Of a DNA stretch of 42,571 bases, positions 1-42,571 are shown in pieces. How positions within the stretch are numbered: the first letter of the stretch is position 1; every line of letters begins with the position of its first letter. The position numbers and the translations under genes were made by a program. The stretch comes from Vermamoeba vermiformis (lineage: Eukaryota), in assembly GCA_045837725.1 (NCBI GenBank), contig JBEWZL010000257.1, forward strand, positions 310,001-352,571. Direction: 5' to 3'. The notes under the pieces are model-generated. The model searched no databases, was not told the origin of the DNA, and worked only from the letters and a program-made list of their open reading frames with translations.

Positions 1-208
1 CAATAGGCATTGAGACTTGCAATTTAAAGTAAAGAAAAGAATACCGACATAACTCTTCTTTCAATGGGCAACGTACAACAACAATTGTAAGTAACGGATT
101 TAGATCTAACTTTCAACAATCTATACTTTGTCAACGAAAATTTAGGAATATTGACTATAATAATTAGCCCTTATTATGACATTATTTGTAGTAATTTTTA
201 ATTCTTAG

Positions 209-1033
209 TTCAAATTTCGTGGGCAATTCACCCTTGCGCTTTATGAACGAAGACACATTCCTTGTCATGCTTAAACACCTTGCAGTAAGCGATTATGTAC
301 ACTTGACTATATTGTGTCGCAATTTCAATCAGCTCTTTGGCTCGGTAAGCAAGATTCAGAAAAAATTTTAGATCGAAAACTCATCCCTGTACAATTCCAG
401 AATAACTTTCTTTGGGCTCAAATGTGCGAAATTCTAGCTAGTAAGCGACGGCCTGCCGAAACATTCTCTCCTTCTGATGATATTTCGCTGGACGAGGAGA
501 TGTACGGTACGGACACAAGCAGCGTGGCTCGCGTCCTCCTTGCCTCGTTCAAAGGCCAAAAACTGATGGTCAATGGCGCACCTTTGAGGCCTAGAGACGA
601 GTTAAATGTGCGCGACAAACACTTGGTGAGCCAGTTCAATTTCAAAGAGGCCATCAAGAAGTACTACATCCACTACATTCAGCGTATGGCCTTGCAAACA
701 ATGTGCTTTCGCTACACGTCAGGCACTAGCGCCACATCTTCAATAGAGGTCAGAGCATACGACGGCAAATTCAAAGACGTGTGGGCTAAGGCAGATCTGA
801 AGAAACACAAGTGCGCGCAAGACGTTTATTATTACGTCGACTTTGGGTGCAGTCCACAGAAACTCGAAAAAATGCAACAAGATAGCGTGGCAACGCCATT
901 GTACAGCGAACTCGGTGGCCGCTTAGTCGTCTATCAAATATCGGTTGTGGAGCCACGTAAGCGAGGCTACATTTCGCGAATGCCTGCACGACCAGTGAAG
1001 CGAATGCCACATATTGAAATTAAGAAAAAATAA
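209..1033 (+). CDS. Hypothetical protein, 3' exons (5' end unresolved, may lie outside the window)
   Basis: Long terminal exon 401-1033 after ttccag acceptor; short upstream exons with gtaag donors (~209-285); basic C-terminus; no family recognised. Confidence 0.5.
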
Positions 1034-1173
1034 GTGCTCTGTGTTGTTTTTGGTGGATAAGAGCACTGTGTACCGGTATTACGTTTGTAAATTTATGTAG
1101 ATCTAGGTTTTATAAACTTTATTTTTTTGATTCCCCTTTTTAGCACGTTACAGTTTATTTGTTTGATTTGATT

Positions 1174-3341
1174 ATGTCTGAAAGGCGGCCTCTGCTTATT
1201 AACATGGCTCATCCACAACATAATCACCACCATCAAAATGTAAGTGCGATCGAGGATCTCGATCCGTTTAAAATTAAAAAGATTTTGTATATTAATTTAG
1301 TGCTAATTATTTATTATAGACACATATTACCGAGCATCATTTTGGTGCGCATGCTTTGGTTAAATATAACATCGACGACAGTTCGCGATCTCGTTTCTAT
1401 GGATTAATCAGTAAGTTAAAACACTATCATCGCAATAATAATATTAAAAATATGGTAATGACGCTAGGCGTATTTTAATAAATTTATTTTTAATTTGCCG
1501 CCATTTATTTTAGAGATCCCTCGGTTGCGACAGTATTACGTTTACGATCCTAATTTGAAGAAAGAAGTGCTCATTAGAGAGAAAGACGTACGCAAGGTTT
1601 CGTGGACAGAACTGTTTTATGATTTGATTTACGTGGTCTTGGTCGATCACTTAGGTAAGACATCCAAAAAACAGCGCGTTGCACGGAATAGTCTAATAAT
1701 TACCTCAATATTATATTAGTCCACTTTTTGAGTGAGCACGCTGACAAATCACACATTTTCGTGCTTCTGTTTGCTTCGATCTACCGTGTTTGGTCCGCAA
1801 CAACGATGTACAGCACTCGCTACGATACCGATGACTTTGTAAGCAATATTATAGCATAGTATACCGACTACTATATTAATATACGATTATCTGATCAATC
1901 AAAATAATTACTAAATTTCTAACACAAACGAAATCCAGATCCACAAAATCTATTATTTGATTCAAATGTCAGCAGTCGTATGTATGGGTATCAATCTCGA
2001 AAACGCAACAGAAGAGCCGTCAATGGGCTTTACAGTCTCTTATCTCGTGGCTAAGGGCACTCTCGTTGTGATGTACGTGTACACCGTGTTCAGTGAAAAG
2101 AAATATCACAATGCATTGGTACGCACACTATAGTACTCTATATACGAATACATCTAACTATCATCGTAGTTCTGGGCGATTTACGTCGCGGTGTTTTTGA
2201 TCCCGTGGTGCTTCGCGTTGATTTTCCCGGAATGGGGCTATGTCTGCTGGCTGATTGGTCTGGCCGGGGAAGAACTGTTCATTCTCGTCGCTGTGTCTTT
2301 GCGGAAATTTGCAGCCCCGCTCAACATTGAACACTACATTGAGCGTATGGGTCTGTTCGTCATGTTGTTGCTCGGCTTGATTGTCGTCGCATTGCTCGGG
2401 GCCTCTGAAAATCACGAAATCTACGGCTACTTGTACGTCATTCGTCATATTTGATTATAGGCCATAATTAACTATGACGCTAGGGCCGCATTGATTCCGC
2501 TCTTCTTGGCCTTCGCGCTGAAGTGGACTTACTTCGACATTGAAGGCGCGCCCAAGAGAATGCACGCTATTCGTCGCAACAGCTACCTCGGTGTGCTGTG
2601 GGGATTTTTGCACATTCCTCTGCTCGTAGGCATTTGCTTCACTGCTGCTGGATTGTTGTCTATTGAGGTAAGTATCACATGTGTTATTCGTTCAGTGAAC
2701 GGAGAGATGGATATTTCGTGCTGAAAATGACACATGTCACGATATTTTTCACGTGTTATTTTGACATTTCATTGACACTTTGTACAGCACACAGTTGAAG
2801 AGCATCACGACGAGTACCCCAAATACTACGCACAATGGATGGTCTCGTCGGGCGTGGGCACTGTGTTGATCTGCATGGGTCTCATGGGATTCTTGTCGCG
2901 CAGTTACTGCAACTTCGTCATTTCAGTCAACATTCGCTTGCCTCTGCGCATAGCTGTGGGCATTGCGTGCATCTTGTTCGGTCTCACTTACGAAATGTAC
3001 GTAGAATCATTTTACGTGTTGCGCGGATCTAACATTCAAACCTAGGGAAAACACGGTGCAATATCTTGCTATTATCGGCTCAGTAGTGTTTGCCTTTGCT
3101 ATTATTGAACTGTAAGTGCCAGTCTGATAGTCATATAAGGACTATGATTGATATTAATGTCCTCTGTAGTATTGGCTCGGTGCAAAAAGAGACGTGCATA
3201 ACGCAACTGCAGTACGTGAATTTGCAGCCCGAAGAGACCAAAATGATCAATTCGACCTTCCAAAACCTTGGCGGCAACATCGCTAATTTTATGGGCAGTG
3301 CTTCGACGGATCCAGCTGGTGACAGGGACGACCAGGTCTAG
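1174..3341 (+). CDS. Low temperature requirement protein A (LtrA)-family multi-pass membrane protein, multi-exon
   Basis: Spliced exons give RKVSWTELFYDLIYV, YSTRYDTDD and HYIERMGLFVMLLLG, characteristic LtrA motifs; many hydrophobic helices; His-rich N-terminus. Confidence 0.85.
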
Positions 3342-3470
3342 ATCGGAGTTAAAACCGGTAACTTTTTTGTACATAATAATAATCGCTATTAAAGCGACTT
3401 AGCGAACCACGAAAGGATCTTATCCGACAATTGAATTTTTTTTATTCAAGCCACGAACAATTCAATAGTA

Positions 3471-4940
3471 TTATGACTGCTGAGTCGCTTTATCTTGCTC
3501 CGCTACGTCAATTGGATGCGGCGGAATTTTGATGGCTTTTTGTTTCTCGTACAATCTGTCGATGACGTACTCTTTCCACTTCTTATGATCCAATTGCGAG
3601 AAGTCGTCTTCGTACTTGGCAATCATGAGCAGATATTGCGTCAAGTAGAACAGTTCTTTGTCTTCTTCGTTCGTTGCGTCTTTGTACGGCTCGATCAACA
3701 AACCGTTGCTCGGATTCAGTTGGAAATTTGTAGCTTTATCGTCAATCTACATTTGAATGTGTAAATATATAGCTATTTATCCATATTAATATTATTTTTA
3801 CTTACGTGGATGGTATTGTGAGGTCCGTAGCCTTCAAACTTCTTCCAAATGATTTTCAAAGGCTTAGCGCGTTCAGTAACAATTTTATCTTCAATTTTCT
3901 TAGAAATATGGATCATATGCGACCTATTAAGGGCTAATAAGGCGTTGTATTAGTTTCAAGACACGTTGTAGATCCGGATTTACGTACACAAGCAGATCTT
4001 GTATTTCTCGTGCGATAGTACTCCCATATTCTCTAATTTCTTTTCAATAGCCTCTTGTGATGTTGCGGAGAATATAACAAAGTCATAGTGGTCGTACAAA
4101 GTCATCTGAAATAAGTGGATGCGTTAAGAAATCGCGTAGCGAAAATAAATCAATTCGTAATTACCAAAAATTCATGTAGATAAGGTCTAGCATATTCTAT
4201 AAATAATATGTTAGTAATGACATTATTATTAGATTGTTTTCGTACCATCTTGATGTTTTGGATCTTTAATGCCATGCTGATCGAAGATAGTGTAGTCAAT
4301 ATCCAGCACTAAGCATCGTTTGTCTTGCGATGGCTGATTTAATTCGACCACTTCGTTCTAATGCAATATTATAGCGTTAGCAACAAAGATTACAAATCGA
4401 GAATCTGATCGCAACACGTACATCCAATACTTTTTGAACCTTAGCTCGAATCGTCTCTTCAGTATCTTCCTCCTCCATAGTCATATCAGCTGGTTCTTCT
4501 ATTATACGCGTATCTTTCTCAGGTTCTCGCTGGTCTTTCGTCGCTCCTACATCTTCAGCGCGATGTTCTTGATCTTCCTCGCGCAATTTCTTTTCGACTT
4601 TAGAACCCTCATCAGTGCGACTCCTCTTCTTACTAGGTACATCGAGGTCCATCATATCTTCACTGCGAGCTCGTTTTGCGGTTTGATCGTCTTTACCTTC
4701 TTCATGCTCTTTTTTATCTCGCTTGATTATTTCGTCCTGAGCACAATATATTAGTATGCAATTATAAAATCATAATAAATCGGATGTATCGCTAAATGAG
4801 CATTGTCAGTTCCCTAATTACCTTACGTAGCGGATCGTATCTCTCTTGGACGCTCATTATGTCGTCGATAGTCGTGTGGTGTTGCCGTAGGTACGTTTAA
4901 AATAGTGGCAATAAAAGGACAGTAACGTGAGGAAAGATGC
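3471..4940 (-). CDS. HAD subfamily IIID / FCP1-like phosphatase, UBLCP1-like catalytic domain (5' end uncertain)
   Basis: Spliced LVLDIDYTIFD (DxDxT), RPYLHEFL, YDFVIFSATS, KPLKIIWKKF, IDDKATNFQLNPSNGLLIEPYK, DKELFYLTQYL; charged N-terminal region instead of a ubiquitin-like domain. Confidence 0.85.
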
Positions 4941-5299
4941 TGGGCGCAAATACAAAAGAAATTTGCAAGGAAATTCAAAATTAAATTTTAAAAATATTAT
5001 TTCAGCTTGTTGAGGCAATTTCTCTTTGCTTACAGGCTAATCGATGCATAATTAAAATAATAAAAATTAATATAACTGAAATACAGGACATTGGAATTAA
5101 TTTAGAACGGATGGGATAAAATTTTGTCTTACAATTGCATCCTACACTATATTTTTGCCATCTTCCGAAATAAATTAATATTTTCTTCCCATTTGTGTTG
5201 CTTTTCAAGGCCGTATCAATTACTAACAGATTTTTCGCGCACTTATTTTTATTTGACCGTTGCAAGCAGCAACAACTACGCTATTAAACTCCGCTAGTG

Positions 5300-5920
5300 T
5301 TACTTAAGGACATACATATTGTCACCAGGCATAGTACCGACAGTAAAATCGAAAATAAAACCACCATCAATGAGAGGAAGCAAAAATTGTTTGAATGCGT
5401 CGTGCTGAGGGTCGAAGGGACTGAAGAACGGTCGACCAACGTAGTAATTGCGATCAGATACATTACTGAAGGTAACAATATAACCCTGCATTTACGGTTA
5501 GCGATCTGATCGAAAAAATACCAAAGCAATAATTTTAAATATTCCAGATAATCGTTTAAAATAATCGTTAAGGCAAATATATACCTGAGTCATTTTTTGA
5601 TCGAGTCCTTCGGGGCTATTAGCAACTCCAGCGACTAACGACAAGATGTAGGGTTTGCCAGTGTTGGGATTGACGCACAAGTGTTTTAACGCCAAGAATC
5701 GCTTCATTACCTCGCGTTGTACATCTTCTGTCGTATTTGCAGGGAAACGAAGGAATACGGTGTGCTAAATCAATTGAAATGTCATTAGATCGCGTAAGTA
5801 AATTTTTCTTTGCATTAGATCTGATGGTAATACGCTTACCTTAATCAAACCGTCTTCGCTTTGAGCTTTAATTACGGTAACTGCCGCTAATACACAAATC
5901 AAAAAGACTACAAACTTCAT
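5300..5920 (-). CDS. Secreted stress-responsive A/B barrel (Dabb) protein, copy 1, 3 exons
   Basis: Signal peptide MKFVVFLICVLAAVTVIKA; HTVFLRF, GKPYILSLVAGVANSPEG, GYIVTFSNVSDRNYYV, DPQHDAFK, FDF motifs. Confidence 0.85.
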
Positions 5921-6275
5921 TTGCTAACGAATGATGTCGATCGGATCTGTTGCTTACGATGGACCACAATAATATCTTTTAACGCTATTTATATTTTTGT
6001 TCTGCGAATAGCGCACGGAATGTTCGGTATAAAAGTCATGTGTCAAGATCGGGACCTGAACTCAATTATTGGTCAGTCGAGTCCTTACAGAGCTACTTTT
6101 CCGCATATCTTTCATTGATAATGATTGCAAGGCAGGATTAGTCCTTATATATTAAAGAAATATAGCACGCTATTTCCGAGGCAAAGGCGTACAAAGCTAT
6201 TGCATTTTTTTATTCTGGCTTACGTGCAGTGAATTATACTACTACAACCTAATATAGTGCACGACTTATTATGTT

Positions 6276-6874
6276 CTATTTATCACCAGGCATAGTACCA
6301 ACAGTAAAATCAAATACGAAGGCACCGCCTGCATCCAGAAGCGGACCAACAAACTTCTTGAATGCGTCGTGGTGAGGGTCGTATGGCTTGAAGAACGGCT
6401 GACCGACGTAGTAATTGCGATCAGATACACTATTGAAGGTAACAATGTAGCCCTAACAGAGAGTCAGATCCGAAAAATATCAAATTAATTTTGTTAAAAT
6501 TACAGAATAGTCCAAAATTAATCTATAATGATGTCAATACCTGGGTCATATTTTGATCAGCTCCTTCGGGACTATTTGCAACTCCAGCAACTAATGACAA
6601 GATGTAGGGCTCACCGGTGTTGGGATCGACGCACAAGTCCTTCAAAGCCAAGAATCGCTTCATTACCTCGCGTTGTACATCTTCTGTCGTGTTAGGCTTG
6701 AAACGGAAGAACACGGTATGCTGAGTTGGTTGAGGTAAGTCAGATCAGCTCGATCGAGAGTATCGTATTGGCGGATCATTTTATCTCGCTTACTTTTACC
6801 AATCCATCTTCGCTTTGAGCCTTAAGCATGGTAATTATCGCTAGTACACAAATTAAAAAGACAAAAAATTTCAT
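6276..6874 (-). CDS. Secreted Dabb protein, copy 2 (tandem paralogue), 3 exons
   Basis: Same intron positions and near-identical exons to 5300-5920. Confidence 0.85.
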
Positions 6875-7183
6875 TCGTTTTCTTTTTGTTGCTTAGCACT
6901 CTCCTTTAGTGGTGTTTTCGATAATTTTTTTCTTCTATTTATTGCTGGTTGCGTAAAATATTATTGTGCAGATAAATGCCTAGAAGGTTCTTTGCTCAAT
7001 TCGTTGAATTGTCACTTAACTTTAAGACCTTACGACCAGCTGGCCGTACATATTGCCCTCTCTTAATATGTCGTGCAATGTGGGTTTATCCCGACAACTG
7101 TTTCTAACGGTTACAAGGAGTAAACTTCCAGCCGTTTTCCGCTGAGTATTTATTTTCATTCTGACAACGAAAGCAACATTAAT

Positions 7184-8662
7184 ATGACGTATTTGGCTTG
7201 GCGTAAGTCATTTTTGATATTTTTGGCATTCCTAGCGACAGTAACTGCGGATGCCTGCCCTACGAACGACGGATCTTGGTCCGAGATAGGTGCGGTTGAA
7301 AATCCTACCGGAACAATTACCTTCGACGACTTGGGCTTTAGTGCCTCTTTAGGCTGGAATTCTGCCGGTGGAAATCCACTTGTAGCGTACCAGGCAGGAG
7401 GCAGGACCGCTTCGATCTCCAGCGCAGGAATGGTCTACAGTGGGTTAAGCGTGACCACAAATAAAAATAAATGGGATGGACAACAAAATTGGTTCGATGG
7501 CGGAGGTATGCCTGGCTATTATTGGGTGATCTTCGACTCCGCTCAAAATTACGGTGAGCTGGTCTTCGACGTTCCCGTGGCAATGGTTAGCGCTAGAAAT
7601 ATGGGGGATGCTAATACATTTGCAACTACTCGTATGGAGGCTTTTGACGAGCAAGACAATTTAATCGGATGCGTTACAAATATTGGTGAAAATAGCGGAA
7701 CGAACGTTTTTATGTATCGTGGCATTAGTACAAGCTCTCCAATTAAGAAAGTTAGATTTTATGCTTCACAATTGCTTGACGACATTTTATTTGGTAGTAA
7801 TGTGCAATTTAAATATTTTATTTTGCTTACAAGTTATTTGTTCAGCGGATGTTGCATGCAACGTCGACTCTTGCTACAATAATTCATGGTGCTTTAATGA
7901 TTCTCCGAATAACGGCTCTGTCTCTTGTGTTTGCAAGAATGGTTACGAATTTGACGGATTTACTTGTGTTGGTAAGTTCAACAAGCACTGCATGAAGAAT
8001 AATAGAATACTGATAATTAATGTCCTTAATATTAGACCTAAACGAATGCAAGTTAAATCCTTGTCCACCCAACGCATTCTGCACCAATCTTGAATACGCG
8101 TACGGCTCATTCAACTGCACGTGCAATGAGGGCTTCACCGGCGATGGTAACACTTGCACTGGTACGTCAGCTATGCTTGTCATACGATATCGTAGTTGTG
8201 CTAAACCTTCTCACTACGGTCAGACATCAACGAGTGCGACAACAATCCGTGCAGTCCACTCGCGAACTGCACCAACACTCCTGGGTCGTTCAACTGCACG
8301 TGCACTGATGGCTACGAAGGTGACGGCCTCACATGCACAGGTAACGTGTCGCTGACTTGACACCAAGCACCACCGTATCGCTGACACAACACTTTGCTCT
8401 CGCAGACAAGAATGAATGTGCCACCAATCCGTGCGATGTGAATGCGAGCTGCACCAACACTGAAGGCTCGTTCACGTGTGCGTGCAATGACGGCTACACT
8501 GGTGATGGCAACACGTGCACTAAGATCGAGGCACCAACTGCTCCAGTGGCAGCTCCTACACGGACACCTATTGGAAGCAAAGTATCCTCAGCGTCGTGTA
8601 TTAACATCGCGATGATGTTTGGAACTATAGCGATACTCATTAATACGGCCCTGTTCATCTGA
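7184..8662 (+). CDS. Secreted/GPI-type surface protein: unknown N-terminal beta-rich domain plus four EGF/EGF-Ca repeats
   Basis: Signal peptide; DxNEC...C.N..GS..C.C..G..GDG..C repeats each on its own exon; Pro/Thr linker and hydrophobic C-terminal tail. Confidence 0.85.
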
Positions 8663-8740
8663 TTGTATAAATGTCTTTCATTCTCTCAAGGGCGCATGTA
8701 ATATGAACACTTTACTATGCTTCATTGAGGGCGTTGCAAT
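8583..8740. repeat. Degenerate direct repeat, copy A (partner 9594-9873)
   Basis: tatcctcagcgtcgtg...atcgcgatgatgtttggaac...gatactcatta and cttcattgagggcgtt are shared with 9594-9873. Confidence 0.8.
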
Positions 8741-8857
8741 TAAAATATTCAAAATTGCATTAGATTTGAAAGCGGAATCTTTACGGTACGAATAATAGAT
8801 CGGTTAGTAGTAAAAAATTAGTTTATTTTTTTTTATTTATTTATTTACAAAGCGAGT

Positions 8858-9253
8858 TTAACGATCCGGTGGACATCCGCACATCGGATATTGAATGGTA
8901 GCCAATAATGGAGGTGAGTCGCTCAGCAAACTAATTGACTGGCAGTTTTTGTAGCAACCACCAAAAGGCGCATCGTCCCATCTGAAGCTAAATCCTTGGC
9001 GAGTGATGAGTTCAGTCAAGCGACCGTCGTAGTAGTCAACGCCATCATTATAGGTAGCGGCGAACTTCACGTATCCTTCGTCATCCGTGTGAATAATTTT
9101 TATCAGATTCGAATCCGTTGTAGGAAATGTGATTGTAATGTTGTACCAGCCTTTGCCCATCTGAGTGCTGGCGAAAATGGGATCGCGATCGCAACTGACC
9201 AATATTATGGAAGCGAATACTGCTAGTACTAAAATAAATAGCTTCGTCGTCAT
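8858..9253 (-). CDS. Small secreted protein (131 aa, intronless), unknown family
   Basis: ATG at 9253 gives MTTKLFILVLAVFASIILVSC signal peptide; open to stop at 8858; four C-terminal Cys. Confidence 0.7.
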   Translation of the reverse strand: MTTKLFILVLAVFASIILVSCDRDPIFASTQMGKGWYNITITFPTTDSNLIKIIHTDDEGYVKFAATYNDGVDYYDGRLTELITRQGFSFRWDDAPFGGCYKNCQSISLLSDSPPLLATIQYPMCGCPPDR

Positions 9254-9593
9254 CTTCGTATGTAACGTAATTATAAAACGTTGAATAATCGTTGTCTTGG
9301 TCGCGACTTTATTTAAAGCTAGGTACACGTGGCTTCGTGAAGAAAAAATGTACCAAAAATAGTTTACTCGAAGGTTCTGGTAACGGTAGAAAATTCGCTT
9401 GCAGTTTTCCTCAACTCCATTTTTTGGGCATCCGACAGGAAACAAATTTAGCTGGCATGGTAATTTATACATACATATTTATTTATTTATTGCCAAATGA
9501 AGCGCTGTCATGCGCGTTGCTCAACCTGACATTAAAAGATCTGCTAAGTTGCAGTCAGTACATTATTCAAGAGGCTAACAAATCAACGGAAAT

Positions 9594-9873
9594 TATCCTC
9601 AGCGTCGTGCCTTAATATCGCGATGATGTTTGGAACAATGACGATACTCATTATTACGGTCTGTTCGTCGTATTGTAAATGTCTGTCACATCCGTGTCTC
9701 TAATTAACCAACGGCGCACATATTCGAAGTAATACGAACACATATTACTATGAACATATATTTACTCTTGCGACAGTTCGACCATCGGAACAGCTTGCGC
9801 GCCAGTGATGGAAGAAGTCTTGGGTGTTTCAGGCGTAGCATTGCTCTTCGGCTTCATTGAGGGCGTTACAAAT
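9594..9873. repeat. Degenerate direct repeat, copy B (partner 8583-8740)
   Basis: Matches 8583-8740 with about 100 extra bases that belong to the 3' end of the 7TM gene. Confidence 0.75.
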
Positions 9874-11758
9874 GCGAGTACTTTGATCAAACTGACGGTA
9901 ATCATCACCAAAAAGAATAAGAAGTTGAATACGAAGTACGGCCAGGGTATGAAGTACACCGGCGTAAATAGCATGATGAGCAGCACGCAGTAAACTAGTT
10001 CGAAACTCGCGCTGATCATGAGCTGTTGGACTGCCTAAACAATACAATTATGAATTAATTTCTTGGAATAATTATTAAATAATTGAATAATTAATTCTTT
10101 ACCTTGAATTTGCTTGAATTATTCATCACTCGTTCAACGTCTTTGTTTCTTAGCGTCGCCATAATCGTGCGTCCGTAGTGTAAGAAGAATATAGACGTCA
10201 ATAATGAACTAACTACGTATAGTACTGAGCCAAGGGCAGCAAACAAAGTGACGGGTCCGATCGCGAGTCCGCGCAGCACAGCAGCGACAATTTCGATCGT
10301 GAATTGGATGACGACGAGCACTATGAATGGTACCTTCATCTTGGACAAGAAGGTAATGACTCTCGTTTGCTTCGACGATAGCAGCTCCTTCCTGAATGAT
10401 TCAAAAATTAGCGAATCCGGTTCGCATCGAGTAAAGGTTGGCTAAGTACCAGTATAATGTTATCAATAACGACGTGATTGCTACGACTGGCCATGATATC
10501 GTAAATAAAATATTCTGTGGCACGTTCGAGAAAATACGTTGTGCATAGAGCGGATCTACTGCGGCCCAAATTCCTCTTTCTATGCCAGAGTAAGAGCATT
10601 AATATACGACCGACTATATATGAGTATATATCCTGTTACCTAAATTTGCAAATAACTCGATCCACAGAACGATTTGTGGGATGGATGCGGTTGGTCCGGA
10701 ATGACGAAGAAACATCTGAATAGAGTGTCAAAAGCGCTTATATAAATTATATTATACCTACAACTAACTTATACATCGCTAGTCCTGCGACAGCGAATGC
10801 ATAGCCACCAACTACAACGCTAAACGGAATCATTACTTTTGCGTCGTAAAGCTCAGCCCAAGCATTTGGATCTGCTCATCAAATAAGCATTTAACTCAAC
10901 AAATATCATATATTGATATCTTCATACCATTCCATCCTATTTCAATTATTACAGTACGATTAGGAGCGTCGCTAGCGAGGTAGTCTCGGATCGGCTTGAT
11001 TTCTCTGAAAGACGAGTCCCAAACAGGTATTTTGATGTCAGAACGGTCTGTGCCGTCAAAAGTATACTCAATGGCACCAGCTACCGCTATAAATAATAAT
11101 ACGTCACATGTTAGAAGGAGATTGGAATAATGTGATGCACAAATCATTTTGACGTAAACGTGTGTAGTATACGCGAGTTAGGTATCAACTTACGGGAGGC
11201 AATTGTGCAACTGATCCAACCACTAATTCCTGGAAAATTATTCAAGCCGCGGCGAATAATCGTTTCAATGCTGGCGTGATCCGGATTAGACAAAGAATGT
11301 AAACTTGGGACGCATATTATTGCGATTATAAGCGAAATCATACCTGCCCGTCTCATCTTCAATGCAGCCGAGCATTATTGTGCCTTCATATGGCCCACTT
11401 GCGGCAAAACTGCCGGTCAAGCGCATAATCAACGGCCTATCTTGTGATCTAAACGCAATCTTCAATTATTATTTTATAAGTATAATATATTATTCTTATT
11501 TATGTTTGAGTAAATACGATTGATAATTAACGAATTCTTTCGGATCGCGATTTTGATTTTGATTTTTAAAAGTCACGTAATTGATTTTTTGCTTGAAAAT
11601 AATATTAATAATACTTACGTATTAGTAGGATAAGACCGTAGCCATGGACTGTTGTAATAGCCCGAGAGTTCCGGCGGATAGAGCACAACGAATGCGCAGC
11701 ACTGCTGGATCAACACTACACTCGCCGCGAACAATAAAGGAATGACGTAAGCTCCCAT
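9762..11758 (-). CDS. Signal peptide + PA-like ectodomain + ~7 TM receptor-like membrane protein, multi-exon
   Basis: First exon MGAYVIPLLFAASVVLIQQCCA (ATG 11758); in-phase exons through DGTDRSDIKIPVW; successive hydrophobic helices to stop at 9762. Confidence 0.65.
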
Positions 11759-12554
11759 TTGAACGACTAGATGTGGTATATATATATGCGCCCGTGTGCT
11801 AGTTAAACCTCACATGATTCTTCGTGACAAAAGTCGACAGCAGACGCACGTGCACAAAATATACCGCGCAAGGCTGATTGAATTATTCTGTGGCATTAAA
11901 TTAATTGTTAGCACGGCTAATTAAATATTAATACTATTAACTACGTGATTGAAGATCAAGTTACAAAACAGAAAAATTATCTTATAGTGCATGAATACGT
12001 TGCGTATTGATATTAAATACGAAAAGGTAATTAATATTAATCACACTAGTATTATTATTCTAACTCCGTACCGGATTCAGTGCGTGCAAGAGCGGCTTTG
12101 GTGCGAAGTGTTGGCTTCATAAACAAATATTTGACTTGCGCAATCCATGGTACATTCAATAGGCCTCAGCTAGCACGTAAGTTGATACTAATTATTGGCA
12201 GATATTTAAAAGTAAAAGCCGCCAGAATTTGGATTTAGCTAAAAAGATATTATTAGTATTTTAAATTAGGCAAAAATTAATTAAAATTAACTACCAGAGT
12301 ATATACTATTAATGGTACTATAGTCCTTAATTTTTCACTTGGGAAGGTTCATCTGGTCCAGCGGACAGACCTAATTTGCGCCGGGAACGTAGTCCTGCCT
12401 CGTTGACAGGACGAATATGGTACCTGATAGGAATAGCTAGCTAAAGACTCACATATCTGGCCTGTATCTCGCAAGCATGAGAAGTAAGGATTGAAAATTT
12501 AATTTTTTATAATTTTTTTTTAACCGTTAACACAAGCACAGTTAATTTTCAAAC

Positions 12555-14014
12555 ATGGCTAATTTGGTTATGAATATTACGCTAATATTCTCGTTGGCTT
12601 TGCTAGTCTCAACAGTCACCGCTGCATGCAAACCAAACGATGATTCTTGGATTTTGATGGATGCACCCGTTGGTGGCACGCCAACAGGCTCCTTTGATTT
12701 CGATAATTTAGGATTCTCCATTAGAACCCCTTGGTCTTATTTTGACTCTCCTCTCGCCGTTTACAACGACGGCGCCGGCCAAGTTGCGTATATAGGTGGA
12801 GCTACTGGTAACTTGTACAACTACATCTTTCAAGCGTCTGGCGGTAGCACGTGGGACGGAGGAGCAGTATGGGACGGATTTGGCGACAAGCCTGGCTATT
12901 ATTGGCTGACGAATGATCCGGACAATACTTGCTATTTGAGCTTTGTAAATCCCGTTGCAATAGTTACATTGCGAGCCCAAGGCGATGCAAATGCTGCCAG
13001 CATTAACACTATTGAAGCGTATGATGTTAATGACACTTTAATTGCATGCTATAGCGACATCAACGAAAGAGGCGGAACGAATCGTTATTTTGATCTCGGA
13101 TTTCGGACCAGCATTCCTATGAAAAAGCTGGTATTTAAGGGCATTATATCTATGGATAACTTTCAGTTTTGTACGTTAATAGCTCACTTTTTTAGACCCA
13201 TATTATTAATCTGTGCTTCTTTAAAGCCGATCCGTTGTGCCAGCCTGACTCGTGCGACACTAACGCCTGGTGCTTCAACAACCTTGCTAACAGCGGAGTC
13301 ATGTGTTCGTGCAAGACCGGCTATAGTGGCGAAGGATCTGTGGGCACCTGCACTGGTAAGTTTTCAATGGAGATAAAAGTGGTGATAGTTGTTAAAATAT
13401 CAATGCGGTGCAGACAAGAACGAGTGCGACCTCTCGGTTTGTGCTGCCCACGCGACCTGCACGAACTTGCCAGGCACATATAACTGTACGTGCAATGAAG
13501 GCTACGAAGGTGACGGCTTCACCAACTGCACTGGTACGTTACAGACACCACTGAACGAGCATTGTTTGACACTGCACCTCTTAGACATCAACGAGTGCGA
13601 CATAGGGCTGTGCAGTCCGAATGCAGTGTGCGTCAACTACGAGCCCGGCTTCAACTGCACGTGCAATGATGGCTACGAAGGTGACGGCCTCACATGCACA
13701 GGTAACGTGTCGCTGACTTGACACCAAGCACCACCGCATCGCTGACACAACACTTTGCTCTCGCAGACAAGAATGAATGTGCCACCAATCCGTGCGATGT
13801 GAATGCGAGCTGCACCAACACTGAAGGCTCGTTCACGTGTGCGTGCAATGACGGCTACACTGGTGATGGCAACACGTGCACTAAGATCGAGACACCAACT
13901 GCTCCAACAGCGGCTCCTACATCTAGCCCCAAGGGCAAGGTTTCATCAGCTGACCGACCCTCTTCGCTCTGTGAAATAGCGTTGTCGGTGGTCGCAGTTA
14001 TCTTAATGTTATAA
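12555..14014 (+). CDS. Secreted/GPI-type EGF-repeat surface protein, paralogue of 7184-8662
   Basis: Homologous N-domain (PTGSFDFDNLGFS, PGYYW, GDANA, GTN), four EGF exons, hydrophobic tail. Confidence 0.85.
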
Positions 14015-14096
14015 ACAGATGCAGAGTCTTTTAGCTTGCGATGATAGACCACACGAACAAACGCTACCGCTAAAACATTTACTAAACGCTAATTCA

Positions 14097-15555
14097 TCAA
14101 TCTAATGGGTTGACCTTCAAGTGGTAAGAGCGCATCACCGCGAGTGCTTGCCTCGGTCCCATGTGCGGTGGACTGACGATGAGGTAGGCTGGCTCCGAGT
14201 ACGAGGGTCGAAATTTCTGTCGAAAGGATAGGATGGCATTCTGCCACGCGAATCTGTTGATCATCTTGAAGACTCCGCGAATGACTACGTATTAGTCGGT
14301 TAGTATTAGCGTAGTCTATTGTCAATTAAGTGCGCACCATATTCTTCGACCATAGCAAATCCCCGAATGTCTCCGAATTCACTTGACGGCGAAGGTCCGA
14401 ATGAAATGTAAGTGCAGCCTTCTTTGCCTAGTGAAGTGAATGTTTCGTCGATTAACAATTCGGTCGTTCCTTTAGTAATTAGAAATTATTAATTATTAGC
14501 GCACGCGATATTTTAGAATTTAAGGATATTTCCTACCTTTCGGAGCATGCGGGATCTGCAGCAGATGCTCCACTAGGTAGCCGTTCTTTCCTTTTAACGA
14601 TACTAATGAAGTGATTGCGATGACCTTGCCGTGCTGAGAAACGTAAAAGAGACGTGACCGAGGCTTGAACAACTGGATGTCGCAGAGATAAAATTGTATA
14701 CCTCGTCTATTCTGATTCCACGCATCAGCGACCTATACAGAATTACAATGTTAATTGCTTGTAATTTCCCTTTATAGCTATAGCTCTCACTTGGATAATT
14801 TGGTTTTGCAATTCGAGGTCTGGATGCGTATCGAATTTGTGCTCCCCTACTATCAAGCCATCTTTTCGGGCCTTGACAATGTTTCGTTTCAGATCTGCAG
14901 TCAATTTCAGCAATTATTGTGAATTTTTCTCCGTAAATCACAGTCAAATTTTGAAACTCGTGATGGTACCTTTTGCGATCGCTCTATACTCGCTTGGATT
15001 GAATATTAAGTCCTTTCCGTAGTTCAGAATGCCACAATTTCCGCTTTTCAAAGCTAAGTTCGCGAATTCGGGGCTTGCTGTGGCAAAGAGCATGTCCGCT
15101 CCTTTCTTTCTGCAAAACTCTTTGAATCTCTCCAATAATGCACCTTGATGTGAATCACACATCGGATCTCCAAAGGCTACAACGCATCCCAAATTTTCCT
15201 GATCCATTCGTAAGTTTCAGCACCTTATTAAATAATTATGTCAATTATTATTAGAACTTACACGATATGCGATGCATCCTTCGATGCCTTCTACGCGGAA
15301 AAGGCTTGTGAGCGGATCCAGAAGGCAATTGGACACTGTACCGCCAAATTTGTCCGTCCAATCGGTTAGAGTGTTGACCGAAAGCCCTTGTTTATCTTCT
15401 CCTCGTAGTATAGCGGCTCTATTCTCTGAGAACACTATGGACGGAGCGGACTTTCCGTTCGTCTTCTTGCTTTCGAGAATTAAGGCCATTAATAGCATTA
15501 CAAACTTGCGAATCCATTCGTAAAACTTTAAAACGACAATATTCCGTGTTAACAT
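14097..15555 (-). CDS. Stand-alone DUF2156 / phosphatidylglycerol lysyltransferase C-terminal-like (aminoacyl-tRNA transferase) protein; start uncertain (possible extra 5' exons to ~15704)
   Basis: KFGGTVSNCLLDP..FRVEGIEGCIAYR, VVAFGDPMC, HAPK/GTTELLI...ISFG, LSFRQKFRP...PAYL motifs; no MprF flippase TM domain or aaRS domain. Confidence 0.75.
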
Positions 15556-15817
15556 GGTGACTAAATTAAATTGAAAGGAGTATACCCTCAGAGCCGGTCC
15601 ACCTTGATCAAAGGCAAGAAAGCTCGGTGAAAACCTGCAGAAATGAAGTAAAGATTGCGAATCAAAATTATCCTAAGATGTAACATTACCTGCTTTTTAA
15701 TCATGGTTAGTGCACCGAGAATGAATTAATCGAGGCACGATTGCGAAAATTTATTGTAACAATTTCTGACAAATTGTGAAATGATACCTGAACTCCGTAA
15801 CTGGTCAAAGATCTTGA

Positions 15818-17078
15818 TCATGTTGCTAAATCCTCAATGTCTCCAATAGTACCAGTTGCGCAGGAAGGTTGTTGAGCAGCTGTAACACTCTTCACCCAGT
15901 CGTAAATGCCTTGGCGTTGCACGAATCTGTTGCCGTCAAATCCACTTTGAGACAGCGCCACTTGCACGGGCACGTCGAGAATGGACTGCGAGGGGACTTT
16001 GCTGCCGTTCTGACAGTTCAAGAACCTCATGCGCTCGTCTAAAATGAGGTACGAGTCTTTCATCACGTCGTTGGGCTCGGCCACCAATGACGTTTGGGCT
16101 GCGTGACGGGCCAGAAACTCGTTGAATTGCTCGGTCGAGATGAGAAGTCCGTGAGCATCTTTGTTTGTTCTACAAGCCATAGTTAAGACCTAGAACAATG
16201 TATACTCGAGTCTAGCTACAAAACTTACTTATTTTCACCAACATTCTCGCCGTCAATGAGCAGCACTTGAAACACTTTCCATCTGAACGGAGCCAAGGCT
16301 GCAATGTGTGCGTTCATGTCTTCGTGATAGTTGTAGCGACAAATCACCGAGTTCATCTTGAACTTGATGTTGTATTTTCGGCACCACTGCGCGACATTGT
16401 AGACTTGTGCCACGTGCTTACCATTGCCGCGGCCAATTTTGATGTTGGTCTGTTCGTCAAAACTGTCGCACGAGATAGCTAAGATGTCGAGGTACTGGCC
16501 CCACGTTTGGAACCAATCTTCTTTAATCTTGCTGCCGTTTGACACGATGCTGACTGCCAGACCAAGTTCCTAAAATAGAAAATTGACATCTGTCATGATA
16601 GGTATAACCCCAAAACAAATTTATTGTCAGAATCTCGTCCGCGGACGAATGAATTGCTAATCCTACCTTTGAATACTTGCACATTTGTCCTAATAGTTTG
16701 GGAAACAGAAAGGGCTCGCCTCCTAAGAATAATATGGTTAATAGATGCTGCGCATCTGTATTCACATTCAGTTCGATTTACCTGCGAAGTTAATTTTCTT
16801 CATCCCGGCTTCGCGCAACAGTTTGATACCACGCATTGCCTCCTCTGATCAAAATAATAATTAATTAGGATCGAACACGTTGTCTTAGCGTGTCTTTCAA
16901 AGTTACCTATCGGCAGTTTGAAGGTGTTGGTTTTGGTGTGAAAGCAGAACTTGCATTCGTAGTTGCAATCGCGCGAGAAGTGATAATTGACGCTGATTGG
17001 CTTCAATTGATTTCGATATCTGCGCCAGATGAAAATGGCAGCTGACACGAAGCCAAGGGCGAGTAGAATTAGCCACAT
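15818..17078 (-). CDS. RSAD2: Viperin (RSAD2-like radical SAM ddhNTP synthase), multi-exon
   Basis: N-terminal hydrophobic helix; [20 protein letters not shown] (CxxxCxxC), [26 protein letters not shown]...[39 protein letters not shown]. Confidence 0.96.
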
Positions 17079-17291
17079 TTGAAGTAAAAGAATGTAATAT
17101 ATTAACAGGTGTTTGTGTTGTTGATTAAAGTATTAAAATTAAGTGAAAAAATGCGAAAAAGAGTTAAATAGCCTTCGCTTTCTCAACACGCCGTGTCTAG
17201 TTTTGGGCTCACAAAATCACGTGCGGGACAAATAGAAAGGACCTAAAGAGTCATTAATCTCATTATACGTTTGCCGTTAGATGAAAACATC
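17079..17291. promoter_or_regulatory. Putative bidirectional promoter between viperin and CYTH genes
   Basis: Only 213 bp between divergent ATGs; contains a CACGTG palindrome at 17218-17223. Confidence 0.5.
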
Positions 17292-18095
17292 ATGTTGCGA
17301 ATTGTTAGCAGGGCACCAGTCGCGCTAAAAAGTAGATGGAGCGGAAAATTCAGCGTGCAAAAGAGATTGCTTGCTAGCGACTCAAAAGGTGATAAAATTG
17401 AAATAGAAGTCAAATTTCCATTTACTAAGGCCGAAGAAGACAAAATTCAAGCCATCTCAAAGCTCATCTCGATCAAACGCTTTACGGACCACTATTTCGA
17501 CAATAATAGTTATACTCTTACCTCAAAGGATATTTGGCTCAGACAAAGAGACGACAAGTGGGAATGCAAAACTACCAGGCTGGATTTCGAACCAAGCTCA
17601 AAACCTGAGAACGTGGTGAGTTACGATCTATTACTCTGACTATATTAATCTCAATGTACTTAATAGCAAGCTCTCGGTGATAGATACCATGAAATCGAGA
17701 AAGAGGCGGACATAATTCAGTACTTACACGGATGTCATTTTCTACGCACAGGAATTGCAGAAAATTCTGACCTTCTCCAAATATTGCTAGCCAATGGATA
17801 TACGTCATTTTGTAGCATTGAGACTACAAGAAAAAAATATCAGTACCGAGATTTAACTATTGACTTGGATTTGACTAATTTTGGGTACCAAATTGGCGAA
17901 ATCGAAATAGTGGTCAATTCTAAAGAACAAATTCTTACCGCTGAAGAGAAGATCCATCGCTTTGCACGAGAACTAGGACTGAGTATCAATTCTGGCGTGC
18001 CTGGCAAAGTCCTGTCGTATTTGCAACGCTTCAGACCCGAGCATTATCGAGCACTACGCAATAGTGGCTTGTTGGACGCTAAAGGAATTAAATAA
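17292..18095 (+). CDS. CYTH-superfamily triphosphatase, thiamine-triphosphatase (THTPA)-like, 2 exons
   Basis: IEIEVKF (ExExK), FTDHYFD, DIWLRQRD..WECK, DLDLTNFGYQIGEIE, PGKVLSYLQRFRPEHY; Arg/Ser-rich N-terminus resembling a mitochondrial presequence. Confidence 0.9.
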
Positions 18096-18163
18096 AGAAA
18101 CATGCATCTTGGAAAATAAATATTTTGCACAGCGATTTGTGTTGCTGTAATAAGACAAAAGCT

Positions 18164-19778
18164 TTATTTGGCAATGTGAAAAACAATAACGAGCAAAATA
18201 CTCGTAAAACAAGATACAACCAGCTGTACTCCACCAGAGACATGTGACTGTGGAGTTGATTGCCCTTGTGGTGTTTGAACTGGCAGTGCGTCATCAGAGC
18301 ACGAGTGACCGAAGATTTGATTAACGCAATGAGAGTTTGCGCCACAGTCGACTGCTTCGCTTGTGCATCGATCAACTGGAATTAACCAAATGTCTTTGAA
18401 TGGGTTATCATATTGCGGGTCGTTTGCTCCACCGTAGAAGAACACATCACCGTCAACATTGAGTCCATTCGCACCTCCTTGATAATACCTACCAGGCATC
18501 GCTGAGCCAGGAGTACGGTAGTTGCTGAAATTGCCTGGAAGATTTTGTTTCGATGGGTCTCCGTAGAGCAGTTTCCATTGCTTCAAAGTCTTGTGGAACA
18601 GCCAAACATCATTTTGTGCGGACCACGCATCTTCATTTTGAGATCCGTTGACGACATAGCCACCACCAGCAGCGACAAGTATCGTGCCGTCTTTGCGATC
18701 AACAACCGTCATGCCTTCTTTGGCAGGAGGAATATTGCCAGGATGAAAGTCATCTGAAACAACCGTTGGTCCGTTCCAGAAGTTAGCGTTAGAGCCGTAC
18801 TCGAGCTGCCATTGATGCGTACGAGTGTCATAGGACCACATGTCACTGAAGTCGTTCCTTTCTCCGTTTTCCAAGTAACCACCTCCACCAAAAAGCCAAA
18901 CGCGGTCGTTCTCGTCAATATCGCAGCCAAGAAGAGATCGACCGCCATAAATGGGGTTACTGCCAAACTTCGTAAAAAGATGACCGAAGTGGAGGACGGT
19001 AGTGTTTCCGCTGACGAAAGTCCATTGCAGTGAGGTGGTATTGAAGTGCCAAGCGGTGTCTGTATAGCCAAAATAACTATCGCCCGAAATAAGCCACAAG
19101 TTATTCTTGGAATCGGTGACTAAACACGCGCCAGTTCTTTGTCCCGGATTGACGTCATCACCTGGTTGACCTGGATTGCTACCAACGATTTGTTCATTAT
19201 ATCCTTTCTGCCCTGTTATCCAAGTGAACATATAAGACGTTGTGTTGAACATCCACAGCTCGCAGCATTCATTCTGTGAGATGAACCAGATGTTGTCGTT
19301 GCGATCTATCGTGCCTTGGAAGAAGTTGACTCCACCAGGGTAGTTGTCTTCTGATGGCACTCTGAGTTCACCAGGATTACGGAGATAAGTGCTCGAGTTG
19401 CCTGGACCAGCCACCCATCGATACAGATCTGTTTTTGGATCGTAGTTCCAAACTGTCATCAGCCAATCTCGCGGATTGTAATTGCGAGTACCGAACAGGA
19501 TCCAAAGTGTCTTCTTCGAGTCCATTACAACTATGGGCATTTCTCCTCGGCCGCCAGCACCAACGGAAATATTGGTCCAAACTCCTCGTTCAGGGAACTG
19601 TTCCATGTAATCCTCGGGCGAATCTAAGATAATAATGAATTAATTAGTGCGAAGTGAAGGTATATTTCTTCTTACCATATTTGATATTTGATGGAGAAAC
19701 CCAGATCGGATCTACGGCAGCAGTAAACGTTGACGCGACCAACAGTGAGGCCAGCAAAGCTTTCAATAATAACATCAT
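18164..19778 (-). CDS. Secreted Kelch/galactose-oxidase-type beta-propeller + EGF + GPI-type tail, 2 exons
   Basis: Signal-peptide exon (ATG 19778); repeated LW.FGG...D.W.Y/F...QW blades; C-terminal 5-Cys EGF-like module and hydrophobic tail. Confidence 0.85.
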
Positions 19779-20100
19779 TAGTGCTTGATCAGTCGCGGTT
19801 TAATAAGAGACTAACCTTTTTCAACTGGCATTTTGTTGCGATTCTTAATTTTTTCTGCATCACTCGAACTAGCCGCAGTATGAGGCCAGCATGTTGACGA
19901 TTGAATCACAAACTTCGAGATGCATCTTCATACGTTTGGAATTCCATGTTAATTCCGAATTTCGAGGTCGTTGGATAATTAATCAATTAAATCAAAGGAT
20001 AAAATTAGCAGATCTGAACCGGATGCGTGTAATGTGCGAGACAGTACTAATGCCAGGTAAGCGCTACGGAATGAAATTGAATTGCGATGCTAACCAGGTC

Positions 20101-22706
20101 TTAGGTGAGGACACGTTGATCCTTGAAGCCGCGATCATCGTCAATAAATGCATCACTGGTGACCAATAATTAGGCAACTATAAATATTACCTGCTTTTAA
20201 ATGCTGCAGATTTTTATTCTGGACCTAGCACGAAGAAAAATCAACGACTAGCCGACGAACTATTTTACCAAATTGAGCTCGAAAGGATTGCACGGTGTCC
20301 AAAGTCCGTCGATCACTCGTTCGTACAAGAACACTGGCTCTTTCGGCTTAAAGTTTGCGAATGTGATCTCCCTACGTGCACGTGTCAACTTTCAAATCGT
20401 ATAATACAGCACAGTACTTACACGCAACGCTCTTTCGCACGCACCGATGAGGTCATGGGAGGTGCTTTGAGCTGCTTCAAGGCCTGCACGAATGCATTGG
20501 TCGCGGGCTCTTCAGCGTCCTCCGACCAGAATGCCGTGACGCGTGCCACTGCGCGTATTTGCGTGCCTTTGTAGACAGGATAGCTCGTGGGCACATCAAT
20601 CAAGAAGGTGAGTGATCTGTAGCGGTTGCTGCCGTACTTTTTGAGCAGATAATCGTCTAATTGGCTTAACACTACTGGCTCCGTGGATAATTCGCCCTAT
20701 TAATCCATTATTAGTAACTCAAAGACATAAATTTTGATCGTACATTAACTATTTTGGTTAACTTGACTGTCTGTGTCGTGTCAACATCAAACCGGATTCG
20801 AGTAACGCTATCGAATGTTGTTAGAATGAGAAGGAGCGATGTCATTGACCCAATACTCACTTCGACTTGGATGCTACGATCAAACTTCCGTCGGGCAAGA
20901 AGTTCACGTGTTCGACATCGAAGGACGGCAACTCGACGTGCTTTTTGGTGCGCCAATCAAACACGATCGGAAAACCAAAGTTGAGTACGACCTTGCTACC
21001 ATGCACAGCGATAGAAACAATATATATCTATTGCTGCGTTAGTGGTGGCGATGATTAATGTCCTCGTAGCTTACCGAGCTAAGTTCGTCCTCTCCACCAA
21101 ACACTCTTTTGATGTAGTTGAAAGTCGTCAACAGTCTGTTTTGTTTCAAGTCATACACGGCAATTGTTGCGTCGTCGGGGGTGTAAGCCATCTACAGCAT
21201 TGATTAACTCCAGACTTCGAACTATATTGCACCGAACTTACAGTGTTGCCATGGATTCCAACTTTAGCAAATGCCAATTTTTCCAGGTTCAAAGGATACA
21301 CGCGATCGATGATGCGTGTGACAGTATTGTAGAATTCAATGCTTCTTTCGGTCGAGGTCACTATGTAATCTCCCTGCAAACCTATCAGCAACTGCATTGA
21401 TATTTGCTTCATATTCAACTTACCCAATACGCGAGAATTCCATCGAAAGATTTGAAATGCTGTTTGTAAGTGGAGTGTGTAGTCATACCACAGGGCAGCA
21501 CTGTGTGGTCGTAATTCTGGCCGCGCTTTTGTCTAATATCGTCAGACATTATTCATGCTGCTCTATTAATCTTAAGTACCTCGTAAACGGCTCAGAGTAG
21601 ATTAAAAACTTTTGACAGCCAGGTTTGCAATTCGGCACTGCCTTCAATCTCATTGGTGGCTCTGTAATTCTGAAGTACTGGAACTGATTTTTTGGCATCT
21701 TGTGGTCTTTATCAACATCTGTGACACGTGTCAATAGTGTTCGAGTGTAATTTGTATTAGTCCCCTTACCGTGTTGCCGTAAAGACACGTAGATCGAACC
21801 GTTTTCCTCCTCGAGTTCAGTGGCAGGTCTGTATACATCGAATGTAGTCCAGTCGACACCGTGAGTGTTGTATATTGGCTGCACCAACACTCCGTTGAGC
21901 CACATGCCAGGCGCATGTCCAGCTTGAGTACTTGTCTCATTTGAGAGATCAATCGAATAACTGCGCATCACTTGAGCCTCTTCTTCGTACGAGCTGCAGA
22001 ACAAGTTAGCATGGCACGTCAATTGTTAGTTTGCATTCGCGTACTTAGAGACCCAATAGCACAAGTGCACGAGCACTTCCATGCCCCGCACTGAGCTCAC
22101 CAAGTAGTAGCGCTTCGAGTGCATATTTGAAGGAGAGGCAGCTAGGGTCTCGGCCCAATACCTACAGAGGTCGTTGAGAATGTGATTTTATAATCGCAAT
22201 TACACCGCTCGTACCTGCCCTCGTTGAAGTTATTCTCTGCTGCTTCTCGTCGTCTTAACTCTTTGTTCCAATTAAAGCCCTCCGCAAAGAAATGTGCAGG
22301 CGCGTCACCATATTGTTGAAGGTATTGGGCCTTGCAATGAATATTAATAAATTAAATATTACATTGGGCACGGCTAATATACTTACCCAAGGCAAGCCGA
22401 GTAACGCGTTGAACCAGTGTTTGGAAATTCGACTTGCTCTAACTTGATCTTGAATAGATAAATTGTCGCATATTAATAGAATCAATTCTACTGGCAATTG
22501 AGAGTCTTGGTTGCTTTGATCTGTTGAAAACGGTTTTCTGTTCTAAAATTTAATTTTAAAGACTGCTATGAAAAATTGAATCAATAGTGCTACAAAATGA
22601 TTCTATTGTTAACCAATGAATAAATAAAAATAGTCCTCGATTATTTTCTACTTACAAGATAGTTGTGCAGCGCGACGGATCCGACGGCAACTTTGTGAGC
22701 TAGCAT
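20101..22706 (-). CDS. F-box protein, multi-exon
   Basis: QLPVELILLICDNLSIQDQVRASRISKHW F-box motif in exon 2; in-phase first exon from ATG 22706; downstream exons chain to stop at 20101. Confidence 0.75.
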
Positions 22707-22829
22707 TGTACTTGTATCCTATCGCTATAATTTTTACTCGATGTATATCAAGTGTTGTTTACTCAACAGAGAAAATGTTACAAATACAAACTCAAATTTC
22801 GAACCAAAAAAATACACAAATGAGCAGGA

Positions 22830-23831
22830 TTAATGAGCAGCAGTCAAGATGGATTTAATCTCGGCATTGGCGGCAACGTCCATAGGAGTTTTCTATTTTG
22901 AAAAAATTAACTAGGAACTTGATCGCGTTGAGTCGGAAAACTTACGCCGTCCTCGTCCTTGCCATCAGTCTTAGCACCCTTGCTGAGCAAGAACTTGAGA
23001 ACTTCAACGCGGTTGTTCGCGGCGGCTAAAATAATAAATTAGACCGGAGAAATTATTGACGTCAGTTTGACGAGGTAGATTTACTATCTCGTACCTTTGT
23101 GAACTGGGCTCCAACCAATCTCTTCGACAGCATTGATATCAGCACCGTTCTCTACGAGTACTTTGACGATTTCCAAATGTCCTTCACGGGAAGCCAGATG
23201 CAAGGGAGTTCGCTTTTCGATAAATTTTAGTTTACGCAGCTATTTTCAGCAATCGCAGTGCATACCTCGTACTAAATATAGGTAGATTAGTATAAGATCG
23301 ACCATTGAAGACAATGATATTGCTTACTCGTTCACGGGCCATCACACGGGCTTTGTGTGAAACCAAAAATTGAACAGCTTCGAGCTTGCCCTCCAAAGCA
23401 GCTTCATGCAAACAAGTATTCTATCCATCGTTGAATACCGTGCTACTTGGTAATGAATCAATTTTACTTACTTGGAACTGAAAAAAATCAGCGTTAGAAA
23501 ATGAAAAATAATTCAATTTATTGGTTTGCAATTACCTGATCTCTATGATTGACGTCGGCACCGGCCTTGACTAACACCTCCATGACTCTGACTCTGTTGT
23601 GGAGGGTAGCAGCGAAGAGAGGAGTGCGCTAAGCAAGGTTAATTCGAATTGACAGGACAGCACCGACTTACTTGATCCTAAAAAAATGTGATTAGTTAAC
23701 TTAGCTAAGTAATAAGTCAAGCGGAAACAACTTACAGAATCGGTTTCGTCGACGAGATCAGGGTCTTCCTTCAACAAAGCGGCAACTTCTTCGGGCTTAT
23801 CACGTTCGCAAAGAGAGAAGATATCGGCCAT
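22830..23831 (-). CDS. Small ankyrin-repeat protein, multi-exon
   Basis: [73 protein letters not shown]. Confidence 0.9.
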
Positions 23832-24343
23832 TGTAATTTGTAAGAGATATGTGGTTTACTCGTTACTAGATTTGATTAAATAATTTTCGTTATTGTGCAA
23901 ACTATTTATGTGCTTCCGGTGGACACGTGCTCGCTTTACTTAATATGGTCATTTGAATAAATAGAAGCAATGTTTGGGCTAACGACACAGGCTCGTGACT
24001 AAGGCAAACTTATTATACCTGCAGCAGCGATAAATTAAATTTATACCAAAGTTGAAAAGTCTCAACCACCGAGATTGATGCGACGATGAGCTTGCGGTTA
24101 AGTGGAAGTAAATCTCGTGTTGCAGATTAAATTAGCGGTTTAAGGTTTTGACGGAATATGTTTTATGAACGGAAGATTACGTTAAATAAACCGCCGGTAA
24201 ATTCAGAAAATAGATCGATAAATTGACTTAAATTAGCTTAAAGCGAAAACTAATATGCGATTCGAGCACCACACTTCGCCGAATTTCGAAGGACTTACAT
24301 GAAGGAGTGGTTTATTTACATGGCGAGGAGGAATGGCAGATCG

Positions 24344-25743
24344 CTAGGCGCAGCACCCAGAGCTCTTCTCTTGCTTCGATTTGCTATCAGTAGAGCGCGA
24401 TGAATCTGGTTTGTCCAGTATAATCGGATTGCTGCTAAAATAGCTCTCTTCCACGTGTGGATTCATGTTCTTTTTCAGATCCTATGCGCACAGGTCAGAA
24501 CCTCGAATGAATAATACTCCAATAATCGTTGTTCAGAAAATATTATTACCTCGTCTACTAATGGCTCTGGGTTGGAGTCCTTCAGCTCCTTGGCGATCTC
24601 AAAAAATGCTTCTTCGATACCTAAATTTAGCAACCAGGTCAGCTCGGGTCGGACCGCACGAACATATGTCGATAAATAAGAGAATATGATCTTACCATCG
24701 CCTGTCTTGGCTGATACTTCAAAAAACTTGGCGCCGACAGACTTGGCGTAGGTTTCGCCCTCTGTGACCTCGATCTGTCTGTATTTGGCACGATCGGCCT
24801 TGTTACCAACAATGGTGAGTACTATAAATATTATTATTATTGTAGTCGCGACGAGAGATTGATTCAATTTCACTCACGTATTTCTCCTTGGATGTTCCTT
24901 TGAAGCTCTTTAATGAAACGTAAATTCCGTCAGTAAATTTAATATTGCGCTTATTTTAGGTTTTAAGGCATGATATTCTGGCGCCATAAGATTTATCTGG
25001 CGTGCCAGTTCGAGAAATGTACGAGTATTACTAATACTTACCTTCTACCCAAGTAATCACCTTATCAAATGATGATTTGGAGGTTATATCGTAACATAAT
25101 ACTGCCGCTGCTGCTCCGCGATAGTACATCGGTGCCTACAAAGTCAATTTCAGCGTCGCGATCTACAGAGTCGGATCGCTGACTTACCAACGCCCGAAAT
25201 CGTTCTTGACCAGCAGTATCCCATAATCGACTAAGTATAATAATTATTTAGTATTATTCGTATGTTTATCATCGGAGATTGTCCGATATTAAAACCGATC
25301 GCTTACAGCTTTACTGAAACGTCATCAACCTGCCTGCAGTGCATAAAATTAAGCGAATTAGCTTATTTGATTGCATAGGTCGCCTATATTCTTGAGACTT
25401 ACAATGAACGAGAAATAAAAGAAGCTCCGACAGACGAATTGGTGCGTAAGTTGAATTGATTTTCTGCAAATCGCATTGCAATCGATGTTTTTCCAACACC
25501 TATGTAATGGAGTGTTATAATATTGTGCAAATAATTTGAAGCAAGATTTTGCAAAAAATTCAATTAAATTGGAAGATGTCGAAGGAAGATTCTCTGCAGC
25601 TTACCAGTATCGCCTAATAGCACTACTTTCGACTCTATTAATTTTTTTGAAGGCGATAAAGTTTGGGTTGACTTATTGAGTGAATTTTGGAGTGGATTTG
25701 AGCTGTTATCAGGACCAGCAATGTTTTGGACTTCCGCGCTCAT
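24344..25743 (-). CDS. Rab GTPase, Rab5/22/31-like, multi-exon
   Basis: [54 protein letters not shown], C-terminal GCCA. Confidence 0.92.
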
Positions 25744-26329
25744 ATTTACAAACTGAACTATACAAAACTAATAAATAAATAATATGTACAAACTTGAGGG
25801 CTTCTGCTTCGGTCAAACAACAGAATACAAAAACGGGAAGCTTTTTTGTCAATTCCCACCCGATCGACTCGATGAAAATTCGATTAAAACGACGCCTATT
25901 CTTTCGCCGGCATAAGATTTACCGTAATATTGCTTCTTGCAAACTCTGGGGTGGTCTTACAAGACAGGTAACGGAGGTTCGTTCAATCTGCGCACGAGTC
26001 ATTCGTTGCTCGTGCAAAATGTTGCCAATTTCAATAAAATTAACGAACTACATAGCTGGTTTAATACAGACAACCAGACTTCGTAGAAACGCTGGTCCAG
26101 ATCGATCAAAAAATAAATATTGTAAAATTAAAAATTCAGCAAGAATTTGCTGCCAATAAAAATTCAATATCAACAATCTCTATGTAATATTTGAACTCTT
26201 ACCAAACGCATATTAAATGCGCACCAAATATTATTTTTCGTCCTCGTGTTAGATTTAAGTCGCAGTTTGCTACTTTTTATGTTGCATGAATGTATACACT
26301 ATCAATATTGCATATTAATGATCGTCGTC

Positions 26330-26601
26330 TTAATGAGCAGGTGAAGGAGCTTCTAATTTCTTTTGTTCCGGCTTCTTGTTAAGTTTGCTGTTAATCCACA
26401 AACCACCGCCAACCAAGTAGGCAATAGCGATCTAAATTTATTATTATTAGTCTCAATAATTTTTTCCTCGTGTCCAATAATTTTTGAAGGTGTTTTGGAC
26501 CCATCCTAAACCGTATCGGTTGAGAAACTCACCCAATGGCCTTGCTTAGCAATAAAAGGCTTAATAGTGTTAGTTTCGAGTCTCGACCAGCCGGCACCCA
26601 T
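26330..26601 (-). CDS. 56-aa single-TM microprotein, 2 exons (26533-26601, 26330-26431)
   Basis: MGAGWSRLETNTIKPFIAKQGHWIAIAYLVGGGLWINSKLNKKPEQKKLEAPSPAH; canonical gtgag...tag phase-0 intron. Confidence 0.7.
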
Positions 26602-26748
26602 TGTGTATTAGCTTAGACAGTGTTGAATGAATAAATAAGCGCGGGTTCGTGTCAAATCAAATTTTGCTATTTTCCGAAAGAATTTTGCCCAGAATCCAGA
26701 TTTGGTCGCCGGTCAAACAACTGTGCGCTAAAATACATGTGTTTGGGT

Positions 26749-28437
26749 TTATTTTTGTCCCTTTCCTTTTTTCTTCGCTTTCTTCAAAAAGTTGGCGAAG
26801 TCTTTTGCTGTACAAGCTGTTTTTAAGAACGGATGCTTCAATAAGCTCGCGGCTGATGGTCGCGATGATGGATTCTTTTCCAAGCATTGATTCAAGAAGT
26901 TTAATAGACTCGGCGACCACTTTTGACTGTCTGGAATGTGCGTGTGTAGGACAATGCCGTTCTTTGCAATCTCTTTGATAGTTTCCTCAGGTGGCATGTG
27001 CGCGAGTGGCGGTTCTCCCTGTGAATAGGGTTAATATCGGTCACACATTAGGTATATGTACATGCCTGCATCAGCTCTATACACAGTACACCTAAGCTCC
27101 AAATATCTGTTTTCCAATCGTAATTGCCTGCGACTAAATCGAGTTGTTAGTTCGTGTCTAACACGTGCAACTGCAGCTACTTACTGCACTCAGGACTCAT
27201 CCAATATGCAGATCCGACCCTATGGTGCATGTTATTAAAATGTCTAAGTAGAATATAGCTTACTTTGCGTCTGATCTGGTCTTTCTGTTCGCTGTCAACT
27301 GACACGCCAAGCCAAAGTCCGCTAGTTTGATTTCACCGTTCTCACCCACAAGAACGTTGTCGCTCTTAATGTCTCGGTGAATACAGTGCATGTTGTGAAT
27401 GTAGTTGAGTGCGTTTAACTGAGAAGGTTGTTAGTATGCCACGACGTGTTCGTGCTCGTGCACTTACTAATTGCTCAAGAATGTATGCGATCTCTGGCTC
27501 ACCCATCTTTTGATTGATTTCATAGTCGAGTAAGTTGGCCAGTGCACTGTTTGTTTGTTAGTCCAGATCCTATCAAGCAGAATTGTAGATCTTACCCGTA
27601 AGCCATGTACTCCATTGTGAGCCACAGCTGATTATTTAAATAGAATGTATCGAAGTAATCGATGATATTTGGGTGTTTGATAAATCTTAGCAGTGAAATC
27701 TCTCGCCGTAGTCCTTCGAGTGCTGGATCGTCCAAATCCACTACGAGCATTAGTTTGGGTCGATAGTAGCACCTCTGCATTACCTTGCATCTTTTTAATA
27801 GCGACGTCGCGTGCTTTGAATCGATCTCGTGCGTAATATACTTGACCGTACGAGCCCGCGCCAATCACGCGTTGGTCCGTGTAGATCTCTTCAGGGTTAT
27901 CCTTGTTCAACAGTTCGTCCATTGCCAATACTGAAATTGAGCATTAATAACGCTATAAGGTACACTACTAGTTAATAGTAACGTACTTTTCTCGCTGGTA
28001 GGTAAATTTGAAGTTGAAATTCGATAAGCAGACTCGAGTTCGTTCAATTGCTCGGCCATGTCTTCTGGTAAGCCTGCGTATCCGTTTGAAGTGAAATCAA
28101 CGTGCACTGTTATGAATGTAAGATGAGCTTTAGATAGAATTTAAATTTTTAGTGACCTGCCAAAACAGATTTCACAACTAAAATAAATTTTATTATTTAA
28201 TGGAACCAAAATTCGCTAGTTGAATATAAGTATTCGATTTATGACATCGGATAATTAGATTAAATTAAATTTACCTCGCTTTTCTACATTGAACGGCTTG
28301 CTTAATTCAATATTGTCAAACTCGTAGCTGGACGAGGTTTTCTTTGATGAGGACGAGCCTCTTTTTTTCGACTTTTTTAGGGGCGTTTCGTCTTTGACTC
28401 GCTTGCCGCTTGGGCTGTCTGTCACATCTTGGCTCAT
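26749..28437 (-). CDS. PAK/STE20-family Ser/Thr kinase with CRIB motif, multi-exon
   Basis: [15 protein letters not shown]...[41 protein letters not shown]. Confidence 0.92.
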
Positions 28438-29057
28438 TTTCGGGATTTAATTTCTCTCAATTCTTCTGCTTGTTCTTTCGCAAGTGAGAGGTCGTAAATA
28501 AATATAAATAAATAATTATACTATAATACAAGTTCAGAGGCGCGAGTAATTCCAAAAACTCGCAGACAGCTAACCCGCAAATCTGCTTGAAACTACAATG
28601 GATTGCGCCAGAAATTTGAGTGCTATACTCGAGTAATAGCAACGTGTTGCAACTGAAGAACTACAACGATTAATTTGGTTGAGTCTGGGCGGGCTGGAAT
28701 TTTGTCCGAGTAAAATCGACGCCGGAAAAATCCTCTGTTGTTGCGCTTAAGTTGCTAAATTGCCACAACAGGCCATGTAATTATAGAGTCATATGGATAT
28801 TGTAAAATAAGTAAGACAAGTGTCGAGGTAAGCCGAATTAAAATTACGAATTGGTGTTCACAAATGGATTAGCAACTTGCGACCTGCAATTGGGCTAAAT
28901 AATGTATACAATAATTCAGAAAAATATTTAATATTTTTTATACGGCATTAAATTACCTATATTCGCAATTGTAGTTTCAGATCTAATCTACTACAAGAAA
29001 ATTCTTGTCGTGATTAGAGCTGTATTTTTAACGAATTGTTTATCGAATTCAGAATAA

Positions 29058-31268
29058 ATGGATTTGAATAATTTGACGCCAGAACAACAACAGCAAGTTG
29101 TTCTGCTCTTGCAACAAATCCAAGGACAAGCTTCCAATACTAACGCAGCCGAAAATTTAGCCTCGGCTATGCAGGTATTGTTTATAGAGACGTAATATCA
29201 TAATATTACAATTCTCTAATGGGATTTATTGAATTAGCAACAAGCATCCACGACGCTCGTTGAAAACATTAAAATCTTAGCAGTGCTCAAACTGCTGAGT
29301 GCGCGCGTGCAACAACAACCGAGTCACGTCGCGCAAGACCAACCATTTGTCGAGGGATCACAAGGATTTGGTTCTAATAACAACGCAGCGCCTGTTGGTG
29401 ACTCGTCGGTGTTGCTGCAGCAGATCTTGGAGCTGAAACAGCAAATGATCAACAGTACGCATCGGTCCATTAATACAACACTCTAAATATGGCTCTCGTT
29501 GACATTTTATTCTTGCTTCAGATCCAAACGACGAAGGTTTTGGATTGCAAGGACAGCCCCCGCCACAGCACGACGAGCACGAGTACTATCCAAACAACAA
29601 CAGGCACGATAACGGCAATTATCGGCGCGAACACAATAGTCCGCCACGGTGGCACAGGGACAGTAGGGGAGACAGGGATCGCGAGTACAGTAGGGACCAC
29701 AGTCCACCACGTCGTGAACGAAGTCCTCCGCACCATGGCTCGGCATCGGGTCGCCAAAGACCGCCCAAATGGGTGCGCGAACAACAGAAATCAGCGCCAG
29801 CAGCTGGCACGATACCGACACAGCCACCGCCCATTGGTCAAGGTGCTGTCTTCACAGCGCAAAACCCAACGGATATTTTGGCCTCGTATTTGACTGACGA
29901 GGACGTGGTCATTCCAAAGTTCAGTTTGATGCAGCCTGTGATCACTGGCACTAGCAATAGCAATAATAACACCACGCCTAAACGTGCGAGACCAGTTCCA
30001 GCACAAGACACGCCGCCACAGGCAGTCAATCCACCACCCATCAACAGACCTAAGTCAGATCTGCCTAAGAGCGATGTGTTGGTAACACCAGCACCGAATC
30101 CGAGTCCAGTTAAAGTGACCAATGGCCCACCGCCAATGCCTGGCACAGTACCGCCAAAACTTGCTCCTAAGAAAATGCCGTCATCGCCAGTCAAAGGCCC
30201 AGTACCACTCAGCAGTAGCGGCAAATTGCCACCGCCTGCACGGAAAGGCCCGCCATTGAACTCACCTGGCGCGCAAAAGCCAGCCAAAGTGTCGCTCGAG
30301 GGCGTTCCACCGCCTTATCCGCCTCCAAAATTCCCCCCAAACAACCACTGCACACCACTCCGACACATTTGAATCCTTCTCATTCACAGCCACAACCAAT
30401 GCCACCCAAACAATACGCCCCTAAAGTCGGTTCAAATCCACCGCCACGAACGACATTCCCGCCAAAACAACCCCATTCGTACCCGCAGTCCAAACCTTAC
30501 CAGCCACCCTCACACGCACCAAAGCAATCGCACCATGTACAGCACCCACCTTACGCACAGCCCCAACATTACCAGCCACCAATCCAACATCCACCCACAC
30601 AGCCTGCAGCTCAGCCTTATTATCAACATCCACCGCCACAAGTCCCTAATGCAGCACCAACTATTAGCCCCGCTGCAAATGGCCAGGGTCGCGATCTGTT
30701 TCAAGAAGCGACAGTTGAGGACTTGCAACAAGTGCACCAGTTCTTGACTGAGGTGCTGGAAATTCAACAAGAGGCTGCCAAGGACAAGTCGCGTGCAGCC
30801 GTTCAACGCGCGCCCACTCAGCCTGGCAAGCCCGCGCAACAAGTGGGACCTGCACTGCCACCGCAGGCCAGCAGTTACGCGCCTCCGCAAGTCAAACAAC
30901 CACCGCTGCTCACTAAACGACCCGCGCCGAGTGTTGAAACACCAGTCGCGTTCAAGAAGCACAAGACCGATCATTATCCACCCACTGCTGCTCCCAAACA
31001 CGCTGCAGCTGCTTACCCGCCCAAGGCACAGCCAATGCCCGTCGCGCCCGTGGCCCCACAAGCAGTGCCACCACAGCCCATGCCATACCCCGCAGCGTAC
31101 CCTGCAGGTTATCAATATCCGTATCCGTACCCTGCTTACGATTACAGCGCCTATCAGTACTACTACGGCGCTGCTTATCCACCGCCAGGAGTTGCCCCGA
31201 CAGCAGCGGCGAGTTATCCGCCACCGGGGTATTATCCTGCCGTACCGCCTGGCTACCCGAAGAAATAA
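29058..31268 (+). CDS. Pro/Gln-rich low-complexity protein with Arg/Asp-rich segment and YP-rich tail; one apparent frameshift at ~30333-30338
   Basis: ATG 29058, two introns, ORFs 29545-30372 and 30369-31268 with continuous composition. Confidence 0.7.
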
Positions 31269-31354
31269 CTGTAAATAAACACCTGTTAATTGAAAAGGTT
31301 TTTTATTCGCGTACAAAATACAAGTGAAATAAGTTACAGTAGTGAGAATTAGTG

Positions 31355-33612
31355 TTAAATTCTGATTTGAGGAATCAACGAGCCAATGTCATCGATGTCG
31401 TCCAAATTAGGCATGTCAGGATTGGGCACATTGTCCTCTTGACCAAAATTGTACAACTTGACGGGCTCTGGCGCTGGTTGCACGGGTTGAGGTTGCGGCT
31501 GTGGTTGTTGGGGTTGTTGTTGCACGGGCATGTATTGCTGCTGTTGCGTGGGTGTTGAAGGGGCCATGGTTTGAATGGGCTGGGGTTGTGGCGGGATGAT
31601 TTGTTGCGGCGGTGTTGCGAGCACTGTTGGCTGCTTTGGTGTGCCGTACGGTGAGCCGTTGGGGACGCCTGATGAATAAGGAGAGTGGTTGTACTGTTGC
31701 GAGGTATAAGGTGAGCCGTTGTTGGGCACACCTGATGCATAGGGCGAGTAGTTGTTGGACATGGTGTTGCGCTGCGAGTTGTTGATGTTGCCGGTGAATC
31801 CCTGCATCACCACTGTGTCGCTCGTGTCGCGGAATCGTTTCACTTGAATGTTCTCGCCAAATGCGCGTTGAATGAGTGCAACAACGCCGTCAAATATCGC
31901 GTCCATGTCGTTTTTAATGTCCACAACGTCTGACACGTACGCGTCATCTCCTGCAAACATTTTGGCATTTTTGCCACTCTCGCGCATTTGATCTGCGAGA
32001 CTAGGCATTTCACGCGCCCTATAAACGCATTAGTTACTTGAAATAACAAAGTCGTTTGAGTGTTTGTCCGGCACGTACTTGGCAATGACAGCGCTGGCCA
32101 GCTGCGAGTCACTGATCATCGAAGCAACATTGGCGCACGTGCTCACGAATTCTTCAGCGGCTTTACCAACCTTCTTGCCGAGCTCAACACGAGTGTCGAC
32201 ATCAGGGGCTTCTAAAAAGCGACCGACCTGCAGTGACACGTGTCAAACTCTGTCAACGATAAAAACCATTCTTGTGCACGTACCTCCAGGACTACTGATT
32301 CAATCGCGTTTGAAATTTCTTTAGTTTGTTTTGGCGTCTCAAGATGTATCAGCTTGTCAATTTCATCGAGTGCGATTTTGATTGTCTGATCCAGCGCCGC
32401 TTCGTTGGCAGTACCTAATCAACAATATTGGGATTAATACAACACTAGTATAATTGAAGTTATTACCTTTTCCGAATGTAGCTAGCTTTCCCACGGACTC
32501 GCGCAAACTCGAGACTCCTTTTTTGAGCTCGTCTTGGATGCTTTTGTCGAATGCGTTCTGCGCAGCCACGAGGCAATCTCCGGCCAATCTCACGCCCAAA
32601 GCACCGGCAGTGTTGTTCTCACTCGCAATCTGAACGCGAGATTAGTATACCATATTTGGTAATTGTACCGTACTGTCGCAAAGTGCTGTACTGACCTCAT
32701 TAATTAAATCTTTTTTAGCCTTTTCCGCGAGTGATTTAGTGATAGCCGTGACTTTAATAACGTTCTGCAATATTTTCTTGGTAATTGTCACCACGTCGTG
32801 TCTGTAGCCGTCGACTGCGGAATATTTGCCGCTAAAATTAAAAATTAAAATCGTTGCAGCGTGTTTTGTACTAACAGAGTATATTTGATGAATACAAACG
32901 ATTGAATAATTAATCATGACTAAGCACTTACCGTCCTTCCCATTTATCGCGAGATTTGTGCAGCTCGCTCAAACTTTCAATTGCTCGCATCCACTCTTTC
33001 ATATCTCGTTCATCTTCGGAATAAATAAGGTACGTGCGTTCAGATGTTACCACTTGAAAGCAATTTTTTTTCTGAATAACGGTTGATTAATTTCAAATTA
33101 AAATCGAATTTTCTTTTACTCGATCTGAGGCAATTTCTGCCGTCACGACTAGAACTATTATGATTCATTTAAATGTCGACAATATTAAAATTAATAAATA
33201 TGATTACCTTGACTTCTGGACCGGCTTTTTCGACGGCATTAATTTTGCTGAACAAGATGCAGCCCTTGGAAACCATGTCCTTGCGAGTTGCGAAGTAGTA
33301 CATTAAGTTATCTTGCAATATAAACCACCTATCATAATAACGTCAATAAATAAATATAACTTGCTAGCGCTATTTTAATTGATCCAGATGAAATTTTAAA
33401 TTGGGAATGCGAATGTAATGCAATTAATCGTACAAAAAATCGATGCATAATTTGTACACGCATATTTTGATGTCGATAGATTTAACTAACGCGTGGTATA
33501 AAAATTGTTAATGACGCGCAGATGTGGTTGACACTTACCTCTTTTTCCAGGTCTTATTTCGGCCCCCGACCTTAGTGAGGTAGCCCTCTTTAATCATACC
33601 GAACGAGCTCAT
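31355..33612 (-). CDS. PH-domain protein with helical-bundle (talin/vinculin-like) middle and Pro/Gln-rich tail
   Basis: [31 protein letters not shown] PH start; Ala-rich amphipathic helices downstream. Confidence 0.8.
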
Positions 33613-34326
33613 CTTGCTGCTCCTTCAGTTGTGTTTGGATCGAAAGTGTCAAAACTGAAAACTGCAGTTTGACAAGTTGTTGGCTCGAGATTGCGAGATT
33701 ATAGCAAAATACTTGTTCGATTGAAGCAAGTAACGAGAAACAACAGCTCAAGCTAGTCTAATCACACGTGTAATTGTAAACAAACCCGGTTATATCGGAT
33801 TCGATTAGATTTGAGTCTCGATTATAATAGAGAAGCTCCGAGTACTTTACTCGAAGAATATAAGATTCATAATTAATATCGTCCATTCGATGCATCGCCA
33901 AAAATCCATCTTCCAAGCAATTTGGTTGTTTAGTTCTTCCTACGAACACGCCGCTTAACAATTGCACCACTCGTGCGCTATTTATACAGAAGAGATGTAA
34001 TATGGTACGTATTGAAGATATTGAACTACGGTGGCAATAAGAGTTGCCGTTTTGCTTCGGATCCACTTCAATTAATTAATTTCAAGTAATATTTCTAATT
34101 GGCTTTCTTTAGCCGAGAAAATACTTATATCAAGTTATAACGTAATAATTATACGGCAAATTATTTGGAATTTTTGATACGAGAGAAAAATTGGTCAGGC
34201 CTTACAGACCTCTCCTTTGTATCTCTATTCGATTTAATTATAATAGTAATACGCGTATTTACACTTCTTAAAGGCAGTTCGTCGATTTGATTGCGCAATG
34301 CTGTTGTTTCAATTTTCCGAAGAGCA

Positions 34327-34957
34327 CTACGCAGATTTGCCCTTGAAAGTGCGCTTGGTGTCGTGTATTAAATAAGAGAACATAATAATCGTCACTGCAA
34401 AGCACACAGCGGCAAAAAACACCTGCGCGATCCACACGGGCACTTGACTGGCGACGAGTGCGACGACAATCACGAGCAGAATGAAGTTGACGATGTGGCT
34501 GAGGAGTGATAAGCCCGCGCCTAGTGTACGTATTAATATAATAACGTATGAGTATTGGGTACTTGTTTAAAGTGAATTGTTTTGAAAAGAACATCGTTGT
34601 GAAATTTTGGAATCAATGTGACATATTTTTAATTGTTGATCCGTCAAATCTTGCTGTTTCACAATATTTCGTTATGTTATATAATACGAAAATATAAGCG
34701 TTTTTTTGCATTTGATTGGAATTGGTCGGATCTGCAATTAATTAAAAGTTGCGATACCTACCGATGATGCCAATGACTAATACAGGCTTGTTTAATATAG
34801 CTCCACCAACTACGCCAAATATGCTCACTATGATTTGAAATGCGCTGACTGCAATGCCGACTGGATTATAAGCCACGCAATCCAAGATGAGTGCCACGAT
34901 CGAGAAGACTAGCGACGCGATTGATACGACGAATAGTGCTTTGGCTTTAACAGTCAT
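34327..34957 (-). CDS. Small four-TM membrane protein, 2 exons
   Basis: Two TM helices per exon, phase-1 intron, stop at 34327-34329. Confidence 0.7.
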
Positions 34958-35204
34958 TGTATGGTGCTAGCTGTGTCTGTGGTGTTGTGGTGATTATATT
35001 CGTCAAATCACGAAGTCTCAAGTGTGCGCGTAAGTGATTTTTTGACTTTTCTGCGTTGTCTTCGCGTCGGAAGTGCGTATTAAAGTAGTTCCTAGGAACT
35101 TACCGTTTGATTCGACGCACGACATTCCGCTTCCGTTGTGCATTGTTATTTGAACATAAAACAACTGTCAACTTGACACGATCAAATAGATATTGAAATC
35201 GAAG

Positions 35205-35775
35205 ATGAAGACATTAATTCAGTTGCTTATCTTGGCTATAGTAGTGTCTGTTTACGCGTAAGTTCGTTCTGTTCTTCGTTCGATTGAAATCGCATCTCAT
35301 ACTTTCCTAATCTAGACAAGACAATTCAACAATTATTGAAACGCAAACTGGCTTTGTACGAGGATATATTCAAGGTGAAGTTCGCAATTTTTATGGTAAG
35401 CCTATTCTAAACATGGCTACAAAATTTAAAAATTTTAACCTCATCCGTGAAAAGGAATTCCTTACGCCAAGCCACCCGTAGGCGTTCTTCGCTTCAAGCC
35501 CCCTCAAAGGCCCGACAATTGGACAGGAATTTTTGAGGCAAATACACCGGTAAAAATCCACTCATTCCGTGATCTTGGATTTGCGTTAATTAATGTTCTT
35601 TTAGGGCTTCTCGTGCATGCAGGACAAAACAACATTGGGCCTTAGCGTTAATGTGAGCGAGGATTGTTTGTACCTCAACGTACACACGCCACGAAATGCC
35701 TCATCTGATTCAAATTTGTCGGTAATGTTTTGGATCTACGGTGGAAGTCTCAAATCCGGCTGGGGAGACCTCTTT
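35205..35775 (+). pseudogene. Type-B carboxylesterase, 5' portion only, truncated by insertion
   Basis: Signal peptide, [39 protein letters not shown]; homology stops at GWGDLF before the catalytic GxSxG and no continuation is visible in the window. Confidence 0.85.
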
Positions 35776-35837
35776 TTAGGGTTAGGGAAAACGGAGAGAT
35801 CTGGCGGTAAGTAGATCTCGTTTGAATAGGGTTAGGG
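35776..35837 (+). repeat. Telomere-type repeats TTAGGGTTAGGG (35776-35787) and TAGGGTTAGGG (35827-35837)
   Basis: Directly visible at the esterase breakpoint. Confidence 0.75.
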
Positions 35838-36433
35838 ATAATATAATCCCTTAGGTACGTCATGGATCTGGTGCGGAGCGAACGCGGCGGCAGCCGCGTG
35901 AGCGACATATAATTAAACGCACCCAGATTACTGATATTTCTTTTAAATTTTAGGTAAAACGGCCATTATAACCGCGATAATAGGCCCGCAATGCTTGAAA
36001 TTCCTCTCGTCTCAGGAATTTCAATTTGAGCACGCGATCCCGACTGGCGATTTATTTTGCTTGTATCGCCGAGATTAACACAACGGCACGTAAGTAATGT
36101 ATATTTATTTAATGTTAAACTCACTGTTATTAATGATTTTATTAGGAAAACGCGTTGAAGCAAGCCACGAATCCGTCTCAGGATTTACTCGATAAAGTAT
36201 ACTCAACTCCGTAAACGCGAAACAAGGTAAGCAATCGTTTTAATAAATAATAATCAAGTAATACATTCTATTATTTTGATTAATCAGACTAGTAAACTTT
36301 GTTTCGAGTCAGATTTAATTACGATCTGACTCAAAATCAACTCGTTTCTTAATTTTAATTAGAAATTCCATATCCTTCTAATTTTGTCAGCTTATTATTA
36401 ATGTTTACAGTTTATTCATGTTAAATTCGACAG

Positions 36434-37161
36434 ATGAGTAAAGCAGTCACCCCCGCGAAGCCCAAAAAGCCGGTAGCAACTGAGAATGTTACTACGTAAG
36501 TAATATTAACTTATCGAATACACTCGTTCTTATATTTTATCTTAGTAGTGTCACAGAACGGCCATTTGGTTGCCAGCAGTGCGTGCGTTGTTTTCCAACC
36601 AACGCGAAGTTAAATGCTCATGTCAAAGACTGCCACCCTGCCAACCCTGACGACCTACAGTGCAAACATTGCAATGGTATCTTTGCGTCAGTCCGATCCA
36701 AGAATGACCACACTCAGCGCTGTCCGCAGTTGAAAAAGCAAGTGTGGGTGCCAACAGCGACTATAAACAGCACGAAAGTAAACCACCGACATGCGCGTGA
36801 TGAGAACTCATTGTCAGTGGCTGGAATAAAGATAGTGGACCTATTTCGTGAATATCTGCAAGCTGGCAGCTCTTCAACATTCATGCTAGGCCGAGGCAAA
36901 AAGAATTTAGAAGGTGCGAGTGTTAGCACTTACGCGTATCATCTCCGTGACTACTTGCACTTTCTTGAAGTAAGTCCTTGTCATTGAATGTATTAATTGT
37001 TTATTCTAACAATAATATAGCAATCTGAAACAGAAGAGTTTGACTACATATTGTACTTTCTCAACCCGGTGACTATTATATATATACTTAGGCTTAGGCA
37101 ATTTAAGGGTTATAAGCCTAATCCAGAACTTTTGTACAAAACCCATACAACAGTAAAATAA
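36434..37161 (+). CDS. Zinc-finger (C2H2 + C2HC) protein with phage-integrase N-terminal SAM-like segment; probably a truncated tyrosine recombinase
   Basis: Exons 36434-36495, 36546-36969, 37021-37161; RPFGCQQC...LNAHVKDCH, CKHC...DHTQRC; LFREYL...KNLEGASVSTYAYHLRDYLHFLE resembles integrase core-binding helices; no catalytic R-H-R-Y domain seen. Confidence 0.6.
37078..37121. repeat. Palindromic site A: TA run + TTAGGCTTA-N16-TAAGCCTAA
   Basis: 9-bp perfect inverted arms; directly repeated at 41543-41586. Confidence 0.8.
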
Positions 37162-37454
37162 ATATATATAAAACTCCAGATTGTTTATTCAAAATTTTAC
37201 AGTGCATGCTCAATTGAGTAAATTATTCATCACTGGCCTATGGGGGCCATAGTGATACAACCATGAACAAACTTGATACAAGGACAATCCATAGCATATT
37301 TGCCTGCAAGAACACCTTTACTGAATGATTGAATGAAGTAACCTGTGAAATCATCATACTCTCAATTTGAATATTTACATAGGAAAATTGAATGTACATA
37401 ACTAGACTTTGTATATTCAAAAAAGCTTCACTTACATTTTGCAGTCTGGGCAGA

Positions 37455-38013
37455 CCGTAGTCCTTGGACTACGCTCAAATGGAGAATTCTTGGCTATCTC
37501 GTTCCCAGGAAACACCTGGATTGAAGAATTCTCAGTAGACCGTAGTCCTTGGACTACGCTCAAGTCCAGAATTCATGGGTGAGTGTTTAGCTGGAAACAC
37601 AGTGCCTAAATTCCTAGGTGACCGTAGTCCTTGGACTACGCTCAAATGAAGAATTACGGGTCTTTGGTTTACTTGTAACTCTTTTGTTTTGTAAACAAAG
37701 ATAAAATATCCAATACTGCAATGACATCTCCCTACACCTTTATGTCAATCAAAAAATTAGTTAATGTATATACATACATTAATTTTGTATATACAAAAGA
37801 TGGGTGCTTACATTTCATAGTCCGTAGTCCTTGGACTACGCTCAAATGGAGAATTCTTGGCTAACTCGTTCCCAGGAAACACCTGGATTGCAGAATTCTC
37901 AGTAGACCGTAGTCCTTGGACTACGCTCAAGTCCAGAATTCCTGAGTGAGCGTTTCCCAGGAAACACTAGTTTCAGAATTCCTGGCAGACCGTAGTCCTT
38001 GGACTACGCTCGA
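37455..38013. repeat. Array of six CCGTAGTCCTTGGACTACGCTC hairpin repeats (starts 37455, 37540, 37622, 37822, 37907, 37990)
   Basis: Core CGTAGTCC-TT-GGACTACG invariant; 82-85 bp spacing in two triads; a seventh copy at 41868. Confidence 0.95.
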
Positions 38014-38384
38014 ATGAAGAATTCCCAATACTTCTACCAACAATAAGATCACCATAGCTAAAGACGTTGCCCATCCAGTCCATCAGCCCAAGAAGTTCCA
38101 GCAGCTGCTCTTGGCATTAATAAAGCAATTATAAGTTATTAAAAAATAGATAATAATAAGTAATTTGCATTGTTAACTTCGATATTAAATTGGGAATAGA
38201 AATTTTGTAAATATTTAATAATGAATATACAAAATTGTTTAATGTATAAACATAATACTCGCCGTACCCTGTACTTCACAAAACTCATTAATATTGATTG
38301 AGATATGCATTGTAGAGATGGTTGCCATATTGGCTATGAAATAACAATGAAAACAAAAAAATTCTTTTTGGGTTGTGAACCAAG

Positions 38385-40005
38385 TCACGTGCTGCCGAAC
38401 CATTTCCACACAACATGTCAGCTGTTCCCAGCCAAACATCTAGCAACGAAGGCACACATCACAGGTGCTATTATTCATATATGAAGTAGAGTCATGAGAC
38501 CTCTCAGTAATGAGAGTTCGCACACCATCTCGATCTGCCCGCTTGATCAAGAATACATCAGCCCTGTTGTATGGCCCTTTGCAGAGCACTGAAGGTAAGT
38601 TTACGTATGTATGTATAAATATACTGTTGAATTTCTTATGGTATCATTAGGAGTTAGCTCTCTAGTTATTTTATTTTTTATAATTTCAGATCTAGCCGTT
38701 ACAAAATATTTATTTCACTTATATTCAAAATTCTAAATAACAGTGTCATATTCTTACACAAAATAATTCAAGTAACGCAGTAGTATATTTGATTTATTTT
38801 TACTAACATTAGTATCAGAGATTTCATTGATCCAGTGACACGTGCACATCCGCTGCCGATCAGGTGGAGACTTCCCTGGATAGTGGTAAGCTAACTGATT
38901 GCAATTATACAGAGTATGTATTGATGTTACACGTACTAGGTGCTTTGGAGATGCTGTAAATTGCAGGTAAAGCCAGGCTTGCTGCTGACGTACTCTTGCC
39001 GATCTTGTTGAAGATCTGATCTGACTGTTGCCAGCCACTTGTAAGTATTCTGTAATAATACTTTGTATTTATTAACTAATGTCTCTCATTAGGAGTATGG
39101 TCAGGATGGAATTGAGCATTAGTTGGCCGTCAGTATGGCTCCACGATGAAATGTATATACAAAAAATAAAAATGAATATACACAAATCTAATTATCAAAA
39201 AAATTGCGGCAGGCACGTGGTGCCGAACAATTTATGTGTAACCAGGTGTCTGTATTTCATCAAACATTCACCAACTACAGCACACATCAGGTGTGCTTCT
39301 ATTAATATCAGAAAGAGGGTCACCAGTGCCCTCAGTAACAAGACTTGGTGTGTCGGCTCGATCACGGGTCCGATCTAGAATAATCAGTCCTCTTGTATGG
39401 CTTGCACCAGCTCATTAAAGGTAATTTAAATAATAATAATAATAATAATAATAACGTCGTAAGGCTGGTGACCTTGTGAGTTCCCAATTTTGATTTCATT
39501 TTAATTTACACGGGATCTAGCCGTTACAAAATATTTATTTTCAGAATATTCAAGTTTTTGCATTACAATGATAGATTGTTATATAAAATAATTCAAATAA
39601 TGCAGTAGTATATTTGGTTTATTTTTACTAACATTAGTATCAGAGATTTCATCGATCCAGTTACACGTGCACATCCGCTGCCGATCAGGTGGAGACTTCC
39701 CTGGATAGTGGTAAGTTAAGTGATTGCGATAATAGAGAATACCTATTAATATTGCACTCTACAGGTGCTTGAGAGAGGCTTACAAGTGCTAGTTGTGCCA
39801 GGATCGCATGCTTGCGATCAAGATCGGATCAAGAAGAGAATCAAACTGACCAAAGCTGACAAGTTGTGAGTATTATTTAGTAATAATTAGCATGTTTGAC
39901 GTAATGCCTCTTGATAGCATGTTGGGTGAAACAAGTTGTGAGCTTAGCGTGCAAATGCGAATAGAATGTATATACAAAAAATAAATATGAATATACATTA
40001 ATCTG
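38385..40005. repeat. Tandem duplication of an ~825-bp module (38385-39210 / 39213-40005)
   Basis: Colinear similarity from cacgtgStgccgaac onward, with a near-identical block at 38777-38890 / 39602-39715. Confidence 0.9.
39429..39452 (+). repeat. (AAT)8 microsatellite
   Basis: Directly visible. Confidence 0.9.
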
Positions 40006-40009
40006 GTTT

Positions 40010-40899
40010 TTATTCTTCCTTGGGAAAGCAGAATCTATCAGAGCAAAAGACAATAGATTGTCTATCTTCAGAGGCTGGTAAGTTCTCGTGTAACATCTTC
40101 TGAGACTGGAAGAAGATTACATCTCCAGCTTCAAATTGTACACGGTAACCAAGGTCTCTGAAGACAAGATCACCTCCCGTAAAGTTGCCAAAGGGAACGA
40201 CGCAACACAGACCATCGGGTCTATCCATGTGGTCGTAGTGGGGGCCTGTAGTTCCCCAGTTAACGACACACATCAGAAAGGATTTTCCAACCAGTCTTGG
40301 GCCAGGAGTTTCTACCTTTATATTTTTGTATATACATTATTAAAATATGTATATTCATTTTCACTTCGCTTACCTCCCGATATTCCTTGCACAGGTTCTT
40401 ATCCACTTGTGAAAATAGGGTGTCAATCATGCCAAAGAACTGTTGGTTGAGCTTGTTGCGAAGGAAGATCCCATTATGCAACCAGCAGCTGATGTTGGCG
40501 TCCGCAGATCTGAACATAAACCGGCGAAACCTTCTCCAATAACCGAGGTGATAGCTTTTTGATTTTTTAATTTGAGGTTTGAATGCTGCCTTGAGAGCTC
40601 TGGACGACTTGACCAAGTTGTTTAAATATTTTTTCGGGATCTTATTTTTGTAAAATCGTAGGATGACTTTTCCATTGCTATCCCGCAATATCCAGCTAGG
40701 TATTTGATTGTTAAAAGAGAAAATATTTTTGATTTTTTTTAAATGCTTACTCAGTGGTGATTAGCTTCAGTTTTTGCACAAGCGGATCGTCGTCAGTCAG
40801 GCATTTAATAGTCTCTGGAATTTTTCTCCTAGCAGGAAGCTTTCGTCTAAGAATCCTTCTTGCCCTAATTCTTCTTCCAAATAACCTTTTAAACGACAT
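40010..40899 (-). CDS. TET/JBP-family 2OG-Fe(II) dioxygenase, 258 aa, 3 exons (40751-40899, 40374-40695, 40010-40315)
   Basis: In-phase splicing gives an intact ORF with basic NLS-like N-terminus, YHLGYW, PHYDHMD (HxD), CCVVPFGNFTGGDLVF, GDVIFFQS..LHEN (distal H), RQSIVF (2OG-binding R). Confidence 0.85.
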
Positions 40900-41542
40900 C
40901 AGTGTTGCTTGGACATTGGCCACAAAAAATGTATATTCAAATTTTTATTATGTTTATACTGAATTCACCGTCAAGGCAGGAAAAAATGCGCAGCGGAAGG
41001 GTCAAAAACAGTGGTGTGGGGCTTCACCTGCACCTACCAGAGTCATTTTTGCATCGAAAATGGTAAAGTTGATACCAGATCCGCTACTTTTTTTCCGAAG
41101 TTTATGATCACGTGACTTTTCGTTAACCGACTTTTCCTAATCGGGCATAGAAATTATTTTTGCAATGTCAAGTTTTATTTTGATAGCTCAAAAGAATAAT
41201 AAAACATACTTCATCCCTGGCAAGTACAAAGTTTCTAGTTCGGTTGCTTTCGTACTTCTATGCAACAAACTGCAGGCCAGGCAACGACACGCAGAATTGT
41301 ATATACAAAGTATGAATATATATATACAAAAAAATAGACCAATCAAATACAAGGATTCTTCTGACCAATAGGATGCCAGCGCGCCTTTTTGTGCCACATG
41401 TTCTTTTGAATCCTCTTTCTTGTTTGTTCTGATATCAATCTAGCTTGCAACGCACCACATAGGTAATGGTATGTTCATTTTTACATAATGTAAATTCATA
41501 TATACTACAGGGCTTGGCCAAACAGGGCTAGCCCTAAAAATT

Positions 41543-41586
41543 ATATATATAGTTAGGCTTAGCTAATTTAAGGCTTATAGGCCTAA
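41543..41586. repeat. Palindromic site B, direct repeat of 37078-37121
   Basis: TATATATAGTTAGGCTTAGCTAATTTAAGGCTTATAGGCCTAA, 5 mismatches to site A over 43 nt. Confidence 0.8.
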
Positions 41587-42068
41587 AGCCTGGAAAATGT
41601 CATATTTTTGAATAAAACCCCATGATTCGAATAAACGTTATTTATTTTTGAATATACAATTATGGCTAAAATCTGTACAATCTTCATTTTCCCAATTTTG
41701 AATCACAAACAGTGTTTTCCCATCCATTAGCCTTGGCAGGCTTACAATGAAGATTGAGCCTAAAGGTAAGGAACTTAGTTTCATCGGGTAACTATTTTGA
41801 ATATGCATACTTGCAAAATGTCTATTCATTTGCATGGATGTCCAACCGGTGCAGAATTCTCCATCAACCGTAGTCCTTGGACTACACTCAAACACAGAAT
41901 TCATATATGTAAGTGGGCTTGCCCATATAGGGCTAGCCCTGACACCCCCTCAAAAAAATAAAGAATTTTCGACCCCGATCATTTTTTACTTAAGCAAAAT
42001 TTTACTTTGGAAAATTATCCACGGGAAAAAAGAAGTCTCACCCCGAATGACATGCTCAAAAACACTAA

Positions 42069-42410
42069 GTCCTGCAGGTCGTCTCCACGTGGAGACGATC
42101 TCATAAAAAAACAAAGTCTCGCAGGTCGTCTCCACGTGGAGACGATCCTAAAAAAACAAAGTCCTACAGGTCGTCTCCACGCGGAGACAATCCTAAAAAA
42201 ACAAAGTCTTGCAGGTCGTCTCCACGCGGAGACAATCCTAAAAAACTACGAAGTCTCGCAGGTCGTCTCCACGTGGAGACGATCCTAAAAAAACTACGAT
42301 GTCCTACAGGTCGTCTCCGCGTGGAGACGATCCTAAAAAATAAAGTCTCGCAGGTCGTCTCCACGTGGAGACGATCTACAAAATAAGAATGTCTCGCTGG
42401 TCGTCTCCGT
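42069..42410. repeat. Tandem array, 7.5 units of ~44-48 bp built on the palindrome TCGTCTCCACGTGGAGACGA with A-rich linkers
   Basis: Directly visible; variants carry CACGCG or CGCGTG centres. Confidence 0.95.
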
Positions 42411-42571
42411 GTACAAACATTTCTCTTGGTCATGTCAGCACGGAGATGGTTAAAACTGAAATCGTTGAGGTCCACTCCGCGGCGAAGACGAATCCGTTAA
42501 CTAAATAAAAAAAGGTAAAAATAACAAGACTGCCAATACAAACTGGAGGGTCTCACTATTATACATAAAAA

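Follow-up and report, generated by a model that had tools for sequence, protein, structure and literature searches.

A viperin gene and a thiamine-triphosphatase-like CYTH gene on a shared promoter at an amoebal locus: a candidate two-gene module with a probably incidental DUF2156 neighbour

Few immune enzymes are common to organisms from bacteria through humans; viperin is one of them, and its family makes 3'-deoxy-3',4'-didehydro-NTP (ddhNTP) chain terminators. To our knowledge, the linked partner known for it so far is a substrate-supplying kinase. The DUF2156 enzymes, for their part, transfer amino acids from aminoacyl-tRNA to small acceptors, and include ErgS and ErdS, which are free-standing or AspRS-fused sterol aminoacyl transferases. 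The kinase linkage takes the form of the RSAD2-CMPK2 pair in animals and of viperin-kinase linkage or fusion in lineages throughout the tree of life (Shomar et al., bioRxiv 10.1101/2023.09.13.557418; this preprint and the papers given below by PMC accession are cited from excerpts). The same preprint counts four fusions of eukaryotic viperins to a "triphosphatase or cyclase" domain, which the excerpt defines by COG2114/PF00211 or COG1437, a class that spans CYTH and class III cyclase domains. Beyond the viperin reaction itself, ddhCTP in humans is dephosphorylated to ddhC and then tailored further, the excerpted account naming no enzyme for this (PMC10913068), and the mitochondrial RNA polymerase is reported to misincorporate ddhCTP (PMC11982959).

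The window, i.e., the whole 42.6-kb stretch of DNA that was analysed, carries three tightly packed genes. A gene for viperin, the RSAD2-type radical SAM nucleotide dehydratase, lies at 15818..17078 on the minus strand, its five exons (17078-16907, 16844-16782, 16722-16667, 16569-16229 and 16169-15818) coding for 327 aa; divergent from it, on the plus strand, stands a THTPA-like CYTH gene of the triphosphate-tunnel type at 17292..18095 (two exons, 17292-17615 and 17667-18095; 250 aa), with 213 nt (17079-17291) between the two ATG codons. Downstream of viperin, its ATG 262 nt from the viperin stop, a stand-alone, LPG_synthase_C-like DUF2156 gene occupies 14097..15555 on the minus strand (six exons, 15555-15262, 15198-14970, 14894-14791, 14732-14537, 14469-14338 and 14284-14097; 380 aa). 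All three are real, spliced and transcribed genes: the frames of the models are closed, the 10 introns are without exception GT..AG and 51–97 nt long, and the Logan contigs of the transcriptome-like run X3 lack every one of them (5/5 in DUF2156, 4/4 in viperin, 1/1 in CYTH), with run X6 giving 5/5, 3/4 and 1/1, so that intron-less contigs from the two runs together agree with each predicted intron. The earlier note had read these positions, the three family identities, the eukaryotic character of the locus and its geometry—DUF2156 co-oriented downstream of viperin, CYTH divergent 213 bp upstream—from the letters and their translations, and in all of these the gene models, the family and structure matches and the spliced transcripts bear it out, the positions exactly. 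Each gene is represented by a contig of its own in X3 and X6, and word depths in X3 are 83.9, 21.4 and 18.4 for the three genes vs 0–3.6 in the flanking genes, word depth in such contigs being a poor measure of expression. The raw RNA runs X21 and X23, which bear the species label of X1, the best DNA match, contain viperin-exon reads that are mostly 90–95% alike with foreign flanks, CYTH at about 1–2x, and no reads on DUF2156, the source being one whose viperin is only 90–95% alike.

Genes are densely packed in the window and the gaps between them short, and in so dense a genome the mere adjacency of three genes is to be expected; it gains meaning only through comparison with other loci. The short gaps and introns favour a reading of viperin and CYTH as incidental neighbours, in which CYTH would be a housekeeping thiamine- or tripolyphosphate-phosphatase, the promoter would be common through compaction of the genome, and any similar arrangement in a relative would reflect common descent. 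We consider this somewhat unlikely, and the evidence on both of its sides is given below along with the family and synteny data.

The identity of the viperin gene is supported from several directions. Scanned exon by exon, its exons 1, 4 and 5 match TIGR04278 colinearly (profile positions 53-88, 137-247 and 250-341, with 47.4, 168.1 and 107.8 bits) and NF038283 with 29.1, 122 and 66.1 bits; no single exon reaches the cut-off in these scans, and the rough sum of 217 bits for NF038283 exceeds its cut-off of 180. Exon 1 carries the radical SAM CxxxCxxC motif as CNYECKFC, residues 22-57 aligning with positions 53-88 of TIGR04278, and the translation has an N-terminal hydrophobic helix. Exon 4 finds mouse viperin (5VSL) at 1.3e-43, all nine of its PDB matches being viperin or viperin-like enzymes. 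Among named relatives, the closest is an EukProt transcript of Vermamoeba vermiformis, at 81% identity over 254 aa, and viral contigs yielded no relatives of viperin exon 4 or of CYTH.

The CYTH protein falls in the branch of thiamine triphosphatase (THTPA), its substrate being predicted from sequence. Both exons match PF01928 above the cut-off of 23.2 bits (30.5 for exon 1, 39.4 for exon 2), and for both the top five PDB matches are thiamine triphosphatases (ThTPases), the best solved structures being those of the human and mouse enzymes (1.7e-15; 6.6e-4 for exon 1). The EXEXK motif is kept, as KIEIEVKF aligned to LIEVERKF of the mouse ThTPase, and so are the residues aligned to Tyr39, Trp53, Arg55, Arg57 and Lys65 of that enzyme (Y, W, R, R and K). 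In the excerpted review, Tyr39 and Lys65 form the hydrolytic dyad and Trp53 is base-stacking (PMC8615392). Ahead of the EXEXK motif, the N-terminus is extended by about 35 aa of basic character (9 K/R and 2 D/E in the first 36 residues). A word-index search with exon 2 gave three partial relatives, and a profile search with a THTPA-like alignment has turtle and gecko thiamine-triphosphatase among its named matches. To all appearances, then, this is a standard member of the THTPA branch, and mammalian THTPA is reported to have close to absolute specificity for thiamine triphosphate (PMC8615392, in excerpt), both of which speak for a housekeeping gene that merely neighbours viperin. The physiological role of the family was termed obscure by a 2021 review.

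CYTH might also work with viperin in a manner other than as a phosphatase of its product, i.e., by cyclising a nucleotide or generating a signal, or by clearing competing tripolyphosphate or thiamine triphosphate. Class IV adenylate cyclases do belong to the CYTH superfamily, as do tripolyphosphatases (PMC8615392, in excerpt), exon 2 has a weak match to TIGR00318 cyaB (5.4e-4), and the label attached to the published fusions admits a cyclase. However, it is ThTPases and not CyaB that match CYTH best, and the equivalents of the hydrolytic dyad and the base-stacking Trp are kept, which makes this role very unlikely.

A diverged relative of the locus on a metagenome contig (L001) has the same head-to-head pair. 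Its viperin runs from about 1990 to 757 on the minus strand, with a last exon 67% identical to that of the window, and its CYTH from 2182 to 3003 on the plus strand, 59% identical to the window protein; the break points of the viperin exon pieces correspond between the two. By contrast, the gene downstream of viperin differs: in place of DUF2156, L001 has a membrane-anchored Nudix hydrolase (1-543, minus strand; PF00293, 36.7 bits vs a cut-off of 21.1, E=5e-9), its ORF truncated by the contig end, and this Nudix gene has no counterpart in the window. Neither the window nor L001 gave a CMPK2- or ADK-type kinase in tblastn searches with three queries. The arrangement in L001 may be simple common descent, yet retention of the pair despite a changed flanking gene argues against incidental neighbourhood.

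The region between the paired genes points the same way. Aligned locally, the 213-nt bidirectional promoter region of the window (17079..17291) and its L001 equivalent score 17 vs 10.4 +/- 1.7 for shuffles, a score reached by 4 of 1000, whereas for the downstream intergenic region (upstream of DUF2156), taken as a control, the score was reached by 751 of 1000 shuffles; the two shared promoters resemble each other beyond what chance would give. The likeness resides in three collinear blocks. The first, the palindromic block TCAACACGCCGTGT at 17183..17196, has an exact counterpart, TCAACACGGCGTGT, at 2083-2096 in the L001 intergenic region, where 0.02 matches are expected at <=2 mismatches; elsewhere in the window it recurs only on its own reverse strand and at one site with two mismatches (32788). 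The palindrome of the shared promoter is TCAACACGSCGTGT. The other two blocks, CACGTG and GGGACAAAT, lie at 17218..17233 with their L001 order preserved; GGGACAAAT occurs once in the window, and a 9-mer here is common to both promoters. Conservation of these blocks, set against an intergenic region next door that is not conserved, again sits poorly with a promoter held in common through compaction.

A third eukaryote-type locus is fungus-like (L002): a THTPA-like CYTH, an ADK-family kinase (1.1e-24) and viperin stand side by side in that order, the viperin being 64% identical to a Trichoderma protein and the CYTH ORF matching our THTPA-like profile at E=2e-21 and human ThTPase at 5.5e-7. The origin of this locus is inferred from sequence because GC sampling marks the record holding it as a chimeric assembly; a histone family search of the G003 record found no match, which is not decisive. 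A THTPA-like CYTH thus lies within two genes of viperin at 3/3 readable eukaryote-type loci, a base that comprises the window, one relative and one fungus-like locus, and its recurrence beside a fungus-like viperin-kinase pair is a further point against coincidence. The scan of genome contigs for viperin loci gave three, L002 and two prokaryotic ones (L003 and L004), at which CARF-wHTH regulators rather than CYTH flank the viperin-like gene. At 15 further prokaryotic viperin-like loci (L006-L020, +/-1.5 kb; 14 without L020, which comes from an unpublished genome, G305), no THTPA-like profile match at E<0.5 was seen among 160 open frames, Pfam found no CYTH on 10 neighbouring frames of prokaryotic viperin-like loci, and 0/401 Clostridia genomes matched the THTPA-like alignment.

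We found no viperin-CYTH fusion among the best 150 of 963 CYTH matches, nor among the top 120 of the 708 for viperin, which favours incidental neighbours, whereas the published eukaryotic viperin fusions with a domain labelled triphosphatase or cyclase (Shomar et al., in excerpt) count against them. In literature searches, co-mentions of viperin and CYTH were none visibly on the CYTH domain and probably concern cytohesin genes; nothing was found joining "thiamine triphosphatase" with viperin, and nothing relevant on a viperin-like genomic context in Trichoderma virens.

The DUF2156 gene is strongly diverged. Exon 2 matches PF09924 just above the cut-off (1.9e-6, 27.6 bits vs 27.5; profile 44-109) and exon 5 weakly and colinearly (0.094, 12.2 bits; profile 222-255), the exon-by-exon scan giving nothing on the other four. 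In an Atlas feature search, 27 of the 30 matches were PF09924 clusters, and a profile built from 30 Bacillota DUF2156 proteins scored 19.6 bits over two colinear stretches across exon junctions. Exon 1 had no usable Atlas match, and the PDB offered no meaningful match for exon 2 (E<=10) or exon 1 (E<=1) besides gelsolin noise. A word-index search with exon 2 returned one protein among 57 candidates, 97% identical and called in prokaryote style through an intron. In the excerpt of PMC8913301, eukaryotic DUF2156 is placed in Dikarya only, so an expressed gene outside Dikarya is noteworthy in its own right, and is the first hint we have found of the family in a non-fungal eukaryote.

The earlier note had suggested that the three genes could form a pathway, or else a co-regulated antiviral or antibacterial island. 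In the pathway, viperin would make a ddhNTP, CYTH would dephosphorylate it and DUF2156 would aminoacylate the resulting ddh-nucleoside from aminoacyl-tRNA, which would yield a tailored antiviral or antibacterial metabolite. This pathway has in its favour the tight packing and transcription of all three genes at the depths given above, the existence in humans of ddhC derivatives bearing amino acids (PMC10913068, in excerpt) and the use of aminoacyl-tRNA on small acceptors by DUF2156 enzymes. The viperin-CYTH part of the proposal gains support from the L001 pair, the promoter alignment, L002 and the preprint fusions, and the conserved linkage that the note had looked to synteny for is seen for CYTH near viperin in L001 and L002, though not at the 15 prokaryotic loci. 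The DUF2156 part is not supported: searches turned up no DUF2156 match in L001, where Nudix fills the slot, or in L002-L004, and neither the shared promoter motif nor any conserved block lies upstream of the gene. Moreover, the literature search found nothing naming viperin and DUF2156 together, and the eukaryotic DUF2156 enzymes characterised so far act on sterols (PMC8913301, in excerpt). The three-gene pathway is hence extremely doubtful, and DUF2156 is probably a lineage-specific neighbour outside the conserved viperin-CYTH unit.

We therefore prefer to see viperin and the THTPA-like CYTH as a conserved, divergently transcribed and co-regulated two-gene module with DUF2156 as an incidental neighbour, a reading to which we assign a probability of about 0.5, and in which the co-regulation, the CYTH substrate and compartment, and any role in defence are inferred. 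Viperin, anchored by its N-terminal helix, would make ddhNTP chain terminators, while CYTH, expressed from the promoter common to both, would act as a metal-dependent triphosphate-tunnel hydrolase that trims phosphate off the product of viperin or off a pyrimidine triphosphate closely akin to it. CYTH may act in mitochondria, since its N-terminus is basic and presequence-like as judged by amino-acid composition; there it might shield the cell's own polymerase, start the route to a free ddh-nucleoside, or both. In L001, the membrane-anchored Nudix hydrolase downstream of viperin might have a similar phosphate-trimming role. A conserved triphosphate-removing partner would supply the missing downstream half of the viperin pathway, and could explain both how self-poisoning by chain terminators is limited and whence the free ddh-nucleosides observed in infected humans arise; conversely, the pairing with viperin hints at what the puzzling thiamine-triphosphatase family acts on.

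A more far-reaching proposition, which we regard as unlikely and put forward as speculation, is that the eukaryotic THTPA family began as a viperin partner—a ddh-pyrimidine nucleotide triphosphatase that shielded the mitochondrial polymerase or launched ddh-nucleoside production—rather than for thiamine triphosphate. Were this so, a later shift to thiamine triphosphate in animals could be understood from the resemblance of the thiamine aminopyrimidine ring to cytosine, and the long-unexplained THTPA would gain a testable ancestral role in innate immunity. Separately, and with as little confidence, the amoebal DUF2156 might extend tRNA-dependent aminoacylation of lipids or small molecules to a supergroup outside fungi.

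Set beside the described systems, the locus resembles RSAD2-CMPK2 and the viperin-kinase pairs in that viperin stands beside a nucleotide-metabolism gene, with a linkage kept in eukaryotes and, in L002, a kinase as well; it differs in that the head-to-head partner in the window is a triphosphate-removing CYTH rather than a substrate-supplying kinase. With the viperin fusions of Shomar et al. it shares the genetic coupling of the same two activities in eukaryotes, but here the genes are separate and on a shared promoter, and the excerpted preprint comes without subfamily, mechanism or synteny. The prokaryotic viperins (pVips) differ in that the 15 viperin-like loci read yielded no CYTH. Mammalian 25-kDa THTPA (PDB 3BHD, 3TVL, 2JMU and 5A64) is the best structural match of the amoebal CYTH, down to the conserved equivalents of EXEXK and of the five residues listed above, whereas the amoebal protein is set apart by its basic N-terminal extension, its linkage to viperin and a substrate that is predicted. 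Finally, the DUF2156 gene parallels fungal ErgS/ErdS and the synthase domain of bacterial MprF in its PF09924-type domain, being free-standing like ErgS and a spliced eukaryotic gene, while its divergence is great (27.6 bits, from a single exon) and it sits in an amoebozoan-like host as against the Dikarya of the described enzymes (PMC8913301, in excerpt).

The earlier note had placed a viperin, a CYTH and a DUF2156 gene side by side in the window, and all three are confirmed there as intron-bearing genes: viperin runs on the minus strand from 17078 to 15818 (5 exons, 327 aa), the DUF2156 gene starts 262 nt past the viperin stop and runs from 15555 to 14097 on the same strand (6 exons, 380 aa), and the CYTH gene occupies 17292–18095 on the plus strand (2 exons, 250 aa), its start codon lying 213 nt from that of viperin. 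Splice junctions were placed by eye on a print-out of the minus strand and by script; once the exons are joined all three reading frames close, and every one of the 10 introns (51–97 nt) is of the form GT..AG. Intron-less Logan contigs, a separate one for each gene, are found in X3 and X6, two runs of coded organisms labelled "RNA?": introns are skipped in X3 for DUF2156 (5/5), viperin (4/4, intron 4 with a few altered letters at its borders) and CYTH (1/1), and in X6 at 5/5, 3/4 and 1/1, respectively. The X3 word depth of 83.9 for viperin, 21.4 for DUF2156 and 18.4 for CYTH, against 0–3.6 for the flanking EGF-type and Kelch-type genes, is weak evidence because the runs were picked for containing this stretch. 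The X3 viperin contig differs from the window at 16 positions; those of DUF2156 and CYTH are identical to it.

The flanking genes are a multi-exon plus-strand gene at 12555–14014, with cysteine-rich EGF-like repeats recognised by eye and no Pfam match in the one piece scanned, and, on the minus strand at 18164–19606, a gene whose 480-aa product has Kelch repeats and a hydrophobic tail at its C-terminus; both are nearly missing from the transcript contigs spanning the trio. Farther along, 29500–32000 is GC-rich (52–56% against ~40% elsewhere) and very strongly skewed in both GC and AT; long open frames overlap there on both strands, and three of them lack a Pfam match. Raw RNA reads of the runs X21 and X23 derive from a viperin merely 90–95% alike, with different flanks, and none fall on DUF2156; they are therefore uninformative on co-expression. 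These runs share their species label with the best DNA holder, and the mismatched reads fall on the viperin exons (15818–17078): this is a second viperin lineage, a paralogue or a diverged strain, which is highly expressed.

Database searches were run with single exons as queries. The nine PDB matches of viperin exon 4 are without exception viperins or viperin-like enzymes, mouse viperin among them at 1.3e-43; exons 1, 4 and 5 match TIGR04278 and NF038283 colinearly, and exon 1 carries CNYECKFC preceded by a hydrophobic N-terminal helix. Among named viperins the nearest is a EukProt transcript of Vermamoeba vermiformis (identity of 88% over exon 4 and 81% over 254 aa), with further near matches in the amoebozoans Luapelamoeba and Ceratiomyxa, which makes an amoebozoan close to Vermamoeba the most likely source of the window. 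Both CYTH exons exceed the Pfam CYTH cut-off, and their strong PDB matches are solely human and mouse thiamine triphosphatase (ThTPase), the THTPA branch of the superfamily. A profile of CYTH exon 2 and three relatives matched 963 proteins at E<=1e-3 among 1.84 billion representatives, the best 150 of them being 97–375 aa long; the few named matches comprise reptile thiamine-triphosphatases, a transcript of the amoebozoan Nematostelium and one "adenylate cyclase class IV". The alignment with mouse ThTPase retains EXEXK and the residues at Tyr39, Trp53, Arg55, Arg57 and Lys65, among which a 2021 review assigns base stacking to Trp53 and catalysis to the Tyr39/Lys65 dyad, while terming the physiological meaning of the ThTPase reaction obscure (PMC8615392). 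Ahead of EXEXK lie ~35 basic-rich residues (among residues 1–36, 9 are K/R and 2 are D/E), whose composition makes them a possible candidate mitochondrial presequence; a comparable extension is present in the CYTH protein of L001, a metagenome contig from a diverged relative.

L001 (3163 nt) was the one contig returned by a metagenome scan with the CYTH alignment. Its viperin (minus strand, about 1990 to 757) and CYTH (plus strand, 2182 to 3003) lie head to head with start codons ~190 nt apart, matching the layout of the window; identity is 59% for CYTH and 67% for the last viperin exon, and the pieces of the viperin coding region are interrupted at equivalent positions. The slot downstream of and co-oriented with viperin is occupied by a Nudix hydrolase (1–543, minus strand); DUF2156 was not found in L001, nor a counterpart of the Nudix gene in the window. 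The pair has therefore outlasted a change of neighbour, which counts against the main rival reading, namely that the adjacency is inherited and functionally neutral. The conserved promoter blocks count against it as well: three blocks, the palindrome TCAACACGSCGTGT, CACGTG and GGGACAAAT, follow one another in unchanged order in the viperin–CYTH intergenic regions of the window and L001, and the local alignment score of these regions of 17 is matched by 4 of 1000 shuffles, whereas the regions downstream of viperin are without conservation (751 of 1000 shuffles attain the score).

The viperin alignment also reveals a conserved acidic C-terminal tail (…PSCA[TS]G…DIED…) in both amoebal viperins (window 15821–15870, L001 763–810); vertebrate viperins end in a tryptophan. 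The L001 Nudix N-terminus, in which basic residues come after a hydrophobic helix, is much like that of viperin, which suggests that the two proteins may share a membrane. JGI metagenomes also hint at a third relative: the source contigs of a viperin fragment (P0289) and a CYTH fragment (P0004) are both listed as exactly 30,214 nt long, and are probably a single contig that would carry both genes.

The recurrence of the arrangement at a fungus-like locus likewise weakens the case for neutral adjacency. A profile search of genome contigs with the viperin alignment yielded three loci (L002, L003 and L004), and the viperin of L002 passes NF038283 and has its nearest counterparts in ascomycetes (64% identity to a protein from Trichoderma). 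An ADK-family kinase lies upstream of and divergent from it, and directly past the kinase comes an open frame of 217 aa, free of introns, which matches the THTPA-like profile at 2e-21 and human ThTPase at 5.5e-7; this frame is the sole match in the 6.7-Mb record to P0149, a 197-aa protein from the CYTH profile search (E<=0.001). The record (G003:C1) is titled as a 6.65-Mb actinobacterial (Lapillicoccus) MAG chromosome and appears to be chimeric: samples (L066–L072) at 0.5, 2.0 and 3.5 Mb have 67–69% GC and long open frames, and those at 5.0, 5.6, 5.7 and 6.5 Mb, the part with the viperin locus, have 29–49% GC and mostly short frames. Thus, a THTPA-like CYTH lies within two genes of viperin at 3/3 readable eukaryote-type loci (the window, L001 and L002).

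In prokaryotes, a THTPA-like CYTH was absent from L003, L004 and 13 further viperin-like loci of Clostridia genomes (15 distinct, L006–L020, with L020 from an unpublished genome), Pfam detected no CYTH in 19 neighbouring frames of such loci, and the THTPA-like alignment matched 0 of 401 Clostridia genomes. What recurs there are CARF-wHTH regulators: a CARF-like/HFX_2341_N plus winged-helix protein adjoins the viperin-like gene in three members of the Clostridia-class sample (L003:221–868, minus; L007:2373–3047, plus; L016:2328–2972, plus) and one archaeon (L004:8950–9825, minus). These neighbours suggest that a nucleotide signal may control pVip expression.

The DUF2156 assignment is weaker than those of viperin and CYTH, yet consistent: exon 2 clears the PF09924 cut-off by 0.1 bit, exon 5 gives a weak colinear match, PF09924 clusters make up 27 of 30 matches in an Atlas feature search, and a profile of 30 Bacillota DUF2156 proteins aligns with the spliced product in two colinear stretches spanning exon junctions (19.6 bits). 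Eukaryotic DUF2156 has been described as confined to Dikarya fungi, as ErdS and ErgS, with the suggestion that diverged forms might occur in other eukaryotes (PMC8913301); the amoebal gene is a separate, modest novelty. By likeness to characterised relatives, the acceptor that it would aminoacylate is more likely a membrane lipid or sterol. The earlier note had suggested that all three genes could form one pathway or defence island. Its viperin–CYTH coupling gains support from L001, the promoter blocks and L002, but the inclusion of DUF2156 lacks comparative support: no DUF2156 was found at either of the other two eukaryote-type loci, L001 and L002, and the promoter palindrome is missing upstream of the window copy.

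The best-supported reading is that viperin and a THTPA-like triphosphatase form a conserved, probably co-regulated module whose additional phosphate-handling genes vary: a Nudix hydrolase accompanies it in L001, a kinase at L002. The CYTH enzyme would hydrolyse the triphosphate of a ddh-nucleotide, possibly in mitochondria. Mitochondrial RNA polymerase has been reported to misincorporate ddhCTP (PMC11982959), and infected humans to contain ddhC, the dephosphorylated product, along with amino-acid-bearing ddhC derivatives (PMC10913068). The coupling opens the role of the THTPA family to direct testing. Our literature search found no paper on viperin together with DUF2156 or with "thiamine triphosphatase", and among co-mentions of viperin and CYTH none visibly concerned the domain, these probably being mentions of cytohesin genes. 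CYTH-type cyclases correspond to COG1437. A linkage of viperin to kinases is described as kept up in eukaryotes, and some eukaryotic viperins are listed as fused to a "triphosphatase or cyclase" domain defined through COG2114/PF00211 or COG1437 (Shomar et al., bioRxiv 2023); set against this known theme of viperin partners, the viperin–CYTH coupling is a new variant, which has been just glimpsed in print in the form of rare fusions.

What the first reader, a model, noticed from the sequence alone, without database searches (positions are those of the whole stretch)
15818..18095. Viperin head-to-head with a triphosphatase rather than a nucleotide kinase
Known: vertebrate RSAD2 is head-to-head with the kinase CMPK2, and many prokaryotic viperins neighbour nucleotide kinases that feed substrate. 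Seen: here the divergent partner is a THTPA-like CYTH hydrolase with a presequence-like N-terminus. Inference: it may detoxify ddhNTP, for example protecting the phage-type mitochondrial RNA polymerase, acting as a self-immunity partner.
Basis: partly seen in the sequence, partly recalled or inferred. Interest (0 to 1): 0.7.

Follow-up and report, generated by a model that had tools for sequence, protein, structure and literature searches.

The report
Viperin paired with THTPA-type triphosphatase
In a single-celled eukaryote the antiviral enzyme viperin sits head-to-head with a thiamine-triphosphatase-type enzyme that is probably sent to mitochondria, a pairing that recurs in fungi and as gene fusions in other eukaryotes and may protect the cell's own mitochondrial transcription from viperin's chain-terminating nucleotide.

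Summary
Confirmed: an intact five-exon viperin (17078-15818, minus) lies 213 bp head-to-head with a two-exon THTPA-family CYTH gene (17292-18095). Spliced contigs show all five introns. Each gene is the only match in the genome, and no NMP kinase is near. The pairing is unlikely to be chance. The same CYTH family is fused to viperin in 8 of 56 long viperins and flanks viperin in 2 of 42 metagenome loci (fungal-type), but in 0 of 106 prokaryotic or viral loci. Five further fusions carry a pyrophosphatase fold and three a Ppx/GppA fold. Best reading (0.4): it removes the gamma-phosphate of ddhCTP in mitochondria. In print, POLRMT misincorporates ddhCTP and NDK rephosphorylates ddhCDP >1000-fold worse than CDP. 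Rivals: ThTP housekeeping, or removal of PPPi/PPi. Four viperin-'triphosphatase or cyclase' fusions are mentioned in a preprint without a function. This scan earlier noted viperin-kinase-CYTH trios in five fungal genomes. No activity is shown.

The parts
15818..17078 (-). Viperin (RSAD2/SAND) gene, 5 exons (17078-16907, 16844-16782, 16722-16667, 16569-16229, 16169-15818), 327 aa
   Evidence: Gene model; NCBIfam viperin hits; introns seen in spliced contigs; only viperin locus found in the genome
17025..17078 (-). Hydrophobic N-terminal segment of viperin (residues 1-18), likely membrane/ER anchor
   Evidence: Mean hydropathy 2.4; the ER role is inferred from Shomar preprint section 6
16944..16967 (-). 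CxxxCxxC radical-SAM cluster motif (residues 38-45)
15998..16015 (-). beta-8 loop Cys and Lys at the positions of mouse Cys314/Lys319 (CTP-type pocket)
   Evidence: Alignment to 5vsl; meaning of the residues from Shomar preprint passages
17079..17291 (.). 213-bp head-to-head intergenic stretch, candidate shared promoter; at most about 158 bp between the observed transcript-contig ends (17116 and 17275)
   Evidence: co-regulation not shown
17292..18095 (+). THTPA-family CYTH/TTM gene, 2 exons (17292-17615, 17667-18095), 250 aa
   Evidence: intron 17616-17666 seen spliced; only CYTH match in the genome
17292..17372 (+). Presequence-like N-terminus (residues 1-27; net +7, no D/E, R-3-type motif); low-confidence region in the model
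   Evidence: heuristic only
17400..17414 (+). ExExK CYTH signature (E37, E39, K41)
   Evidence: definition in PMC8233210
17535..17549 (+). WxRxR ThTPase motif (W82, equivalent of THTPA W53)
   Evidence: definition in PMC8233210

Best explanation
A divergently transcribed two-gene module. (1, inferred from motifs) Membrane-anchored viperin converts CTP to the chain terminator ddhCTP in the cytosol. (2, shown for human cells in print, inferred here) ddhCTP enters mitochondria and terminates the phage-type mitochondrial RNA polymerase. (3, inferred) The THTPA-family enzyme is imported into mitochondria and cleaves the gamma-phosphate, giving ddhCDP + Pi, which is the THTPA reaction type. (4, in print for human NDK) ddhCDP is rephosphorylated >1000-fold less efficiently than CDP, so one cut is close to a one-way inactivation. 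(5, inference from general chemistry) ThTP and ddhCTP are both an aminopyrimidine plus a flat five-membered ring plus a triphosphate, so the W53-type stacking residue could accept ddhCTP and exclude puckered CTP. The enzyme may keep ThTPase activity too, being the only copy. Shown here: gene structure, splicing, family membership, recurrence of the linkage. Not shown: any activity, localisation or co-induction.
For: Immediate adjacency of two single-match genes has a chance of about 1e-4 for 12,000-20,000 genes (assumed gene numbers). A THTPA-family HMM hits 8 of 56 viperins of 421 aa or more at E<=1.3e-12, next best E 0.38, in both domain orders; two are fungal gene models that may be merged neighbours. 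THTPA-like CYTH lies beside viperin in 2 of 42 metagenome loci, or 2 of 15 with >=2 kb on both sides; these two are 83% identical and count as one event (chance about 0.004-0.013). It was found in 0 of 80 prokaryotic and 0 of 26 viral viperin loci with up to 4 kb flanks, as expected if the need is mitochondrial. The fungal linked CYTHs also carry basic, acid-free N-termini. The viperin has the CTP-type Cys/Lys pair. POLRMT discriminates against ddhCTP only about 10-fold in vitro, while misincorporation in cells is lower than predicted, possibly because the mitochondrial ddhCTP:CTP ratio is lower (PMC11982959 discussion). NDK figure: PMC10436258 passages. The five pyrophosphatase-fold fusions keep the acidic metal ligands but replace yeast K56 and Y192 (aligned for P0199, read by eye in the others; the role of these residues is recalled), which may point away from plain PPi as substrate.
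Against: It is the only CYTH match in the genome (lower bounds) and is nested among ordinary protist THTPA-like proteins of unknown context (84/94 support), so a housekeeping role is expected. Mammalian THTPA is described as almost absolutely ThTP-specific, and ThTP is made in mitochondria (PMC8615392 passages). Presequence-like N-termini occur in 23 of 29 scorable non-animal eukaryote-like homologues (31 examined), so they do not mark viperin partners. Most fungal viperin loci have a kinase (12 of 42) and not a CYTH (2 of 42) within the flank held. In fusions the hydrolase shares viperin's compartment and would cut its product at source. A 2026 preprint (abstract only) argues that substrate choice depends on a C-terminal disordered region rather than the pocket, so 'ddhCTP' is not certain. 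Linkage in the closest relatives (P0002, P0003, P0008) could not be read.
Confidence: 0.4

Rival explanations
1. The CYTH is the housekeeping mitochondrial thiamine triphosphatase. It neighbours viperin by chance in a compact genome, or shares a promoter for metabolic reasons unrelated to ddh-nucleotides.
For: Only CYTH match; ExExK, Y39/K65 dyad equivalents and WxRxR intact; fold closest to mouse THTPA; sits among unlabelled protist homologues; presequence family-wide; intergenic distances of 68-213 bp on all sides.
Against: Recurrence of this same family with viperin as 8 fusions and a fungal neighbour and chance odds near 1e-4. WxRxR is in 152 of 159 family rows including bacterial-size ones, so it does not prove ThTP as substrate. 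The review states that no specific ThTPase is known outside animals.
Confidence: 0.25
2. The CYTH is a pathway helper that removes inorganic tripolyphosphate or pyrophosphate (by-products of ddhNTP breakdown or of viperin side reactions, or the PPi that could excise an incorporated terminator). It would then boost viperin rather than oppose it.
For: One well-supported viperin clade (SH-aLRT 99, quick tree) holds 6 CYTH fusions and 5 pyrophosphatase-fold fusions, the latter nested inside, as if one hydrolase replaced the other. Ppx/GppA fusions occur in a third group that includes a Picozoa protein. PPPi hydrolysis is the proposed ancestral TTM activity. ddhCTP/ddhCDP are proposed to lose phosphate by substitution at C5' (PMC10913068 passage). 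Fusion is easier to explain for a helper than for an antagonist.
Against: The window's enzyme keeps the aromatic WxRxR residue that marks an organic substrate. The fused pyrophosphatase folds have changed K56/Y192. Every cell already has pyrophosphatases. If the CYTH is mitochondrial and viperin is membrane-anchored outside, they would not share by-products here. No paper linking viperin to tripolyphosphate appeared (3 unrelated listings).
Confidence: 0.2
3. The CYTH matures rather than destroys the product. ddhCDP is the wanted species, either as an inhibitor of a viral ribonucleotide reductase (relevant to giant DNA viruses of protists) or as the first step to an exported ddh-nucleoside.
For: Fusions in both orders suggest channelling; ddhC is found outside human cells and the dephosphorylating enzyme is only 'envisaged' (PMC10913068 passages); ddhCDP is a poor NDK substrate and would persist.
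Against: No data here on RNR inhibition; a mitochondrial location does not fit a cytosolic viral target; purely inferential.
Confidence: 0.1

Closest known systems
Viperin with a linked NMP kinase (vertebrate RSAD2-CMPK2; fungal CMPK1-type; pVip-kinase), Shomar et al. bioRxiv 10.1101/2023.09.13.557418
   Same: Viperin kept next to a nucleotide-handling gene, head-to-head; CTP-type pocket; hydrophobic N-tail
   Different: The partner is a gamma-phosphate hydrolase, not a kinase; no NMP kinase match on this contig
[quoted passage not shown]
   Same: Viperin tied to a CYTH-type domain in eukaryotes
   Different: Here two separate genes with apparently different targeting signals; the preprint section names neither the THTPA subfamily nor a function; Pfam missed the CYTH part in 5 of my 8 fusions
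Mammalian thiamine triphosphatase THTPA (PDB 5a64, 3tvl, 3bhd)
   Same: TTM fold, about 30% identity, ExExK, Y39/K65 dyad, W53xRxR, C-terminal plug helices
   Different: N-terminal presequence-like extension (mammalian THTPA is described as mainly cytosolic); linkage to viperin; substrate untested
Arabidopsis TTM1/TTM2 (uridine-kinase-like domain plus TTM; pyrophosphatases, TTM2 in pathogen response)
   Same: CYTH domain with W/YxRxR tied to immunity (PMC8233210, PMC8615392 passages)
   Different: They lack ExExK and belong to another cluster; no viperin link reported in the passages read

Membership tests
Viperin (RSAD2/SAND) | CxxxCxxC and GGE motifs in a 250-400 aa protein | tested here: met
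   327 aa, motifs at 38-45 and 79
Viperin (RSAD2/SAND) | Best profile match is viperin, not MoaA/PqqE | tested here: met
   TIGR04278 E 2.6e-49 versus MoaA 3e-05 on exon 4; exons were scanned singly, so the whole-protein cut-off was not tested; in the main eukaryotic clade (SH-aLRT 96)
Viperin (RSAD2/SAND) | CTP-type beta-8 loop (Cys314/Lys319) | tested here: met
Viperin (RSAD2/SAND) | Makes ddhNTP | not testable with these tools
   needs LC-MS assay
THTPA subfamily of CYTH/TTM | ExExK, ExE and eight-strand tunnel fold | tested here: met
   E37/E39/K41 and E203/E205 (P0001 numbering) conserved; model pLDDT 86, best fold match 5a64
THTPA subfamily of CYTH/TTM | W/YxRxR motif and Y39/K65 dyad | tested here: met
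   W82, R84, R86, Y68, K93; definitions
THTPA subfamily of CYTH/TTM | Specific hydrolysis of thiamine triphosphate | not testable with these tools
   no assay; the motif is family-wide (152 of 159 rows)
Class IV adenylyl cyclase (CyaB) | HFxxxxExExK motif and Ala in place of the second Glu of ExE | tested here: not met
   no HF motif, ExE intact (against the definition); TIGR00318 19.9 bits against cut-off 57.95 (exon 2 only)
Viperin-NMP-kinase module | NMP kinase within three genes | tested here: not met
One dedicated viperin-linked CYTH clade | All viperin-linked CYTHs form one clade | tested here: inconclusive
   three groups in the free trees; AU p 0.0007 for the 9 linked rows alone, but p 0.23 once their two closest context-unknown sisters are included

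The most novel reading that the evidence does not exclude
The THTPA family across eukaryotes is a ddh-nucleotide sanitising enzyme: an ancient, mostly mitochondrial off-switch for viperin's product that recognises the flat ring of ddhCTP as it does the thiazolium of ThTP. This would supply the missing catabolic step of the viperin pathway and a purpose for an enzyme whose physiological role is called obscure. It predicts that human THTPA also hydrolyses ddhCTP.
Probability: 0.15. Interest if true: 0.9.

Novelty: new variant of a known kind. Interest (0 to 1): 0.66.

Why it matters
How cells limit damage from viperin's chain terminator is open: ddhCTP hits mitochondrial transcription (PMC11982959), and its dephosphorylation is ascribed only to unnamed nucleotidases (PMC10913068). 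What THTPA is for is also open (PMC8615392). A recurring genetic link between the two gives one cheap, decisive assay that addresses both questions. This locus extends the link from fungi and fusion proteins to a separate protist lineage, without a kinase, and with apparently different targeting signals on the two partners.

Tried and rejected
Metagenome scan with the three closest CYTHs: 590 pattern matches, none confirmed, so sister-taxon synteny is unread. CYTH-profile search for proteins of 546 aa or more: 1 hit of 8000 scored, a Haliotis protein without a radical-SAM domain on record; the fusions came only from the viperin-side search. Viral scan with fusion P0205: 9 matches, none confirmed. 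Whole-record searches of five long metagenome contigs were not possible, so a CYTH beyond 6 kb is not excluded. Atlas searches returned only CYTH/THTPA and generic radical-SAM clusters. The sigma-70 scan is meaningless for a eukaryote. Read depth was not used to rank expression, because the raw reads are from a 90-95% relative. The first AU test was set aside as a flawed grouping and redone. No complex prediction was sent, since binding is not claimed. Class IV cyclase was rejected on motifs. Literature: viperin+CYTH gave 7 listings, none on this subject by title or abstract start; viperin+'thiamine triphosphatase' 0; ddhCTP+triphosphatase+viperin+hydroly 3 reviews; viperin+tripolyphosphate 3 unrelated; searches listed nothing on a viperin-linked hydrolase. 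The journal version of the Shomar paper is not held, and most subscription papers are outside this library. Rows dropped: the 63-row tree left out the partial domains P0207 and P0200 and most bacterial-size rows of the 159; the 159-row tree left out hits under 165 aa; the viperin tree used loci only where one frame covered more than 170 profile positions.

Full report
Observation. The window comes from an intron-rich, compact eukaryotic genome (43 Mb, 309 contigs). Its lineage was not established; the one named close CYTH relative is from Nematostelium gracile, and its placement near the window's protein is weak. A five-exon viperin runs from 17078 to 15818 on the minus strand and a two-exon CYTH gene from 17292 to 18095 on the plus strand, 213 bp apart at their start codons. 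Spliced contigs of two public runs skip all five predicted introns. Both reading frames are intact. The viperin is the only locus found with its own exon or with TIGR04278, and the CYTH the only one found with its exon or PF01928; these searches give lower bounds. No NMP kinase was found among 93 window ORFs, and the genome's kinase matches lie on other contigs. Tight spacing is normal here, with about 110 and 68 bp to the outer neighbours.

The viperin. It has the CxxxCxxC and GGEP motifs and a hydrophobic N-tail. Cys and Lys sit at the mouse 314/319 positions, which Shomar et al. tie to CTP selectivity (passages). A 2026 preprint questions pocket-only selection (abstract). It falls in the main eukaryotic clade with no close relative (highest identity 57%).

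The CYTH. By sequence and predicted fold it is closest to mammalian THTPA. It keeps ExExK, the Y39/K65 dyad and WxRxR, which PMC8233210 (passages) gives as the ThTPase signature, and it lacks the cyclase HF motif. The family is broad: 1120 representatives at E<=0.001, including many proteins of about 197 aa without an N-terminal extension (median 2 residues in 91 of 97; bacterial by Atlas taxa). The window's protein groups with ordinary protist-type homologues. Its N-terminus is presequence-like, but so are 23 of 29 scorable non-animal eukaryote-like homologues (31 examined), against 2 of 11 in the clade holding the Haliotis protein (counted by net charge of +2 or more in the first 25 residues; the group labels are inferred from trees and lengths).

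Is the pairing more than chance? For two single-copy genes, immediate adjacency has odds near 1e-4 (assumed gene counts). Independent recurrence was tested three ways. (a) Of 56 viperins of 421 aa or more, 8 carry a THTPA-family domain at E<=1.3e-12, in both orders. Six belong to one viperin clade together with five pyrophosphatase-fold fusions (SH-aLRT 99); two are fungal gene models that may be merged neighbours. Three further fusions carry a Ppx/GppA-type domain (two by Pfam, one by close homology) and 11 a thymidylate-kinase domain. (b) Of 42 metagenome viperin loci, 2 have a THTPA-like gene tail-to-tail, one of them also with a kinase head-to-head; 12 have a CMPK1-like kinase; only 15 have 2 kb on both sides. 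The two CYTH cases are close relatives and count once. (c) Of 80 prokaryotic loci (the best 80 of 524) and 26 viral loci, none had a THTPA-family, pyrophosphatase or Ppx hit with HMMs built here, while kinase hits appeared in 7 ORFs; those HMMs would miss other CYTH subfamilies. [quoted passage not shown] Earlier notes of this scan describe viperin-kinase-CYTH trios in five fungal genomes; these were leads, partly checked by (b). Whether the link is one ancient association or three recruitments is undecided: the free trees give three groups, but a single clade is not rejected once the two nearest context-unknown rows are included (p-AU 0.23; the p of 0.0007 came from leaving them out). Linkage in the nearest relatives could not be read.

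Mechanism. THTPA-type enzymes cleave the beta-gamma bond of an organic triphosphate. Human POLRMT misincorporates ddhCTP with a discrimination of only about 10, and the authors note that the rate in cells is lower than expected (PMC11982959, abstract, passages and discussion). This genome has a phage-type polymerase gene. NDK handles ddhCDP >1000-fold worse than CDP, and the authors invoke the planar ddh sugar (PMC10436258 passages), so a single cut would inactivate the terminator durably. From general chemistry (my inference, no call), ddhCTP resembles ThTP in having an aminopyrimidine, a flat five-membered ring and a triphosphate, which offers a way to tell ddhCTP from CTP. I put this mitochondrial off-switch at 0.4. 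Housekeeping ThTPase (0.25) is kept alive by single copy, intact motifs and mitochondrial ThTP synthesis (PMC8615392 passages). A PPPi/PPi-clearing helper (0.2) is suggested by the interchange of CYTH, pyrophosphatase and Ppx folds in fusions, although the fused pyrophosphatase has lost yeast K56 and Y192 (their role is recalled). Maturation to an active ddhCDP gets 0.1. These roles need not be the same in all lineages, since fusions share one compartment.

Verdict. It is a new variant of viperin-plus-linked-nucleotide-enzyme modules: hinted at in print as four fusions, seen before by this scan in fungi, and not explained in any paper found by the searches. Supplements of the bioRxiv preprint could not be seen and may list the fused domains.

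Noticed in passing
P0197, P0199, P0201, P0202, P0203: Family I pyrophosphatase fold fused N-terminally to viperin, with basic presequence-like starts (net +3 to +6) and changed K56/Y192 equivalents; nested among CYTH fusions in the viperin tree. Not named among the fusion types in the preprint section read.
   Followed up: partly
P0213, P0214, P0215: Ppx/GppA-type domain fused to a prokaryote-like viperin; P0213 is from Picozoa.
   Followed up: partly
P0185, P0193, P0198: Viperins fused to JmjC/cupin domains.
   Followed up: no
window 14068-15704 (-): Spliced gene directly downstream of viperin with a weak hit to bacterial-type LPG_synthase_C / MprF C-terminal domain (E 2.2e-06).
   Followed up: no
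window 1468-2721 (+): Intron-containing gene with bacterial LtrA domain hits.
   Followed up: no
window 7184-8659 and 12555-14011 (+): Two apparently paralogous secreted proteins, each with an N-terminal region without Pfam match followed by EGF repeats.
   Followed up: no
window 18164-19606 (-): Kelch-type beta-propeller gene with a hydrophobic C-terminus, 68 bp tail-to-tail with the CYTH gene.
   Followed up: no
window 40013-40336 (-): Weak Tet_JBP / 2OG-Fe(II) oxygenase hit, below the cut-off.
   Followed up: no
L050-L052 (G000:C124, about 406,800-408,600): Two thymidylate-kinase-like genes on opposite strands next to each other; neither scores well against the viperin-fused kinases.
   Followed up: partly
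L133-L158: 26 viral-contig loci with viperin-like genes, three named as giant-virus MAG contigs (L145, L146, L148).
   Followed up: no
THTPA-family hits P0009-P0155: Most non-animal eukaryote-like THTPA homologues have presequence-like N-termini while most of the animal-clade ones do not, hinting that the family was mitochondrial before animals.
   Followed up: partly
window 17218-17236: The read-through N-terminus of relative P0003 contains a short peptide matching a translation of this upstream stretch, which may mean a conserved promoter element; seen by eye only.
   Followed up: no

Follow-up and report, generated by a model that had tools for sequence, protein, structure and literature searches.

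Genes and features of the locus

The window (the whole stretch of 42,571 nt that was analysed) contains the 5' quarter of a secreted-carboxylesterase gene, which ends within an exon and is joined to the head of a mobile unit carrying a truncated zinc-finger recombinase gene, followed by several repeats and a TET/JBP-like dioxygenase gene (Table 1).

Table 1. Coordinates of the features described in the window
Feature	Position	Strand	Basis
Carboxylesterase gene, 5' quarter with signal peptide; four exons, the last one interrupted	35206-35773	+	Pfam, RNA contigs, P0166 alignment
Head block B1: TT, TTAGGGTTAGGGAAAAC and short GAGATCT/AGATCTC hairpin; second or partial head	35774-35827	+	17/17 nt identical to L001 head
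Head block B2 (AGGGTTAGGGATAAT...), collinear with L001 head	35828-35879	+	Alignment A3, blastn
Conserved GC-rich palindrome and TATA-like block, probable promoter	35880-35925	+	93.5% identity to L001; RNA contig starts
Perfect 11-nt inverted repeats with 8-nt spacer (CTCGTCTC)	35995-36024	+	Fold z -4.5
Another, shorter inverted repeat (AATCC GTCTCA GGATT) with the CGTCTCAGG core in common	36171-36187	+	Kept in L001
C2H2-C2H2-SAM-like-tyrosine-recombinase gene, coding stump (exons 36434-36495, 36546-36969, 37021-37074)	36434-37074	+	
Repeat R30, copy 1, beginning ATTATATATATAC TTAGGCTTAGGC; replaces rest of recombinase gene	37075-37435	+	Direct repeat D8
Two tandem units of ~367 nt, each with one paired-box motif and three 85-nt subrepeats with 7-bp hairpin	37389-38025	+	D2, D7
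Paired palindromic boxes resembling TGTATATACA, nine sites	37389-41658	.	D5, D6
Duplicated module, two units of 815-930 nt, GTAAG..AG intron-like signals	38220-39966	+	D3
TET/JBP-like 2OG-Fe(II) dioxygenase gene, apparently intact, 258 aa, three exons (40899-40751, 40695-40374, 40315-40010)	40010-40899	-	
Repeat R30, copy 2, between 43-nt direct repeats; highest-copy segment (~30x)	41493-41940	+	D8, D9
45-nt tandem array, 20-nt palindrome TCGTCTCCACGTGGAGACGA in each unit	42058-42408	+	

Carboxylesterase gene and its break

The COesterase match (Pfam) extends over 35617-35775 with an E-value of 3.3e-12 and covers only positions 79-119 of the 515 in the profile, and the window aligns with residues 1-134 only of the relative P0166 (510 aa); the gene is therefore regarded as a broken allele of a true type B carboxylesterase. 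The last esterase-homologous nucleotide is 35773, about 26% along the protein, followed by TT (35774-35775) and TTAGGGTTAGGG (35776-35787). The region of the catalytic serine (GESAG), found further along in P0166, is absent from the window esterase, which does not resume within the 6.8 kb of the window past the break. Runs X4 and X8, which bear other organism labels, gave RNA contigs that agree to ~99% with the spliced esterase, with the introns at ~35258-35315, ~35395-35453 and ~35549-35603 spliced out; they contain 255 nt more esterase beyond 35773, and the esterase mRNA is unbroken in them. Their continuation across the break reads DL|YNGTWLVNAG, where P0166 and P0167 have GWGDLYNGS. The DNA contig of 35001-35773 has a heterozygous SNP at its left end and ends on the right exactly at the break, which argues that both alleles are present in the DNA run; minor-allele SNPs are present in X4. 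The break of the carboxylesterase gene at 35773/35774 is real and polymorphic, with a demonstrated intact allele; the original prediction, which placed a broken esterase at about 35776, is borne out by the intact mRNA and by the same head at another broken gene.

This second locus, L001, lies on a contig unrelated to that of the window and is the sole independent extra locus found. Its CobW gene is cut at position 80 of the 94 in the CobW_C profile; next to the cut come GTTAGGGTTAGGGAAAAC and the same element, which is 69.9% identical to that of the window over 1303 nt and has its intron positions in common with it. By blastn, L001 1074-2343 pairs with window 35827-37078, where the homology stops. 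That the same head adjoins another host gene, broken as well, shows the boundary to be real and recurrent. The two loci together place the recombinase gene at the 5' end of a mobile unit, as had been proposed.

Element head and non-coding blocks

The near-fixed head sequence AGGGTTAGGGAWAA is found at four junctions, in a serial pattern of truncated unit, telomere-like tract and head (esterase|B1, B1|B2, 36182|head and, in L001, CobW|head); position 36182 is an RNA-supported junction to another head (X21 loose end, 5 reads). Microhomology (GG, AGG) is present at two junctions, and the TTAGGG strand reads 5'-3' outward from the host gene, the orientation of a healed chromosome end. The telomere-like 12-mer (at most one mismatch) has two sites in 42.6 kb, at 35776 and 35826, as compared with 0.03 expected, and at least two were found in 0 of 100 shuffles. 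Only ~1.7-2.3 telomere repeats occur per junction, a near-constant number, equally compatible with a terminal sequence built into the element and with the remnant of a telomere; the window has no long terminal array of TTAGGG, and the contig simply ends. The head is multicopy, with a depth of 1100-1460 in the bins of 35580-36389 (the first of which still includes 194 nt of single-copy esterase) versus 382 for the esterase.

The alignment of RNA contigs begins at ~35950. The probable promoter block and block 35985-36040 (89.3% identity to L001) are more conserved than coding exon 2 (76%), which suggests that the non-coding head blocks are under constraint. The 11-8-11 inverted repeat has a lox/FRT-like architecture and is a candidate recombinase site or 5'UTR hairpin. 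The core YCGTCTCMR, shared by both conserved sites of the 5'UTR and a pattern picked post hoc after the data had been seen, yielded 15 matches (1.57 expected), 13 of them in the distal 45-nt array and none in the first 35.7 kb. The 5' end of the element comprises about two telomere repeats (TTAGGGTTAGGGAAAAC), the TATA promoter block, the 11-8-11 site and an intron-containing recombinase gene.

Recombinase gene

The two introns of the stump gene are GT..AG, 50 and 51 nt in length. C2H2 fingers were found by Pfam, and the alignment of the window exon reaches the start of the SAM-like N-terminal core-binding domain (Phage_int_SAM_1, PF02899), which follows the fingers in seven of the ten relatives scanned and is present in four of the six members of alignment A2. 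The gene had been described as a zinc finger with an integrase-N-like part, and both attributes hold, the recombinase family by way of the relatives. Among the 150 matches listed, 15 cover the entire exon. Full-length relatives have RPTMRSQN...KYKT...IRKIMES...MLHD..RRYY in common, and the usual His of the HxxR motif is apparently replaced in them. An AF2 model of P0153 (mean pLDDT 59.5), compared with the PDB using Foldseek, gave XerH as the best match (E 6.8e-4), then Cre, XerA, integrases, Flp and topoisomerase IB, all with low TM-scores (0.20-0.38); the C-terminal part of the full-length relatives models as a tyrosine-recombinase-like fold and is the predicted catalytic domain. Sequence searches of the relatives yielded no match to Phage_integrase, DUF3504 or the PHROG integrase. 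DUF3435 was found neither in the ten relatives scanned nor in the six A2 members at E-values up to 10, which speaks against the comparison with Starship captains that had been drawn.

The catalytic domain is nowhere in the window: the gene is cut at 37075 and is not resumed in the following 5.5 kb, and this copy is a dead stump. The family is expressed: RNA reads originate from paralogs of 90-95% identity and are spliced at the same exon.

Downstream repeats

Past 37075 the window consists of unrelated repeats in a mosaic, with the single-copy TET/JBP gene among them. Compared with the esterase, depth across this region runs from ~1x (TET/JBP contig) to ~30x in DNA run X1, which may be the assembly's own data and would then provide no independent support. 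A depth of 11268 was reached across 41520-41789; that of the unique downstream contigs is 312-386, so that they are not assignable to one haplotype. R30 copy 1 is collinear with 41540-41903, and a DNA contig diverges from the window at 37119.

Hairpin arrays and a duplicated module had been predicted here, and both are present. The CCGTAGTCCTTGGACTACG core has seven copies (0 expected), and there are two arrays of 85-nt period in addition to the 45-nt array, which consists of 7.6 units, the window end lying 163 nt beyond; the fold z is -4.5 for the 45-nt unit and only -1.6 to -2.0 for the small hairpins. The copies of the module are 82% identical (38689-38982 versus 39514-39807), with no clean ORF and no family match in either. 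The TGTATATACA-like boxes gave ten matches (0.21 expected); six pairs are exactly 21 nt apart, and in the remaining three the second box is degenerate. At the TET/JBP gene, one paired-box site fills intron 2 (40316-40373), one is found 30-60 nt upstream of the ATG and one occurs just past the stop codon. Neither the downstream repeats nor the telomere-like repeat was found in the first 35.7 kb.

In a six-frame Pfam search of 37000-42571 (stops read as X), Tet_JBP was the sole match, with no transposase (KDZ, Plavaka or other), reverse transcriptase or viral gene; none of the KDZ, YR or viral genes that the original prediction proposed to look for downstream was found in this interval. Rfam yielded no hammerhead ribozyme in 35000-42571 and nothing better than an E-value of 0.63.

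TET/JBP gene

The spliced frame is open over 258 codons with one terminal stop, and the introns (55 and 58 nt) are GT..AG. The gene is apparently intact, as predicted; its Tet_JBP match, on exon 3, scores under the Pfam cut-off (E 1.4e-6; 28.1 bits, cut-off 34.9), and exon 2 has no family match. HYD...H aligns weakly (E 0.27) with HKD...H of the Naegleria Tet structure, and the Atlas score to Tet_JBP clusters is 0.96, the nearest clusters being commonest in Basidiomycota. The contig holding the gene (39693-41007) has a depth of 385.7, compared with 382.4 for the esterase (~single-copy), and no reads fall on the gene in one RNA run. The TET/JBP gene is better described as residing in this repeat-rich DNA than as cargo.

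Interpretation and comparison with known systems

The locus is best explained, with moderate confidence, as a real break joined to the head of a multicopy recombinase element, with no cargo role shown for the TET/JBP gene. It may be, with a likelihood a little short of even, that the distal esterase was lost from this haplotype and the break then capped by a stack of the chromosome-end or subtelomere type; an internal insertion, or nested ones, into an esterase that continues past the contig is somewhat unlikely. In the capping scenario, successive units of the stack would each be truncated distally, and a short telomere-like tract and then a new head would come after each. Such a stack could be built by an element whose recombinase, if active, would target telomere repeats, as do the telomere-specific nimaviral recombinases; alternatively, it might have been copied from another chromosome end.

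The telomere-repeat-specific endogenous nimaviruses of crustaceans have a recombinase family with C2H2 and an N-terminal SAM-like domain, and combine these with a tyrosine-recombinase domain that has part of the canonical catalytic residues (PMC10871703), as is predicted for the family here; host telomere motifs at the boundary and introns in some genes are further likenesses. The nimaviruses are, however, viral genomes of 278-401 kb with long (TAACC)n on both flanks (PMC10871703), whereas the element here has two units of TTAGGG, on one side, and a different host, and no viral genes were seen. In the window and L001, ~2 telomere repeats are on the 5' flank of the element, and the 3' end lies in neither.

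It is unlikely that the locus is instead an internal one, with a Crypton-like element in an esterase exon, nested insertions and satellites, and a TET/JBP gene belonging to the host or to another transposon. A near-fixed head is expected of a transposon terminus, the GG/AGG microhomology fits recombination at pseudo-sites, and the introns kept in the gene make a DNA route likely. Self-insertion would nevertheless be needed at two of the four junctions, all upstream units are truncated on the distal side, the telomere-strand orientation would have to be coincidental, and the esterase remains unresumed over 6.8 kb. Cryptons, in the portion of PMC3212892 that describes them, likewise have an intron-containing recombinase gene as their main content, no reverse transcriptase, low copy number and no terminal inverted repeats; C2H2 fingers, a C-terminal RanBP2 finger and telomere-repeat termini are absent from that portion, and no DUF3504 match was obtained here.

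The original prediction took 35776-42571 to be one cargo element. A composite transposon reaching from 35776 to past 42571, with TET/JBP as its cargo and inserted in an esterase that resumes beyond the contig, is improbable. The head and recombinase gene at the 5' edge recur in L001, the YCGTCTCMR core shared by the 5'UTR sites and the distal 45-nt array hints, as a post hoc pattern, at related ends, and the depth of the unique downstream contigs (312-386) is compatible with the broken haplotype. Yet the recombinase gene is truncated at 37075 by an unrelated ~30x repeat and unresumed in 5.5 kb, and no right end, target-site duplication or second TET-carrying copy was seen. Given depths from 1x to 30x, the end of L001 homology at 37078 and no domain but Tet_JBP, a single TET-cargo composite element is unsupported. 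Fungal TET/JBP-carrying transposons (KDZ, Plavaka, hAT, Harbinger, EnSpm, Helitron and others) also place the gene amid repeat-rich DNA, but those described use DDE or Helitron enzymes, and "Crypton" and "tyrosine recombinase" have 0 occurrences in the source (PMC12730594); here no transposase adjoins in the window, the gene contig has ~single-copy depth, and neither terminal inverted repeats nor a target-site duplication could be found. Starships/Enterprise resemble the locus in that a gene of recombinase type lies at the 5' edge and reads into the unit, and differ by DUF3435, which is lacking here, by their termini and by cargo, which is not demonstrated here.

A stack of Terminon/Athena-like retroelements, with the minus strand as sense and host genes caught between copies, is very improbable, and the same holds for the corresponding route, in which 3' reverse-complement telomere repeats would anneal to broken or telomeric G-rich ends and yield 5'-truncated, telomere-capped copies. 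Penelope-like elements retain introns, as does the gene here, and beside host DNA the minus strand of the unit terminates in ...GTTTTCCCTAACCCTAA. Far-side truncation and then short telomere-like tracts between serially truncated units, with broken or captured host genes adjoining, belong also to the description of Terminons/Athena, which are endonuclease-deficient Penelope-like elements found at telomeres (PMC6431247). Unlike in Terminons, no reverse transcriptase was found in six frames of 37000-42571 or in the five chosen ORF stretches scanned in L001, and no hammerhead or Rfam match better than E 0.63 was obtained; the coding gene is oriented away from the junction, and the recombinase gene and its promoter would be antisense at the extreme 3' end.

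Least credible is a chimeric join of the assembly at 35773/35774: the region past the break is repetitive and no X1 contig crosses 35773/35774 among the matches listed, but the tract is 12 nt long and any 31-mer across it has unique sequence from both sides, so that the join is not explicable by repeat collapse, the same type of junction occurs at another gene in an independent contig, and the DNA contig ends at the point where the RNA diverges.

Esterase break and intact allele

The broken gene encodes a carboxylesterase with a signal peptide (Pfam COesterase, E 3.3e-12, profile positions 79-119 of 515). It is readable up to position 35773, i.e. residue ~131-134 of a 510-aa relative, and the region of the catalytic serine is therefore absent. 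Four public runs were compared with positions 34500-42571 of the window; shares below 0.2 in other runs were left out of account. Spliced esterase mRNA was present in the RNA contigs of X4 and X8 (runs under other organism labels); contigs of both runs extend 255 nt past 35773, with an extension that translates as the expected esterase, and the X8 contig showed 1 difference in 170 nt of the last esterase exon. The assembly was probably built from the DNA run X1, which is hence not independent. The X1 contig 35001-35773 begins right behind a heterozygous SNP (position 35000) and stops exactly at the break, which in a 31-mer graph implies a second continuation in the reads. The minor-allele SNPs (157.5 of 471 depth) are carried by X4. 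From the intact continuation in X4 and X8, the contig ends in X1 and the SNPs in X4, we conclude that the esterase break is real and polymorphic. The boundary near 35776 in the original prediction is genuine. The intact allele is expressed in other samples, and the DNA sample with the break probably contains it too.

Element head and first gene

To the right of the break lies the stump, 1.3 kb long, of a mobile and multicopy element; the table lists its features together with those that follow it. The 12-mer of the head was found only at head blocks B1 and B2 (2 matches in the window versus 0.03 expected). Spliced 5'UTR exons follow the inverted repeat and precede the coding region. Relative to the esterase, depth in X1 was ~3-4x over 35580-36389 and ~2x over the finger exon, and RNA data show transcribed, spliced paralogs of the element in organism A.

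Features of the window right of the esterase break
Feature	Position	Strand	Description
Head block B1	35774-35827	+	TT, then TTAGGGTTAGGGAAAAC at 35776-35792
Head block B2	from 35828	+	AGGGTTAGGGATAAT
GC-rich/TATA block			downstream of the head blocks, before the inverted repeat
11-8-11 inverted repeat	35995-36024		perfect; 11-nt arms, 8-nt spacer
First gene, coding stump	36434-37074	+	C2H2 and SAM-like
High-copy repeat R30, first copy	37075		360-430 nt; begins ATTATATATATAC TTAGGCTTAGGC; replaces the rest of the first gene
Tandem units			two, ~367 nt, after R30; three small hairpins each
Duplicated module			after the tandem units; non-coding-looking
TET/JBP gene	40010-40899	-	
R30, second copy	41540		collinear; depth ~30x
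45-nt palindromic array			after the second R30 copy

The second exon of the first gene (141 aa) encodes two C2H2 fingers (Pfam). Among 1.84 billion representatives, 897 proteins matched the exon-2 protein at E<=0.001, mostly generic zinc-finger proteins covering only residues 4-57; the whole exon was spanned by 15 of the 150 matches listed. Phage_int_SAM_1 lay C-terminal of the fingers in 7 of the 10 relatives scanned. The full-length relatives P0023, P0151, P0152 and P0153 have a conserved domain beyond the SAM-like part (motifs RPTMRSQN, KYKT, IRKIMES and MLHD..RRYY) and a RanBP2 finger at the end. The AlphaFold model of P0153 had a mean pLDDT of 59.5 (residues 1-226 mostly 64-92), and its best PDB matches were XerH (E 6.8e-4), Cre, XerA, integrases, Flp and topoisomerase IB, with low TM-scores of 0.20-0.38. 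At the sequence level the relatives matched no integrase family (Pfam and PHROGs included), and against PDB sequences the profile of the family yielded only zinc-finger and RanBP matches. Because the TM-scores are low and a sequence-level integrase match is absent, the family is classified on the basis of the model only as a probable tyrosine recombinase.

A second locus

A metagenome scan with 198 pattern matches gave one locus, contig L001 (2953 nt). A CobW/COG0523 gene, broken off at CobW_C profile position 80 of 94, fills nt 1-1066 and is followed by GTTAGGGTTAGGGAAAAC and the same element as in the window (69.9% identity across 1303 nt, intron positions identical). Conservation was 93.5% in the GC/TATA block, 89.3% in the 11-8-11 block and 76% in coding exon 2; the former two blocks are predicted functional cis elements. 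The L001 gene runs through the SAM-like domain and reaches the first catalytic motif ahead of the contig end. The two sequences part ways at 37075-37078 and the catalytic domain was found nowhere in the window (tblastn, 15 relatives), which together identify the window copy as a stump. Within L001 2915-2953, ~40 nt short of the contig end, GGCCGTTAGGCCGAGGGC appears and the recombinase frame is lost; this copy may also be truncated. In viral contigs no locus matched TET exon 3, the 40-nt promoter block or the protein-family alignment A2, and genome contigs yielded none for the protein or a 35-nt block. The intact esterase goes on with ACAATGG directly after the break (window 35774), and ACAATGG is also the last 7-mer of the L001 host gene (L001 1060-1066), directly before the head; with n=2 this may be coincidence, or it may mark a preferred cleavage core that is cut on opposite sides.

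Origin of the junction

Four junctions follow one grammar, namely a distally cut upstream unit, a telomere-like tract of 10-14 nt and then the head or head block: esterase to B1, B1 to B2, the RNA-supported junction of 36182 to the head in a paralog, and CobW to the head in L001. The G-rich strand runs outward from the host gene, in the orientation of a healed chromosome end, and GG or AGG microhomology occurs at two junctions. According to the accessible part of PMC6431247, telomere-attached elements have the same grammar. In the present case, however, no reverse transcriptase was found and the gene is oriented outward. In endogenous nimaviruses a C2H2 and SAM-like recombinase family directs integration into telomere repeats (PMC10871703, accessible part). 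On the strength of this grammar and of the nimaviral precedent, the favoured reading, held tentatively at slightly under an even chance, is that of a truncated haplotype on which telomere-repeat-directed recombinase elements, along with other end-type repeats, would have formed a cap. Against end capping stand a nearly fixed repeat number, a terminal array absent from the window and an element 3' end beyond view. An internal, nested insertion into the esterase is the rival explanation and is considered rather unlikely.

The further proposal of a DNA-level chromosome-end element, a telomere-repeat-headed C2H2-SAM-like tyrosine-recombinase transposon of a microbial eukaryote with serially built caps, is considered unlikely. 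Such a transposon would integrate at, or be joined to, telomere seeds on broken chromosomes, and serial copies would form a cap, so that it would be to recombinases what Terminons or HeT-A are at other chromosome ends. Recombination would take place at the conserved 11-8-11 site and in the palindromic array with CGTCTC cores; taken furthest, the idea would make the paired TGTATATACA boxes around the modules and the TET/JBP gene the cassette boundaries of an integron-like platform.

Relation to known systems

In its way of working the putative element would resemble Cryptons or nimaviral-type recombinase elements. It is not a Starship, DUF3435 being absent from the relatives scanned, and no evidence in the window assigns the element to KDZ/Plavaka-type TET transposons or to Penelope-like elements. 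Nimaviral recombinases have the same protein architecture, whereas here it belongs to a small cellular element with a telomere-repeat head, on broken genes of two genomes. Eukaryotic tyrosine-recombinase mobile DNA is rarely documented. Full-text literature searches combining tyrosine recombinases with telomere repeats turned up no small cellular element headed by TTAGGG; the sole examples found in print of telomere-repeat-directed tyrosine-recombinase mobile DNA were giant endogenous crustacean viruses (PMC10871703, accessible part). In the accessible part of a survey of TET-carrying transposons (PMC12730594), the terms "Crypton" and "tyrosine recombinase" never occur. If confirmed, the present case would extend the telomere-repeat-directed recombinase strategy to a different setting and offer a tractable system (polymorphic break, living intact allele, expressed paralogs), in which one could ask how such recombinases pick telomere repeats and if they join in healing chromosome breaks.

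Downstream region and TET/JBP gene

Six-frame Pfam of 37000-42571 found no domain besides Tet_JBP, leaving the KDZ, YR or viral genes sought downstream without a match; the best Rfam match was no better than E 0.63. The TET gene yields a clean model of 258 codons with HYD...H; its nearest Atlas clusters bear Tet_JBP and are most frequent in Basidiomycota. Its N-terminal exon matched no family, and no relatives were found among longer proteins. The TET contig had a depth of 385.7 versus 382.4 for the single-copy esterase (X1). In one RNA run (46% read) zero reads fell on the TET gene, and the esterase there was nearly silent too. The TET gene is tied to the recombinase stump by proximity alone; nearness to such a stump is not evidence of cargo, and a composite element carrying TET, as had been proposed, is unsupported.

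The start of R30 (37088-37099, 41553-41562) is a TTAGGC-type double hexamer, oriented as the TTAGGG head, and hints at a second repeat family with a telomere-like start; TTAGGCTTAGGC at 37088 alone is not significant (at least one match in 11 of 100 shuffles). The duplicated module has a clean ORF in no frame and no Pfam family. Module 1 also occurs in X1 in a second, diverged form at 38325-38822 (499 nt with 44 differences and 5 gaps; depth 353), which is either a paralog or the version of the other haplotype. The core YCGTCTCMR, a pattern picked after seeing the data, occurs 15 times in the window versus 1.57 expected, only at 35995-36024 and 36171-36187 (5'UTR inverted repeats, both conserved in L001) and 13 times in the array 42058-42408. 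Nine sites in 37389-41658 have two palindromic TGTATATACA-like boxes each, six pairs at exactly 21-nt spacing (motif scan). The tandem units, both modules and the TET gene are framed by these sites, one of which makes up nearly all of TET intron 2; the boxes may serve as binding sites or as promoter or terminator elements, or may be tiny foldback insertions.

Window layout

The window is eukaryotic DNA whose introns are uniformly GTAAG..AG and 50-59 nt long. For a 491-aa Kelch ORF the best Atlas score was 0.83, which gave no guide to the taxon. The left 35.7 kb are gene-dense, ordinary DNA, and the sequence character shifts from 35774 rightward: 85-nt hairpin arrays, the 45-nt palindromic array, R30 and the paired TGTATATACA boxes occur only right of the break, and blastn matched the right part to nothing in the left 35.7 kb. 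Paralogous secreted-looking ORFs lacking a Pfam family lie at 7124-7882 and 12546-13376 (252 and 276 aa), one of them followed in another frame by a Cys-rich stretch that looks EGF-like by eye. Low-complexity Pro/Gln-rich coding sequence occupies both strands at 29500-32000 (GC <=0.56, GC skew -0.33).
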